Positions 1-64,000 of a stretch of 64,000 nt of DNA are shown here, in pieces. How positions within the stretch are numbered: the first letter of the stretch is position 1; each line of letters begins with the position of its first letter. The notes beneath the pieces were generated by a model, which was not told the DNA's origin, ran no database searches, and was given only the letters and a program-made list of their open reading frames with translations. Source of the DNA: Rebecca billardiae RCC1528 (Eukaryota > Protista > Haptophyta); contig OZ251222.1 of the NCBI GenBank assembly GCA_965240325.2, positions 4,402,001 to 4,466,000 of the forward strand, in the 5' to 3' direction. Both the position numbers and the translations under genes were made by a program.

Positions 1-620
1 ATGCGCAGCCTGCCGCCGTCGAGCGCGAGCACGCGCGGCCATCCTGCAAAGAGTCCCTCCTCCGCGCTTGGCCGCAGCACGGGCTCGCCCTCGCGCGCCC
101 ACGTGCGCCCGCCGTCGGTGGAGAAGGCGCGCCCGATGCACATGCGCAGTCCGGCGCACAGCACTCCACCGAATCCCGGCACTTCCTGGCGATCGCCGCC
201 GAAGTAATACATGGTCAGCCGCTGGCCGTCGGCGCTGTCGACCAGCACGTCGCCCACGCCCACGTGCGCGCCGTCCCATGCGCGCTCGTCGTCCGAGGCG
301 GAGAAGACGGCGCCGCCGGGCAGCGGGCCGTCCACCTTAGTCCACGAGACGCCGTCCTCGCTCTCAGCCAGGCCGCAGCTGCCCGTGGGCAGGAACGGCC
401 GCAGCCCGCCTTTCCATGCTACGCCATCGCCGCCGTAGTAGAACATGCGGTACACGTCGCCCGCCTTGGCGGGAGGGAGCACGACCGGGTTCGCCACGTT
501 CTTGGTGTCGAAGCGCCCCGATGAGATGGGCGACGCGGCGAGCATCGGGCTCGCGCTCAGCACGCTCCGCGCGTCGGCGAGCGCCGCGATCATCAGGAGG
601 CGGCCGGCGTGCGCCAACAT
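1..620 (-). CDS. Five-bladed beta-propeller glycoside hydrolase-like protein (GH43/32/130 clan-like), runs off the window edge
   Basis: Manual minus-strand translation from ATG 620: MLAHAGRLLMIAALADA...NVANPVVLPP...YRMFYYGG...GLAESEDGVSWTKV...LTMYYFGG...IGRAFSTDGGRTWAREGEPVLRP. Two Asp-box (SxDGxxW) motifs. Absent from the ORF track because no stop falls inside the window. Confidence 0.7.
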   Translation of the reverse strand, partial: MLAHAGRLLMIAALADARSVLSASPMLAASPISSGRFDTKNVANPVVLPPAKAGDVYRMFYYGGDGVAWKGGLRPFLPTGSCGLAESEDGVSWTKVDGPLPGGAVFSASDDERAWDGAHVGVGDVLVDSADGQRLTMYYFGGDRQEVPGFGGVLCAGLRMCIGRAFSTDGGRTWAREGEPVLRPSAEEGLFAGWPRVLALDGGRLR

Positions 621-1109
621 GCCGCTGGACGGGTGGGTGAATGTCCGCGCGTGCTTTTCAGATCACCGGCCAAACGCTCGGAGAGAATCGTCGCGCGTTG
701 TTCGGCGCCGAACCGAACGGGTGTTGCGGTGGGCAGTTTTGTTGTATGATTTTGTTACAGGGGCCGGGGGGTCCAGATGGTGGGCCCCACTTTGGCGGTG
801 GCTGGCCAGGTAGTGCGGCACGGCCGTGCCTCTGGACGGGCATTGAGCGGTGGTGAGGTCGCCAAATGGCGTGGCGTGGTCCCAGACAAGGTTCTTACTA
901 GTCCTGATCAGCTTGCTAGCCATGCCGGTCGTTGATCACCCTGCCGTTGACAGGCGCGCACACGCCAAACGTATTCGCACGGCAGCCGTGTCGGACGGGG
1001 GTCGCACGACTACCGCGCAGCCAACCTTGCTCGTCAGATCCACGGCTTGTAGGGTCAGATGGACCTTCGCCAGGCATGCACCCTCGCAATGCATGCCCCA
1101 GAGGGCGGT

Positions 1110-1625
1110 ATGACCGTCAGAACGGTGATCCTGGCCGCTACCTGCCCATCCTTCCCATGCGCAACCTCACTCGCGCGCCGGTCGTACGGGGGCGTGGACG
1201 TGGACGTGAGAGTGGTCGAAAAGTCTGAAGGGAAGCTGTCACTCACGCACACGCGCTCGTACGGCGACGCCGACCGGCGTGTGGCATGCCCCCCGGTCCC
1301 GGACGTGCCACACGCGCCTTGGATCGCGTTGGGACGGGCATTCACGCCCGCCACCTGGACCCCCCTGTACTGTATTTTTGAATACGTAACTGATTTTACT
1401 TTACAAGTATGGCGGCCTCCACCCATCCGGTCACTCTCAACCAGCGATGCGCGGCAGATCGGCTGGTTCGATCGAGTCCAAATGATCGCCGGCGACGGCT
1501 CGAGCTACAGCGAGGGCATGGCCCACGCTCGGGGTGGAACCAGCAGCGTGTCGCGCGCCGCGCGTGTGCCGTGTGCGTGGAGTCACCTCGCCGGGGCGCC
1601 TGCCTCAGGCGCCGCCGACTCGTGA
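1110..1625 (+). CDS. Possible hypothetical protein
   Basis: Open frame (MTVRTVILAA...) with gene-like composition that converges on the monooxygenase stop. No recognisable motif. Confidence 0.2.
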   Translation: MTVRTVILAATCPSFPCATSLARRSYGGVDVDVRVVEKSEGKLSLTHTRSYGDADRRVACPPVPDVPHAPWIALGRAFTPATWTPLYCIFEYVTDFTLQVWRPPPIRSLSTSDARQIGWFDRVQMIAGDGSSYSEGMAHARGGTSSVSRAARVPCAWSHLAGAPASGAADS

Positions 1626-1642
1626 CGCGTCGGCTCGCGGCA

Positions 1643-3509
1643 TCACACCGCCGCGCCGGGCAGTAACCGCGCGAGCAGCAGCCGGCCGAGCGCGCCGAGC
1701 GCCAGCGCGCACACCCACAACGCGCGCGTGGTCGCATCGGCGCGGCGCTCGATCTCGGCGTACCCGAGATTGGGGTTCTGGATGAGCATGAAGATCTGCG
1801 GCTGGAAGAGGAAGGGCGCCGCCTTGGCGAGGCCAAGGCGCAGGAAGACGTTGAGCGCCCAGAAGGCCTGGCGCAGCTTGGAGAGGCGCGCCTCCTGCCC
1901 GTACTGCGCGCGCAAAGGGGGGCGGCGCGGGGCGCGCGCCCGCGCGTCAGCGCAGCCGGCGCGCGGCGCGCGCGCTCGTGCCCGCGCGCGCGCAGCACAC
2001 GGGCAGCAGGCAGCAGGCAGCAGGCAGCGGGCAGCAGGCAGCAGGCAGCGGGCAGCAGGCAGCAGGCAGCAGGCAGCAGGCAGCGGGCAGCAGGCAGCAG
2101 GCAGCAGGCAGCAGGCAGCAGGCAGCAGGCGCGCACACGAGGCGTGTGCACACCTGGAACGGGTACCCCAGCCGCACCAGCCGGGTGAGCGCGGCGGCCT
2201 CGCGCGAGCGCTCGGCGTCGTACTGCTGCAGCGGGGCGCGCAGCGCCGGCGGCGGCCGCGCGTCCTCCCCGAAGCGCACGCCGTGCTCCTCGAGGCGCTC
2301 GTCGAGCACCGCCACGTCCTGCAGCCCCGAGTTGACGCCCTGCCCAAGGTCGGGCGGGAACGCGTGCAAAGCGTCGCCCGCGAGCAGCGCGCCGGCGGAG
2401 TCGCAGCCGTCGGGGACGAGCGCGGCGTGCGTGCAGTGCTGCGGCGCGGGGAAGTGCCCGCCCGCGCTGCGCGTGAAGCGCGCCAGCTCCTCGTCGCCCA
2501 CCTCGTCGAAGGGCACGTGAGGGAAGACCTCCCCCAGGTAGGCCTTCATGCCCTGGAGCGAGGTCTGCTCCCACAGGGGGTGCTCGTGCCGCGTGATGAA
2601 GTTGGCGGTGCGGCCCGCCGCGTCGGTGCGCAGCGGGAGCAGGCCGCACTTGAGCGGGCGCGGCGCGCCCGGCGTCGAGCGCACCGAGTACGAGATCTCG
2701 GGCACCGCGACCTGCCGCGTGCCCCGCGCGAGCGCAAAGCCGGGCGGCAGGTTGAGCACCTTGTACCGCAGACCGGCGGACGCGCACCGGCGGCGCACGG
2801 TCGAGAAGGCGCGGCGGCGGCCGCCGAGCTCGGCGAGCTTGGGCCGCACGGCGGAGTTGAGGCCGTCGGTGCCGAGCACCAGCTGCGCCGACAGCTCCAG
2901 GCCCGCCCCGCCGGTCCCCTCCGCCGACGGCGCGACGCCCACCCGCCACTCGCCGCCCGGCGCCGCGCGCTCGAGCTGCAGCTCCGAGAGCTCGTACCCG
3001 TACAGCCGGTCGACGGGGTGCAGCCCGGAGGCGGCCGCGTCGTCGGCCGCGGTCGCGACCACCGCGTCGTCCAGGATGCGCACGAGCTTGCTCCGCGGGA
3101 TCCACTGCGCCGGCACGCGCTTGCGCTGCTCGAGGTCGACCGTGGGGAGGGCGACTGGCTCGCTCACCGGCGGGTCTGCGTCCGAGACGATGGCGATCTT
3201 GAAGGCCTCCTGCGAGACGCTGTTGTCGAGGAGCGTGTCGATCAAGCCGAGCGACTCGAGCGTCGACTGCCCCCGCCCGTCCACGTTGTACAGGAACGCG
3301 CGCTCGGGGTCGAACGCGGCCGGATCGGCCGACTTCTCGACGAGCGCGACGCGCGCGCCGCGGTTGCGCAGCTTGAGCGCGGCGGCGAGGCCCGTCGGCC
3401 CGGCCCCAACGATGACCGCGTCGTAACGCGCGAGCGCGTTGGCCTGCCCGGCGAGCGCAGCCAGCGCGACGAGCGCGCGCCGGCTCGGCGCGCCGTAATC
3501 CCACGCCAT
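1643..3509 (-). CDS. FAD-dependent monooxygenase (kynurenine 3-monooxygenase / aromatic hydroxylase-like) with N-terminal signal peptide; intron 1904..2153
   Basis: YDAVIVGAGPTGLAAA (GxGxxG), LVLGTDGLNSAVR (DG motif), LAGDALHAFPPDLGQGVNSGLQD (GD motif). A GT..AG intron joins YPFQ to YGQEARL. Confidence 0.88.
2002..2129. repeat. (GGCAGCA)n heptamer minisatellite inside the monooxygenase intron
   Basis: Direct tandem repeats with occasional GGCAGCG variants. Confidence 0.95.
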
Positions 3510-3674
3510 TAACACCGACCTCGTCCGTCCAACAGCCCGACGAGCAGCCGAAAGCCCGGCGGCGGAAAAGCCCAATTCCGGCCGGCGAACAAATTCGTCC
3601 GCACACATCAGCCCGGCATCGCGAGCGGGGACCAACTGCTGCCGCCGCGCCCGGCCGTCGCCATCGGGCTCAAC

Positions 3675-4682
3675 ATGCGCGCCCTCATCGCACTCGTCGC
3701 CGTGCTCGCGCTGCCGGCGACGCGCGGCTCGTCCTCGGCGGTGTGCGCGTCCCCCCGCGCTGTCCTCGTGACGGGCGGCAACAAGGGGCAGGGCTTCGCG
3801 CTGTGCGAGCGCGTGCTCGCCGAGCATCCGGACGCGCACGTCTTCCTCGGCGCGCGCAACCGCGCCAAGGGCGAGGAGGCGGTCGCGCGGCTGGAGGCGC
3901 GCGCGCCCGGCCGCGTCGAGCTGGTCGAGCTCGACGTGACGGACGACGCCTCCGTCCGCGCGGCGCACGCGCACGTCGCCGCCCGCCTCGGCGGCCGCGC
4001 CGAGCTGCACGGCATCGTGAGCAACGCCGGGATCCTGTGGGGCCACTCGCTGCACGAGCTGGTCGAAGTGTGCACGCTGGGCGTGCAGCGCGTGGTGGAC
4101 GCGTTCGTCCCGCTGCTCAGAGCCGACGGCGGCCGCGTCGTCGTCGTCTCCTCGGGCATGGGCCCGCTGCTCCACGGCTACGCCTCGGCCGAGCGGCGCG
4201 CGGCCATGGCGGACCCGTCCCTCACGTGGTCGCAGCTGCGCGCTATGATCGACGAGTGCCTGGCGGTCGAGCGCGCGGGCGGCGAGGGCGAGGAGTTCGA
4301 GGCGATCGGCTTCGGCGGCGGCCCCTTCTCCGAGCTCCCGTACTTCCACAAGTACGGCCTCGCCAAGATGTTTGCGGACGTGTACATGCAGACGCTCGCG
4401 CGCATGCACCCGCAGCTGGTCGTCAACTCGTGCGACCCCGGCCTCGTCTTCACCGACCTCGCCAAGGAGGTGCCGCGCTTCAAGGACAAGACGCGCGAGG
4501 AGGCGGGCGCGGCGACGCCGGCAGAGGGCGTCGAGGCGGCCATGCGCCTGCTCTTCGCCGACGTCGGCGCGGGCGCCGAGGTGCGCGGCAGCGGCGAGTT
4601 CTACGCGATGAGCAAGGACCGCTCAGCGCTGCTGCGCTCGACCATCGACCAGAAGCCCGCCGCGCCCGCGGCGTCGGGCTAG
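3675..4682 (+). CDS. Short-chain dehydrogenase/reductase, carbonyl reductase-like, with signal peptide
   Basis: VLVTGGNKGQG, SNAG, VVVVSS, YGLAK (YxxxK), NSCDPGLVFTDL. Intronless. Confidence 0.9.
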   Translation: MRALIALVAVLALPATRGSSSAVCASPRAVLVTGGNKGQGFALCERVLAEHPDAHVFLGARNRAKGEEAVARLEARAPGRVELVELDVTDDASVRAAHAHVAARLGGRAELHGIVSNAGILWGHSLHELVEVCTLGVQRVVDAFVPLLRADGGRVVVVSSGMGPLLHGYASAERRAAMADPSLTWSQLRAMIDECLAVERAGGEGEEFEAIGFGGGPFSELPYFHKYGLAKMFADVYMQTLARMHPQLVVNSCDPGLVFTDLAKEVPRFKDKTREEAGAATPAEGVEAAMRLLFADVGAGAEVRGSGEFYAMSKDRSALLRSTIDQKPAAPAASG

Positions 4683-5063
4683 AGCGTGGCGCCCGTCGCA
4701 CCTGATGAGCCGGCTGTGGGCAACGAGGTCGGCGGGGTGCTGCTGGACTCTCATCCGCGCGTGTGATGGGCGCTCGGTGCGGCGTTGGCGATCGGCGGCG
4801 ATCCGATCATCGTCGGAATGAGCCGTGCAGCATATGATCATCGATTCATATCGCGCGTCGCGTCCTGAGATCGAATCGTCGTCAGTCACGCGCTGCCAAG
4901 CATCAGCAGCATTGATGCCATGCAGGGTCAGGCGGGGCAGCATCCGCTTATATAGTCTTAGCATCGTCCATATGCGCTGTATAATAATATATGGCGGCGG
5001 CTTGGTCATATACGAAATCCCGCGCCGGTCGTCGTCTGCTGTAAACTCTGCTGCTATGGGTAG

Positions 5064-7730
5064 CTATGGCAGCTGCCGCCGAACCTTAGTTGACGATGAT
5101 GGCTTGCTGATGTCGTCAGCTACCACGGCCCGCACGGGTGGAGTCGCCTGCGCGCGCGGTTTTCTCGCCGGGCTCGGCGAGGCTGGCTGCGCCGGTGCTG
5201 CCGCGAGCGCCGCGTCGGCCACCGGGTGCTGCAGCCGCGTGAAGAAGGCGAAGAGGCTGACCGCGCCCATCACGGACGAGACGCACGAGACGGCGAGCGC
5301 GCCGACGATGGCCGAGGTGCTCCGCCCGCCGTGCGAGGCCGGCATGACCTGCGTGAGCGGGTTGGGCAGCCCGAGCGTGTTCGACAGCACGTACAGCAGC
5401 CCGTCCTCAAAGTCCCACCCCTCCACACCCGCCAGGATCCCGCCGAAGACCACGGCGAACAGGAGCACGCCGAGCGGCACAGAGAGCGCCACGTACAGCA
5501 GCACCGGCGGCACCTCGGCGGGCACGGCCGGCACACCCGCCGGGAAGGGCGGGGGCTGGGCCGCGCCGGGCGAGCCGGGCACGCCTGGCCGCGCGGAGTG
5601 GCCCACCCGCGCGCCTCGCCGGCGTGACACCACCGTCGCGCTCACGTGCTCGTGCCCCGCCACCACGCTCGCCGGCAGCGCGAGCGCCCCCGCCAGCCCG
5701 AGCCACGTGCCGAGCAGCGCGATCGTCCACACCGCGACCACGGTGGTGTGGATGTCGCCGTAGGGGGTGGTGGGCATGATGGAGACGATGGGGTTGCCCA
5801 GCCCGCACACGATGCCCACTGCCGCGCGCGCGGAATCGCCCACCGCCGAGCCGCGCCCAGTGAGAGGAGGGAGCGGGGCGCGCGCCGAGCGCGCCCCGGC
5901 CCGGTATGCGGTGCGGTGCGGCGCGGTGGGGTGTGCGGTGCGGTGTGGCGCGGTGGGGTGTGCGGTGCGCGCGCACCGATGAAGTAGATGCCGACCTCCG
6001 TGGCCCAGCCCTCGACGGCAGCGAGGATGGCGCCGAGGATGACGATGAGCACGGCGATCACGGGTATGCTCGCGAGCAGCAGCGCGCCAAACGACGCCGC
6101 CGGCCGGCGGCCGAGCGCGCCGCCCTCCCACCAGCGCGCAAAGCTCTCCACGGCCTTGAGCGAGCCCACGCTGCCGTACATGAAGACCGTCAGTGAGAAG
6201 ACGAGCAGCGAGATGCACACGTTGAGGAAGACGCCGCCCGGCGTGGCCGGCTCGACGTTGACGAAGGGGTTGGGCAGCATCGCGAGCGACGCCATCACGT
6301 ACAGCCCGCCCGTGCCCGCGCGCCACCCCTCTGCGCCGTCGAGCAGCAGCCCTGCCAGGAAGGAGACGGCCACGACGAGCAGCGGCAGCAGCACCAGCGC
6401 GAACGCGCCGAACGCGGCCGCCTCGGGCAGCGGGCCGCGGCCAAAGAGGCGCTCGTACCGGCGCAGCTGGCGCATCGGCCACGCGAGCGACGTGGACAGG
6501 CTGATCATCCCACCCGCCCACGCCAGCGCCCACATCGAGATGAGCAGAAGCAGCCCCACGCCAGTCGGCGTGCTCGGCCCCACGCTGGTGAGCGGGTTGG
6601 CGAGGCCGCACACGAGGCTCACCATGTACAGCAGGCCGCTGCCAAAGTCCCAGCCCTCGGCGAGGGCGAGCACGCCGCCGCACACCGCGCACACCAGCAG
6701 GCCGCCCAGCGGCGCGTACACCAGCAGGAATCTGCGCCCGAGGCGCCGCGCGGTGCGCGCGCACCGAGCGCAGCGCGCGCGGAGCGGTGGCGTGAGGCTG
6801 GGCTGGCGCGGCCTGAGGCGGGGGGCGCGCGTGCGCGGCGCGCAGGGCGCACCTGATGAAGGCGAGGCGCGTGTTCGGCAGGTCGTACCACAGCCACGAG
6901 GGCTCGCGGTACTGCTTCGCCTCCCGCTCCGCGCGCAGCGCAGCCACCTCGCGCCGTGCCCGCCGGCCTCGGTGCGCCGCCTGCAGCCGCGTCGCCGCGC
7001 GCTCCTTGCGCGCGGCGCGGCTGGCGTCGCGCCGCGCGCGCCGGGCCGAGGCGATGCTCTCGCTGCCGCTCTGGCTCGCATCCGCCTGCGCGCGCACCCG
7101 CCGCCGCGCCGAAGACGCGCCCGTCGTCGGCGCGCCCTCCGCCTCGTCCCTGCGCTCGGCGCGCGCCGGCGTCTCCGCGTCCGGAGCTGCCACAGACGGC
7201 TGCGAGCGGCGGCGGCGCGAGGATCGTCGCGTCGAGTCCGCTGGGTCGGCGTTCGTCCGTTCGGACGCTGGGTCGGAGAGCGCGGCGCGCGAGGCCGCAG
7301 ACGCCGCAGACGCCGCGCCGGGGACCACGATGCGCGTGGCCACCTCCGCCGCCGCGGCAGGCGCGGACGCGCGGGCGCCCGTGGGCGTGGGGAGGCTCAG
7401 CCGCTCCACATCCCGCGGCGTGCTGCGCGCCGCGTCGACGGTAGTGGGGGCGGCGGCGGAGGCCACGTCGCTCGCGCCGCGTGCAGCCGCGCTTGCGGGC
7501 TCGTGCGCAGCGCGCGCAGCGGGCGAGACACTGCTCGGAGTGGCCGGCGGGAGCGCCTGCACCGCGGACGCAGGCGCTGCCTCGCGCGGCGTGCGCGGGG
7601 GCGTCTTGAGCGCCTGGGGCGTGGAGGCGGCGGCTGGTGTGGCCGAGCGCTCCGCGGCAGCGGGAGCACTCGCCGCCGCAGGCGCCGCGGCGCGAGCCCC
7701 GAAGAGCTGGCCCAGCCCGTTACCCAGCAT
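5064..7730 (-). CDS. IQ-motif protein with four tandem 2TM/pore-loop (Ion_trans_2-like) modules; introns 6732..6852 and 5819..5976, possibly also an in-frame intron near 5556..5645
   Basis: AATRLQAAHRGRRARR IQ motif, then four TM-EGW-pore helix-[GM]LxNP-P(x)T/SxxG-TM units. GT-AG splicing restores the frame (FIR|FLLVY and YFI|VGIVCG). Confidence 0.72.
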   Translation of the reverse strand: MLGNGLGQLFGARAAAPAAASAPAAAERSATPAAASTPQALKTPPRTPREAAPASAVQALPPATPSSVSPAARAAHEPASAAARGASDVASAAAPTTVDAARSTPRDVERLSLPTPTGARASAPAAAAEVATRIVVPGAASAASAASRAALSDPASERTNADPADSTRRSSRRRRSQPSVAAPDAETPARAERRDEAEGAPTTGASSARRRVRAQADASQSGSESIASARRARRDASRAARKERAATRLQAAHRGRRARREVAALRAEREAKQYREPSWLWYDLPNTRLAFIRCALRAAHARPPPQAAPAQPHATAPRALRSVRAHRAAPRAQIPAGVRAAGRPAGVRGVRRRARPRRGLGLWQRPAVHGEPRVRPRQPAHQRGAEHADWRGAASAHLDVGAGVGGWDDQPVHVARVADAPAAPVRAPLWPRPAARGGRVRRVRAGAAAAARRGRLLPGRAAARRRRGVARGHGRAVRDGVARDAAQPLRQRRAGHAGRRLPQRVHLAARLLTDGLHVRQRGLAQGRGELCALVGGRRARPPAGGVVWRAAAREHTRDRRAHRHPRRHPRCRRGLGHGGRHLLHRCARTAHPTAPHRTAHPTAPHRTAYRAGARSARAPLPPLTGRGSAVGDSARAAVGIVCGLGNPIVSIMPTTPYGDIHTTVVAVWTIALLGTWLGLAGALALPASVVAGHEHVSATVVSRRRGARVGHSARPGVPGSPGAAQPPPFPAGVPAVPAEVPPVLLYVALSVPLGVLLFAVVFGGILAGVEGWDFEDGLLYVLSNTLGLPNPLTQVMPASHGGRSTSAIVGALAVSCVSSVMGAVSLFAFFTRLQHPVADAALAAAPAQPASPSPARKPRAQATPPVRAVVADDISKPSSSTKVRRQLP

Positions 7731-8074
7731 CTCGAACGATGGCGGGCACGGGGGAGCCCAGATTTCTCTTGTGCTGAGCTGGATTGTGGGCGGGCCGCCG
7801 GACCACGTCTGGGACGTCCCGGTTTCGAGAACGAGCCCGATCTGCCCGGACCGGTGACAATGTTGAATGTTCCGCCCCTGGCTGGTACTCTCCGCCATCG
7901 CACTCGCTTCACGCGTGTGCCCGCCGAGTAACGATGGCGGCGCAGTCCGGAGGAGAGTACCAGACAGGTTCCGCCCCCGGTTTCGTGGGCGCTCCTGCCA
8001 ACGAACGTGCTTCGTCCTCCGGCCGGCGCTGGGTTTGCGAAAGGGCCCAACAGTGAACAGTCACACACCCAGCC

Positions 8075-9649
8075 ATGGCGGAAGCGCAACTTCCACCGGC
8101 CGTGGAGGACGACGCCGTGGTTGAAGGCGCGGAGCTCGCGCACCTGCACGATGCGGGCTGCGCCTCGCGGCTCACAATGAGTTGGATCGACTCGCTCGTC
8201 CGCCTCGGCGCCCGCAAGGAGCTCGAGCCGGCTGACCTGTGGCGGCTGTCCGAGGAGCAGACGGCGCGGCGGCGCGGCGAGGTGCTCGCGCGCGCGTGGG
8301 CCGAGGACACGGCGGCGGCGCGGGCGAAGGGGCACCCCCGGGGCTCGCTCGTGCGCGCGTGGCGCCGCGTGCACGCGCGGCAGCTGATGCAGGGCGGCGC
8401 CGTCATGGCCGTGCTGCAGTTTGTGCAGCTGTCGCCGTACTGGTGCTTCAACGAGCTGCTCACCGTGATCACACAGCAGCGAGGCGTCGCGGTGGGCCTG
8501 CGGCTGTCGGCGCTGCTCGTGGTGCTGCTGTGCAGCAAGACGCTCCTTGAGAACCACTACGTCCGCATCCAGTGCGCGCGCGCGCGCGCGCCGCCGCCGC
8601 CGGCCGCGCGCGCGCGCGCATGCGCGAGGCGATTGGCTCACGCCCAGCGCGCGCCCCGCGCACGCCGCGCCGCAGGTTCTCGCTCGGCGTGGACGTGCGC
8701 GCGTCGGTGATGCACTTCGTGTACTCGAAGGCGCTCGTGCTCACGCCCACCGCGCGGCAGGCCAACTCCGTCGGGCAGATGGTCAACCTGATGCAGCTCG
8801 ACTCCGAGAAGCTCGTGCTCGGCTTTGCGGTGCTGCACCAGCTGTGGGCGGGGCTGGCCAACGTGCTGCTGGCGGCGGCCATGCTGCTGCACGTGATCGG
8901 GCCGGCGGCGCTCGCCGGGCTGGGGGTGATCGTGCTGCTCATCCCCGTCTCGATGGCGCTCACCGATGCCCAGCGCCGCCGACAGAACCAGGTGTGTGCG
9001 CGCGGACGCCAGCGGTGCGCGAGGCCGCGCCCTCCGCCCGACCGGCTGAGCGGTTGGTGCTCCGCGCGCGCGCGCCGTGCGCCCGTCGCAGGCGGCCAAG
9101 TTCACGGACGAGCGGATCAAGGTGCTGAGCGAGGTGCTGCAGGGCATCCGCGTGCTCAAGTTCTACTCGTGGGAGGCCGCGTACCTGCGGCGCATCTGCG
9201 CGCTGCGCGGCGCCGAGCTCGAGCAGCTCGGCGCCAAGGCCGTGCTGAAGGCGCTCTCGTCCGTCTGCCTGGACGCGGCGCCCACGTTCGCCACCGTCGC
9301 GACGTTCGCGGCGTTCGTGTGGCTCGGCGGCGCGATCTCGCCGGCGACGGTGCCGACGGTGTTCACCACGCTCGCCGTCTTCACGCAGCTCCGCGTCCCC
9401 CTCTCCTCGTACCCGATCACGATCGGCATGCTGGGCGACGCGCACGTGTGCGTGCAGCGGCTGCAGCGCTTCTTCGCGCTCAAGGAGCTGCCCCAGCTCA
9501 AGCAGCTGCCCGCGCTGGACGAGCGGCCGCAGGGGAGCGCGGACGGCGGGGGCGCGGGCGGGGAGGCGGGCGTGCGCGTCGACGGCGGCACGTTCTCGTG
9601 GGACCCGGAGCTCACCACGGACGGCACGTCCGGGCGGCTCTCCGACCTT

Positions 9650-9680
<31 letters not shown>

Positions 9681-12600
9681 GGTGCCTGCCCGGCCTGGCG
9701 CGCGCGCCGCGCACGCGCGCGCGGCTGCGGGCGTGGCTCTCAAAGGCCCGCGCACGGCGGCAGTGGGTCGAGCTCGCGCACGTTGAGGGCCCAGCGGCGC
9801 CCGTGCCGGCGCTCGCGCCCGCGCTCGACGCTGGCGACGAGCCCACCGCTCCGCCCACCGCTCCGCCGCCGCCGCCGCGCGCGCCGCCCGCGCGCTCGGC
9901 CGCCGACGCGCCTCCCGCGCGCGCGCCGCCCGCTGAGGTCGCGGCTGCTGCGGACAGCAGCGCCGCCGCGGACGCCGCCCCGGCGGACGCGCCCGCCGTG
10001 CGCGCCATCACGCTGGCGGCGCGTCCAGGCGAGCTCACCCTCATCGCGGGCGCGGTGGGCGCGGGCAAGAGCTCGCTCCTCTCCGCGCTGCTCGGCGAGA
10101 TGCGAGTGGACGGCGGCAGCGCGCGCGTGCACGGCTCGGTCGCCTACGTGCCACAGCACGCGTGGGTGCTCAACGCGACCGTGCGTGAGAACATTCTCTT
10201 CTTCGCGCCGTACGACGCGGCGCGGTACGACGAGGCGGTGCGGCTGTGCTCGCTCGAGCAGGACCTCCGCGCCCTCGCCGCGGGCGACGCCACCGAGATC
10301 GGCGAGCGCGGCATCAACCTCTCGGGCGGGCAGAAGCAGCGCATCTCGATCGCGCGCGCCGTGTACGCGCGCGCGAGCGTGCTGCTGCTGGATGACCCGC
10401 TCTCCGCGCTCGACGCGCACGTGGGCCGCGCGATCTTCGAGCGGTGCATCGTGCAGCACCTCGTGCGCGAGCGCTGCGCCACCGTCATCCTCGTGAGCAA
10501 CCAGCTGCACCTCGCGCCCGCGGCGCACCGCGTCGTGCTGCTGCGGCGCGGGTGCGTCGCAGAGGCGGGCACACACGCGCAGCTGCTCGGCAGCGGTGGC
10601 GAGTACGCGCAGCTGCTGCGCTCGCTGCGCGCGTCGGCGGGCGCGGAGGCGGAGGGCGCGGAGGGCGAGGATGCGGCGCCCGCCGAGGCGAGTGGCGCCG
10701 CGCCGCCGGCGCAACCCAGCCCGCCGCGCCCAGCCGCGGGCGCAGACGACTCCGCCCAGAGCCCGAGCTCCTCAGCAGTCTCTGCGCTGAGCGCCGCCTC
10801 CGACTCCTCCGCTGCGACCGCGCTCGCTGCCTGCACCGCCGAGCCGGCCGCGGACGCGGCTGCGGACCTGGAGGCGGCGGGCGGCGCGGTGAGCTCGGCG
10901 CGCGGCAAGGCGCTCGGCGCGTCGGCGCGCGGCGCGGGCGCTGGCGGCGCCGACGTCGGCGGCCCCGCCTCCGCGCCCTCCACCGCCGCCGCCGCCCCGG
11001 CGCACAGCGGCGCGCTCACGTCGACCGAGCAGCGCGCGCGCGGCGCCATCGCCTCCGGTGTGTACGCAGAGTACCTCAGGGCGGCGGGGGGCTGGGCGGT
11101 GGGCGTGGCGGTGCTCGCGCTGTACGTGGCGAGCCAGCTCAACATCGTCGCGTCGGACGCGTGGCTCTCCGTCTGGTCCGAGGGCACGCGCTTCCCCGCG
11201 CGCGGCCCCCGCTTCTATCTGGGCGTGTATCTCGGCCTGGGCGTGAGCCTCGCGCTCTGCACGTTTGTGCGAGCGCTCGCGTTCGCGTGCGCCGGGCTGC
11301 GCGCGGCGCGGCGGCTGCACGCGCGGCTGGCGCTCGTCGTGCTGCAGGGCTCGATGGCGTTCTTCGACACCACGCCGCTCGGCCGCGTCCTCGCGCGCTT
11401 CGCCTCGGACATGAACAAGCTCGACGAGACGCTGCCCAAGGCGGTGGAGGTGGCGCTCCACTCGGTCGCGTCGCTGTGCGCCACGTGCGCCGTGATCGCG
11501 AGCGTGATGCCCGCGGTGGTGCTCGCGGCGGCGCCGCTGGTGTACGCGTACGCGCGGACGCAGGCGTTCTACCGCGCCTCCGCGCTGCAGCTCAAGCGCC
11601 TCGACCAGTCCGCGCGCGGCCCGCTCTACTCCTTCTTCTCCGAGAGCCTCTCAGGGCTGCCCTCGATCCGCGCGTACGCGCGCGGCGGCACGTTTGCGCG
11701 CGCCATGGAGGCGCGGATCGACGCGTCGACGCGCGCGGTGTGGGCGACGTACATGATCGCGCGGTGGCTCTCGCTCCGGCTCGAGCTGCTCGGCAACCTC
11801 GTGATCGGCGCGGCGGCGGTCGGCGGCGTGCTCGCGCAGGGCACGTCCAGCGGCCTCGTCGGCCTCGCCCTCGCGTACGCGTTCCGTGCGACCACCCTGC
11901 TCGCCGGCATGGTGCGGTTTGTCACGGACGCGCAGACGCAGATGACGGCGTCGGAGCAGATCCTGCTGTACGTGGACACGGTGGAGACCGAGCCGTCGAT
12001 CGAGCCGGCCACCGCCGCGCTCGTCGAGCACCGCGCGCGCACCGCGCGCGCCGCGTGCGCGTGCCTCCGCCGGCCGCGCGCCGGCGGAGCGCAGCCGGAC
12101 GGCGCGCTCGCCGAGCGCGCGCGCGACGCGCGCGCGTGGCTCGGCCGCGGCGAGGTGGAGTTCGCCGGCGTGACGATGCGGTACCGGCCGGAGCTCGAGC
12201 CCGCGGTGCGGCGCGTCTCCTTCCACGTGCCCGCCGGCGCCAAGGTCGGCATCGTCGGCCGCACCGGCTCGGGCAAGTCGTCCACCATGCTGCTGCTCAT
12301 GCGCATGGTACAGCCCGCGGAGGGCGCCGTGCGCATCGACGGGCGCGACGTGCGCACGCTCAGCCTCGAGCAGCTGCGCGGCGCCGTGTCGATGATCCCG
12401 CAGGACCCGGTGCTCTTCTCCGGCAGCGTGCGCTCCAACCTCGACCCCTTCGGCCTGCACGCCGACCAGCGCATCTGGGAGGTGCTCGAGCGCGCGCAGC
12501 TCGCGAGCGCCGTGCGCGCCGCCGGGCCGGGCGGGCTCGAGGCGGAGGTCGCCGAGTACGGCGAGAACTTCTCGGTGGGGCAGCGCCAGCTGATCTGCCT

Positions 12601-13066
12601 CGCGCGCGCGCTGCTGCGCGAGGGACGCCTCCTGCTCATGGACGAGGCGACCAGCTCCGTCGGTGCGCGCGCGCGCGCGCCCTCGCCGCGTGCCGCGAGC
12701 CCGCGCGCGCCCGACTGCGCCGCGTGCCGCGCGCTCACGCAGCTCACGCAGCTCACGCACGAACGCCACATCCGCGCCTCGCCGCGCGCAGACTATGAGA
12801 CGGATCGGCTAATCCAGGCGCTCATCCGCGAGGAGTTCGCGGCATCGACCGTCATCACCATCGCGCACCGCATCAACACGATCATCGACTCGGACAAGAT
12901 CGTCGTCCTGTGCAACGGCGAGCTCGCCGAGTGCGGCGCGCCGCACGAGCTGCTGCGGCACGCGCCCGCCAACGAGGGCGCCGGAAGCTTTGCCAAACTA
13001 GTTGAGGAGACGGGCGCCGAGTCGGCGGCGCACTTGCGCGAGGTGGCCGCCGCGCGAAAAGCGTAG
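8075..13066 (+). CDS. ABC transporter subfamily C (MRP-like, no TMD0); introns 8572..8675, 8992..9091, 12663..12791
   Basis: Lasso-like SRLTMSWIDSLVRLG; IRVLKFYSWE; NBD1 GAVGAGKSS, LSGGQKQR, LLLDD; FFDTTPLGR; NBD2 GRTGSGKSS, FSVGQRQL, LMDEAT, IAHR. Confidence 0.95.
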
Positions 13067-13226
13067 CTATGATAGGCGCCCCGTGATGTCTGCATGCCGC
13101 CATGGGGGTGCGCATGGGCCTGTGCCCGCCATACTGTACCCCCATACAGTTATGCCCTTTTTGCTTTCGAGGAAACGAGTGATGAACCAACCGAACGATG
13201 GCCGACCCGAACCAACCGACGTCCAC

Positions 13227-14372
13227 ATGGGCCTAGGTGCGCGGACGGCGGGTGTGTGCTGGATCTTGACGATGTACTCGCTGGAGTGCCCTGACAGTAT
13301 CGGCGTGCCGCACCTGCACATGCGCGAGCAGCTCGCGTACAACATGCTGCGCACCGCGCGAGCAAACCCCCGGCTGCCGCTGTGCATCCTCACGAGCATG
13401 GAGCGCGGCACGGTGCTGCGCTCGCTCGCGGCTGTGCTAGGTCGCCGACTCGCAACGCTCCGCGCGGACTTACAGGTTGTAACGCTGCCGTGCACTATGC
13501 CCCCCGACTCTCCAGCCGCCGCGCCTGGCGAGTGCGCCGCGTGTGCGCTGTCCCGACAGCACCTGCCGTCCGCCCCTGCGAACAGCTCGGCGCTGCGGAA
13601 GCAGCTGGCGCTCGCCGCGGCGACGCGCTACTCGCGAGCCGTGAAGGTGCGCTCCGCCGCGTTTGTCCCCTTCCACACCACCGCCATCCTCGACGCGGAC
13701 GCCGCGCTGTGCGCGCACGCCTCTCGCGCGCTGCTGGGCGCGAGTGAGGCGCTGGCAGCTCAGAACAAATCGATCGGCGCGCGGTACCACTCGGTCGGGC
13801 GCAGGGCGCTCTCGGCGCTGATCGAGCCGTGCGAGGCAGCTTGCGGACAGACGACCGACGCCTCCGTCGTGCGCACCCGCATGCGCTGCGCCGCGCTGTG
13901 CAGCGGGCGGCACGTGCAGCACGGCCGCACCGGCTGCGGCGCCAACACGGGAGTGCTCCTCGTGCGCCGCTCTGCCGAGGCGGTGGCGTTCGCCGCGACG
14001 TGGTACGCGCGGTGGTACGCGCAGCTCGAGCGGCAGAGCGCGGCGGGGCACGCGCTGAGCTCGCTCTCCGAGCTCCGCGCCACTGCCGCGCTCTACTCGG
14101 GCGACCAGCAGACGTTCGGCTCGAGCGGGCTGCCAGCCTCCAGCTGGGCACACGCGTGCCGGCAGGTGGCCAACCTCCCGCGCACGCTGCACATGGGCAA
14201 GACGGAGGTCTCTCAGGGACAGAGCCGGGTGCACGGCTACGTCATCGGCGTGCACGGGTGCAAGGGACAGGACCACACCGGCCGCGAAGCGTGCGCGCTC
14301 TACGAGCGCTGCTGCGCGCGCCGCGGGCCGTGCGCAGACGTGCGAGCAGACGACGGCTTCTTGCTGCTGTGA
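13227..14372 (+). CDS. Putative nucleotide-diphospho-sugar (GT-A fold) glycosyltransferase, copy 1
   Basis: KVRSAAFVPFHTTAILDADAALC (DxD), ANTGVLLVR, GDQQTF, distal VH. Start codon uncertain. Confidence 0.6.
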   Translation: MGLGARTAGVCWILTMYSLECPDSIGVPHLHMREQLAYNMLRTARANPRLPLCILTSMERGTVLRSLAAVLGRRLATLRADLQVVTLPCTMPPDSPAAAPGECAACALSRQHLPSAPANSSALRKQLALAAATRYSRAVKVRSAAFVPFHTTAILDADAALCAHASRALLGASEALAAQNKSIGARYHSVGRRALSALIEPCEAACGQTTDASVVRTRMRCAALCSGRHVQHGRTGCGANTGVLLVRRSAEAVAFAATWYARWYAQLERQSAAGHALSSLSELRATAALYSGDQQTFGSSGLPASSWAHACRQVANLPRTLHMGKTEVSQGQSRVHGYVIGVHGCKGQDHTGREACALYERCCARRGPCADVRADDGFLLL

Positions 14373-15210
14373 GACGTGAGTGACGTAGTCTGACGATGAT
14401 GACACTGAGTGAGCAGACTATACAATATGGAACTCATCGTGCAGCAGGCTCCATCCGGACGGGACCTTCTAGCAACGGTACCGCGTTGCATATGGCTTGG
14501 CCCAGGCGCCCAGCCGACCCAACGGCTCACGGTAGCCGCTCGGGCCACTGAGTCACACTGCCGAAGCTAGATTTAGAATTTACGCGGCCGGCCGCGCAGG
14601 CGGCTGCCCGCAGCGGCGCGCCGGGCGTAAAGGGCCCGGCGCACCAATAAGTAGTAGTCTACTTATAAGTAGTGAAGTACGCTAGTGTGAGTAGTGGACA
14701 GTGGTGTTGGACCAATAATATACTATTAACGAATGCTTATAATAATAACATATATATTTAATTGCTCATCAGCTTATATCAGGGCCCTTGATGATGATTG
14801 TACACCGTGTACGCCGGTCGGTGGCCGCGCCAGTGGGAGCCAGTACTCTGTACTGGCGTGCTCCCACCCGTCCCAGCCCCCTACATCAAGGCTCCCTGCT
14901 GGAATTGAAAAATACCCGCAGCTATTCGTTACCAGCCCCGATTTCATAGTCACTGAGCTCATGACCGTGTGACCCATGGACGGTCATGAGCCCGCTGAGC
15001 CCGGAAGATGGGCAGCTCACTGGCTTTCGGGGACGGGTGGCGCGTCCGAGGTCATGATGGGTTCAAACCACAGTTCCAGGTCTCTCTTCGGAGCGGAGCG
15101 TGCGATGAAGGATGGCGCGCCAACCTGCCATGCCGTGAGCCTTACGCACGTTTATTGAAACAATAAATGTAGCAGTAAACTGTAGTAGTACGTGTATACT
15201 GTTACAAAGT

Positions 15211-15600
15211 AGCTGTGTGCGTCTCTTCTTCTTAGTAAAATGTACAGGCCTGATGAGCGCTGTGTGCGTCTCTTACTTTTCTTAGGTAGTAGTAAACTGT
15301 ACAGCAGGTCCATGCGAGCCGCGCAGCGCAGGTGGATCGCGCTTTACTCTTTAGCAGCTCAAGGCCGCGCTCAAGCTTTATACGATCGCGGTGCAGGCTA
15401 TGCTCTGCCACCAGCGCCGACTTCGTGTCGACGATCGGGCACTGCCGCCGACGAATCAGGAGACCCGCGTCGTCCTACCTGTGTCGTTAAATCACAGAAT
15501 GAGTACGGTCCTTGGCCAGCCAGGCTGCACCAGCGTCGTACTGTCAATCTCGCCTGCCTGAGCTGTGTGCGTCTCTTATTCTTAGTTAGTAAACTGTACA
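15211..15600 (+). repeat. Cluster of three copies of the dispersed repeat 3' end (GCTGTGTGCGTCTCTTATTCTTAGTAAACTGTA)
   Basis: Copies at about 15211-15245, 15259-15303 and 15543-15600, each with small variants. Confidence 0.85.
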
Positions 15601-15750
15601 CCCCATTGTCACCGATGAGGGTCCAACCAAGGGCTTGGTCCAACCCATTACCCACTCACTGGTCGCTCACTGGACCCCGGCAGCGAGCCACCCGTGCCTG
15701 CGCTCGGCGCCAGGCATGCCGACGACCGGCCGAATCCACTCCAACGCGAG

Positions 15751-16896
15751 ATGGGCCTCGTCGGTGGGACGGTGGGTGTGTGCTGGATCTTGACGATGTA
15801 CTCGCTGGAGTGCCCTGACAGTATCGGCGTGCCGCACCTGCACATGCGCGAGCAGCTCGCGTACAACATGCTGCGCACCGCGCGAGCAAACCCCCGGCTG
15901 CCGCTGTGCATCCTCACGAGCATGGAGGAAGGCACGGTGCTGCGCTCGCTCGCGGCTGTGCTCGGTCGCCGACTCGCAACGCTCCGCGCGGACTTACAGG
16001 TTGTAACGCTGCCGTGCACTATGCCCCCCGACTCTCCAGCCGCCGCGCCTGGCGAGTGCGCCGCGTGTGCGCTGTCCCGACAGCACCTGCCGTCCGCGCC
16101 CGCAAACAGCTCGGCGCTGCGGAAGCAGCTGGCGCTCGCCGCGGCGACGCGCTACTCGCGAGCTGTGAAGGTGCGCGCCGCTGCGTTTGTCCCCTTCCAC
16201 ACCACCGCCATCCTCGACGCGGACGCCGCGCTGTGCGCGCACGCCTCTCGCGCGCTGCTGGGCGCGAGTGAGGCGCTGGTAGCTCAGAACAAATCGATCG
16301 GCGCACGGTACCACTCCGGGCGCAAGGCGCTCTCGGCGCTGATCGAGCCGTGCGAGGCAGCTTGCGGGCAGACGACCGACGCCTCCGTCGTGCGCACCCG
16401 CATGCGCTGCGCCGCGCTGTGCAGCGGGCGGCACGTGCAGCACGGCCGCACCGGCTGCGGCGCCAACACGGGAGTGCTCCTCGTGCGCCGCTCTGCCGAG
16501 GCGGTGGCGTTCGCCGCGACGTGGTACGCGCGGTGGTACGCGCAGCTCGAGCGGCAGAGCGCGGCGGGGCACGCGCTGAGCTCGCTCTCCGAGCTCCGCG
16601 CCACTGCCGCGCTCTACTCGGGCGACCAGCAGACGTTCGGCTCGAGCGGGCTGCCAGCCTCCAGCTGGGCACACGCGTGCCGGCAGGTGGCCAACCTCCC
16701 GCGCACGCTGCACATGGGCAAGACGGAGGTCTCTCAGGGACAGAGCCGGGTGCACGGCTACGTCATCGGCGTGCACGGTTGCAAGGGACAGGACCACACC
16801 GGCGTCGAAGCGTGCGCGCTCTACGAGCGCTGCTGCGCGCGCCGCGGGCCGTGCGCTGCAGACGTGCGAGGCGCCGGCGACTTCTTGCTGCTGTGA
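15751..16896 (+). CDS. Putative GT-A glycosyltransferase, copy 2 (near-identical tandem duplicate)
   Basis: Almost identical DNA to 13245..14372 with a few substitutions and codon-sized indels; frame intact. Confidence 0.6.
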   Translation: MGLVGGTVGVCWILTMYSLECPDSIGVPHLHMREQLAYNMLRTARANPRLPLCILTSMEEGTVLRSLAAVLGRRLATLRADLQVVTLPCTMPPDSPAAAPGECAACALSRQHLPSAPANSSALRKQLALAAATRYSRAVKVRAAAFVPFHTTAILDADAALCAHASRALLGASEALVAQNKSIGARYHSGRKALSALIEPCEAACGQTTDASVVRTRMRCAALCSGRHVQHGRTGCGANTGVLLVRRSAEAVAFAATWYARWYAQLERQSAAGHALSSLSELRATAALYSGDQQTFGSSGLPASSWAHACRQVANLPRTLHMGKTEVSQGQSRVHGYVIGVHGCKGQDHTGVEACALYERCCARRGPCAADVRGAGDFLLL

Positions 16897-17267
16897 CTTG
16901 TGAGTAGTGATGATGAGGAGGACGATGATCATGCTGAGCTTATGGAACGGCTCATCAGCAGATGTAGTACTTCATCTAGTCTGATGCGCTCTCGTCTGAA
17001 GTCGTCTGCTCAGCTCGTCATCCGTTATATTTCAGTCAGTCTGCGTGCGGCGCTGCGCGCGGTCCGTCTCCCCGGCCGCAGCGCCGTCCGGACGCGGCGG
17101 CGCGGTCCGCCGACACCGCCACCGGACCGCGGCCAGACGGACCGTTGTCATGCGCCGTGATATGCCGCGTACGCGGAGTACCTGATGACGACGGTATGGC
17201 CGGCATATTGATCGTCGCGATAGTTTGGATCCGCATGCACGCATCATTAATCACGACTAACTATATA

Positions 17268-17295
17268 TAGAGAGAGAGAGAGAGATCGAGAGTAA

Positions 17296-17346
<51 letters not shown>
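17268..17346. repeat. (GA)n microsatellite, interrupted
   Basis: Seen directly. Confidence 0.95.
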
Positions 17347-17349
<3 letters not shown>

Positions 17350-17897
17350 TAGAGAGAGACTAATATTATAAATAATATATATAAATATATATATATTTAA
17401 CGACGTGGCAGCATCGGACAAGCGTCAGGCTCAGAGTGCAACAGACACTGGTCAGAGTTCAGACACATAGAATGCGTCCGCGCCTTCCGTCCAGGTCAGA
17501 CAGTGCGCCACCCGCAGCCCCTGCCCCCCTACGGGAGCGGGGCCGGGATGGAGCACCGCCTCGGCCTGCGGCACTCGCCTGGGGCACGCGGCGGCGACGG
17601 CAGATGCCGCCGCGGCCGAGCGCCTTCCGGAGCACTTGGATGAGGGTATATATATATATATATAGCTATATATATAGCTACGCGTCGTCAATTTCTGCTG
17701 AGATCAGATGCGCTGCTGCTGTAATGATCAGCATGTATAGAGTTATTCACTCCTGCGCCTCGTATCGTCAGCATCATAAAACTCGATGATGGCCACCGGC
17801 GGCCAGCCGAGAGTCCCGGGACGAGTAGCGGGAGTGCCCCCGGTAGCCGCCAGCCGGTCCAGGGCGGACGGGCAGCAGCACTGATCCGCGGGCGCGA

Positions 17898-19283
17898 TCA
17901 ATTACTCGTCAACGACGCTAATGATGATGATCCATGCGTGGCGGCGGGAGGCGGGATACTGCGACGCTCCTGTTCGCAAAGCGCGCGCGCGGCGAGAGCA
18001 CTGAGCGGTAGTGGCATTGGGCCCGGGGCCGACGCACGTGTCTGCGGCCCTGCGCCGGCCTCAGCCGAGCACAGCCTGGCTGGCTGCATCCACTCGGCCG
18101 CACACGCGTGCATGTGTGCGGCGGGCACGCCCAGCCGCATGCACAGGGCGATGGCGAAGCGATGATGTGCGCGGGCCACGCCGCCGTCCTCGGCTTCGTC
18201 GCGCGCGGCGACACCCCACGCCCGCCCGCCGTCGCCGCCCGCCGCCCTGCCCCTGCCCCCTCGCGCTGCATCGGCCTCGCGTGCGCGCGCGAGGGCCTGG
18301 GCGAGCTCGAGCTCAGCGCGTGCGAGCTGCCACTGCACCGCCACGGGTCGGCTGGCTGGGGACGGGGGGAAGATCGCAGCCAGCACGCAGCTCTGCCGCT
18401 GGAACCGCGCGGAGCTGTCCGTGGTGTGCGAGCGCAGCAGCCGCTCGGTGCGCCCGAGCTCAGCGCGCAGTGCAGCGGGCAGGGCGGCGCCGCCCGCACC
18501 CGCGCCGGGGCCGTCGGCGGTGGGCAACCGAGCGTGGAGCCAGGCTCGCTGCACGCCAGCGTAGTAGTTTGCGCGCTTCGCGGCGGTGGCCGCGTCGCAC
18601 CGCACAAGCTCGCGCACGAGAAGCGCTTCAGGCAGCCTTGGCTCCACGCGCACAGGCGGCGTTGTGCCGCGTGGGTGCGGCGCGGTGCGCTGCGTGGCCT
18701 CCGTCAGCAGCCACCTGCGGTGCGCCCACGCATCGGGCGCCGACGGAAAGCGCGCGAGCACGAGCGCGCTCAGAGCAAGCTCACCCCGCAGTGCACGTTC
18801 GTGCGCGTCCTCGGCCGCATCGGCGCCTTCGCCCCGCCGCGCCTCCTCCTGCTGCAGCAGCAGCCGCTTGCGCGCGTGCCAGGCCGAGTAGCAATGGCCG
18901 TTCAGCAAGACGAGCACGCGCGACGCGGCGCGGAGCTGGGCGAGCAGCTGCGACATGCCCTCGTCGAGCACGGCGGTGGATCCGTTGCACACGTGCGCCG
19001 CTGCAAGAGCGCGCTGGCGCTGGGTCCATCCCGCGCACGTGCGGGCCTCTGCGTGCGTGGCTGGCAGGCTCCACTTGGCGATGGCCAGCTGCCGCCCGCC
19101 GTCACAGACGGCGAGCTGCGCCTTGGCTTGCCGCGTGCCGCTCGCAGGGAAGACGAGCCGGCAGGTTGGCTCGGCGACTGCAATCTCCTCGCACGAGGGC
19201 ACGAACTCGTAGCCCTCGAGCGCAACCTCGGCGTCCAGCGTCGCGTCGAGGACGTCCATCATGCCCGCCTGCGCAGCCGCCAT
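17898..19283 (-). CDS. Protein prenyltransferase alpha-subunit repeat protein (PTAR1-like)
   Basis: PPTA-type repeats: LLNGHCYSAWHARKRLL, ELALSALVLARFPSAPDAWAHRRWLL, KRANYYAGVQRAWL, LLRSHTTDSSARFQR. Confidence 0.8.
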   Translation of the reverse strand: MAAAQAGMMDVLDATLDAEVALEGYEFVPSCEEIAVAEPTCRLVFPASGTRQAKAQLAVCDGGRQLAIAKWSLPATHAEARTCAGWTQRQRALAAAHVCNGSTAVLDEGMSQLLAQLRAASRVLVLLNGHCYSAWHARKRLLLQQEEARRGEGADAAEDAHERALRGELALSALVLARFPSAPDAWAHRRWLLTEATQRTAPHPRGTTPPVRVEPRLPEALLVRELVRCDAATAAKRANYYAGVQRAWLHARLPTADGPGAGAGGAALPAALRAELGRTERLLRSHTTDSSARFQRQSCVLAAIFPPSPASRPVAVQWQLARAELELAQALARAREADAARGGRGRAAGGDGGRAWGVAARDEAEDGGVARAHHRFAIALCMRLGVPAAHMHACAAEWMQPARLCSAEAGAGPQTRASAPGPMPLPLSALAARALCEQERRSIPPPAATHGSSSLASLTSN

Positions 19284-19374
19284 CGTCGTGCAGGACGATC
19301 AGCCACGCCTTCATCACTCGGCATAGAATAAAGAAAAAATGTTTCGGGCGGCCTGCGCTGGTAAGACAGTACGT

Positions 19375-19455
19375 ATCTCGCCTGCCTGAGACTCTGTGTG
19401 CGTCTCTTATTCCTATCAAACTGTATCTGTGTGCGTCTCTTATTCTTAGTAAACA
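19375..19455 (+). repeat. Two tandem copies of the dispersed repeat 3' end
   Basis: atctcgcctgcctgagactctgtgtgcgtctcttattcctatcaaactgta followed by tctgtgtgcgtctcttattcttagtaaac. Confidence 0.85.
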
Positions 19456-19666
19456 AGTAATCGTCGTCGTCTTGCTCCCGGGTTCGTGTAAAAATGGCGC
19501 GCAGCAGACGGCGCAGCGACAGTGCTCCGTCCGCCTCACCCTCGGTCGTCATCTATATGAGCTGCTGCTTGTCGTCGTCAGACGTCACCGGCGACGGCGG
19601 CGACGTCGTGATGACGGCAGCGGCCGGCCTTGACGATGCCAAGGTATACTGCCACGTATTCGCTCG

Positions 19667-19668
<2 letters not shown>

Positions 19669-19761
<93 letters not shown>
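19669..19761. repeat. (AT)n microsatellite
   Basis: Seen directly. Confidence 0.97.
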
Positions 19762-19764
<3 letters not shown>

Positions 19765-19867
19765 TGTATATCTGAGTGTGCATCATCGTCGTACTATTGA
19801 TGGACGAGTATGTTATTGGTGTCAGGTACCCACTCACCACTGCAGAGCCACACTCCCGCCACAGACA

Positions 19868-22800
19868 TTATGACGACTGGCCGCGCGCCGGCGACGCCGC
19901 GGACACCGCTCGCGCCGGCGGAGCGCGGGCGCCAGCCGGGCTCCGGCTTGGCCTGCGCGCCGGCGATGACGCAGCGCCGTGGTTCCTGTCGATCCACAGC
20001 GGTGGTCGCGCAAAGTAGGCGCTGTGCCCCGCCCTGCGTGGTGCCGGCGCCGGCATGTCGTACGCGCCCATCGCCGTCCAGTGGAACCCCGCGCTCTGGT
20101 GCTTCCGCCGCGTGGGCGACGGCGCGAGGCGCGAGTTGGTGCGCGGCAGCACGCCGCCGATCGGGTGCCCGTAGGCGTCCAGCTCGTGGCTGTGCGCCCT
20201 CGAGTTGCTCGCCCCCGTCGAGTCTGGCCGCAGCGCGTACACGTCGCCGGAGGCGACGCGCGAGTGCACGGCGCCGTCGCCCGCTGGCGGCGCGGCCGCG
20301 CTCGTGCTGAAGCGGTGCGCGTGCGCCTGCCCTCCAGGCGACCACGCGCCCGACGCACCGCGCGACTGCGAGCGCTTGTAGAACACGTCCGCGGCCGACC
20401 ACGCGCCCGACGTGCTGCTGCTCGCGCGCACGCTCGCGCAGTGGGTGGCGGCCGTGTTTGGCTGCGGCGCGACGCGCGTCGGGCTGCGCGCGCCGAAGAT
20501 CTGGCTGCCGTAGTTGGACGAGGAGCGCGTGTCCGAGCCGACGCTGGGCGGGCGGTGCTGGTGCAGCGCGGCCGCGACAGACAGCGTGATCAGCGGCGCT
20601 GGCCTGGGCGCGGGCGGCGGCGAGACCTTGGCCATCCGGCCGCGCGAGAGCGGCAGCGGCATGAACTGATCGGAGGCGCGCCCACTCCGGCCCGCCGAGG
20701 ACTGATCGGAGCCGCGCGCACTCCGGCCTGCCGATGGCTGATCGGAGGGGCGCGCACACCGGCCCATCGCTGTGTCCTCCCGGGGCAGCCCGGGCAGCGC
20801 CGCGCCGCGGAGGCAGGAGCCGCCCTGCTCGGCCGCCGAGGCGGGCTCGCCGGTCAGCCTCCGGAGGCGCGCGCCCACCGCGACGCCCGGGCGGACGTTG
20901 GGCATGGAGCCGACGACCGAGCGCTCGAAGGGCGCCGGGTTGGGCGGGCTCGGTGTGGCCTCCCGCGCGCCGGCTGAGGCGGTCACGTTGGGCATCGAGC
21001 CGACGACCGAGCGCCTGAACGGCGGCGGCGTCAGCATCGCCGTGATCGTCGCGCGTGGGCCGCGCCTGCCCAACGACCGCCCTTGCGTGAAGCTGCCCGA
21101 CGCCTCGTCCGCCGGCGCGCACGAGCCGGCGCCGAGCGAGTAGGCGCCGCTGGTCGGCGCGTCGGCGTCGGCGGCGGCGGGCGCGGCGCCGGGGCCCGAG
21201 CGCGCCGAGCAGGCGGAGCACCGCCCATCCTTCGACTCTGGCACCGACATCGTGCTCCCTCGGCGTGAGCTCAGCTCGCGGATCAGCGCGAGCTCGTGCG
21301 GCACGAACAGCCCGCCACCGCTCGGCTCGCCCTCCCGCGCCTCCGGCCCGCGCACCTCCGGCTCGCGGGCCTCAGGCGACTCACGGCGCGAGCGCTCGGC
21401 AGAGCGCTCGCCCTGCCACGGCGCGCGCAGGCGGCGGCCCGCCTCCGGCGTGGCGTCCTCCTCCCACAGGAAGCTCGCGATCGCGCTGCGCAGCATCGCC
21501 TGCACGCTCGCGTTGAACGCGTCGGTCGCGCCGCCGTCGTCCGCGCCGCCGCCGAGCCTGGCGTCCGGCGGCGCAAACGTGGCGGCGATGAGCGCGTTGA
21601 TCATCTGCTTGTCCGCCTCGACGGTCGCCTGCGCCGTGCGCGCGTCGAAGGCGGAGAGCGCGCTCTGCACGCGCGCCAGGTCGGTGCGCACCGCGTGCCG
21701 CAGCGCCTCGAGCTCGTCCGGCGCGATGGTCAGCTCGAAGCGCACGCCTTGCAGCCAGCACTGCACCACCTCGTACAGGCACCACACGCGCGTGAGGCAC
21801 ACGGGCGCGTCCCACGGGTCTGCGCGCGGCGGCGCGGCGCGGGCGCGCCGAGGGCGGGGCGGGGCGCACCCGATCAGCTCGGGGCGGCGCCGGGCGCTTG
21901 GGCGGCGGCGGCGCGCGCAGTTTGCTCGGTGCACGCGCGGTGTGCGCGCAGCGTGCGCGCGGTGCACGACGCGCGCGCACCGAGCACCATCACCACGCGG
22001 CCGACGGAGCGCTCGATGGCCCCGATCTGTGCCACCTCCGCCTCGACCTCGTGCTGCCGGATGCCTGCGGCGTGCGGTGGGGGGCGGTAGGGGGAGCAGC
22101 ACGGCGCGCGCGCGCACGGGCACGTGGTCAGGCACGCCGGCGCGGCGGAGCCAGCCAGCGCAGCGCGCGCGGCGGTGCGCCCACACAGGCCGACGCGCGC
22201 GCGCGCTGCGCCGCGTGCGCAGGCCGCTGCACAGTGCACGCACAGAAGATGTCGAGCCAGAGGTACGTCTGCTCCGCGCCCAGGTTGTGCATCTTGAGGT
22301 ACGCCAGCACCGCCGAGAGCATCTTGGCGAACGAGCAGCACTGCGCGTGCGAGATGAACTGCACAACGCACAGCGCCCGCAGCCGCGCGCGCGCGCGCGG
22401 CGGGCGGGCGGAGGGCGCGTGAGCCGGCTGCAGGCGGGCGGCGGGAGCCATCGAGGCAGGCGTGGCGCAGACGCGAACCGCGCGCCACACGAGCAGCGCG
22501 CGCGCACCAGGTTGGCCTCGGCGACCGCGGCAACGCCGTCCTGCGTCTGCGCAGAGGCGCACATCTCGGCGATGGACCAGCCGGCCGACGAGGCGGTGAG
22601 CTCGCGCACGGACTGGGCCACCTCGAGCGTCGTCGCCTCCTCCGGAATCTCGCGCGCCGAGATGAACTCGTCAATCATCGCGAGGCTGACGCCGAGCAGC
22701 AGGTGCGCCGGCATGGGCCCGGCGTCCGGGAGGCCCGTGTCGCGGATGATGATGGGCGGCTTGGGCCGGAGGCTGCCCTTGCGCACGCGGCTGTCGGTGG

Positions 22801-24247
22801 GCTCGTCGTACGCGACGAGGGCGGAGAGCTTGAAGCCCATCCACAACTCCCGGAGCGCAAGCAGCGCGCGGCGCAGCGGCCCGCGCAGCACGCGCACGCC
22901 GATCGGCCGGAGCAGCGCGCACTGCGCGTGGCTCACCGCGAGCGCGGCGGCGACGTGCGCGCCGAGCAGCGCGTACCGCGCCCACGGGAGGTAGTAGGCG
23001 AAGGTGAGCGCGGGGAAGCCGGCGACGAGCGCGACCACGCGCAGGATGACGACGTGCTGCATCGTGTCCACGAGCCGCTCCGACAGGAGCCGCGGCAGCG
23101 AGCTCGCCTGGGCGAGCGCGCGCGCTCGCGCCCACCACCACACGAACGGCGCGAGCACGCACAGGTCCACGCACAAGAAGCTGAGGCGCAGTAGCGCGAT
23201 GAAGGTCACCGTGGCGTGCGCGGCGCTCGCAAGCGTGCCAAGCACGGTGCACGCGAGCACCACGAGAGCGGGCCACAGCGGACTCGAGCGCGCCTCGGCG
23301 CGCACGCAGCCGCAGCGCGCGCCCGGCGCCCGTGGCGGCTCGGGCACGCGCGAGAGCCGCAGCGAGGCGAGGCCCTGCGACAGGCTCAGGCGCGAGAAGT
23401 ACAGGAGAAAAAGCACGGCGGACAGCAGCGCGAGCCACAGCGTCAGCGCATGCAGCGCGCACGCCACCTCCGCCGGCAGCCAGCCGCGCGACAGCTCGGG
23501 GTCGACGGCTAGTAGCAGCACGCGCCCCGTGTTGGCGGCCAGTTCGAGCAGCAGCATCAGCTGCGGGATCGAGCCGAGGCGCACGCCCCGGTCGGCGTAG
23601 ATGAACGCCTCGAGGCGGAATGTCGCGAGCTCGATGACGACGCACGCGCCGAGCGCGAGCACGCCCTGCCACACCGACCACGCAGCCGAGACGTGCATGC
23701 GCGCCCACGCCGACGGCATGAGCGGAGTGGCCGCGAGGCGCGCCGTGGGGCGCTCGCCGCGCCGCAGCAAGCTGACGAGCGCACCGACCTCGGCCTGTTG
23801 CACGTCGACGACGGGCAGAAGGCCGCCGCCCGCGACGGCGCCTCTGCCGCCGAGCCGCCACATCAGCGCCGCGTGGCCGGGCACGACAGAGAAGTGATCT
23901 TGCCACGGCTGGCGAAGCAGGAGCGCCGCTGCACCGGCGCGCGCGGCCTCCGCGGCGAGCTGCTCGAGCGTGCAACGAGAAGCCCGTGGCGAGTCAACGA
24001 GGACGAGCGCCCCGTTCATCACCGCAGGCTCGGCTTCAAAACGCGGTGGGCACGTCGCCGCTGCGAGCGAGACGGACACGAGCGGCCCCGACACGTCAAA
24101 CGATGAGCGGCGTGCGAACGCATAGGGCTCGGCGAGCAGCGTGTGGTTGGCGGACCAGCTCGGCGAGTCCGTAATGATGAGGACGGCGCGCACCGGACTC
24201 GCCACGGCGAGCGCGAGTGCCACGAGCACGAGCGCGCGCTGCCGCAT
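19868..24247 (-). CDS. Signal peptide + PA-like ectodomain + 7TM + cytosolic HET/TIR-like domain + long disordered tail; introns 22359..22507, 22065..22243, 21820..21980
   Basis: MRQRALVLVALALAVASPVRA signal; NGALVLVD...CTLEQLAAEAARAGAAALLL...LPVVDV (PA-like); seven hydrophobic segments; spliced domain FISHAQ...YLWLDIFCIRQH...VMVLDPWDAPVCLTRVWCLYE. Confidence 0.7.
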   Translation of the reverse strand: MRQRALVLVALALAVASPVRAVLIITDSPSWSANHTLLAEPYAFARRSSFDVSGPLVSVSLAAATCPPRFEAEPAVMNGALVLVDSPRASRCTLEQLAAEAARAGAAALLLRQPWQDHFSVVPGHAALMWRLGGRGAVAGGGLLPVVDVQQAEVGALVSLLRRGERPTARLAATPLMPSAWARMHVSAAWSVWQGVLALGACVVIELATFRLEAFIYADRGVRLGSIPQLMLLLELAANTGRVLLLAVDPELSRGWLPAEVACALHALTLWLALLSAVLFLLYFSRLSLSQGLASLRLSRVPEPPRAPGARCGCVRAEARSSPLWPALVVLACTVLGTLASAAHATVTFIALLRLSFLCVDLCVLAPFVWWWARARALAQASSLPRLLSERLVDTMQHVVILRVVALVAGFPALTFAYYLPWARYALLGAHVAAALAVSHAQCALLRPIGVRVLRGPLRRALLALRELWMGFKLSALVAYDEPTDSRVRKGSLRPKPPIIIRDTGLPDAGPMPAHLLLGVSLAMIDEFISAREIPEEATTLEVAQSVRELTASSAGWSIAEMCASAQTQDGVAAVAEANLVRARCSCGARFASAPRLPRWLPPPACSRLTRPPPARRARARGCGRCALCSSSRTRSAARSPRCSRRCWRTSRCTTWARSRRTSGSTSSVRALCSGLRTRRSARARRPVWAHRRARCAGWLRRAGVPDHVPVRARAVLLPLPPPTARRRHPAARGRGGGGTDRGHRALRRPRGDGARCARVVHRAHAARTPRVHRANCARRRRPSARRRPELIGCAPPRPRRARAAPPRADPWDAPVCLTRVWCLYEVVQCWLQGVRFELTIAPDELEALRHAVRTDLARVQSALSAFDARTAQATVEADKQMINALIAATFAPPDARLGGGADDGGATDAFNASVQAMLRSAIASFLWEEDATPEAGRRLRAPWQGERSAERSRRESPEAREPEVRGPEAREGEPSGGGLFVPHELALIRELSSRRGSTMSVPESKDGRCSACSARSGPGAAPAAADADAPTSGAYSLGAGSCAPADEASGSFTQGRSLGRRGPRATITAMLTPPPFRRSVVGSMPNVTASAGAREATPSPPNPAPFERSVVGSMPNVRPGVAVGARLRRLTGEPASAAEQGGSCLRGAALPGLPREDTAMGRCARPSDQPSAGRSARGSDQSSAGRSGRASDQFMPLPLSRGRMAKVSPPPAPRPAPLITLSVAAALHQHRPPSVGSDTRSSSNYGSQIFGARSPTRVAPQPNTAATHCASVRASSSTSGAWSAADVFYKRSQSRGASGAWSPGGQAHAHRFSTSAAAPPAGDGAVHSRVASGDVYALRPDSTGASNSRAHSHELDAYGHPIGGVLPRTNSRLAPSPTRRKHQSAGFHWTAMGAYDMPAPAPRRAGHSAYFARPPLWIDRNHGAASSPARRPSRSPAGARAPPARAVSAASPARGQSS

Positions 24248-24412
24248 CTCGCCAGGAGGGTTGGCCGGGATCGAATCGACGGTGAATACGGTAGTGAAGC
24301 GGTTGATGAGTTCGCCTATGATGATCTTCGCCACCCGCAACCGGTGAGATATGCTCGAGATAGTTAACCACGGCTAAAAGGGACACCCTTGCCCGCTTGC
24401 CGTCCGAGGCCA

Positions 24413-25473
24413 CTTCACCGAAATCCAGGCTGGGGAGGCTAAACGCTGCACTGGTGGGGAGGCTAACAGCCTCCCCGCTCTCCCAGCGTGGGGAGGCTAG
24501 CGCTCCGCCGCTCCGGTCTTTCGCCGCTGACAAAACTTTAGAAAACGAAAGTCGCGCCATGGCGGACCCGGTGTTCCCGCGCGGCGGCGAAAGGGGCGCG
24601 GGGCCGGTGGCTCGCGATCCGAAGGGCAGTAGCTCGCGACCTCGCTTGGGCGGCGGCAGTGGCGCTGTGGCCCGGCGTGCACCATCCGCGCGGCTGTGCG
24701 CGATCGCGCGGTCCCGTTCGTCGCCACGCCGCGCGCGACCGTTCACGCCACAGCCTTTCCGCACTGGCATGCACCCCTTGCAAGCGCATGACGGCGGAGA
24801 GCTCAGAGAGCCCGTCACGCGCGTGACGACCGTGTGGGATGGGTTGTACAGCTTGTCTCCATGGTCAGGGAGGCACGCGCCGGCCCACGAGGCGGGCATG
24901 AGGATCATGAATGGCTGCTGTACTGTCCACAACTCCATGGCCGCGCGGCAGGCGATGACTCATCTTGCAGCAGTTAGGAATGGTCTGAACGTTGGATGGG
25001 CTCATCAGAAAGCCTACGAAGGCAGCGTTCACATCGGCACAACCCATCCCACACGGTCGTCACGCGCGTGACGGGCTCTCTGAGCTCTCCGCCGTCATGC
25101 GCTTGCAAGGGGTGCATGCCAGTGCGGAAAGGCTGTGGCGTGAACGGTCGCGCGCGGCGTGGCGACGAACGGGACCGCGCGATCGCGCACAGCCGCGCGG
25201 ATGGTGCACGCCGGGCCACAGCGCCACTGCCGCCGCCCAAGCGAGGTCGCGAGCTACTGCCCTTCGGATCGCGAGCCACCGGCCCCGCGCCCCTTTCGCC
25301 GCCGCGCGGGAACACCGGGTCCGCCATGGCGCGACTTTCGTTTTCTAAAGTTTTGTCAGCGGCGAAAGACCGGAGCGGCGGAGCGCTAGCCTCCCCACGC
25401 TGGGAGAGCGGGGAGGCTGTTAGCCTCCCCACCAGTGCAGCGTTTAGCCTCCCCAGCCTGGATTTCGGTGAAG
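24413..25473. mobile_element. Foldback/MITE-like non-autonomous DNA element: 435-bp terminal inverted repeats (24413..24847 and 25039..25473) around a 191-bp spacer
   Basis: The arms are reverse complements with no mismatch noticed by eye. The ORF track gives identical peptides on opposite strands (for example MATNGTARS... at 24497-24727 minus and 25159-25389 plus). Confidence 0.8.
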
Positions 25474-25501
25474 CACACTTGGTTCAGGCGTGATTGACGC
25501 C

Positions 25502-25558
25502 ACAGTTTATTATACTAAGAATAAGAGACGCACATGTACAGCTCAGGCAGGCGAGATT
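25502..25558 (-). repeat. Reverse copy of the dispersed repeat 3' end
   Basis: Plus strand reads acagtttattatactaagaataagagacgcacatgtacagctcaggcaggcgagatt, the reverse complement of the consensus with two micro-insertions. Confidence 0.8.
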
Positions 25559-26363
25559 AGTATTATATATCAAACCGACTCGCCATGCTTGAACCGTCGG
25601 AACTCGACGACCAAACATGGGGCGGAGGGTCACGAGGGTGAGACTCCCACGGCCGAAGCCGCATGCGCTCGACTCCGGCGGCATGCGCATTGGACATAGT
25701 AGAACATGGACTACCACCCTTGGTAGAACCAGTTCTACATCGACCAGATGGCCGCTCTGGTGTTCGCGAGCATGTGGTGATCTTCCAAGTCTGCGCGCCG
25801 CACCGCTCTGCACGGCGCCCACGGCCCAGCGTTCAGTGCGCGAGGGCTTGCGCACCTGCCCTCGTGATCCAGCTGATGGCTGTGCTGCCACCGCAATTGC
25901 GGCCTCCTTCCTCGTCATAGCGCAACTCTACAGCGTATCATGTCCCACTGGTGCCACTTCAAGAGCCACCTGACATCACCTGTTCACCACCCAAGTACTG
26001 ACATGAAGTAGCTTAAGCAGAATAAGCTGCTTCCGCGGCGCGCCTGCGCCGCACCGATGGCGATGCGTGTCTCTGCTCGCCGCTGAGGCCACTTCCGCTG
26101 CCACCGGCGTCGCATCAGCACAGAACGAGGCGTTCGCCCCCACAACAGCAACGCCCGAGCTAGGGGCTGGCGAGCGAGCCAGCTCTCGAGGCCAGCGAGC
26201 GCCGCGGTGGGTGCTGCGTCGGGCGGGGCGGGAGAAATGGGCGGGTCACCGGGAGAATTTCGCGTCCGGGGATTGATGACTTCCGCTGCTCAACCGCGGC
26301 TGGGTGCAGCGCCGAGCGTGACCCGGCACTGCGGCTGCGGCTCGACGCGCGGGCGCCAGCGCC

Positions 26364-29300
26364 ATGCCCAGCAAGGTGGACGTGAGTGAGAACTCGGCCA
26401 TCGCCGTGGCGGCGGCGAAGAAGGCGCGCCTCGACGCTGGCGACCCGCCTCCGCCCACCCCGAGCCGCGAGGACGAGCGCGAGCGGCGCAAGTTCGAAGC
26501 CGAGGTCCGCGTCTTCCGCCGCATGGAGCTCGAGGCTGAGCGCAAGCGCGTGCGTCAAGAGCAGCGCGAGCAGCAGCGCGCGCAGGACCCGTGCAAGTGC
26601 GGGCGATCGCGCACGCCGGGCCGCCTGCCCAAGCCGCTCACGCTTGGCGGTCCCCGATGCAACCGATGCGTGCCCACGCCGATGCCTGCGGCGGGCTCTG
26701 TCGGTGCGCCAGAGCTGCCGGACGCGCCGATCCTGTACCCGACGGAGGAGGAGTTTCGGTGCGCGCCCGTCGGGGCGTGGCGCCCCCGTACGCGCTGGTC
26801 TGGCTGCCCGCCGCCGCGCCCCCCCTCCGCGCGCGCACCCGCCCAACGCCCTGCGCCCGCGCCGCGCCGCGCCGCACGCCCGCGCGCGCAGAGACCCGCT
26901 TGGGTACATCCGCAGCGTGCAGGCGCAGATCTACACGTACGGCATCGCCGTGATCCAGCCGCCGGCCGCGTGGCGAGGCCCGTGGTCACCCGATGCGCCG
27001 GACCCCGCGCCGGACCCCGCGCCGCAGGGCGCAGCGCCCGGCGGCGGCGCTGCCGGCGCGCGGCGCAGCAGCGGCCTCGCGCCCGCACCCGCGCCACTGT
27101 CGCTGCGCCGCAAGGCGAGCGCCGAGCCGTCGGCGGCGGCGGGCGGTGCGGGCGGTGCGGGCGGCTCCTCCGCGCGCGCGCCTGCGCCGCGCCAGTCCCG
27201 CGAGGCGCGCGACACGGAGCTGCTGCCCCTCGAGCCCTCGAAGAAGGTGCTGAGCGCGCGGCTGCAGACGGTGCGCCGGCGTGAGACAGTCAGCGTGCCG
27301 CGCGGCCGGGCGGACGGCGCGGGCACGAGCGCGGCGCCGACGCTGCTCGCGCCGTTCGGGCTGTGGGTCACGCCGGCGTACCGCTGCCAGCACTCGCTGC
27401 GCGACGTGCGCCGCTTCGACCAGCTCATGCGCGCGGAGGCCTTCCCCGACCACTGCGAGGCGGAGGCGGCGGAGGCGGACGCGTCCGACGAGCCGGTGGC
27501 CGCGACGGAGGTGCCGCCCGAGCTGGTCGAGCACTTCTTCTGGAACTCGCTCGCGTGCGCGGAGGAGGCAAACGTGCTGTACTGGTCCGACGTGCCCGGC
27601 ACCGCATTCCGGGTGAGCCCCGCGCGCGCCGCGCGCGCGCACCTGGGACGCGCTCCGCGCCGCGCGCTCCGCGCCGCGCGCTGCGCGCCGCGCGCGGCTG
27701 GTGACGCGCGCTCGGCTGCGCGCGGCGCGCCCTGCGCCGCTGCTCTGCTGTGCGCGCAGGACGACGAGCGCTCGCCGTGGAGCCTCGCGCGCGTCGCGCG
27801 GCTGCGCGGCTCGATGTTGCGGCACGTGCGCTACGTGATCCCGGGCGTGAACGACCCGATGCTGTACATCGGCATGCTCTTCTCGATGTTCTGCTGGTGC
27901 GCGCCCGGGCGGCGGCAGCGCGGCCGCAGCGATGGGCGGGCGCGCGCGCGCGGCCCGACGCTCGCTGGGCGCCGCGGCGGCGCGTGCGGCGGCGCCCAGC
28001 GAGCGTTGGGCGTGGCGCGGCGTCGCGAGTGGCTGCGGCCGGGGCGCGCCGCGCGGCCGCCCTCCCCGTCCGCGGGTAGCCCAGCTCGCTCGCTCACCGC
28101 CCGCACCGCTCCGCTCCTGCGCTCACGCGGTCGCTCCGATCCGCGGCCCCCCGGGTGCCCCTGCGTCGCCGCCGCCCCGCCGGTCTGTCGCCGGCTGCTG
28201 CTGCCGCTGCCGGCGCCGCTGCCTCCCACGCCGCCAGGCACACCGAGGACAACTACATGTACTCGCTCTCCTACCTGCACGCGGGCGCGGCCAAGACGTG
28301 GTACGGCCTCTCCGCGACGCAGGCGCACGCGTACGAGGCGGCCTTCTGCCGGCACGCCTTCCCTACCCACGTGGGTAAGGACCCGGGCATGGCCTTCAAG
28401 AAGTCGAGCATGGTCTCGCCCGCGTTCCTCGCGGCGCACGGCGTGCTGCCGTGCCGCGCGGTGCAGCGGCCGGGGCAGTTCGTGGTCACGCTGCCGCAGG
28501 CGTACCACGCCGGCTTCTCGCACGGCTTCACCGTCGCGGAGGCGGTCAACTTTGCGACGGTCGACTGGGTGCCGTACGCGCTCGCGTCGATCGAGCGCTG
28601 CCGCCTCTTCCGCTCAGAGTCGGTGCTCGACCTCGAGCACATCCTGCTCGAGGCGGTGACGCGCGACGCGCCCGAGCCCGAGCAGCCCGAGCCGTCGGGC
28701 GGCGCGGCGAAGAAGGAGGGCGCGCTCGTGCCCGACGCGCGCAGGGCGCGGCAGCGCAGGCTGGCGCGGCCGTGGGGGCGCGCGCGCGGCGCGCTGCTCG
28801 AGTCGATGAGCGCCGAGCTGGAAGACCGCCGCCGGCTGCGCTCGGACGGCGACGCGCCGCCGCTGCAGCTGCGGCCCATGGCGTCCGCGGAGCGCGCGCG
28901 CGCGCTCGGCCGCGGGCCTCCGTGCTGCGTGTGCGCGCACGTGTGCCACCTCTCGTTCGTGCGCTGCGCGGGCTGCGAGGACGAGCTGCATGCGCGCGCA
29001 GCGGGCGCGCACGCCTGTGCGCAACCGCCACCCCACGGCGCGGCCGGCGCGCCCGCGGCCTCGCCCGCCGCCGCGCCCGCCGCCGAGCAGTCGAGCGCAG
29101 CCGCCGCCGCCGCGCTGCTCGACGGCCTGCCCGTGTGCTGCCTCGCGCACGCGCACGACTCGTCCCTGTGCGAGCGGCACGCGCCCACGGAGCGCGCGCT
29201 CGTGACGCGGTACGCCGACGAGACCCTCAACGAGGTGCTGCGCATGCTCGCGCCCGCGCACGCGACGGGCGGCGGCGCCGCGTCCGCAAAGAAGCCGGCG

Positions 29301-29564
29301 GCCTCGGGCGGCCGCTCAGGCCGGCCGGCCGCGCCGACCAAGGCCGCGGCGCTCGAGGCGGACCAGCCGCTGCTGCCGCTGCCGTCGCCCGACCCGTGGC
29401 TCAGCCAGGCGGAGCGGCCGCAGTGGGGGCTGCCCGCGCCCATCCACCTGAGCGCGCTCGCGCCGCCGGAGGAGGGCAGCAGCCTGCCGTCGCCGGACGC
29501 ACCCGCCGCGCCCGAGCAGAACAAGCAGCAAGCATCGCAGGCGAAGCGAGCTCGCGCGTCGTGA
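26364..29564 (+). CDS. JmjN/JmjC histone lysine demethylase with C5HC2 zinc finger (KDM5/JMJ-like); introns 26759..26891, 27613..27759, 27897..28237
   Basis: JmjN APILYPTEEEFRDPLGYI...YGIAVIQPP; JmjC [25 protein letters not shown]...KTWYG...YHAGFSHG...EAVNF with the HxE...H iron ligands intact; CCVCAHVCHLSFVRC...CLAH. Confidence 0.92.
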
Positions 29565-30699
29565 CGCACTGACAGTGGTAGCGCTGCGGCTGCCACACAT
29601 CAGAGTACCACCGTCACGTGACTCAGACTGACAGACACGTCCGACGTCGCGTCATCGTCCGCGTCTTAGAGTCTTACTCTTATACGGACTTTCACAGTGC
29701 CGGAAAACTGCTCAGGGTGACGTTTTAAGTTGTCCGCACCACTAGTCGAATCATCGGACAATTCTGAAGCGGTGCGCCTAAATTCGGCGCACCATAGGCG
29801 CGTCGAATCGTGGCACAGACCTTGGTAGCAGGCCACACCTGAGCGCGCTGCGCGCGCCGACGCGCGCTCGGCGCGGGCAAAAAATCATGCGCCGTTGGCA
29901 TTACGCAGCCCCGCGCAGCGCTGTGCTCGAGCTCGGCGGCGGCGAAAGCGGGCGGGCGCACACGGCGGTGCCCGTGCGCGCTGCTCCGAGCGCAGCTGCG
30001 GCCACCCCGGCGGCATACCGCCGGTCGAGGGCACGAAAACCGATTTTTCGGGAAAATGCAGAGCAGCGGCGCCCGAGCGCGCCCGAGCTCGTCGCAGCAC
30101 AGTCTCCTGGTGGCTGCGCCCCGTGAAGCCACGCCACGCGGGGCGCTGGCGTGCGCGTGGCCTGCGCCCACCGTGCGCTGCCCGATCATAGCCGTCGACC
30201 GCTCCGAGCGCCTCACCACGCGTGCTCGAGCCCACCGATACTGACGCCCGAGCACGGTGCCGGCAGCGCTCGCAGGTGGGCGTCGGAGAAAACACGCCGG
30301 CCGAACGAGCTTGAAGCGTCCGCCGCGATGCCAACGGCAGCGGACGACGTGCGCGCCACCTCGGCGCCAGTCGCCCAGCCCTTGCGCGGCGGTGCGGGCT
30401 CGCTCGTTCGCCGCCATCAGCTGCGCGCGCGCAGCCCGATCACTGCCCGCTGGTTCTGTGGTCGAGCAGCTGCGGCCTGCCACGCGCACTGCCGGACATT
30501 GAGCCACAGCGCGAGCACGCGCCTCGTCTGGCACGCGCGAGCACTCAGCATCGTGCGTGGCCACCATGACGCGCCCATCTGCGCCAGCAGCGATGAGCAC
30601 GCCGCCGTTCAGCTCGCATCGGGCTCGCTCGCGACGCAGCAACGCGCGGCCGTAGCGGCAGCAGCGGCGCCGTCGAGCACGCGCAGCAAACAAATATGC

Positions 30700-31440
30700 A
30701 GCGCGGGCGAGTCGACGGTCTGGAAAATGCGCGATCACGCCACAGCAGGCTGGCAGAGCCCGCCCGAGCTGCAGCATGCCGTAGGTGCTGCCCCAAGCTC
30801 TCGACTGCCCGTAAGCGGCGGCATGTGCGGCGGCGCCGGCGGCAGCCATGCTGCCACGCCGTTGCGCGCCGCGGGGCGCCGTCGGCACCTCCGTGGTGAA
30901 GCGCACAGAGCTCGAGCCCACGGGGGCTGGCGACCGTCAAACCGACACCCCATGACGCGGGGCTGCGTGCGCCAGCTGCGCGCACTCCGTGGGCCCACCT
31001 AGCCCGCTCGAGCAGCTCGCCTTGGGTGCGCGCAGCGGCTCGAGCACACTGGTATGCGACGCCTGCCTGCGGTGCCGCCGAGCACATGCGGCCGACGGTC
31101 ACTCAGCACGGGCGACTCGACGGCGGCGAGCAGGCGCGACGGCCTCGCCGCGCCGCGGAAAAGCCTGCCCGGGCTGCAGCACGCCGTAGGAGCAGCCCAG
31201 CGCCCTCCTCCGCCCTCCAGCTTCGGCGCGCGCAGCAGGCCCGGCGGCGGCCATGCTGGCGTGCCCAAGCATGAAGATGGGCGCGGCCGGCCGCGCGGTC
31301 GCAAAGCGCGCAGAACTCGAGCTCGGGGGGGCGGACGGCCGCCAAACTGGCGCGGCAGGACGTGGCACTGCGTGCGCCAGCTGCGCGCACCCGCTGCGCC
31401 CGCGTGGCCCGTGCGAGCGCCGCGCCTCGAGCACACGCAG
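30700..31440. repeat. Diverged direct tandem duplication with a period of about 404 bp; possibly decayed coding sequence
   Basis: Paired blocks gctgcagcatgccgtagg (30769) / gctgcagcacgccgtagg (31173) and ctgcgtgcgccagctgcgcgcac (30963 / 31368). Confidence 0.65.
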
Positions 31441-32736
31441 CTGCTCGACACAGCCACGGCAGTGTGGCTTGTGCGCGTGCACGTGATCAGTCTCAGCTCT
31501 GAGGCGCGCGCTCAGGAGGGCTGCGGCCGGGCCGAGCGCGATCTGCGCGGACGGTACAGCCTGGCGGCTCATGCCAGCCAGCCCAAAGCCCGCTCCGCCA
31601 TCCGCGTCATGGCGCTCCAGCCTCTCGCGTGCTGCGCTGCAGCCGCGCTCGGCAAAGACGTCGCCCAGCCCGCCTTGCACGCGGCTGAGCAGTGGCAGCC
31701 AGGCGAAGCGTCGTCGCGGGCGAGGCTGCGCTGGGTGATGCGGCTCGGGTCGGTGGGCAAGTCGCACCCCGCCGTCGGTCGCCTCCACGCCTCAGGCTCG
31801 CTCGAGGTCAAAGACAACTGCGCGGCGCGGCGTTTGCGCGGGCGGGCCGCGGGCGTGGCGGGGTGTACGCGTGCAATGTCACAGCCTCCCACACAATTTC
31901 AGGAGGGTGAGACGCACCGCCAGCGGCACCCGCACACAATCCCACCCTGCGCGAGCCACCTGCCGTGTCGACTGAAGCATCAGGCTCGGGCGCAACCGCG
32001 GGCGGCGCATGCAAGAAGCTCGCGAAACGCACCGCGCGCGCCGTGAGGGCGAAAGGAGAGCACCCGTCAGGGCGGCGAGGAACTTGCCCAGCGCCACGCG
32101 GAAGACGACCCCAGCCCGCGTCGACGCATAGTCGGGCCCGCGAGCAGCCTCGTCGGTCTTCGCCGAGTAGATCGCGCCGCGAGCCGAGGCACCGCTCGTT
32201 TGAGGCTCCGTCCGCCGCGAAGTCGCGGCTTCCACCCGAGTTCCACTGTCCGGCCGAGACCGGATTCGCTGACTCGAGCTGCGGACCGTCCGAAGCGTCA
32301 CGGAAAATTCCAATCCTGCACTGTGTTATTTCTTCGTCTTTATTATTCTGCTGCGCGTATATATTGCGCTTATATATATACTCTCCGGGGGCACGCGCCC
32401 GCGGGGGCGCTGCATACGCGACGACTACTTCGAGACGACGGCTCGGACGACGCGTGCGGCGTGGCACCGCGACCACCGCGTCCGCGGTGGCGCGCGCGCG
32501 TCGACGCCAGACGGTGCGTCGAGCTTCCGCTCGGCGCGATGGAGTGATATGGGCGACTACGAGGGGGGGGGACGACGGCGAGGAGCGCTGATCCTGGTGT
32601 TTGTCTCTGCTGCTCGATCTGCTGCTACAGCTCACTGCTGCTGACTCTGACGCCTGCCCGTTGCCGCTAGTCGATACCACGTCGTTAATTAATATACTCT
32701 GACGCTTGCCCGTTCACGTTGCATATACCACGTCGT

Positions 32737-32740
<4 letters not shown>

Positions 32741-32827
<87 letters not shown>

Positions 32828-32830
32828 CTC
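32741..32830. repeat. (CT)n microsatellite
   Basis: Seen directly. Confidence 0.97.
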
Positions 32831-33164
32831 TATAGATATACAGTGCTCCGGAAGGCGCTCGGCCGCGCGGCGGCATCTTACTGCTTATATTATTACCGTG
32901 AGGCTGCCGTCGCCGCTCGGCGTGCCCCAGGCCGAGGCCCGGTGCTGCTCCGCGTCCCACTCCATCATCCCATCAGCCCCACCGAAGCCTGACTCGCGGC
33001 GGGCGGCGGCGCCCGGCCGCCGCGGATGCGGGCACTCGCACCGCAGCCGCGCAGCCGCAGCCCGCGTGGCCGCAAGCGGCCAGCAGGGGGCCGCCCTAAT
33101 TGACGGCTGTACTGCGGCCAATATATATTCACCGGACGTCCGGACGGCCGGACGCTACTCGTCG

Positions 33165-35142
33165 CTAGGCAGACGTTGATGACGACGCGACGTTCATCGC
33201 TGCCAACTTGTCCACAAGCTCCTCGAACTTGATGTCGACTTGCTTCATTGCGTCCTGCGCGCGCGCGCGCGCGCACCAAGCGCACGGCGCACGCACGCAC
33301 GACACGGCCTTCAGGTGCGGCCGTCGCGCGGCTGCCGCGCGCGGCGCGTGGCCGCACCTCGTCCCCGGAGCGCAGGTCCTTCACGCGCACGCATCCCCTC
33401 TGCCACTCGTCCGGCGCGACGAAGACGACGCGCTCTCCGCCGATGCGGTCCGCGTACGAGAAGGCGTTCTTCACCTTCTTCGTCGGCTCGAGGAGCATGT
33501 CGCAGCTGTACCCGCCGCGCCGCAGCTCGCGCGCCACGCGCAGCGCCGGCCCGCGCATGCCGGCGTCGTACGGGACGACCACAAAGTCGGTGCGCTGCGG
33601 CAGCGCGGGGGTGAGGCCCTTGAGCGCGAGGAGCTCCATCACCACGCAGTCGCCGAAGCCGAAGCCGACCGCCGACACCTCGTTCGGCGCGCCGTACAGC
33701 GTGAGCAGCCGGTTGTACCGCCCGCCGCCGCAGATGGCGCGCAGCTCGCCCGAGCGGTCAAAGCCCTGCGCGCGCATGCGCGGGGGCGCACGGCGCTCGC
33801 GCGCGTCGCGTGGGCGGGGCGCGGCGCACGCGGCAGCCGCGGCGCGCGGGGCCGCGCGGCGTCGGCGGCGCACCTCGAAGACGATGCCGGTGTAGTACGC
33901 CAGGCCCCGCACCACCGACGCGTCGAAGGTGAGCCACTCGCTGATGCCGTAGTCCTCAGCCAGCTCGAAGAGGCGCCCCAGCTCGTCCACCGCAGCGTCG
34001 GCCGCGCTGCCGAGCAGCGCCTTGAGCTCGTCAAACGACTTGATGCTCAGGGTGGCGACGATCGCCCGGCCCGCGTCGGCGGGCACGCCCTCCTTCGCCT
34101 CGAGCTCGGCGACGACGGCGTCCGCGCCGATCTTGTCCAGCTTGTCCACGATCACGCACACCGGCGCGAACGCCGCCTCTGGCACGCCGTGCAGCTTGAG
34201 CACGGACGCGAGCACGGTGCGAGAGTTCACCTTGAGGCCCACGTCTGCTGAGGTGATGCCGATGCGCTCGAAGAAGGCGCAGATCGCGGCGAGCAGCTCG
34301 AGCTCGGCGGAGATAGAGGGCTCGCCGATGATGTCCATGTTCCACTGGTAGTGCTCGCGCTTGCGCCCGCGCTGGATCGCCTCGAACCGCCAGCACTGCG
34401 CGCGCGCACGGAGCGGACGGGCGCGCCGCGCAGCGAGCGGCCGCGCGCGCCCGTCAGCCCGACGCGATGGCGCGGATCGTGCTGGGGCCGCGCGTTGCGA
34501 CGGGCTGGCGCGCACCTGTGGCAAGCTGCACCACTTGAGCGGCAGGATGCAGTTCGGCCCCATCGCCAGCACCATGCGCGCGAGCGAGGGCGTCATCTCC
34601 GGCCGGAGCGTCACGTTGTACCCGTCCTGAGGCACACGGACGCCCGACACCGCGCACCCACGGGCAGGCGCGGAGCGGCGTGAGCCACCGGATGCACGCG
34701 CGCGCGAGGGCGGCGCGGGCGGGCAGCGACGCGGCGAGGCGGCCAGGCCCCACGCGCGCACCTTGTCCACAAAGTTGAACATCTGCGCCGTGATCTCCTC
34801 CCCCGCCTTACGCTTGTACAGCTCGTCGTGCTCGAGCACGGGCGCGTCGTACTCCTGGAAGGCGAACTGGCGGGCGACCTCGCGGAAGTGGGCAAAGAGC
34901 CACTGGTGCGCGCGCATCTCGTCCGGGTAGAAGTCGCGGGTGCCGCTCGGCGGCGCGAGGGACACCGTGGGCTCCACGGACGCGAGCGGGTGCACGGTCA
35001 GCGCCTTGCCTGCGGCCTCGCGCTCCTGCGCCTTCTCCGCCTTCTTGCGCGCCTTCTCCGCCTCCTTGGCAGCCTTCTTCTGCTGAGCCTTCGACACGGC
35101 GGGCTCGGCGCCCGGTGCGCCCGCTGCGGGCGCCGCCTCCAT
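33165..35142 (-). CDS. HARS: Histidyl-tRNA synthetase; introns 34627..34761, 34396..34515, 33766..33873, 33255..33357
   Basis: PSGTRDFYP, LRPEMTPSLAR, QCWRFEAIQRGRKREHYQWNMDIIG, VRGLAYYTGIVFE, AICGGGRY, VGFGFGD. Last exon DAMKQVDIKFEELVDKL...SA*. Confidence 0.95.
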
Positions 35143-35660
35143 CGCGTGTGTGTCGCTTGCCACGCGGGTGGTGCGGCTTCCGTCCCGCGTCCGCCCTGCT
35201 GAATCTGTCGATGCGTCCCCGCCACGCGGCCGCCCGGACGCGCTAGTGGCAGCGCGCCTTTTTTCGCCGCCACACCCGCGGAAAAAAACCGGGTTACCGG
35301 GCCCACCGTTGGCGGTTGGCGTTGGCGAGTCGCAGCGCCGGGCAACTCGGGCCCTCGGGCTCGGCCGCGCCGCCGCGGGGCAAGTGACTCTGCAAGTGAG
35401 CAGATGAACTCATGGTTCCCAGCGACTGTCACCGTGTACGTCCGGGCTCTAATCAGGCTCGCCTAAACAGAGTGCGGACCCGCGCCGTGTCACGTGGCCG
35501 TGGGTTCGGGCCCGGCGGCCGAACGGGCTTGAGCGGCTGAGCCCGAGCAGCTAGCAAGCTGAACGACGCAAGTACGAGGTGGACGGCAGGTCTCCGCGAC
35601 ATCAGGGGCCGCCTTCGACTCTGCCGCGAGCAGAAGCACCCGTGCGGCGCGTGCACACCC

Positions 35661-36458
35661 TCAGCCCTTGATGGCGCGCTCGGCGTCCGCCGCCTTGAAC
35701 GGCGTCGGCGAGGTGGCGGCGAGCGCGAGCTTGCCGCTCGACTCGACCCGCCAGGCGCAGTACTCGCCTGGGTACGTGCGCGAGACGAAGCCCGGGCCTA
35801 CGCGCCGCAGGAGGTAGCCCACCTCCACGTCGTCGAAGGACGGCATCCCCAGCTTGTCGAAGAAGGACAGCCGGTCGAGCGCGCAGTTGAAGAGCAGTAG
35901 CGGCGAGCGGCCGTCGTCCAGCTGCTTCAGCTCGCGCAGCGCGCTGGAGTCGATCTCGCTGTTGGCGACGGCGGTGATCGTGCTGCCTCCGGTGGTCCAG
36001 CGGTACCCGTAGAGGCCCTCCTCGCTCAGGTAGTCGCCGCCACCCTCGAAGCCGCCCTCCCTGATCAGGATCTCGCGGCCGACTGGCTCGGGCGAGCGCG
36101 GGCCGCCAAGCCGGCCGATCAGCTCGAGCAGGAAGTTGTTGTCGTCCTCGAACTTGCGCGCCGTCGTGGAGCGATCAACGCTACTGATCTGCGGGATATC
36201 GACGGATACGCGGCGGCAGCCCGCGGCCAGCGCCGCCTTGCATCCGGCTGCCGCGCGCGTGTTTGCGTCCTTGAACGAGACCAGCAGTCGTCGCGCGTCC
36301 TTCAGCGGCGGCGGCTGCGGAGCGGCGCTCATAGCAAGCTCTCGCAACGCGGGGGATGAGCTGACAGCCTGCGCGCGCGCTGCGCCATGCGCCAGCGCGC
36401 CGCCGCCGCGACTCCACGCGAGCGCGAGCGCGGGCAGCACGGCCGCCACGAGCGCCAT
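35661..36458 (-). CDS. Plastid-targeted DUF1995 (LPA3-like) protein
   Basis: Signal plus transit-like N-terminus; AALAAGCRRVSVDIP, PLLLFN, YLLR...VSRTYPGEY. Confidence 0.6.
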   Translation of the reverse strand: MALVAAVLPALALAWSRGGGALAHGAARAQAVSSSPALRELAMSAAPQPPPLKDARRLLVSFKDANTRAAAGCKAALAAGCRRVSVDIPQISSVDRSTTARKFEDDNNFLLELIGRLGGPRSPEPVGREILIREGGFEGGGDYLSEEGLYGYRWTTGGSTITAVANSEIDSSALRELKQLDDGRSPLLLFNCALDRLSFFDKLGMPSFDDVEVGYLLRRVGPGFVSRTYPGEYCAWRVESSGKLALAATSPTPFKAADAERAIKG

Positions 36459-36773
36459 GCTCACGAAGTCCTGCGCGCGCGCGCGCTGATGCCCACTGCT
36501 GGAATCCTTCTTGGAGGAGCAGGACTTGGCGCAAACGACAAGGCTCGCTTGGCGTCGTTCGCCGACCCGGCAATAATATGAACTCCGCGGCAGTATGAAT
36601 ACATGCGAGCCTGAAAGCTATCGCGGCCAGCCAATGGCTGCACAGACGCTCTGGTCGCTCACCAGCCGGCGGGTTTTTTTTACCCGATAGGTGTGCCCAA
36701 GGCCCACTGCCGCCCGCACCCCAAGCAAGGCACTGGCGGCCGCCCTTTCGCACGCAGGACGTCGCGGCAGGCC

Positions 36774-39134
36774 ATGTCGCAGCCGGTGCCGGTGCCCGGC
36801 CGGGCCATCGCGGGCAGCGCGGCAACGGGTCGAACGCTCGAGGAGCACTACGAGCTGCTCGACGTCCTCGGCCGCGGCTCGTTCTCCGTCGTGCAGCGCG
36901 TGCGGCACAGGCACACGGGCGAGCACTTTGCGTGCAAGCTGATTGACAAGTGGTCCATCCACAACAGGCAGCGCCTGGCGAACGAGGCACGCGCCCGCGC
37001 GCAGCACCCCACAACCGCGTGCCCTCGCGCCCCGTCCGCCCCAAACCACGCCGAGCGCGCTCGTCGGGGGGCTGCGTGGCGCCACTCACGCGCGCTTTTT
37101 GGTGCTCCGCGCGCGGGCGCTCGCACTGGCGCAGATCGAGGTGCTGCAGCGCGTCTCGCACCCGGCGGTGATCCGATTGCACGACATATTCGAGACGGAG
37201 CGCGTCCTTGCCCTCGTCACGGACATTGCCGCGGGTGGCGAGCTCTTCGACAAGATTGTCGACAAGGGTGCGCGCGCGGCGCGCAAAGCGCGCCCCTCCT
37301 CTCGCCCTGGACACGCGCACGCCGCCGTGCCAAGGGGTCCAGGCGGCATGCAGAGCTCGGCAGCCGGCGGTGTCGATAGGCCTTGGGTGGCACGGCTTGT
37401 CGCGTGCTCGCGTGCTCTGCCCCCGCACCCCTGGGTGCGCCGGCTAAGCAGCGTGCGCGCTCGCCTCCTCCGCGCGCAGGCCGCTACTCTGAGAAGGAAG
37501 CCTCAGATGTGATCTCGCAGCTGCTGCAGGCCATCCAGCACCTGCACGCAGCGGGCATTGTGCACCGCGACATCAAGCCCGAGAACATCCTCCTCGCCTC
37601 AAAAGACGACGACGTCGGCATCAAGTTGTCAGGCACGCGCGCGCGCGCACACGTGTTGGCAGCGCGCGCACCCTGGCCATGCGCGCGCCCTCACACGCGC
37701 CCTGCTGCCCGCGGCGCGACATCCGGCGCGCGCAGACTTTGGGCTCGCCAAGATCTTCTCGGGGGACGACATGGGGACGACGCCCGACAATGCGTACGGT
37801 ACGGCTCTGCCGGCGCGCGGCGGCGCGACTGCGCCGCGTGCCTCGCGCAGCGTGAGGCGTGGCACGCGCGCGGGCAGCTGCAGCTGGGCGCACCGCTGAG
37901 CGCGCTGCGGACGGGCCCCCGCGCCGCCCCGCCCGGTGCTCGCGCGCGCAGGGCGCGCGCGCGCGTTCACCGTGTGCGGCACGGACTACTACGTCGCGCC
38001 GGAGGTGCTGCAGCACGCGGGGTACACGCACGCGTGCGACCTCTGGTCCGTGGGCGTGGTGCTGTACATCCTGCTCTCGGGCTGCCCCCCCTTCTACGAG
38101 GGCGGCGAGGAGGGCATCTCCGTGCAGCGCAAGATCATCGCGGGGAAGTACTCGTTCCCCGAGCAGTATTGGGCGGCCGTGAGCGCGGAGGCGAAGGTGC
38201 GCGCGCGCGTGGAGCGCTCGCCCCTGCGCGCGCGCCCCTGCGTGCGCACACACCGCCCACCGCCCGCCGCCCGCCCCTCGGCGCCCCTCGGCGCCCGCTC
38301 GCTCGTGCGCGCAGGACCTGGTGAGCAACCTGCTGGTCGTCGACCCCGCGCGCAGGTTCAGCGTGCGCCAGTGCCTCGCGCACCCGTGGGTTGTGCGGCA
38401 CGGCGTCTCGACGGGCCCGCTGCCGCAGCGCAACACAGACAACTTCAAATCATTCAACAACAAGTGCGCGCGGCTCGCGCGTTGCGTTTGGCCGCGCACC
38501 GGCGCGCCCCGCGCTCGCACTCCGCCGCCCGGCCGCTCATGTGCTGCCCCGCCGCCCGGCCGTGCCGCCGCTCCTCCGCAGGCGCAAGAACTCGGTGGCT
38601 GGCTCGCCGCTCGTGGGCTCGTACTCCGTGTTTGGCTCGCTGCACGGCTCGCTGCAGTCGCCCGCCGAGCACACGATGCACGTGCCGGGCAAGCACAGGC
38701 GCACGGGCGCGTCCATCCCGCACTCGCTGCTCAACGCGCCGCTCGGCGCGCACACGTGCGGCTCGGTGCCGGAGGGGGCGCCGACCAACGGCGACGTGGG
38801 GGGCGAGCTGGGCGCCAGGGCCGTCGGGCCGAGCGGGCTGTCTGAGGACGCGCGCGGGGACGCGAACGGCGTGCCCCTGGGCTCGGTCGGCGCGGGCGGC
38901 GTGGGCGATGCAGCGGCCAGTGCCGCAGGCGTGCCCATCCCGATTCCCGGCAGGGGAGGTGACAGGGGAGGTGGCGGGCACGGCGGCTTAGCGGGCGGCT
39001 TGACGGGCACGACGCCGATGGCGGTACCCGGCGCGGCCGCAGGGCCGGGCGCGTTCGGCAACGAGCTGTCCGTGTCGCCTCCCGCGGGGCTGCTGTCGGC
39101 GAGCCCAAACCCGGGCTTCATGATGGAGATCTGA
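36774..39134 (+). CDS. CAMK-group Ser/Thr protein kinase (CaMK1-like); introns 36987..37134 (GC-AG), 37268..37479, 37633..37735 (GC-AG), 37799..37951, 38197..38314, 38464..38581
   Basis: LGRGSFSVV, FACKLI, GGELFDKI, HRDIKPEN, DFGLAK, CGTDYYVAPE, DLWSVGV, HPW. Confidence 0.93.
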
Positions 39135-39295
39135 TTGCCAGTCGCCACCGGACCGCACTTCGGAGTCCGGGGTCAGAGCAGGCGGCTACTGCTGGCACGA
39201 TGCGCGTATAGTGATGCGCTAATCAGTGTCATTCGATCTATACGTTTCGTCTCTAGCGCGCAATAACTGCTGAGACTACAGTACAGGCTACAGCG

Positions 39296-41344
39296 TCACA
39301 TGGGCCCGTGCAGCTCCTGAGCGCGGTAGCACAGCTCGAGCTCGCGCATCCGTGATGCGCTTGTGCCCGTGGGCGGTGTGCGCCCCGCCATGGCGCGGGT
39401 TGTGCCGGCGAGGCTGCTCTCCGACGCCACGGACGAGCTGCGCGCGCGCCCGTCAGCGCACGCGCCTGCGCCACCTTGGTGCGCGCGCGTGGGCGTGTGC
39501 AAGGACGGGACGAGCGGCACCAGCGGTGGCGAGCGGCTCGGCGTGCGCTCGGCGCTGCGCGCACGTGCCGGCCGCGACGGCTCCGCCGTCGGGGCAGCGT
39601 GGCACCGCAGACTCCGCGCTCGAGCGAGCGGCCGGATGAAGCGCGAGCCCGCGGCGGCGGAGAGCGCCACGTCGTCAATCGTGCGCCCGACGCCGTCGGC
39701 CGCCTTCTCGAGCCCCTCGCCAACGCCGCTTGACAGCGCGTGCGCACCGTTGCTCAGACCGCCGACGACGGCCGCCGTGCCGCCGACCACGCCGCCGACG
39801 AGCCGGCCACCCCCGACGACGACGCCCGCCAGATCGCCGCTCGCGAGGCCCGCGACGGCGTCGGCGGTGCCGCCCACCACGCCGCCGAGCACCGTGGCGC
39901 TGCCACTCGCCACGCCGCACGCCACGCCGCGCGTGCAGCCCGCGAGGCCCGACGCGACGCTCTTGGTGGCGCCGAGCGCGCCGTGCACCGTGTGCGCGGC
40001 CGGGCCCATGTTGGCTGTGCACTCGTCCACGCCGTCGAGGAGGGCGGCAGCGCCGCCCGCCGCGCCGTGCGCGATCGCGTCGACGCCGTTGCCCACGCCG
40101 CGCGAGAGCTCGGTCACGCCGCGGTGCACGCCGCGCAGTACGCCCTGCGCCGAGCCCGACGACAGCCCCACCGCCACCTCCTGCGCGCTCGCGGCGGCGC
40201 CGTCGACGACAGCGCGCGTGCCCTCGAGCGCGCCGCTCACGACCGTGCGCACGCCGCCACTCGCGCCTCTGACGAGCGAGCCCCCCGGCGCGTTGATCGT
40301 GCGGTTCGCCGAGTCGACGATGTCCAGCGAGCGCCCGACCACGTACCCGGCGCGAACCGTCGCCGCGCCGAGCGTCGAGCGCACCGCGTCGATCGACGTG
40401 GCTGCGAGCGTGCGCAGCACCAGCGAGTTGAGCCACAGCAGCACGCCCAGGGAGACGCCGCCCTCGAGCCGGGCGGGCTCGATGCGCTCCTCGTGCAGCA
40501 TGATGGGCGGGAGGAGCGCGGTGCGCGGCGCGCCGCGCCCGCCCAGCCGGCGCTCGACGTGCACGGACACGCGGCGCAGCAGCACGCACTCCACGACCAC
40601 CGGCGGTGGCGGTGGCGGCGGCCGGCCCGGTGCCGCGCCGGCCGCCGCGGGCGCGGCCGCGGGCGCCGCGCTCGGCGGGTCCCCGCCCGGGAGCGCCTGC
40701 GGCGCGTCGGGCGATGCGGGCGGCGCGGTGGGCCTGGGCGATGCCGACTGCCCGTCCCCGCCCTCCGCCGCGCCACGCCTCGGACCGCCGCGTGCCGCGC
40801 CCTTCTGCCGGTCCTCGAGCCGCTCCGCCAGCCGCTGCACGTTGGTGTCGCGGAAGCGGCGGTCGTACGCGATGAAGTGCAGGCGGAGCTCGTCGACGAG
40901 GACGATGGCGAGGAAGCAGCGCGGGCCTTTGCCGCGCGTGAGGTGCACCTTGATCGAGCGCACGTTCAGCAGCGCCTCGCGCTCCGCCGCCGGCTCCGGT
41001 GCCGCGCGGGGCGCGGCGCTGTCCGCCGATGAAGCCACGGGATCGGGTGGCGAGAAGATCACGAGGCGGCGCACGGTGACAGTGAACGTGTCGATCGGCG
41101 CATCGAGCTCCCAGATCCGCCTGAGCGGCGCCTTGGCCCAAGTGAAGTTGACGTCGATGGCGCCAAACACGGCGTCGAGGTCGGCGCTCACCTCGAGCAC
41201 GAATGAGAGCAGCTGCACGCGCGCGAGCCAGGCGACGACGACGCAGATGAGCCCGACCTCGAGCGCGAAGTAGAGGAGGCGATACACCAGCCAAGCCGCC
41301 GCGAGGGCCCACTCGGCCAGCGTGAACGCCCACGCGAGCCCCAT
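39296..41344 (-). CDS. Hypothetical membrane-anchored protein: N-terminal TM, beta-rich AsmA-like segment, C-terminal Gly/Ala/Val amphipathic repeats
   Basis: Long intronless ORF with gene-like codon use and a hydrophobic N-terminus; VTVRRLVIFSPP...LLNVRSIKVHL...DTNVQRL; GVLRGVHRGVTELSRGVGNG-type helices. Confidence 0.65.
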   Translation of the reverse strand: MGLAWAFTLAEWALAAAWLVYRLLYFALEVGLICVVVAWLARVQLLSFVLEVSADLDAVFGAIDVNFTWAKAPLRRIWELDAPIDTFTVTVRRLVIFSPPDPVASSADSAAPRAAPEPAAEREALLNVRSIKVHLTRGKGPRCFLAIVLVDELRLHFIAYDRRFRDTNVQRLAERLEDRQKGAARGGPRRGAAEGGDGQSASPRPTAPPASPDAPQALPGGDPPSAAPAAAPAAAGAAPGRPPPPPPPVVVECVLLRRVSVHVERRLGGRGAPRTALLPPIMLHEERIEPARLEGGVSLGVLLWLNSLVLRTLAATSIDAVRSTLGAATVRAGYVVGRSLDIVDSANRTINAPGGSLVRGASGGVRTVVSGALEGTRAVVDGAAASAQEVAVGLSSGSAQGVLRGVHRGVTELSRGVGNGVDAIAHGAAGGAAALLDGVDECTANMGPAAHTVHGALGATKSVASGLAGCTRGVACGVASGSATVLGGVVGGTADAVAGLASGDLAGVVVGGGRLVGGVVGGTAAVVGGLSNGAHALSSGVGEGLEKAADGVGRTIDDVALSAAAGSRFIRPLARARSLRCHAAPTAEPSRPARARSAERTPSRSPPLVPLVPSLHTPTRAHQGGAGACADGRARSSSVASESSLAGTTRAMAGRTPPTGTSASRMRELELCYRAQELHGPM

Positions 41345-41696
41345 CCGCCCAACGTGGTCCGCGGGGCGGCGAGAAGGCGGTCCAACGAGGGCGCCGGCCT
41401 CCGCCGCTCCGCGACCCAAAGATTCGGCCCCGCACTTCCAACGTACCGCAGTTTGTCGCCGCCGGCTTCAGAGTCGCTCGTGCGCTCCTTCCTGGAACGG
41501 GGAATCTGTAAATCTACTGCGAAAGTGCGAATTAGTCGTGATACAGTAGAGAACGTTCAACCGTCAACGATGGCGGAGCTGCCGCCGCCGCCCGCAACAT
41601 GTGCGATGGGGTAGCGCGAGTCGTGGGGCACGCAGTATGCAGCTATGCAGTGAGACGATCAGCCGTGCCGTGCGGCCGCCGCAGTTGGAGAGCGGT

Positions 41697-42518
41697 TTAG
41701 AGGCGCGAGGTGGCTGCCGCCATGCCCGCGACTAAATCCTCGACCTCGCGCGGCGGCTCCTTGTGCGCGCCGACAAGGCATCCTCGCTTGCGAAGCAGCT
41801 CGAGCAGGCGCGGCAGGCAGGCGTCCACGCCGCCGTCGATGACAAAGTCGGTGCGGATGGGCGCGTAGTGCTCAAGTAGAGGGTACGTCTCCGCCTTGTA
41901 CGTCTGCAGCCGGTGGCGGCACACGTCCTCCCGATCATCCTCGCGCATCACCATGCCCTCCGTGCACTGCGCGCACGTGACGAGCTCGTTGGGCTCGAGC
42001 ACCGTGCCGTGCGCACAGCGCACCTCGCCCGTGGCGGCGTCTCGCGAGACGGGCTCGGGCAAGAGTGGCGGCATGTACCAGCTGTCGCGGAGGATGTAGG
42101 CCAGGTTGTACACGCCATTGTCCGGCCCGATGCGGCGCGCAACCATCTTGAGGAGCATGATCTCCTCGTCCATCTCCAGATGGAGCGCCAGATCGGGTGG
42201 CGCGATGGAGTCCACCTCGCGCGCCTGCGCGAGCGTGCGCGGCACGCCGTCGAGCATGAACCCGTGCTCAATCAGGCCATTCTCGCGCAGATGGCCGAAG
42301 ACAAGCCCGAGGACGTCGCTGTCCTCCACGAGGTCGCCGCGCTTCGCAGCGGCGGCCATGCGCTGCCCGATGGGCGTGCGAGCGCGGATCTCGCGGCGCA
42401 CCAGGTCGCCAGCCACCACGTGCTCCAGTCCGAGCATGGGCGCCACGTGCCGCGCGTACGTGCCCTTTCCCACGCCCGGCGCGCCGAGAAGAATCACGCG
42501 CCGCGCCGGTGCCAGCAT
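41697..42518 (-). CDS. adk: Adenylate kinase
   Basis: ILLGAPGVGKGT P-loop, GDLVRREI, GDLVED, GFMLDGVPRTLAQA, REDDREDVCRHRLQTY. Confidence 0.93.
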   Translation of the reverse strand: MLAPARRVILLGAPGVGKGTYARHVAPMLGLEHVVAGDLVRREIRARTPIGQRMAAAAKRGDLVEDSDVLGLVFGHLRENGLIEHGFMLDGVPRTLAQAREVDSIAPPDLALHLEMDEEIMLLKMVARRIGPDNGVYNLAYILRDSWYMPPLLPEPVSRDAATGEVRCAHGTVLEPNELVTCAQCTEGMVMREDDREDVCRHRLQTYKAETYPLLEHYAPIRTDFVIDGGVDACLPRLLELLRKRGCLVGAHKEPPREVEDLVAGMAAATSRL

Positions 42519-42768
42519 GCTGCGAGCTGCTCGGCGGGTTTGGGCGGTGGCGGATGCCCTTCGCCACCGTGCGCGCTGCCGTTCGCAGGAAGTCCGGGAC
42601 CCGAGGTTCCGGCGCCCGCCCGGCCCGGGCGCAGCGCCGCAGCAGCATTTTCATTCCGTCAACAAGCGTGGCCGCGAAAATCATTTTGTCGATGGGCTCG
42701 CTGCTGTGCGCCGACGACGGCAGCCTCCATCCACGCAGGCTCTTCGCGGTCGGCCGTGGCCGGGAGAC

Positions 42769-43606
42769 ATGCGGTGCGCGCGCAGCGCGGGCTTGAGCGC
42801 ACCGCGCGCGTCCGACGCTCACCGCGCATGCCTGCATCCTCCCCTGCAGGATCCTCGTCGGCGTGAAGCGCGTCATCGACTATGGCGTGAAGGTGCGCGT
42901 GCGCGCAGACAAGCGCGGCGTGGAGATGGAGAATGTGAAGATGGCGATCAACCCGTTCTGCGAGATCGCAGTGGAGGAAGCCGTGCGACTGAAGGAGAAG
43001 GGGATCGCGAGCGAAGTCGTCGCTGTCTCCATCGGCCCGGAGAAATCGCTCGACACGCTCCGGCACGCGATGGCGATGGGCGCTGACAGGGCGGTGCACG
43101 TGCTGCAGGACGCTGCAGAGGGCCTCGTGCCACTGCAGGTGGCCAAGGTGCTCAAGGCCGTCGCTGAGCGCGAGGAGCCGCAGATGGTCGTACTCGGCAA
43201 GCAGGCCATCGATGGGGACTACAACCAGACCGGCCAGATGCTCTCGGCGCTCCTGGGCTGGCCGCAGGCTACGTTTGCGTCTGAGGTGCGGCTGGCGGAT
43301 GGGGCGGCGAGCGCAGAGGTGGTGCGCGAGGTGGACGGCGGGCTGGAGACCGTGGGCGTGAAGCTCCCTGCCGTGATCACCACGGATCTCCGCCTGAACG
43401 AGCCGCGGTACGCCACGCTCCCGAACATCATGAAGGCGAAGAAGAAGAAGGTCGAGAAGCTCAGCATGGCCGACCTGGGCGTGGAGGAGAAGTGGCACCT
43501 GGAGATCGTCAAGGTGGACGAGCCGCCCAAGCGGCAGGCAGGCATCACTGTGGACGGCGTCGATGCGCTTGTAGACAAGCTGGCGAACGAGGCGAAAGTG
43601 TTGTGA
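42769..43606 (+). CDS. ETFB: Electron transfer flavoprotein beta subunit; 5-nt first coding exon (ATGCG), intron 42774..42849
   Basis: Spliced start [13 protein letters not shown]; [41 protein letters not shown]. Confidence 0.95.
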
Positions 43607-45426
43607 GCCGGCTGCTGCGCGGCCACGTTGCCGCGGCACGCGGCGTGGCTCGGCACTACTCGCTTCGAGTAGGCAACAAACTCCCGACGGCCCCAAGCAG
43701 CGTCCGGCCTCTCGGGCCAAACATGCCGTGCAGCGCCAGCTGGCTGCTCATAGCTCACGGCTGCGCTGAGCCGCGTTCGTGCCGCAGCCGACGCCGACTT
43801 GCCGTAAGTGCAGGCATCCAGAGACGGTGGCGGAGTGGGGTCGATGCCGGGGCGGATCACGCGACATGGGCCTACGGCGACATCAGAGCGGGTCGTCGCG
43901 GGTCCACGACCCGACAGTCCATGAGTTTGACTGAGTCGACTGTGACCGTGTGAGTCCAGCCACACTCCGCTACACTCTACAGTAGCTGTATAGAGTGACT
44001 TAACCGTCAATATATCGTCATCATGTCTGAGTGACTCATCGCATCCGCAACGGCAACAGCGGTGCATGTCCGCATGACCATGCCGCACTGGCTTGATGCG
44101 TTAGGCACCCGTACGCGGCTCCGGTCACTGTCCGGGACGTCCAGCAGGGGTGCATTCAGACTCTCTGGGGGGTCTGGGGCCCCCAGCCGATCGAAGGACC
44201 AAATACGCCTCAATAAGGCCCCAACTCGCCAGAATTCGCATAGCAGACCGTCGGTTCGCTGGTGTTGGCTGAGGGCTGCGTCGTGCGGCGTCGGCTCTGC
44301 GCCGGGCGGCCATGACGCATTACACACAGCCCCGATATCGGCGCCTCCCTCGCGAGTCAAGACGTAGCGCAGTGCAGGATCGAGCAACGCATTGACCGCT
44401 GCGGCGCACCGCGCAGGCCACGCCGCACCTCAGCACTCGCGAACAAGCTCTGAGCCAGCCAGCTGTGGCAGTCCTCTGAGGAGCTGCAGCCAAGCACGAG
44501 CTCGTGCGCATACCCGTGGCACCACGAGCTGACGGCGCGGCCCGGGGCGCGAGCAGCTAGAAGCCGACAAGCTCATGCGCACGCCCGCACCGCCGCGAGG
44601 TGTGGCCGCCGGCGCGAGCAGCTCGACGCGGATAGCGCGCAGCTTGCTCGAGTCGACGAGCAGCTTCTCGCCCATCGGTGACTCTCAGTGCACGAAGGTG
44701 CACCCGGGGCGCGAGCGCGACAGGGTGCCGCGGCCAACCAGGGGATGCGCCCGGATCAAGGCCTCCAAGGCGTCTCGTCTCCTCGCCCGCTCGGCGGAGC
44801 TCCATCGTGCGAGAGACCGGTCCGGGAGCCCAAAAAAAAGTTCAGCACGATGGAGTCCTCCGTGTTCGACTGTGACGACGCGTTCAAGGACAAAGAAACA
44901 TACGAAATCGTCTGCGGCTTCGGTTTTGAACCTGCGGCTTCGTCCGCCGCCGGCCCGGAGATCTTTCGATTGGTACCCTCATCGCTCCCTGGCTCCCAGG
45001 GGTTCGTCTAAATGCACCCCCCCCCCATAGGGTCAGTGGACGTCCCTGACTGTGGCTGGAGCCACGCCGCCTAACCGTTCCCGACGACTCAGTCGACTCA
45101 CGACGAGACTCTGACTTTACTGACTTAAACGGTTGAAAGCTGCTACTTAGTAGTTAGCCAGCAGACAGCAGTAGCGCAGAGCGCTACGCGGCCCGTGATA
45201 CTAATGCGGCCCGGCGTGGCGGATGGTCATGGATGTATGCACATATATTTCTGATGAGCGGCCATGGATTTCTAAAGTCATCATCGGACTCAGGACTGGT
45301 CGTCATCCGGAGGTCCCGACACGACTGGCATCACGGACTCACGGCGACCCGCTCAGCGGTGCTGCGGTGGCGGCCCCCGAGCCGGTGCGGCCGTGCGCCG
45401 GCCCGCCGGGCGCCCTCGCGGCCTGA

Positions 45427-46017
45427 TCAGTTGTAGAGGAACGGCAGGCCAGTGATCAGGTGGTCGAGCCCGTCAAAGCCCGGCGAGATCAGGTTCTGCG
45501 AGTCATGCCGGAGCAGCTCGAGGATGGCGAGCATGGCCAGGCGGCCGTGCTGCAGCTCCTGGACCTGACGCAGGCCGAGCGTCTCGGGGTCGAGGTCCTT
45601 CTTCCCAACCTCGAAGTCGCCCAGGACGCCGTAGTAGTCGACCGCACCGACGAGGAAGGTGATCTGGAGCCAGCCGAGCGCTGGAACAACCTCGAACGCC
45701 GCCACACCGTTCGGGATGTCTGCGAAGGGCAGGCCGGGCGCGATGTTCCCCGGCCAGCGGAAGATCTCGGGGACAATGTAGCCGAGTACGGCGAGCTGCG
45801 CGACGCGGCCGTGCTTAAGCTCGGCAAGGCGGTACTGCTCGAAGGTGGCCTCGTCAATGTTCGTAGCCAGCCCAGCGGGGTCCCAGAAGCCCACCGGCGG
45901 CAGCGCGCCCAGCTGCTGCTCCGGAGAGAACATGCTCACGGCAGCGCGACGCGTGACCGGGCCCTTCAGCGCCGGCGCGCTGAAGGCAAGAGCTGAGACG
46001 AGCATCTGCACGAGCAT
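45427..46017 (-). CDS. Chlorophyll a/c (fucoxanthin) light-harvesting protein, divergent subfamily
   Basis: SALAFSAP presequence, FWDPAGL, ELKHGRVAQLA, ELQHGRLAMLA. Confidence 0.95.
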   Translation of the reverse strand: MLVQMLVSALAFSAPALKGPVTRRAAVSMFSPEQQLGALPPVGFWDPAGLATNIDEATFEQYRLAELKHGRVAQLAVLGYIVPEIFRWPGNIAPGLPFADIPNGVAAFEVVPALGWLQITFLVGAVDYYGVLGDFEVGKKDLDPETLGLRQVQELQHGRLAMLAILELLRHDSQNLISPGFDGLDHLITGLPFLYN

Positions 46018-49000
46018 AGTTGCGGCGAGATGCGCCTGCGCGCGCGACGGGCGGGCGGTGCCAAGCGTCTCAGACGCTCGTTCCGGGACGCGCACAGTAG
46101 CGAGCGCCTGCGCGCGCACCTGGTCCTGGACTCCCTGCTTGCGAGCGGTGGAGACAAGATGCGATCGCGATCTACAGATCGTCGCGGCCGCGAAAGCCGC
46201 CACCGACTCGCTACTTTATCAGAGTATGGCCGCGTGGGTACGGTACCACATACTTCACTTTAGAAGAAATGCTTTTAAATTCCCCTTTATAACGGGCTCC
46301 GGGTGATCAGACTGGCGGCCGAAGCCTCCAGCCCTACCCTGGCCAGCCCCCAACCAACCACCACCCTCACCCAACCTCAAACCACTGACCGATACACCGA
46401 GTGCCTTGACACCACTCCGCTGTGGACAGCCCGCCTCCAGAGACCAGAGGGGGCGGGGGTATGCCATTGCCGACAGCATACAAGCCCAACACTGTGGGGT
46501 GGTCCCAGGTACCAGCAGTGCACTGCCTTGCAATTCGAGATCATCGAGTTTGAGCCGAGTCGGCAGACTGGGCACCCCCTAGGGCGCCCCAGTGTGGGCA
46601 GAGGGCCAGCCACTAGCCGATCCCTGCGCGGGGGAGGGGACGGAGGGGGCTGTCAGCGAGCCCAGTAGCTGGGCCGGGGTCTGGGCCACTGGTCCTGGCA
46701 GTGAGGCGCCTGTATTTCACTCGTGCTGCTATGGAGGCAGATGGTGTCATGTCAGACATGTGTGCGATATCGGGCATCAAGTCAGGGCGTGGGCCGCTGT
46801 AGGACGCAAGCAGAGTGGTGGCGATGGCTAATACGCCTGGGGAGGTGTCGTTTGCGCGCCTCTTTCTGCTGCTCTTTGCAGGGGGTTGCATACTTCGTTG
46901 CGCAGGCTGAGCCTGCCTGCCAGTTGGTGTTAGGATAGGCACATTTGCCTGGTGGGGTGGGCAGTGTCGTTTGGGCGGGGGGCTGTCTTGCTGAGCTTGA
47001 CTAGGAGGAGGCAGCCTGCGCCTGGGGGCTGCCAGTGTCTTGGCAGAGCCAGCAGGTGGCTGTGTGGCCTGCTGTCCAGTGTCTGACTGTGTAATGCCGT
47101 TGTGAGCTCCGTGACCAGTGACTGACTGTAGGGGGGCCAAAGTGGCACTGTAGCGTTACTGACGGCCACGAGCGCGGGTCCTAGCGAGTGTTTAGAGCTG
47201 ATTTCGGGCTGGATCATTTGCCCTCTGGAGGGGTCTGGGCCGGCCATGTAAAAAAATCAGGTGCACATACCCTGAATATAGGGCGTAACGGCTAGCATAT
47301 TTACTTATTAGAATGAGCCTGAACTTATTGGAAACGGCATATAACGGTCGTCCTATATGTGGCATATAGACCATGTCGACCTCACTTTGTTAGAGCATCT
47401 CAGCGAGATCGTTCTGAGTCCCCAGCAGCAGCAGGTCCCAACATGCGATATAGGCTGTGTACTGGCAGGCTGTCAAATATGTAGTTTCCTAGAAGCCACC
47501 GATCGTTACATACCCACTGTGTATATAGGCGCCATGCTGATGAATACAGCCTCATCTGATCTCGAGCTGCGAGATACGTTTTCAGACTGTGTATACGGCC
47601 ACGCGTACGGCGTATTGCAGACATATTAGACCCAAAGCACCGGCCCCACGTCCTCAGCCCGGGAGTGCTCTCGGTCATAGTCAAGGTTTAAAGTCACTCG
47701 AGCCAACCGTCACCGCTCCCTGGCCGAGACCTACGAGGCAGGTCAAATCTGTCGTCGTCGCAGTGCGGCACAGTGCCGAGCATGCGATTCGGCAGCAAAC
47801 GTCTGCTCCAGGCGGTGGCTGGCGTGTCTGCACCAAACCAGGCTGGATGGGATTGGTCCACATAGGTACGCACTACCCTGTTCCGCGCTAGTTCCGGGCT
47901 TAGGGGCGGATATTCGGCCTACAGAGGCTGATCCGGCGCTGTTCGGCGCTCCTGGCTGGCTGCGCGGAGCCCAACGTCAAGCGCCGGCGTGTGCAAGGTG
48001 TCAAGATTGAGACGGTCTCTGACGCTCCCGCCGGTCTTGGGCGCACCAGGGTGCATGAGGGCCCATCTGCATCTGCTTCTGCAGGCATGAGCGTCACAGG
48101 GGCGCGCTTGCAGGCACGGTCGAGTGCACGTCGGACCTGTCGAATGAGCCAACCGCTGCCTGCGAGCACGTCCGCGACGTCCTGAGAGGCGAATGGGAGG
48201 CGCCCAGACGCCATCAGAGGGCACATGTGACCCATACCCAACGTACTGACCATCGCAAGTGCCACGGCAGGTGCAAACACGGGCCCTACAAGCGGAACAT
48301 GACAGTTGCGAGCTCCGCGGAGGTGCTGTGCGCGAGCTCGCGCCGGTCTGCTGACGGCGATTCCGGCGCAGTAGGGCAGGTTAGGCGAGCTGGGCATTCA
48401 CAGACATACATGGACGATTGGTCCGAGCATCGATCTCATTGGTCCGAGTTGATCATGCGCCACACCGTGCGGTAGCGTAGCGGGCGTACGCAGCGCACCA
48501 ATTCAAGCCGGCCGACGCGCGCCGCGCACGGCGCGAGGTGGCCAAGAAGCGGGTGGTGAGCCGCTGGTGGCGCAAAGGCACGGGTCAGTAGCGCCCACCA
48601 GCGTCACGCGCGCGCGCACCCGAGACCATCTCGGCGTCTCAGAGGTCGCGAGCGCGCGGCGGTCCACTGCCTCCGGCCGCTCGTCTGGAGCGGAACCGAG
48701 CTCTGAGCGCCCGAAGGCGTCGGAGCTCGATTTTCGAGCGAGGTCCGAGAAAAAGGCTCCGCGCCACCCTAAAAGGCCGAGGGCGGAGCGAAAATGCGAC
48801 GCGACTTTGCTTTTCATTTTTAAATGGGCGGTTTGGCCCCCCTACGTCAGTGCGACTGCCCGCAGCAGGGTCTGCCTCAATCTCAGGGCCCAGGTCTACC
48901 CCCATGTTCATACGCGATCTACTGATATCTATCATAAGGGAGCCTTGAGGAGCCATCTGGAACCATAGTCTGTCGCTACCCGGCTCGCGCGAGAGATCGA

Positions 49001-49081
49001 GAGATCCCGAGACAAGCGCCCGGCCCGCTGAGTTGAGCCAGAGCAACTCCTGACCACCTGCCACAAGGGGGACGCTTCGCG

Positions 49082-49846
49082 ATGCAGCAGCAAGAAGGCG
49101 CGGTCGAGGCCGGGCAGGGCGCGCCGCCGCCCCAGGACGCGCCGAGGCAGCGGCCGGCGCCGTTCAACATCCCAGAGGCGGAGTACTGCTGCTGTTGCGC
49201 CAATTGCCCGCTCGACAAGGGTGCGCTCGGCGTGGCCGCCTTTGAGATCGCGTGGAACGTGATCGCCCTGCTGGTGTCGTTCGTGGGGATGAACATCCTG
49301 ATGCTGGTGTGGAGCGCGATCGCTCTGGTCTGCTCGAGCATTGGCGCGGTAGGCGCCTGCCAGCTCACGCCTTGCTACCTCAAAGTCTTCCTCTGGTGGA
49401 TGATCACCTACGGCTTTGTGGGATCCATCATCGTCATCATCGACGTGGCGTTGCTACCGTCGATCTGGCCGACGCTTCTCCTGTGGTTCCTCGTCATCCT
49501 GCCCGTACGCGCCGCGCCGGCGCCGCGCGTGCTCGCTGCCTGCCGCCCGTCGCTGTGCCGACCTCACGCGTCGTGTCCTTGTTTTCGCGCGCGCCGCTCC
49601 CAGATTCAAATCTACCTCACCTGGATTGTGTGGTCCACGCTCCGCAAGGTCGAGCGCGGCGAGATCTTCCTGCCCGCGTCCGCCGCCGTGGTGCAGGCGA
49701 CGCACGCATCCACGGCCATGCCCGCTGCCGTCCCCGCGCAGATTGTCACCGCCACGGTGGTGAGCTCGGCGCCGGCGTCCGCTCAGCCGACGGCAGGCGC
49801 GAGTGCGCAGCCGAGCGCGCCGCCACAGGCCAGTGCGCACGTGTGA
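49082..49846 (+). CDS. Small four-TM membrane protein with N-terminal Cys cluster; in-frame intron 49505..49603
   Basis: YCCCCANCPL followed by four hydrophobic segments; GTACGC...TCCCAG intron of 99 nt. Confidence 0.7.
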   Translation: MQQQEGAVEAGQGAPPPQDAPRQRPAPFNIPEAEYCCCCANCPLDKGALGVAAFEIAWNVIALLVSFVGMNILMLVWSAIALVCSSIGAVGACQLTPCYLKVFLWWMITYGFVGSIIVIIDVALLPSIWPTLLLWFLVILPVRAAPAPRVLAACRPSLCRPHASCPCFRARRSQIQIYLTWIVWSTLRKVERGEIFLPASAAVVQATHASTAMPAAVPAQIVTATVVSSAPASAQPTAGASAQPSAPPQASAHV

Positions 49847-50922
49847 TGCGCGATGCATGCCGCGCGTAGTGCCGCGCACATGCCGCCCCTCCGGCCGCGC
49901 GATGGCGGGCATCCTGAACGGCCGCAGCATCCACGCCGGCGGATCGGGCGCTGTTTCAGGACACGCGCGCTGACGTCCAATTAGCCCAATTGCCAACAGC
50001 TTATGGCAACCGCACGGGATGGCCTCGGATGGGGACCGATGACGCGATTCGGATGGCGTGCGTCCGAGGCGCTGTGCCCGAGGCAGCTCGCATCTCCCAC
50101 GGCGTGCCGTGCGGCACGGTGCTGAAGCTACGGCGCAGCCTCATCAGCAGCTAATGCCAGGTAGGCGCAGCCCGAATCAGCGACGCTCACGCCTGCGGCC
50201 GCCGCACGGGCCTTATGACCGGGCTGCTGCACGGGTCCGCTACCCCTCGCCGCCCTCGGACCGTGCCGTGACTTATAGTCGCGCAGGTCACCAGCGAGCG
50301 CCGCATATTATGATGATGACGCGAATCACCGCCGTAATTGAGTCGGTGTATTGAATTTAAATTCGTCGGCGGTTATTATCCGAGTCATCCTGGCCGACGG
50401 CTGCTGCGCTGAGTACGCAGCCAGTACGGCCCGTGCTTGGGCGCTACGGGCGGCGCCCGCTCATGAGTTCCATTCGTCGCGCGATGATTCCGCGATTCCG
50501 ACGATTCGACCGTCTACGAATGCCCGGATTCCAGAAGGCAGGCCGCAGGGCTCCGAGTCCGCCGCCCGGGGACGGTGTCTGCGGTGAGGAAGCCGCTGAG
50601 GCAGCGCCGGGCCCGCCGCCAGTCGGAGGGGCAGTGCCCGCGCACCCCCGCCGCCGATCAGCCGATCAGGCTCTTCTTCGTTGCGCCCTGCAGTTAGGCC
50701 ATGGACATCATATGCGATGATGCAGAGTGCGTGCTGGTAGTTGATACTTGCCGATTGAAGGCGGTTCGAGTCGCGTGCTGCCGGGCCGCGGTTCTGATAA
50801 GGTGTCCCTCCTCGGCGGCACAGCACGTTTGGCCGCGTCTCCGTGCGGCACGTCGTCTTGGTCGGGCCGCCGCTCGCCCTCGTCTCCCTGACTTGTCACA
50901 CGCCGCGCGGCCACCAGCGCCA

Positions 50923-53900
50923 TCACAGCGCGGTGCGCGCGCGCTGCGGGTCGCCCTTGTCGAAGAGCAGCTTGACCACGTGGCCGCGCTGGCGCGTCGC
51001 CGTGCGCGTGAGGCCGTGCGCCTGCGCACCGCGGCGGCAGAGCAGAGCGGAAGGGAGGGGCGTGTGTGCGTGAGAGAGAGAGGCGCAGGGCACACGGGGA
51101 GACGCGCGCACGCGCAATCGCGCCGCCGCCTCGCGCGCGCACCTGCAAGCTCCCGACAGCCGCGACAAAGCGAGCGAGCAGCGCGGGGTCGATGGGCGTG
51201 GCGCGCTCCGCCGCGCCATCCGCCGCCGCCGGAGCGGCGGCCGTCTCGGTGGCAGCGGCGGCGGCAAGGTCCTCTGCGCTGCCCGCGGCGCAGGCGCGCG
51301 CTCCGGGCGGCTGAGGCCCAACGGTCTGCCAGGGCAGCGTGAAGGGCGCGGGGCCGGTGCGCGCGCGCTTGGGCGCGCGCGCGGACGGCGGAGGCGCGGC
51401 GGCGCTGGCCGGCCCGCCGCCGCTGCGGTCGACCTCCGCCGCCTTGGCGGCCGAGCGGCTGCGGCCGCGCGCGCGCGCGGCTGCTGGCGGCGGCGGCGGC
51501 TCGCGCTTGCGGCGCGGTCCGAGCGCCGCGCGGACGCGAGCCTCGGCGTCCGCCTCCGCGTCCGCGCCCCCGCCCAGCAGCTCCACGCGCGCGCTGAAGT
51601 CGCAGAACCACTCGGCCAGGTTGAGCGCGCGCGCCTCCGCCTGCGCGTAGTACGCGTGCGCGAGCTGCAGGTCAGAGGCCGAGAGCTCCTCCGCCGAGAG
51701 GTCTCGCTTGTGCTCAGCGCGCGGCGCGTGTGCGACTGGGCTGGCGTGGCGGCCGAGCGCGCTCTCCGCCGCGGCCGCGGCCGCGCGCTGCGGCCGCGCG
51801 CGATGCGCCTCGCCGTCCGCCGCCGCCGCCACCGCCGCGGCGGCCGCGGCCGCGCCGGCCGCCGAGCGCGGCGCGGCGCTGAGCGACGGCGCCGCGGGCG
51901 GCCACGGGCGCGGCGCGCGCAGCCCGTCTGCCACCGCCTCGCGCACGCGTGGGCAGAGCTTGGCGCTGCGCAGCGCGCGCGCCTCGGCGGCGGGCTCGCC
52001 GCACGCGACCTCCCCCAGCGGCAGCGTGCGGCGCGGGCGCAGGCAGCCGCGGCACAGCGTGCCCAGCGCCTCGGCCAGGCTGTCCGCCAGCGAGGGCGGC
52101 GCGGCGGCGGTGGCACCGCCGCCACAGCCGCGGGCGGCGGCGCTGCCGCCGCCGGCGCCGGCCGCGGCACTCGCGTGCTGCGCGCTCGCGTGCTGAGCGT
52201 CGACGATGGGCGCGGCGAGCGCGGCGTGCCGCCGCTTCAGCGTGCCCCACCGCCGCTCGCTCGCGCCAGGCGGCGCGCCGGGCGCGCCGGGCGGCGGGGC
52301 GGCTGGCGCGGCGCCGCCGGCGTCGGCGTCGGCGGCGTCGGCGGCAGCGGCTGCGTGCGCGCTGGGCGCGGCCGAGGGCGTGGGCGCGGGCGCGTTGGCG
52401 CCGCCGCCCTCGGCAGGCAGCGTGGGCGCCTCCGCCGCCGCGGTGTCGCCCTCGATGCTTGCGCGCGCGCGCGCGCGCACGCCCTCCAGCTGCGCGCGCG
52501 CGCGCGCGAGCGCGTCGAGGGCTGCCATGCCGCCGGCCGCGCCGCCCTCCGCCCACGCGGGCCGCGCGCCCCGCGCCGGCCGCGCGCCGAGCGCGGGCAC
52601 TTGCGCGTCGATGGCGGCGAGCGCGGCGTCCGCCGCGGCGCACACGCTCTCCGGCGCGCGCGCCGCGCCCGCGCACGCGCCGCCGGCCGCGGCCGCGAGC
52701 GCGAGCAGGCTGCCGCCGCCGCCGCCCGCGCCACCGCCCCCGCCGCCCCCGCCCCCGCCGCGCGCGCCCAGCTCGGCGCGCGCGTGCGCCAGCAGTCGCT
52801 CCACGCCCAGCTCGCCCTCGAGCGCGGCGCCGTACAGCTCGCGCGCGCTGAGCTGCCAGCGCGCGGGCGCGGGCGCGGGCGCGCCGCCGGGCGCGCCGGC
52901 CGCGCCGCCCTCCGCGCCGCCCTCCGCGCCGCCGCCGCGCGCGCCCGCCGCCCCGCCCAGCGCGCCCACCGCCTCGCACAGCGCCGCGCCGGCCGCGCTG
53001 AACGCTCGCGCGTGCAGCTGTAGGCCCCAGACCCACTCGGCCGCGCGCGCGCGCAGCTCGGCGTCGGCGATCGGCGGGGGCGCGTGCGCCGCCGCGCCGC
53101 CGCCCGCCTCGCCGCCCTCCGCGCGCGCGCCCGCCCCCTCCAGCGCGCGGCGCACGCTGGGCAGCGCGCGCACGCACGCCACGTGCGCGCCGTCGAGCGC
53201 GGCGCACAGCTCGAGGCATTCGGCGCGGCAGCGGGGCGCGGCGGCGCTGAGGAAGGCGAGCGGCTGCGTCATGCAGTGGCGCAGCACGGCGTACGCGAGC
53301 TGCGCCTCGAAGGACGAGACGGAGAGGTGCTGCGCCAGGAACGCGTCGCGCAGCTCGGCGTACCCGCCCGGGCTCAGCTCGAGGCCGAGCATGCGCGCGC
53401 GCCCGCCGCCCGCCGCGGCCGCGTCCGCGGCCGCGTCGGCGTCGGCGCCCGCGTCCGCGCCGCGCGTGCAGCCGGCGTGGGCGGGCGCGCACACGGCGGC
53501 GCAGCCTTCGAAGAGCACGCGGCGCACGGCCTCGTCCAGGCAGCCCAGCGCGGGCTCGAGCCGGAAGCAGCGCGTGCGCACGCGCGCGAGCGCCCCGCGC
53601 GGCAGCGCGCGCGCGATCGCGTCCGCGGTCGTCGCGACCGCAGCGACGAGCGCGATGGGCAGCGCGGCCGCGTGCTCGGCGACGGCGCCGAGCAGGTCTT
53701 CGAGGGCGCGCGGGGGCACGAGCTCGGCGTCCGAGATCAGGATCACCAGCGGCTCCGGCGGGCCGCCGCCAGCCGCGGGCGCGTCGCGCGCCTGCAGCGC
53801 GTACCAGCGGCACAGCACGCGCAGGGTGCTCACCGCAGCGCCGCTCGGCCGCCCGGCCGCGCTCGCGTCGGCGGGCTTGCCGGCGGCGAGGAGGGCGGAG

Positions 53901-54523
53901 GCGGCGGCGCGGAGGGCGCTGTGCACGGTCTGGCACTGCGAGGCACCGAGGTGCACGGCGAAGCGCGTGAGCCGCGCGCCGCCCGTCAGGTGCGCGCACA
54001 GCCGGCGCAGCGCGTGGCCCTGGTCCTGCGCGTTGCACCGCGTCGCGACCACCGCGAGCGGCACCGCGCCCGCGGCGGGGCGGCAGGTGGAGAGGAAGTC
54101 GACGATGCCGGTGAACTCGCGCTCGTTCAGCGCGCCGACGATGCGCTCCGTCTGCGCGCGCACGGCCTCCACCTGCGTGCGGTACGCCGCCTCGCGCGCG
54201 CGCGCAAACGCCGGCGGCTCGCGCGCATGCGCCGGGGCAAACGCCATGGGGGGCGGGCGCACGGGCCGCCCGCCGCCTCGCGCGCCGCCCGAGGTGCCGC
54301 CCTCCTCGTCGCTCTCGCTCCCCTCGTCCTCGCTCGGAGGCTCGCGCCAGAAGCAGTGCTCCGTCACGCGGTCCGTGTCCAGCTGGCTCGCGCCGTGCGG
54401 CGTCGCAAAGACGGCCGCCGCTGCCGCCGCCTTGCGTCCGGCCGCTCGATCGTCGTCGCCGGCCGAGGACGGGGGCTGGCGCACGTGGGCGCTCTCGACA
54501 CGCGAGGCCGTCGCGGATGCCAT
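50923..54523 (-). CDS. ORC3: Origin recognition complex subunit 3; intron 51022..51142
   Basis: LVILISDAE...LPIALVAAVATT...TRCFRL, HCMTQPLAFL, winged helix LNLAEWFCDF and ARFVAAVGSLQ|AHGLTRTATRQRGHVVKLLF. Confidence 0.85.
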
Positions 54524-54965
54524 CGCGACGATGCCGGTGGCTGGCGTGGCTTGCTGCCGAGCGTCTCGGCGGGACCCGACGAGGGTGCGGCGTCCCCTTG
54601 CGGTGCTCCTGCGCACGTGCGCGGGCGCGAGCTCGCAAAGGCGCGCGAAGTGCGGGAGTCCGGGCGGAAAAGCGCGGGAAACTGGGTCGCGAGGTGTCCG
54701 GATTTGATCGGGTCGGCCGCCGCCTCGGCGGCGCGAAACGCCACGGACACGTACGGCGGCCGTGTCCGCGGCGCGCCTTTTCGGAGGGCAATGGCCGCAA
54801 TAGCTAAAGTTAATTAGATCCGGGCCATAGACGGTCGTGGTTTGCGGCAAAGGTGCGCGATCGCGACCGCGTCGTCCTCGCGCTTCACGCGCGCACTCGA
54901 CGCTGACTTGGCAGTGAACACGGCGCCACCTCGCGCGCTCCCGCCGCAGGTCTCGTTCCGTAGTC

Positions 54966-55743
54966 ATGTTCGCGCAGATCCTCGTCTCGGCACTCGCCTT
55001 CAACGGCCCGGCGCTCCGCTCGCCGACGTCGTCGGGCGTGCAGATGATGTTCAAGAAGGGCGCCGCCGCGCCCGCCGGCTTCGAGGCGCAGCTCGGCGCG
55101 CAGCCGCCGCTTGGCTTCATCGATCCGCTGAACCTGCTCGACGGCGCGGACCAGGAGCGCTTCGATCGCCTCCGCTACGTCGAGATCAAGCACGGCCGCA
55201 TCTCGATGCTCGCCGTGCTCGGCCACATCGTCACGGCGGCGGGCATCCGCCTCCCGGGCGACATCGCGTACGGCGTGCCCTTCGCGGACGTGCCGGCTGG
55301 CCTCGAGGCGCTCTCGGGTGCGCCGGCGGGCGGCCTGCTGCAGATCGTCCTCTTCATCGGCTTCCTTGAGCTGTACGTGATGAAGGTGCGCGCGCCGCGC
55401 TTGGGCTCTGCCGGCGCGCGCGCTGCTGCCGCACCGCCACCGCGCGCGCCAAGCGCGACCGCTGAACCCCGCCTGCTCGACCGTCCGCCCCTCGTGGCGT
55501 CGCGATGCGCAGGACATCCCGGGCACGGGCAACGAGTTCGTTGGCGACTTCCGCAACGGCTACATCGACTTCGGCTGGGACTCGTTCGACGAGGCGACCA
55601 AGCTGCAGAAGCGCGCGATCGAGCTGAACAACGGCCGCGCGGCGCAGATGGGCATCCTCGCGCTGATGGTGCACGAGAAGCTCGACAACGACCCGTACAT
55701 CATCAACTCGCTCCTCGGCGCGCCGGTGCCGTTCAACCCGTAA
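54966..55743 (+). CDS. Fucoxanthin-chlorophyll a/c binding protein (LHC); intron 55386..55512
   Basis: SALAFNGP presequence, FIDPLNL, EIKHGRISMLA, ELNNGRAAQMG. Confidence 0.96.
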
Positions 55744-56904
55744 ATTGCTATCAGGTTGGAACGAACGAGCTGCTCGGTACGCTCGGGCTGATTGTGGACC
55801 GAGGCACATCGCCTGCGGGTGAATACGTGTCTCGAGTTACAGTCAGCTTGTACTTGAAGGCCGAGGGATGACTGGGAAGTGTGACCTTATAGAGGATGAC
55901 GTGATATACATCGCCGTACAGCGTAGGAATCGATGTCTTTAGACGGAGGACTGACCGCTCCCGCCCCCCAGTCTGCCGAGGCTTCACGAAGTCCTCACGT
56001 CCGCCTCACCCGTGCCTCACTGATGAAATTTAATGTCGGGCGGGACCGATGCCGTGAGTGACCGACTGACCCGTGATGGGTCATGGCCATCATTGGCCAT
56101 GGGCGATGACGGCGATGACCGATCGACCGAGTCCGATGTCCGATCACGATGTGACGATGATGTCATGATCAGACTGATCAGAGCGTGCTATTATAAGAGT
56201 AAAAGAGTCTCCGAGACCGACCGAGACGCCAGACGTGAGACGGACTGTCATCACGGATCTTATAATAATGTCATCATCGTCATTATTATTATTTATTGTG
56301 CACGACAGTCAGCACTCAGCGCTCGCGACCGCGACTGCCCAGACCCCCGACGCCTGCGGTGCCTGAGGCCCCGCCCCTACGCAAGTCTGCCAGGCTGTGC
56401 CAGCGCCGCACGCGCGGAGCAGGCATCACTGCAGCTCCACACCCGCAAGACGACGCTTCGCGCGCACCCGGCGCGCCGACAGTCTGCCCGGGAGAAGCCC
56501 GCCGGGGCCGACCTTGGGCAGCAGCCATACATGCAGGCCAGCATGCGCGGCGGGATGGCATCAGTGCCGGCCCCGGCCCGCAAGCGCAAACAGCCGGACG
56601 CCCCGGCCCACGCAGCTGATGCGCCAGCAAACCCTGCTCCGGGCAACAGAACCCTGCCGCCGGCTTTGAGGCCGACACGCCACACTGGGGCACATATCAC
56701 CTGAGGGCCAGGCCTTCTGTGTGATAAGCTACCCCAGTCATGCCGCTCGATACACACCGTCCCCAACCGACAGTGGGGCTCTACGTTCCTTACTACATCC
56801 TCATCCTGTCGGCGCGCTGTCGCATCGGCGCCCAGTCGGCGAGTTCGGACGACGACGTTTTGTGGACGACGGTGGGGCGAGGACGACGGGCGCTGGCGCC
56901 CCGC

Positions 56905-57064
56905 GAGGCGGCCGCAGCCCTCATCCAGGCCTCGCAGGCGGACGGCCGAACGATTTTTTCCGGCGGCGCTACCATCAGCGACGGCTTCATGGGCGGTGAC
57001 AGTTGGCGGGCGTCAATCTCGCCTGCCTGAGCTGTGTGCGTCTCTTATTCTTAGTAAACTGTAG
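56905..57064 (+). mobile_element. Longer copy of the dispersed element (putative 5'-truncated retroelement 3' end); may extend upstream to about 56740
   Basis: About 160 bp near-identical to 60943..61102. A reading frame ends at ...SISPA-TGA just before the common terminal motif. Confidence 0.6.
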
Positions 57065-57413
57065 ACAGTAGACACTAGACCTAGTCACGCTCACGCTGTC
57101 GTCGCGGCGCAGCACGCTGACAGTGCCCGTGTCGGATAGCACGCGACACGCTACGGTCGTCAATCTAAAGCTAGCTTACAAGTCGTTTATTGTGTCGATC
57201 AGCTCACAGCTGTGGCGCTTGCAGCGCTGATCCGTGAATAATGTTAAATGCTGATGCGCTGCCGGCCCGGCTGGGGCCGCGCTGCCAGTCTGACTGAGAC
57301 TCTGTCTGTCGATGCGTCGCCCGCAGGGCTCGCGGCGCGGGATCTCGCGGCGCGGGATCCGCCTCTGACATAAACATTTGCCCATCGGCGGCAAGGTTGC
57401 TGGGCTTGGACTG

Positions 57414-58031
57414 TCACTCGTCCGTGAGATCGATGACCGATGAGCCGGGTCTGTTGCGGTTGCCGGCCGACGGGGGTTGGCGCGTATCACCGCCGCGCTG
57501 CCACGGAGCCTGGCCGATTCCATGACGGTCGGCGCCGACACTCGGGGCCGGATTTGGGCGCTGCAGAGCATGCCCAACGCGCCGCTCAGCGCTGCCATTG
57601 CCGAGCACCTGACCACCGGCCGCGGCAGGATGGCTTGGAGGTCGGCCGACGCCATCGCCACCCAGCACGTGACCGTGTCCAGGGAAGGTCTCCGGGCGCT
57701 TGCTGGCGCGATGAGGCTCGTCATCGTGCGTGTACTCGGCGATGTGCTGGTGCTCATGCTTGTACGGGCATGCGCTGCCGAGCTCGCAGCGCTTGCGCTT
57801 GCCGTGGCCGCCTCCTCCTGAGCCACCCTTGCGCGCAGGTCCGTCGCCGTTGTTGTGAGCACACGCGCGTCCGCAGCACTTGCATTCAGGACCGCATCGC
57901 CTGCCCTTCTTGCGACAGCCGCATGCAGCGCTTGAGCAGCTGGGCTTGCCGGCGACGGGCTTACACCCGCAGCCCTCGGCGGGTTTGGGCACCACACGCG
58001 TGCCGCTTCCGCCGCGTGTGCCGGCCTGCAT
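57414..58031 (-). CDS. Small Cys/His-rich protein: CXC cluster, PBZ-like finger, SHP-like boxes, C-terminal SIM-like motif
   Basis: GCGCK...CSSAACGCRKKGRRCGPECKC; CELGSACPYKHEHQHIAEYTH; FPGHGHVLG; GGQVLG; VIDLTDE-stop. Confidence 0.7.
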   Translation of the reverse strand: MQAGTRGGSGTRVVPKPAEGCGCKPVAGKPSCSSAACGCRKKGRRCGPECKCCGRACAHNNGDGPARKGGSGGGGHGKRKRCELGSACPYKHEHQHIAEYTHDDEPHRASKRPETFPGHGHVLGGDGVGRPPSHPAAAGGQVLGNGSAERRVGHALQRPNPAPSVGADRHGIGQAPWQRGGDTRQPPSAGNRNRPGSSVIDLTDE

Positions 58032-58397
58032 GGCGCGGGACACGGGCGCTCCCGCTTTGCTGCCCCGTCAGCGCGTTGCCGTTTGACGGAGCGACTGAGC
58101 GAGCCCACGATGACCGACTGACCAATTCAATGCTGCATGATTCTACAAAAAAGCATCATCGCCATCGTCAGAATGTCAGTGATCAGATAGCTGGTATGAC
58201 GATACTAGATCACGGATCGGCCACCAGGCTTCGTATCGCGTGCTAAGGGTGCCCTTGAAGGCACGAGCCTGCAGCCTTGCAGATACTGCGCGAGGAGAAC
58301 AGTCGTCACCGATCCGAATAGTCATGATCGTCATGCATGCAGTCAGTATTACTCGCAGTCGCAGAACCACAGCCGCAGCAGTGGTAAGCGACGACTC

Positions 58398-59975
58398 TTA
58401 GCGCCCGGCCGCAGGCTGCTGCGACCGCTCCGTCGATGACTCCGAGGACTGTGGCTGCGACTCGCCTTCCGCCTTGGCTGTGTTCACCACGTTGGTGAAC
58501 GAGGCCATCTGCCCGACCGACGCCCACATGTTGCGCATCAGACGCAGCACCCCCTGCAGCGGTGGCGTGCACGCATGAAGCAGCAGCGGGGCGCGCGCGT
58601 AAGGGCGCGCGCATCCACGCGCGAGGCGAGCGCGCAGCGCGGAGCGCCCGCGCGCACGCACCTCAGTCGTGCGCGTGCACTCGCCCCGCGCGCGTGCCTC
58701 GCGCTCGTCGTGCACGGAGGCGGGGTAGATGCACGGGAAGTAGGGCCCCTGCAGCTTGTCGCCATCCTGAAAGTTGTGCGAGCCAAGGTCGGAGAAGAGC
58801 GCACGGCCCTCCCCCCGGTAGGGCGCATCGCCGACGACAACGGTGCCACCCAGCACGCGCCGCAGCCGCGCGCCCCAGTCCTGCGCGCACGGCACGCACG
58901 CGCGTGTGCGCGCAGATCGCGCAGCGGCGGAGTGATGAGAGCGCGCGCGCGCGCGCGCGAGCGCAGGGGCGCGCCAGCCGCAAGCGCACCTGCGTCGGCG
59001 GCCCGTCGATCTTGTGGATCGACCTCGGGTGCCACACGATCAGATCGCCCGCCTTGGGGCGGAACTCGAGCAGCTCCGAGTAGCGCGGCAGGTCGCCCTC
59101 GGAGCGGTCGACAAAGACGACGTCGTCCTCGACCGACTCGTTCTCGTGCGAGCCCTTGAGGTACACGGGCGCGCCGTGGTCGGCGGGCGTGTCGTCGAGC
59201 GTCACCCAGAAGCGCAGCCCGTGCTCGTGCGCGACGGGGCCGTTCTGGTTGTCCTGGTGCCACTTGAACTGCGGGCGGCGAGCGCGCGCGCGGGCACGGC
59301 GACGCGCCGGGTGAGCGCGCGCTCGCGCTCGTGCGGCTGCGCAGCGGCGCGCGTGGGCGGGCCGGGCAGGCGGCGATCTCGAGCGGCACGCACCCCCTTA
59401 TTCGGGTTCACCATCAGCAGATCCGTCGAGAGCCGGATCTCCTGCCCACCCGCGAGCTGCGAGAGCGCGGACGCGAGCGGCGAGTGGTAGTAGAAATTGG
59501 CGTACGCCGAGTTGGTCGACCACACGTTGCGCTGGATGTAGTCGTACAGGCCCGATGCGACGCCGGGGGACGCCCACATGTGCGGGTGCTCGATCTGCCA
59601 GCTCGTCGCCTGCCGCAGGTACTCGAGCCACTCGGCGCTCAGCAGGCCGGGGATGTGCACCACGCCGTCGCGCACCAACGCATCGCGGTGCGCGTCGGTG
59701 ATGCCCTCGAAGGGCTCCGGAGGAGCATCTGGAGAGGGGCCGCCAGGGACGGGGAGGTCGGGATCCTGCAGCCCGAAGCTGTACTCCAGCAGGTTTGTTT
59801 CCAGCTTCATCGCAGGTGGCGCGCGACTGGCGGTGCGCGCCGCGACCCGCTGGGGCCGTGCAGCACGCACGGCAGCGTTCGTCGCCACCCGCGAGTGGGC
59901 GATGACACCCATCGCCGGCGCGCCCATGGCCGCAAAGACCACCAACCCCAGCAGCCGTCGTGGAGAGCTGTCCAT
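58398..59975 (-). CDS. Phytanoyl-CoA dioxygenase (PhyH)-family Fe/2OG oxygenase, probably plastid-targeted; introns 59269..59393, 58881..58989, 58554..58661
   Basis: RDGVVHIPGLLS, FKWHQD (HxD), LRFWVTLDD, YLKGSH, GDLIVWHPRSIH, RR. Confidence 0.88.
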
Positions 59976-60551
59976 GTCTGTGCGCCGCGAAACGACGCCC
60001 CCGAAGTGCGCGGATGCAGCCTGCGCGGATTCCTCGCTCGGGTCGTGCGCCGCTCCGCGTCAAGACCAGGGCGATGCCGGAAAGTTGTATTCAGCGCAAA
60101 TTAACCGGTCCTATGACGAGCCAATGAGTGGACGCTTCGCGACGCCAGCCGCTCGCCTTCTTCTCGCATCAGGCTGGTCGCGTGCTTCGGTATCTAATTG
60201 GATGTCTCAGAATTCATGAGCCTAGATAGTCATCCGCACTCATGCTGTACTCGGTATTACAGACCGTCATCGGGGTACCCCCATAACCTGAACCCATGCA
60301 GAACTGGTACGCTCCGAGAGTGACACACGCGCGATGGCTGGCCGTCGCGCGCGCGGAGCGAGCCTCGCCCTGAAATCGATGCGATCAGCCCGAGCGGGCT
60401 ACCATCGTGAGCCATCGGTGGCATCATGACGATGAAGGCGAGCTGTCACGCCATGCGCGTCGACTCTCAGTGCATCGCGGCACCGCAACTGCGGAGGCGG
60501 CGCCGGACGTCCGCGGATTTGCTGGCCGGGTCTGTCCCGGCCAGCAAATCC

Positions 60552-60830
60552 GCGCAGCTTTGTTTCCTCGTCGAACGAGTCCAAGCCAAAAGCGAGGGTG
60601 CAGTTGCGGAAGGCGTCGACTCGCCACCCACGAGGTCTTCATCGCAAAGACCTCAAGGACGCCACCGGAAGACGAAGATCTGCGTGAGGCGATCTCGCCG
60701 GGCAAGTGGATGTCCGTCGACTCACGATGTGGCCGAATACAACCAACACGCAGAAACGGAGGCGGTCCACGTTCCTGGTCACGCCGTGCAGGGATTCAGC
60801 AAGCAAGGCTGCCGCGTGAGGTCCGGCCCC
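60552..60830 (-). pseudogene. Degenerate LHC/FCP pseudogene, inverted relative to the gene at 61445
   Basis: The reverse complement aligns piecewise with 61617-61962, for example ggactcgttcgacgaggaaacaaagctg vs ggactcgtttgacgaggagaccaagctg. Many indels and frameshifts. Confidence 0.8.
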
Positions 60831-60942
60831 ACGGCCCCATCGAAAGTCGTCGGAGTCATCGCGCCACTCGTCGCGCGAGAAGCGGGGCACGCTGGCACGG
60901 AGTGCCAAAACTGAAAACTCATCGAGAACCGGACAGTGTACT

Positions 60943-61102
60943 GAGGCGGCCGCAGCCCTCATCCAGGCCTCGCAGGCGGACGGCTGAACGAATTTTTCCG
61001 GCGGCGCTACCATCGGCGACGGCTTCATGGGCGGTGACAGTTGGCGGGCGTCAATCTCGCCTGCCTGAGCTGTGTGCGTCTCTTATTCTTAGTAAACTGT
61101 AG
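60943..61102 (+). mobile_element. Second long copy of the dispersed element 3' end
   Basis: Near-identical to 56905..57064. Confidence 0.6.
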
Positions 61103-61444
61103 GCCAGGAGTGGCCAGGACCCATTTTGAGACGCGGGTACAATACCGCCGCCGTACGACATCTCTCGTCTGATCTCTTGATCAGCGCCGGCCAATCATTG
61201 CGGACCATGGTTCTGCTCAGAGCGAACGCACAAGAAGAAAGGTCCGGCCACCCGGCCTCGTGGCCAGGGAAGTTTCGCGCGGGCACACTCAGGTCATCAC
61301 GTGCCGACGCTACCGCGCGCGCCACCGGAGGTGCGAGATGCGCCCGACCGCGTCGTCCTCACGCCTGGCGCGGCGCTCGACGCTGACTCGGCTGCGAGCT
61401 CGCCCCCTCGCTGCGCGCCCGCCTGCAGGTCCTGTTTCGTAGCC

Positions 61445-62095
61445 ATGTTCGCACAGATCCTCGTCTCGGCACTCGCCTTCAACGGCCCGGCGCTCCGCTC
61501 GCCGACGTCGTCGGGCGTGCAGATGATGTTCAGCAAGAAGGCGCCGCCGCCGCCCGCGCCGGTCGGCTTTGACCAGGAGCTTGGCGCGCAGCCGCCGCTT
61601 GGCTTCATCGATCCGCTGAACCTGCTCGACGGCGCGGACCAGGACCGCTTCGACCGCCTCCGCTACGTCGAGATCAAGCACGGCCGCATCTGCATGCTCG
61701 CCGTGCTCGGCCACGTCGTGACGTCGGCCGGCATCCGCCTCCCGGGCGACATCGCGTTCGGCGTGCCGTTCGCGTCGGTGCCTAACGGCCTTGCGGCGCT
61801 CTCGGTCGTCCCGCCGGCCGGCCTGGCGCAGATCTTCGCCTTCGTTGGCTTCCTCGAGCTCTTCGTGATGAAGGACCTCGGTGAGGGCGAGTTCGTCGGC
61901 GACTTCCGCAACGGCGCGCTCGACTTCGGCTGGGACTCGTTTGACGAGGAGACCAAGCTGCAGAAGCGCGCGATCGAGCTGAACAACGGCCGCGCGGCGC
62001 AGATGGGCATCCTCGCGCTCATGGTGCACGAGAAGCTCGACGGCAACCCGTACATCATCAACTCGCTCCTGGGCTCGCCGGTCCCCTTCAACTAA
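61445..62095 (+). CDS. Fucoxanthin-chlorophyll a/c binding protein (LHC), intronless paralogue of 54966..55743
   Basis: Identical presequence; EIKHGRICMLA, ELNNGRAAQMG. Confidence 0.96.
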   Translation: MFAQILVSALAFNGPALRSPTSSGVQMMFSKKAPPPPAPVGFDQELGAQPPLGFIDPLNLLDGADQDRFDRLRYVEIKHGRICMLAVLGHVVTSAGIRLPGDIAFGVPFASVPNGLAALSVVPPAGLAQIFAFVGFLELFVMKDLGEGEFVGDFRNGALDFGWDSFDEETKLQKRAIELNNGRAAQMGILALMVHEKLDGNPYIINSLLGSPVPFN

Positions 62096-62301
62096 GCGCT
62101 TGAGTGCTTTTGCAAGTTGAGTGGTCGAGGACGGTGAGAGCCGAGCTGCAGGACGTGCCGCTACGCCGACCAGACGAGATTCGTCTTGCTGCCGGTGGAC
62201 ACGACTTCGGCTTTTGGCTACTTGCGCCACCGAGTACTCAGCGACGCAAAACGAGCAGGAATCCGTGCGCGCGCGCGACGGATCCGAGATCGGATCAATC
62301 A

Positions 62302-62398
62302 CATGTCACATGATGCATGTTCCCACAGCATGATGCATGACAGCATGTCACATGATGCATGACAGCATGTCACATGATGCATGATAGCATGTCGCATT
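62302..62398. repeat. About 22-bp tandem repeat (CATGTCACATGATGCATGACAG), 3-4 copies
   Basis: Seen directly. Confidence 0.85.
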
Positions 62399-63511
62399 GT
62401 GCAGCCTAAATATGCATCCGGCTACCTAAGGCTACCAATCGTCATGATGCATTAATAATATATTAATAATGGCTCGGCCGGCTAAACGTATAGTTATTCG
62501 TCTAAGACAATGATGAAAGTAGGCCCTAGAACGTATTTCTGATTGCGACTAGCTATACAGTGGTCGGCGACTAAGCATCGGACGCAGTGCCATCTGCGGT
62601 GACGATGTACATAGATATATTAATAAATATATATATGTCTAGGCTCTAGCCGTCCTCGTGAACGCCGACGCCAACTGCAGGCCGAAGGTGGGGGCTGATG
62701 AGCGGCGCTGGCGCCCGGCGTTCTTGTCGTCCTCTTAGACAATCAGATATTGTACCAATAACCCCACATATAATTTTATATATGACACAGGCACGACGGG
62801 GCGCAGCCGAGCTCTGCTCCTGATTCGTCTGTCGAAGTAAGACTTAGTAGTGATTAGTGATTGGAGACGGAGTTCTGTCCGCGGAGCGCGTTGGCTGTGG
62901 GTGAGAGAATAATCGTCGCCGATCAGCTCGCGGATCACACGGAGGTAGTGGGCGTCCAGGGATGCCGCTGTGCCTGTATATTTGATTTTGCAGTCGTCGC
63001 CGCCGCGCGGCCGCTTGGTCATCATGTAGTTGCCCGCGTCGGTCCGAGGCTGTTCAAGTTAATGATGCCGTAGTGCAAATAGTCAGGATGTGGTTTCCCT
63101 GGCCGGTGTGCGCGGTCTTGATGATTTTCAGATCGGATTTACTATGATGATCGCGGATCCGGACATCGTCACGACTGCTCAGTGCTCGCGGACATCATCA
63201 CTAGTAGTAGATCGACGATAACGAAGTGATCATCAGCACTCGTCGGGGCTCCATATCAAGCCCGCGGGCCGCCTGAAGGCCGAACCCTGCCCCTGGTGAC
63301 CGGTCATCACCGCTGGCTGCCCGGCAGGCGGCCTCGGGCAGGCGGCAGCCTGGTGGCGATCACGGTCGATATCATCGTGATCGTCGCGGACGGATTAAAT
63401 ACTGGCACTGATGCTGTATCGGCTGTCTATCGTCCGCGCAGGTGGAGTGACGACGACTGACGTGGATGGATGGTTGTCCGAGCCGCGAGGATGACGCCGT
63501 GACGCGTCATG

Positions 63512-63611
<100 letters not shown>

Positions 63612-63829
63612 TCAAAGCTGACTCACTGCTGTCGTGTCTACTGACTAACTTGCATTCTGACGATTGCACTGCGCGTGCTGTAATACGCGACGACGAATAA
63701 TAAATACGTAGTCGCGAATAATGCCGGCGATCGAATGAATCATTATTAGTCATGCGCGGCATCCGCCGCCGATTCCGCGCGAGGCTCCGGCGACGAGGAC
63801 GCGCGAGTATTCTCTCGTCGATCGATCTC

Positions 63830-63830
63830 G

Positions 63831-63878
<48 letters not shown>

Positions 63879-63890
63879 GTCTCTCTCTCT
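63830..63890. repeat. (CT)n microsatellite, interrupted
   Basis: Seen directly. Confidence 0.9.
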
Positions 63891-64000
63891 AGCTAGCTCA
63901 TCTTTATTAGTTATAGCTCTGCTCTCATCAGTCTCTCAGCTCTCTCGTCTCTCTAGCTCTCTCTGACTCTGTCTGACGGCCTGACTCGTGATCACTCTCG

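Follow-up and report, generated by a model that had tools for sequence, protein, structure and literature searches.

Within a 64,000-nucleotide stretch of the genome of the haptophyte Rebecca billardiae RCC1528 (analysed as a whole and hereafter called the window), a minus-strand gene (7730..5064) with three exons encodes a 795-aa product in which four pore modules, each consisting of a transmembrane helix (M1), a pore helix, a loop and a second transmembrane helix (M2), follow one another in the same chain. With a probability of roughly two in three, we consider that this protein belongs to a branch of the K-channel-type pores in which a GLxNP loop took the place of the K+ filter, that four modules became fused in its lineage, and that one chain would build a pseudo-tetrameric pore with putative calmodulin recruitment. 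Eight transmembrane helices and four re-entrant loops were recognised per chain, with no voltage sensor.

Gene structure and coding evidence

Translation and splice reading of the window yielded the following gene model:

6853..7730, minus strand: exon 1, with the only in-frame ATG at 7730 and a GT donor following at 6852
6945..6986, minus strand: IQ motif LQAAHRGRRARREV (residues 249-262), ~30 residues before M1 of module 1
6732..6852, minus strand: intron 1 (121 nt, GT..AG, phase 2)
5977..6731, minus strand: exon 2, with modules 1 and 2 and the front part of module 3 (M1 and pore helix)
5819..5976, minus strand: intron 2 (158 nt, GT..AG, phase 1), splitting module 3 between pore helix and loop
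5064..5818, minus strand: exon 3, with the rest of module 3, an Arg/Pro-rich cytosolic linker of ~50 aa, module 4, the C-terminal tail and a TAG stop (5066..5064)

Exon 1 contributes a low-complexity N-terminus of ~290 aa (rich in Ala, Arg, Ser and Pro) that bears the IQ motif and ends with the first residues of M1 of module 1, the sequence of which (LAFI/R/FLLVYAP, slashes marking the junction) is unbroken with respect to the family profile across intron 1. Within this intron the periodicity of third-position GC (GC3) is absent. Module 3 switches reading frame precisely at the position of intron 2 (which harbours a 27-bp tandem repeat at 5903-5969), and its joined sequence (IYFI/V/GIVCGLGNP) aligns without gaps to P0004, an orthologue encoded by an uninterrupted ORF of 509 aa. 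The frame is restored at both splice junctions, and the spliced protein shares 39% identity with P0004 over 426 aa (E = 4e-82), with no gaps at the junctions. GC3 reached 0.95 in exon 2 and 0.91 in exon 3; in exon 1 it amounted to 0.95 in frame over the IQ-bearing part (6855-7082) and to 0.80-0.84 over 7730-7430.

In DNA of ~75% GC long ORFs stay open in several frames, and the gene model could be wrong in two ways: the locus might hold two separate two-module K2P-like proteins, or translation might start downstream, without the IQ-bearing exon 1. The splice junctions are predicted from the sequence itself, a different frame from the ATG at 7081 reads straight into exon 2, coding periodicity is weak over some 100 codons at the beginning of exon 1, and the long N-terminus is absent from P0004. 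Nevertheless, we deem such errors quite improbable. Exon 2 reads without a break from module 1 through module 2 and half-way into module 3, and the chain therefore cannot be cut into two plus two; without splicing to exon 3, module 3 stays incomplete, and in P0004 a single uninterrupted ORF holds the four modules, separated by linkers of the same lengths. As for the start, M1 begins with the exon 1-encoded LAF, which fits the family profile, and the unspliced reading from 7081 was rejected given its GC3 of 0.80 over the IQ-bearing part (vs 0.95 for the IQ frame). An extra intron in the long linker between modules 3 and 4 (GTGAGC at HEH/VSA) was also rejected: no further intron is needed in exon 3, because the linker of P0004 is equally long. 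We regard the locus as a real three-exon gene for a membrane protein of ~795 residues, with predicted splice junctions.

Pore modules, filter-position loops and family

The loops occupying the filter position were located by translation and by the family profile:

6587..6607, minus strand: module 1 loop, GLANPLT
6260..6280, minus strand: module 2 loop, MLPNPFV
5784..5804, minus strand: module 3 loop, GLGNPIV
5352..5372, minus strand: module 4 loop, GLPNPLT

The modules are non-identical, each scores 57-115 bits against the family profile (far above chance), and the peptides quoted for them in the preliminary description were all reproduced by minus-strand translation. As read from the sequence, the N-terminus and the inter-module linkers (15-50 residues) are Arg-rich, in contrast to the nearly uncharged P-loops, which have few charged residues at their mouth. 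The K+ filter (T-x-G-[YFL]-G) was absent from all four window modules, and the alignment of the profile to PDB sequences placed a 2-residue insertion relative to TVGYG, in agreement with the earlier view that the loop is about two residues longer than a K-channel filter. The consistency claimed for the [GM]LxNP pattern holds in all four window modules but not beyond them, as the Asn is variable (44% across the family) and P0004 has Thr instead (i.e. TP) in two modules. The Pro-containing, low-charge loop offers no clear ion-binding chemistry. An aquaporin NPA or CorA GMN identity, suggested by the ‘NP’ in the loop, was rejected, the unit being 2TM plus pore helix with K-channel sequence affinity.

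The family was defined by an exhaustive module-profile search, which recovered 489 representative proteins at the E <= 1e-3 cut-off (298 at the stricter cut of E <= 1e-10). None of the family proteins that were looked up bears a name, and the named source organisms were dinoflagellates. Module numbers, established for 153 proteins (152 retrieved plus the window's own), were two in 127 and one in 7, while ~10 are four-module members (9 scored as such, and P0005 with one module split). Thus, the uniqueness implied for the locus in the preliminary description did not stand, and the gene is better seen as one member of a large and mainly two-module family. The sequences indicate that four-module forms arose several times within it. 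One four-module member is a recent ABAB duplication (76% identity between halves). The modules of P0004 match those of the window one by one, with identities of 48, 39, 37 and 44%, each being the best pairing. Word-indexed protein searches were nearly blind to the family (exon 2 as query returned only two 400-aa relatives, and P0004 only itself); long relatives sought by a region-restricted search did not turn up, and comparing viral contigs with alignment A1 gave no relative either.

A TxGYG-type filter was found at the filter position in none of the 153 family proteins, and the T-x-G-[YFL]-G pattern in 4 of them, each time outside that position. The signature that the family shares (P..G...A..EGW....G..Y......GLxNPLT...PxT..G) was highly conserved over 329 modules, with P14 at 99%, E32 at 97%, W34 at 94%, P59 at 93% and G64 at 92%. 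The complete loss of the K+ filter, together with the scarcity of charges at the loop mouth and the long low-complexity N-terminus of the window protein, could also be accommodated by a tandem-pore K+ channel that has degenerated into a non-conducting relic (a membrane scaffold, a sensor, a regulatory subunit or a decaying gene). We hold this to be unlikely, as the replacement loop is among the better-conserved parts of the module (P53 82%, L54 78%, G49 69%, T55 64%) and lies beside the near-invariant P59 and G64; such conservation across 329 modules points to selection acting on the loop itself. Furthermore, no break interrupts the reading frame, whose GC3 is very high, the four modules correspond one-to-one with those of the orthologue at 37-48% identity, and the family is large and diversified.

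The affiliation of the modules with K-channel-type pore domains, proposed earlier, was borne out by sequence as well as by predicted fold (see below). A profile of 148 modules searched against the PDB matched NaK best (E = 4.4e-4), followed by CTP, TOK1, K2P2/10/13, KvAP and MthK; K-channel-type pores made up 59 of the 60 matches listed, and none of these 60 was a Trk/Ktr protein. This profile supersedes an earlier one of 7 modules, for which K2P matches were non-significant and a lipase came on top. Pfam Ion_trans_2 matched 7 of 95 relatives (best E = 3.2e-5), no match to it was obtained at E <= 1 in the window's own exons, and the protein-language-model neighbours were Ion_trans_2 clusters. 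Homology to known pore domains is hence detectable at the level of the family profile only, and places the protein in a branch of the P-loop / Ion_trans_2 superfamily that occurs in marine protists, is large and unnamed, and has diverged strongly.

Predicted fold and comparison with known systems

The AF2 model of modules 1-2 (residues 1-195 of exon 2) was obtained with a pLDDT of 95.7 and a pTM of 0.87, and consists of M1 (5-25), pore helix (29-40), loop (41-54) and M2 (55-79), after which the pattern repeats. Folding relied on a four-module-only (A4) and a two-module-core (A5) alignment; the full-length ones (A2, A3) were left out, as two-module proteins fall out of register on a four-module reference. 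All 50 Foldseek matches listed for this model were K2P channels (probability 0.84-1.0), with E-values (0.002-0.03) that are not significant alone and moderate TM-scores to solved chains. The 50 matches listed by the VIA structure search were likewise all P-loop pore domains, and tetrameric cation channels except for KtrB and glutamate receptors (TASK3: Z = 9.5 over 154 residues). The inverted topology of iGluR-type channels, suggested by fold matches to AMPA receptors, was rejected, as the positive-inside rule puts the loops outside.

All four modules were modelled on P0004, i.e. on the 39%-identical orthologue and not on the window protein, from only 13 aligned rows (pLDDT 78, pTM 0.77). The pattern of transmembrane helix, pore helix, loop and transmembrane helix recurs four times in this model, so that the re-entrant pore helices sought in AlphaFold predictions are present here as well as in modules 1-2. 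Over all four modules, the model superposes on NaV1.7 (406 residues, Z = 17.6), NALCN (386 residues, Z = 17.6, 4.8 A), CaV2.2 (Z = 14.9), CaV3 and CaV1.1. For the orthologue, the prediction places four pore units around one central axis, with the caveat that AlphaFold may fall back on a channel arrangement that it already knows; it lends credence to the 8TM/4P pseudo-tetramer put forward in the preliminary description, since P0004 is predicted to close into a pore that superposes on those of NaV, NALCN and CaV.

With K2P/KCNK, plant TPK, fungal TOK1 and viral Kpov channels the window protein has in common the tandem unit (M1, pore helix, loop, M2) and its frame (a Glu closing M1, an aromatic pore-helix residue, and P-x-T-x-x-G ahead of M2). 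It differs from this group in having no TxGYG/TxGFG filter but the two-residue-longer GLxNPLT loop. Moreover, it carries four modules per chain, whereas K2P and TPK channels have two per subunit and are dimeric (two modules being also the number in 127 of the 153 family proteins counted), and its modules have a turret of only ~3 residues and no extracellular cap (from the model of modules 1-2), Ion_trans_2 failing to detect it. NaK (Bacillus cereus) and CTP (Tsukamurella), the best family-profile matches (E = 4.4e-4 to 2e-3) and good structural matches too (Z = 9-11.6), are likewise relatives of K channels in which the filter is altered and the selectivity relaxed; they differ in being single-module homotetramers whose filter (TVGDG) is still recognisably K-channel-like. 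NaV, CaV and NALCN resemble the protein in that one chain arranges four different pore units around one axis, and the P0004 model superposes on their fourfold S5-P-S6 pores (~390-406 residues, Z = 14.9-17.6). However, each of their repeats has 6TM, a voltage sensor and P1/P2 helices, while each repeat of the window protein is 2TM plus pore helix (the whole pore part taking up ~450 residues), and no sequence similarity exists beyond the fold.

In the literature searched, Trk/Ktr/HKT proteins (the SKT superfamily) were the only kind described as having 8TM/4P within one chain, and ‘eight transmembrane / four pore’ always referred to HKT. SKT proteins are single chains of four M-P-M units that take up K+ or Na+ in a channel-like but regulated manner, and their loops have a single filter glycine. 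A cation transporter of this sort, instead of a K2P-derived channel, would account for the layout; KtrB and TrkH also headed the Foldseek list obtained with the four-module model (7zpr_G, E = 2.3e-3, probability 0.99; 6v4k_A), KtrB reached Z = 8.1 over 182 aligned residues with the two-module model, and one semi-conserved Gly per loop (G49) recalls the SKT filter. Yet the fold matches are weak, with TM-scores to KtrB/TrkH of only 0.22-0.26 (rmsd 22 A), and the best 50 matches of the unbiased VIA search with the four-module model, headed by NaV, NALCN, CaV and K-channel pores, included no Trk/Ktr. At the sequence level, neither the window protein nor any of 95 relatives gave a TrkH Pfam (PF02386) match, and the affinity is with channel pores (the profile matches NaK, K2P, TOK1 and MthK). 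Most relatives are two-module, an architecture that SKT proteins are not known to have. We therefore give little credit to a Trk/Ktr/HKT identity, despite the 8TM/4P layout. The earlier statement that no characterised family like this one was known stands in so far as no source names the family and no description of a GLxNP-loop pore family was found in the literature searched, but it overlooked the same 8TM/4P layout in Trk/Ktr/HKT.

Proposed mechanism and implications

We reason that most family members, being two-module like K2P/TPK, would pair up, while the lineage of this gene fused four modules in one chain, which should therefore close by itself into a complete pseudo-tetrameric pore. 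The loops would enter this pore from the outside, with both termini in the cytosol. Replacement of the K+ signature (TxGYG) by the two-residue-longer G-L-x-N/T-P-L-T would leave a pore devoid of K+-channel selectivity, and the non-K+ selectivity suggested in the preliminary description would follow from this loop sequence; the most likely activity would be cation conduction through a wider filter lined by Asn/Thr side chains. Conduction, selectivity and function as a monomer, just as any control by Ca2+/calmodulin, are thus presented as what the sequence and the models would lead one to expect.

The IQ motif reported earlier ahead of the pore modules is present as a full match of LQAAHRGRRARREV to the consensus [FILV]Qxxx[RK]Gxxx[RK]xx[FILVWY], which has no second occurrence in the six translated frames of the window (8e-5 occurrences expected from composition). 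It sits in a low-complexity Arg/Ala-rich region, scores below threshold with Pfam IQ (PF00612; 13.5 bits, E = 0.066, threshold 20.3 bits), and was absent from the ~160 relatives searched. EF-hands were detected in 3-4 of 95 relatives (C-terminal in some), and are also carried C-terminally by plant TPK channels; NALCN, NaV and CaV likewise use IQ motifs and calmodulin. Gating by calmodulin may be entertained from this one IQ match, shared by no other family member. This gene alone has the motif in its cytosolic N-terminus, where it may recruit calmodulin as a counterpart of the EF-hands in a few relatives.

P-loop channels count among the membrane proteins studied most thoroughly, and the chain layouts known for them are few (one pore unit assembled four times; two units assembled twice, as in K2P/TPC; four units with voltage sensors, as in NaV/CaV/NALCN). 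Tentatively, and at somewhat less than even odds, we envisage a pore-only single-chain channel, in which the 8TM/4P core of ~450 residues would be a complete P-loop pore as a monomer and the conserved GLxNPLT would confer a selectivity unlike that of any described P-loop channel (for Na+/Ca2+ or something unexpected), within an uncharacterised family of marine haptophytes and dinoflagellates that repeatedly and recently took the step from two to four modules. A step of this kind is believed to lie behind the origin of NaV/CaV from simpler channels, and the existence of one-, two- and four-module members, along with the ABAB duplication, opens the route by which duplication leads to pseudo-tetrameric channels to direct observation. 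By keeping the K-channel scaffold and swapping its filter for another conserved loop, the family offers a natural experiment on the range of selectivity that the scaffold allows. If monomeric, a sensor-less four-pore protein with ~450 core residues would be a convenient minimal system, its four filter positions being separately mutable (which is impossible in homotetramers). Membrane excitability and Ca2+ signalling in haptophytes and dinoflagellates matter for calcification, blooms and symbiosis, and the family adds previously unrecognised candidate ion channels to both groups.

Gene structure and neighbourhood

Translation recovered all the peptides quoted in the preliminary description on the minus strand, from 7730 to 5064, where the following exons are predicted:

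Exon 1, 7730..6853, minus strand: Ala/Arg/Ser/Pro-rich N-terminus, ending in ...RLQAAHRGRRARREVAALRAEREAKQYREPSWLWYDLPNTRLAFI
Exon 2, 6731..5977, minus strand: modules 1 and 2, then the first half of module 3
Exon 3, 5818..5064, minus strand: remainder of module 3, linker, module 4 and tail

Joined, they form a 795-residue ORF without frame error, which opens at the sole in-frame ATG of exon 1 (7730) and shows weak coding periodicity in its first ~100 codons. This splice model is a prediction that rests on five independent sequence observations. Firstly, each intron is bounded by GT..AG, and its removal restores the frame (short GT..AG introns are a feature of the source eukaryote's DNA). Secondly, third-position GC is high in the coding segments (0.95 in exon 2, 0.91 in exon 3, 0.95 in the stretch of exon 1 that bears the IQ motif), in agreement with the neighbouring dehydrogenase gene (0.97), whereas neither intron has a periodicity like that of the exons. 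Thirdly, intron 2 contains 2.5 tandem copies of a 27-bp unit (95% matches, 5903-5969). Fourthly, when all six reading frames were scanned with a profile, module 3 appeared in two of them, with the break exactly at intron 2, and no further modules turned up elsewhere in the 64 kb. Lastly, the spliced protein is colinear (39% identity over 426 residues, E 4e-82) with its four-module orthologue P0004, an uninterrupted 509-aa ORF present on two public contigs; the alignment has no gap at either junction, and the long linker between modules 3 and 4 is equally long in both.

An alternative unspliced frame, starting from the ATG at 7081, was rejected, as its third-position GC was only 0.80. On the minus strand of 5064-7898 one frame, which spans both introns as well as the upstream region, stays open for 944 codons, and a second for 479. 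In DNA this GC-rich (~70-75% in the window) ORF length is uninformative on coding, and third-position GC is the useful discriminator.

The gene is flanked downstream by:

3675-4682, plus strand: short-chain dehydrogenase (adh_short, E 2e-20), the downstream neighbour
1947-3400, minus strand: ORF with a FAD_binding_3 monooxygenase domain, beyond the dehydrogenase

The dehydrogenase converges on the 3' end of the channel-like gene, and the FAD_binding_3 translation closes with copies of an 'ACCLLP' peptide, suggestive of read-through into an intron or a minisatellite. Upstream, only ~345 bp of lower GC (7731-8074), which look like a putative shared bidirectional promoter, lie between the gene start and that of a divergent neighbour (8075, plus strand), in whose first 158 aa no Pfam match was found.

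A module family akin to K+ channel pores

Word-indexed protein searches recovered almost no relatives. By using a 7-module profile in an exhaustive HMMER search (cut-off E<=1e-3), we found 489 representative proteins, of which 298 reached E<=1e-10 and 51 reached E<=1e-30. The relatives came from metatranscriptomes, metagenomes, MMETSP, EukProt (Cladocopium) and NCBI (Symbiodinium pilosum, Prorocentrum cordatum), and wherever a name was given it was 'hypothetical' or 'unnamed'; we found no description of the GLxNP module family in the literature. Modules were counted in 153 proteins (152 retrieved ones and the window's own): 127 have two, seven have one, nine have three (mostly fragments) and nine have four, and P0005, in which an insertion interrupts one module, brings the four-module total to ten. 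Rather than a singular invention, the window protein is one member of a large, mostly two-module family.

Across 329 modules, the conserved frame comprises the Pro of M1 (99%), a G (90%) and an A (78%), and E-G-W at the M1 end (97%, 59% and 94%). A G (87%) precedes the Y/F of the pore helix, the loop reads G-L-x-N-P-L-T (69, 62, -, 44, 82, 78 and 64%), and P (93%), T/S and G (92%) stand ahead of M2. The T-x-G-[YFL]-G filter was present at the filter position in none of the 153 proteins. As regards their C-terminal regions, P0032, P0146 and two or three other relatives carry EF-hands beyond the modules (P0146 resembling a single-module subunit with an EF-hand), and P0001, P0002 and P0005 have long tails, coiled-coil-like by eye.

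Pfam did not recognise the window protein, and the only membrane family recurring among its relatives was Ion_trans_2 (7/95, best E 3.2e-5). A 148-module profile searched against all PDB sequences matched the NaK channel and its variants (E 4.4e-4 to 2e-3), followed by the Tsukamurella CTP channel, TOK1, K2P2, K2P13, K2P10, TASK2, KvAP and MthK; K-channel-type pore domains made up 59 of the 60 matches listed. In the NaK alignment E-G-(W) pairs with the Glu that closes NaK's M1 and P-x-T-x-x-G-K with SPQTDFGK, and the family loop carries a two-residue insertion relative to TVG(YG)D, which upholds the earlier estimate of a loop about two residues longer. Protein-language-model neighbours were Ion_trans_2 clusters, with scores that count only as leads. 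The best reading of the window protein places it in the K-channel pore superfamily, on a branch that is divergent and unnamed and has a new, conserved loop as its filter; the ion selectivity of this candidate pore is something that we infer from sequence.

Predicted fold and origins of the four-module forms

Modules 1-2 of the window protein, modelled with an alignment of the 127 two-module relatives (pLDDT 95.7, pTM 0.87), twice show M1 joined by a three-residue turn to a pore helix of 12 residues, which leads through a loop of 14 residues into M2. All 50 Foldseek matches listed were K2P channels (probability 0.84-1.0, TM 0.40-0.59, with weak E-values of 0.03 and above), and ESM Atlas matches were again Ion_trans_2 clusters. 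In a Foldseek-independent search all 50 matches listed were P-loop pore domains, belonging, except for KtrB and glutamate receptors, to tetrameric cation channels; among the matches that cover both modules are TASK3 (Z 9.5, 154 residues), TPC3 (Z 9.5, 180), AtTPC1, NaV1.7 and KtrB.

For four modules we modelled P0004 (39% identical to the window protein) from a shallow alignment of 13 rows, comprising four-module proteins and the window's exon 2. The model (pLDDT 78.2, pTM 0.77) contains four M1 / pore-helix / loop / M2 units and, among 48,161 PDB representatives, its best matches were single-chain four-domain channels, each aligned over all four modules: NaV1.7 (Z 17.6, 406 residues), NALCN (Z 17.6, 386 residues, 4.8 A), CaV2.2 (Z 14.9, 393 residues), CaV3 (Z 13.9) and CaV1.1 (Z 11.7). 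Lower-ranked were single K-channel, NaK and glutamate-receptor pore domains on individual modules (Z 10-11.6). Hence, the predicted arrangement is a pseudo-tetrameric pore, and the best reading of the window protein is that its modules would be fused into a single-chain pseudo-tetramer.

The preliminary interpretation is largely upheld but needs correcting on the 8TM/4P layout, which is already known from Trk/Ktr/HKT transporters. In the papers searched, 'eight transmembrane, four pore' refers to these alone, though the window protein fails both the sequence and the fold tests for that kind. Foldseek ranked KtrB and TrkH first on the P0004 model, but with TM of only 0.22-0.26.

Module by module, the window protein and P0004 are orthologous, with 48, 39, 37 and 44% identity (each the best pairing), while within either protein the modules are only 27-38% alike and display no ABAB pattern. 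We reason from this that the fusion is old in their lineage and that its four positions have since drifted apart, which is what a fixed asymmetric pore would lead one to expect. Other four-module proteins have separate origins. P0003 (P0003/P0153/P0154), ABAB with halves 76% identical, goes back to a two-module gene that was duplicated in tandem very recently. The dinoflagellate-containing group of P0061, P0073, P0085 (Prorocentrum cordatum), P0105 and P0111 is ABAB at ~40%, with alternating NLVLIPLT and SHxPSLxP loop types: modules 1 and 3 bear G-N-L-V-L-I-P-L-T, which is shorter by two residues and thus matches a K-channel filter in length, and modules 2 and 4 bear S-H-x-P-S-L-x-P. This group is an ABAB pseudo-tetramer whose filter symmetry is two-fold. 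P0136 is a four-module form of yet another pattern.

Topology and putative calcium control

In the window protein the Arg-rich N-terminus, three inter-module linkers and C-tail alternate with nearly uncharged P-loops, which, by the positive-inside rule, predicts cytosolic termini and loops entering from outside, as in K channels. Residues 1-30 (7640-7730, minus strand; MLGNGLGQLFGARAAAPAAASAPAAA) are rich in Ala and hydrophobic in character; they might serve as a signal or organelle-targeting peptide.

The IQ motif reported ahead of the modules was confirmed as a full consensus match (residues 249-262, ~30 residues before M1), the only one in the window's six frames, with 8e-5 expected from composition; the Pfam IQ model stayed below threshold, and all relatives checked, P0004 included, lack both the motif and the long N-terminus. 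Calmodulin control of the window protein is thus a reasonable idea, as a candidate only, and the EF-hands that Pfam detected in a few relatives make Ca2+ control plausible for the family.

The gene is of real interest for channel biologists.

Follow-up and report, generated by a model that had tools for sequence, protein, structure and literature searches.

Do the PA-type ectodomain, the seven-helix core and the TIR/HET-like domain that follow one another on the minus strand of this 64,000-nucleotide stretch (the window) belong to a single protein, and if so, what might such a protein do? Reading from 24247 down to 19868, we found a gene of 1296 codons in four exons, separated by three GT-AG introns. 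Its parts, all on the minus strand, are as follows.

24247-22508, minus strand: exon 1 (580 codons)
24185..24247, minus strand: start codon, then signal peptide (aa 1-21, MRQRALVLVALALAVASPVRA), with a hydropathy maximum of 2.49 over aa 7-25
23714..24184, minus strand: predicted PA-fold ectodomain (aa about 22-178; from Pfam, Foldseek and AF2)
22913..23686, minus strand: seven predicted transmembrane helices, GPCR fold (aa 188-445)
22703..22912, minus strand: helix 8 and cytosolic linker (aa 446-515; AF2 helix 457-469)
22508..22702, minus strand: cytosolic domain, N-terminal part at the end of exon 1 (LLLGVSLAMIDEF..AEANL; from tblastn with residues 4-67 of the domain of paralogue L013)
22359..22507, minus strand: intron 1 (149 nt, GTGCGCGC..TTGTGCAG)
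22244..22358, minus strand: exon 2 (FISHAQ..YLWLDIF-C; cytosolic domain from strand A through helix A to strand B)
22065..22243, minus strand: intron 2 (179 nt, GTGCGTGC..CGCCGCAG; interrupts a Cys codon)
21981..22064, minus strand: exon 3 (C-IRQHEVEAEVAQIGAIERSVGRVVMVL-D; cytosolic domain, helix B followed by strand C)
21820..21980, minus strand: intron 3 (161 nt, GTGCGCGC..GCGCGCAG; interrupts an Asp codon)
21819-19868, minus strand: exon 4, ending in a TAA stop
21458..21819, minus strand: cytosolic domain, exon 4 part (DPWDAPVCLTRVWCLYE..FDARTAQAT..DKQMI..ASFLW; from helix C through to the final helix)
21770..21772, minus strand: glutamate codon in RVWCLYE (WxxxE), candidate catalytic residue (Glu in 32/32 paralogue loci)
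19868..21457, minus strand: disordered C-terminal tail (~530 aa, rich in Ala, Ser, Arg, Pro and Gly) with the TAA stop

The coding signal follows this model closely. GC3 is 0.92 in exon 1, 1.0 in exon 2, 0.96 in exon 3, 0.98 in the domain part of exon 4 and 0.89-0.96 in the tail, and GC content computed per codon position reveals no codon periodicity in any of the three introns, which have a GTGCG...CAG pattern in common. The codons split by introns 2 and 3 rejoin as ..LDIF-C-IRQH.. and ..VVMVL-D-PWD.., restoring conserved motifs. Exons 2, 3 and 4 are collinear with residues 581-617, 620-646 and 648-763 of P0001, an uninterrupted public homologue, and the intronless paralogue L013 carries the whole architecture in the same order in one open frame. 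Because L013 reads through without an intron and exons 2-4 are exactly collinear with P0001, we regard both the splice model and the fusion as real: this is a single gene encoding a single protein, with PA followed by the seven-helix (7TM) core and the cytosolic domain. The gene position and the domain spread over three introns, both given in the preliminary description, are thus borne out by GC3 in every exon, P0001 and L013. The tail down to 19868 is also coding, which goes beyond that description; it stays in frame over its full length and aligns in frame with the tail of a paralogue on contig C11 (41-44% protein identity, E 6e-20), while Pfam finds no family in it. Searches with the spliced model were run exon by exon, with L013 standing in for the intact domain.

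The signal peptide, which starts at the first ATG beyond a low-GC leader, is backed by hydropathy and the AF2 model alike. In that model, residues 21-173 are beta-rich, and Foldseek matches the ectodomain to PA domains of an aminopeptidase, ZNRF3/RNF43, VSR1 and GRAIL (E 1e-4 to 5e-3, best 1.2e-4, all at probability 1.0). Pfam PA (PF02225) matches the window exons with E 2.2e-4 and 21.7 bits, slightly below the curated cut-off of 23.9; Pfam reported nothing beyond a weak PA match for the four exons or for the intact L013. As modelled, the ectodomain clearly has the PA fold, in keeping with the PA-like ectodomain proposed before. The seven helices are supported by hydropathy and the AF2 model, and structure comparison favours a GPCR fold, namely a seven-helix bundle of GPCR topology with the N-terminus out and the C-terminus in, as the earlier proposal of a GPCR-like scaffold had it. 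The inner loops carry more positive charge. Given the signal peptide, the seven helices and these more positive inner loops, the cytosolic domain is predicted to lie inside the cell, where it had been placed originally; the receptor as a whole may reside at the cell surface. The window exons match no Pfam 7TM family at E up to 10, inspection by eye found neither a DRY nor an NPxxY motif in the 7TM part, and judged by sequence this part would fall outside every named GPCR class. The most conserved region among close paralogues is the linker and helix 8 stretch (60-80% identity). The genome contains one candidate G-alpha gene, and none of the contigs had a human appearance.

The cytosolic domain comprises ~250 residues after the 7TM core, and its structure was modelled from the sequence of the paralogue L013. 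An N-terminal part (strand 6-9, helices 10-49) precedes a TIR-like flavodoxin-type alpha/beta fold spanning model residues 63-252, which at the level of fold would place the domain in the TIR superfamily. Among the best 25 VIA rows the majority are TIR domains, as are almost all of the top Foldseek rows. The glutamate of W-C-L-Y-E sits in helix 145-156, right after strand 129-132. Together with W146 and W136 it is retained in 32/32 paralogues, it is invariant in three alignments that include distant relatives, and the paralogue alignment shows no variation at W101 or D103. Both the TIR-like fold and the WxxxE glutamate had been anticipated from the DNA. Its motif, and its place where helix C begins behind strand C, make this residue a candidate equivalent of SARM1 E642. 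In the paralogue alignment the window shows an 'R' at H71, an artefact of an HSP running into intron 1; the window has FISHAQ.

Assignment to a family is another matter. The preliminary description saw the pattern of HET domains here, and membership of Pfam HET did not survive the profile searches: Pfam HET (PF06985) matches neither the window exons at E up to 10 nor the intact L013, and all matches in relatives are below threshold (best P0088, 18.6 bits and E 0.0026 against a cut-off of 22.5; P0001, 13.7 bits). HET appears at E <= 0.01 in 4/30 and 2/29 relatives, none reaching the gathering cut-off, and it is nonetheless the one Pfam family besides TPR to turn up repeatedly in them, weakly, next to a single weak TIR_2 match (E 0.025). 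The weak matches cover positions 31-91 of the HET profile, its block 2. The family alignment shows, in order, F-V-S-H-A, W-x-D-x-F-x-x-R/N-Q and L-T-R-x-W-C-L-x-E. HET domains were reportedly described by Dyrka et al. in 2014 as having three ordered conserved blocks, which correspond in turn to strands A and B and to helix C. The HET consensus has strand A with S-H/Y, then W-x-D-x-x-C-I-x-Q and R-x-W-x-x-x-E. The TIR families PF13676 and PF01582 have no Pfam match in the window or L013, and hhalign against the genome's own TIR_2 domains registers strands A and B (P 7e-4) with a probability of just 26% over 42 columns. Further searches were negative: PADLOC found nothing, the domain profile against the PDB gave only rows at chance level, the protein atlas returned just unnamed eukaryotic clusters (nearest named cluster HNOB, 0.76, chance level), and a word search with the domain profile for HET-annotated proteins gave 16 matches, none with PF06985. 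A six-frame scan of the genome for PF06985 also had no match and is uninformative, since control genomes lacked one too. As no curated HET threshold was reached, we place the domain in a separate, as yet unnamed TIR/HET-type family, probably a sister family rather than a demonstrated HET member.

This family lacks a Pfam entry of its own and counts over 6,400 cluster representatives (E <= 0.001). A taxonomic look-up of clusters gave chiefly unnamed Logan/JGI records. Two Diacronema relatives carry the UniRef label 'Heterokaryon incompatibility domain-containing'. One Diacronema protein is labelled 'RGS domain-containing' in UniRef, and a Pfam scan did not reproduce the RGS domain. In 46/59 soluble relatives scanned the domain lies N-terminal to TPR arrays, the arrangement in protists noted beforehand. 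The genome itself has about 46-55 divergent paralogues, and the exon 4 part of the domain has 59 matches in it. At least 35 of the 46 PA-7TM loci are followed downstream, on the same strand and at a distance of 0.2-3.1 kb, by the cytosolic domain, and at least 24 public cluster representatives, Diacronema lutheri proteins among them, combine PA, 7TM and the cytosolic domain. Among the paralogues, the sensor parts drop to 22-32% identity, and the cytosolic domain keeps 31-59%.

The tool results provide the gene model, single frame, three folds, topology, glutamate conservation and family expansion; the gene encodes a one-chain membrane receptor of a lineage-expanded family, with PA outside the cell or in the lumen and a TIR/HET-type domain in the cytosol. 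Related systems suggest what it might do. The HET domain induces cell death, is a distant relative of TIR and has homologues in haptophytes (PMC4986451, PMC10890737); its mechanism of killing is unknown (PMC10890737), and membrane-anchored TIR genes of Gephyrocapsa huxleyi respond to virus (PMC12489294). We propose that a cleaved signal peptide would place the PA-fold domain outside the cell or in the lumen, where it or the helix bundle would capture a ligand and the receptor would change its conformation or oligomeric state. The cytosolic domains might thereby be brought together, as TIR domains need to be, and the invariant WxxxE glutamate could then cleave NAD+ or a related nucleotide. The output would be a nucleotide second messenger or NAD+ loss, leading to a defence, self/non-self or cell-death response. 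A ligand-sensing receptor with a nucleotide-cleaving TIR/HET-type effector is the best explanation of the whole, one we modestly favour; nucleotide cleavage as such is plausible at somewhat less than even chances, and the domain may act as a death effector.

In animals, many TIR domains serve as adaptors and have no enzymatic role. With the same architecture, the TIR/HET-like domain could be a non-enzymatic adaptor that recruits soluble partners by homotypic contact after ligand binding, in analogy to the TIR domains of animal TLR, MyD88 and TRIF. The likely partners would be the many domain-plus-TPR proteins of the same family, which 46/59 soluble relatives scanned could supply, and in the fold search the adaptor TIRs of MyD88, IL-18R beta, MAL, TRIF and TRAM reach scores similar to those of enzymatic TIRs. 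Dyrka et al. suggested that HET acts as an adaptor (PMC4986451). Against this, SARM1, an enzyme, is the best single fold match of the domain, and because the glutamate and R-x-W-C-L-x-E are invariant in 32/32 paralogues and in distant relatives, a catalytic residue fits better than a contact surface. We therefore consider an adaptor fairly unlikely, and a catalytic effector remains our preferred reading.

A function in trafficking, or as an endomembrane receptor for cargo or sorting, in which the PA domain would bind cargo in the lumen and the cytosolic domain would be regulatory, appears improbable. VSR1 and GRAIL/RNF PA domains are among the PA-fold matches, PA domains bind cargo in plant vacuolar sorting receptors and PA-TM-RING proteins, and lysosomal LYCHOS also has a GPCR fold (rank 29 in the fold search). 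However, a set of about 46-55 paralogues that diverge yet conserve an effector-like domain resembles a recognition repertoire rather than housekeeping sorting, and neither sorting motifs nor partner domains were found. Slightly less probable still is a domain functionally unrelated to TIR/HET, of a generic flavodoxin-like or nucleoside-deoxyribosyltransferase-like fold with a convergent motif, which would bind or process another small molecule: TIRs dominate the best 25 VIA and best Foldseek rows, the weak non-TPR Pfam matches in relatives are mainly HET and recurrent, and hhalign puts strands A and B in register with true TIR_2 domains. Finally, accidental long open frames are frequent in this DNA, since at 75% GC it has few stop codons, but two adjacent genes or a pseudogene merged by the gene model can be dismissed as extremely improbable given the single frame of L013, exons collinear with uninterrupted homologues, GC3 periodicity in every exon and in none of the introns, and PA-7TM/domain linkage kept at at least 35 loci.

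In the boldest reading, tentative and rather doubtful, pavlovophyte algae would possess ~50 one-component receptors of GPCR fold, each converting a signal from outside directly into NAD-derived messengers, or into loss of NAD+, via a fused TIR/HET-type enzyme. It would represent an innate-immune or self/non-self system on a scaffold unlike both Toll-like receptors and NLRs, and the first HET-type domain whose biochemical output is readable from a ligand-gated receptor. Dozens of divergent copies with an unvarying glutamate could indicate a haptophyte-type algal recognition repertoire directed at viruses, bacteria or foreign cells. Only recently has TIR signalling been noticed in microalgae, and such a receptor would offer a compact system for asking about HET-type domain chemistry.

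The PA-7TM-TIR/HET design was not found in the literature searched, and several known systems share parts of it. Fungal HET domains (het-e, tol, het-6, Bh) appear to have the same three-block order, and share remote TIR kinship, large paralogous families and fusion to repeat arrays, which in the family described here are TPR, in soluble relatives. Unlike them, the present domain stays below the Pfam HET cut-off in all sequences examined and is extended by a helical part at its N-terminus and by further helices at its C-terminus. To our knowledge, fungal HET domains occupy the N-terminus of soluble proteins or of NLRs and have never been described behind a 7TM core. SARM1, plant TIRs and the bacterial TIR NADases ThsB and SpbK share no significant sequence similarity with the domain. 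TLRs, IL-1 receptors and the membrane-anchored TIRs of G. huxleyi resemble the present protein in having a ligand-binding domain outside, a membrane anchor and, inside, a TIR fold with a conserved glutamate; among the TIR genes of G. huxleyi, some that have several TM helices or an extracellular region respond early to virus (PMC12489294). The analogy to a Toll-like receptor on a GPCR-like scaffold, drawn at the outset, holds for the layout of ectodomain, membrane and inside TIR fold; TLRs are single-pass with LRR ectodomains, and the present gene has a GPCR-fold core with a PA domain. The G. huxleyi genes were defined via canonical Pfam TIR families, which the cytosolic domain here fails to match. 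PA-TM-RING ligases (ZNRF3, RNF43, GRAIL) and plant vacuolar sorting receptors likewise bear a PA-fold ligand-binding ectodomain on a membrane protein, but are single-pass with RING or EGF modules in place of a 7TM core and TIR-like tail.

GPCR-bigrams, like the protein described here, join a seven-helix receptor and a cytosolic signalling or catalytic domain in one chain and couple sensing to output (PMC5784254). Van den Hoogen et al. (2018) described GPCR-PIPK, -TKL, -INPP, -AC and -PDE in oomycetes, slime moulds and other protists (PMC5784254), and as here, bigrams form multi-copy families in aquatic unicellular eukaryotes including haptophytes. The single frame of L013, the spliced frame of the window and at least 35 linked loci agree with a bigram organization. 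None of the six described classes has a TIR/HET-type domain or a PA ectodomain, whereas the present gene has both, and its 7TM part, unlike theirs, belongs to no named sequence family. A GPCR-fold sensor and a TIR/HET-type domain in one chain would thus extend the protist GPCR-bigrams by a class.

A single polypeptide, read from the minus strand of the window, combines a PA domain on the outside, a GPCR-fold core and a TIR-fold domain on the inside. Three-frame translation of the minus strand and inspection of the junctions yielded a model of four exons:

24247-22508, minus strand, exon 1
22358-22244, minus strand, exon 2
22064-21981, minus strand, exon 3
21819-19868, minus strand, exon 4

All three introns (149, 179 and 161 nt) begin with GTGCG and end with CAG, and the coding sequence comprises 3891 nt (1296 codons). 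Codons are split at two junctions, where splicing gives the readings LDIF-C-IRQH and VVMVL-D-PWD, exactly regenerating strings quoted in the preliminary description. Three independent checks support this model. First, GC3 was 0.92, 1.0 and 0.96 in exons 1 to 3 and 0.98 in the domain part of exon 4, and codon-position GC computed in the introns and flanks revealed no such periodicity. Second, the public homologue P0001, which is uninterrupted, aligns over residues 581-617, 620-646 and 648-763 with exons 2, 3 and 4, respectively, with single-residue gaps coinciding with the split codons. Third, the intronless paralogue L013 (contig C16) carries the full architecture in one open frame, reading ..ATLFVSHAQ..FLWLDLFCIRQHEVE..VVMVLDPWDAPVCLTRVWCLYE.., and shares 47% identity with the window gene over exon 1 and 54-81% over the domain pieces. 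An artefact of the gene model, in a region where a GC content of ~75% makes accidental open frames abundant, is thus a less likely reading. Searches were run per exon rather than on the joined protein, with L013 as the stand-in for an intact domain.

The C-terminal tail (530 residues, rich in Ala, Ser, Arg, Pro and Gly) matched no Pfam family. Since GC3 stays at 0.89-0.96 along its entire length and it is conserved in frame with a paralogue on contig C11 (41% identity, E 6e-20), it is coding. Short internal repeats occur in this disordered tail (window 20560-20760 and 20920-21060), namely SDQ-x-SAGRS-x-RG three times and F-x-RSVVGSMPNV twice, the latter also detected by blastn as an 86% direct repeat. 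Directly 3' of the stop codon lies a long (TA)n microsatellite (window ~19640-19760) in an AT-rich stretch, in contrast to the 75% GC gene body, and the neighbouring open frame (17898-19283, minus strand, 461 aa) encodes a protein prenyltransferase alpha-subunit repeat (PF01239, E 1.8e-7). A perfect 435-nt inverted repeat (24413-24847 and 25039-25473, 100% complementary, 191-nt spacer) lies ~170 nt 5' of the start codon. Pfam recognised none of the open frames inside it, and a recent palindromic duplication, a foldback element and an assembly artefact are all candidate explanations.

Hydropathy analysis revealed a signal peptide and six clear transmembrane peaks. An AF2 model built from window 22838-24247 and 15 relatives (pLDDT 81) is rich in beta structure over the ectodomain (residues 21-173), after which come seven long helices (188-445) and a helix 8 (457-469). 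In Pfam, the PA domain scored 21.7 bits, slightly below the cut-off of 23.9, and Foldseek, as the preliminary description had proposed as a check, matched the ectodomain to PA domains of aminopeptidases, ZNRF3/RNF43, VSR1 and GRAIL (E 1e-4 to 5e-3). A role in endomembrane sorting is considered less likely for this protein. The signal peptide, the seven helices and the greater Lys/Arg content of the predicted inner loops place the C-terminus in the cytosol.

The AF2 model of the paralogue's domain (L013:3109-3900; pLDDT 90.7) is helical in its N-terminal part, beyond which strands alternate with helices. Nearly all of its best Foldseek matches were TIR domains (RPP1, RPS4, RPPT, SARM1, AbTir, MAL, SPARTA), in line with the fold anticipated in the preliminary description, although at E values of only 0.035-0.7; a convergent fold is regarded as less likely. 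In an alignment of 13 intronless domain copies, all from this genome, invariant positions include W101, D103, P135, W136, R144, W146, L148, E150 and R194. The glutamate of the W-C-L-Y-E motif lies in the helix directly after the third strand of the model, which we take to be where TIR NADases carry their catalytic Glu, and all 32 paralogue loci compared retain Glu at this position.

Membership of the HET family (PF06985), as originally suggested, was not borne out. Neither the window exons nor L013 matched it; in two sets of relatives, E ≤ 0.01 was reached by 4 of 30 and by 2 of 29, and no relative scanned attained the 22.5-bit cut-off (best 18.6 bits, E 0.0026). HET was nevertheless the sole recurring non-TPR Pfam family among the relatives, with matches covering the W-x-D-x-x-C-I-x-Q block, and two Diacronema relatives carry the UniRef name 'Heterokaryon incompatibility domain-containing'. 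TIR_2 was touched by one relative (E 0.025), and hhalign against the genome's own canonical TIR_2 aligned strand A through strand B (P 7e-4, probability only 26%). Haptophytes are reported to contain HET homologues, and the reported HET-TIR link spans three blocks, the last at helix C (Dyrka et al., PMC4986451). Sequence-level links to HET and TIR are weak, and we conclude that the domain forms a separate family of the TIR/HET kind rather than being a demonstrated PF06985 member. Canonical TIR_2 exceeded the Pfam cut-off at at least 10 loci (among them C13:293189, C5:1949398, C34:1015527 and C13:1545244), some in tandem pairs inside one frame, so classical TIR proteins exist in this alga alongside the HET-like family.

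Searching the 72-Mb genome (41 contigs) with exon 1 returned 46 distinct loci, and the domain search gave 59 matches. In 35 of the 46 loci, the domain follows 0.2-3.1 kb downstream on the same strand, and tblastn adds it at two more (L014 and L017). Paralogue identity falls to 22-32% in the PA and TM parts and is 31-59% in the domain; a variable sensor is thus coupled to a conserved output. The genome holds one candidate G-alpha gene.

Scanning 1.84 billion representatives with the 13-copy alignment (HMMER) retrieved 6,417 proteins at E ≤ 0.001, of which 3,626 reach E ≤ 1e-10; the closest named relatives are Pavlovales (44-47% identity), which makes the alga a probable pavlovophyte-type haptophyte. 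Among the best 150 matches, homologous PA and 7TM modules are present in at least 24, including Diacronema lutheri proteins, and others carry the domain behind unrelated multi-TM cores. In the public proteins P0085, P0088, P0108 and P0114, the domain comes after multi-TM cores unrecognised by the PA and 7TM profiles, so its fusion to membrane sensors has taken place repeatedly. In agreement with the earlier remark on protists, 46 of the 59 soluble relatives scanned from these 150 have it N-terminal to TPR_10/TPR_12 arrays. Such proteins (P0036, P0037, P0043 and others) have long arrays in an NLR-like 'effector plus repeats' design, with no NOD module detected in those scanned, and they could be partners of the receptors.

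The receptor family combines an invariant glutamate with a large, divergent repertoire. Ligand binding would alter the receptor's conformation or make it oligomerise, bringing the cytosolic domains together; these might in turn cleave NAD+ or a related nucleotide, leading to signalling or cell death. We propose this putative enzymatic step tentatively, at somewhat below an even chance. Its main rival, in which the domain would be a non-enzymatic adaptor for recruitment of the soluble domain-TPR proteins, seems unlikely.

The PA-7TM-TIR/HET combination was not found in the searched literature. Among the closest concepts to this putative nucleotide-cleaving receptor are TLR-like receptors, the virus-responsive, membrane-anchored canonical TIR genes of Gephyrocapsa huxleyi (PMC12489294) and the GPCR-bigrams, whose described classes (PIPK, TKL, INPP, AC, PDE and AP) include none with TIR or HET (PMC5784254).
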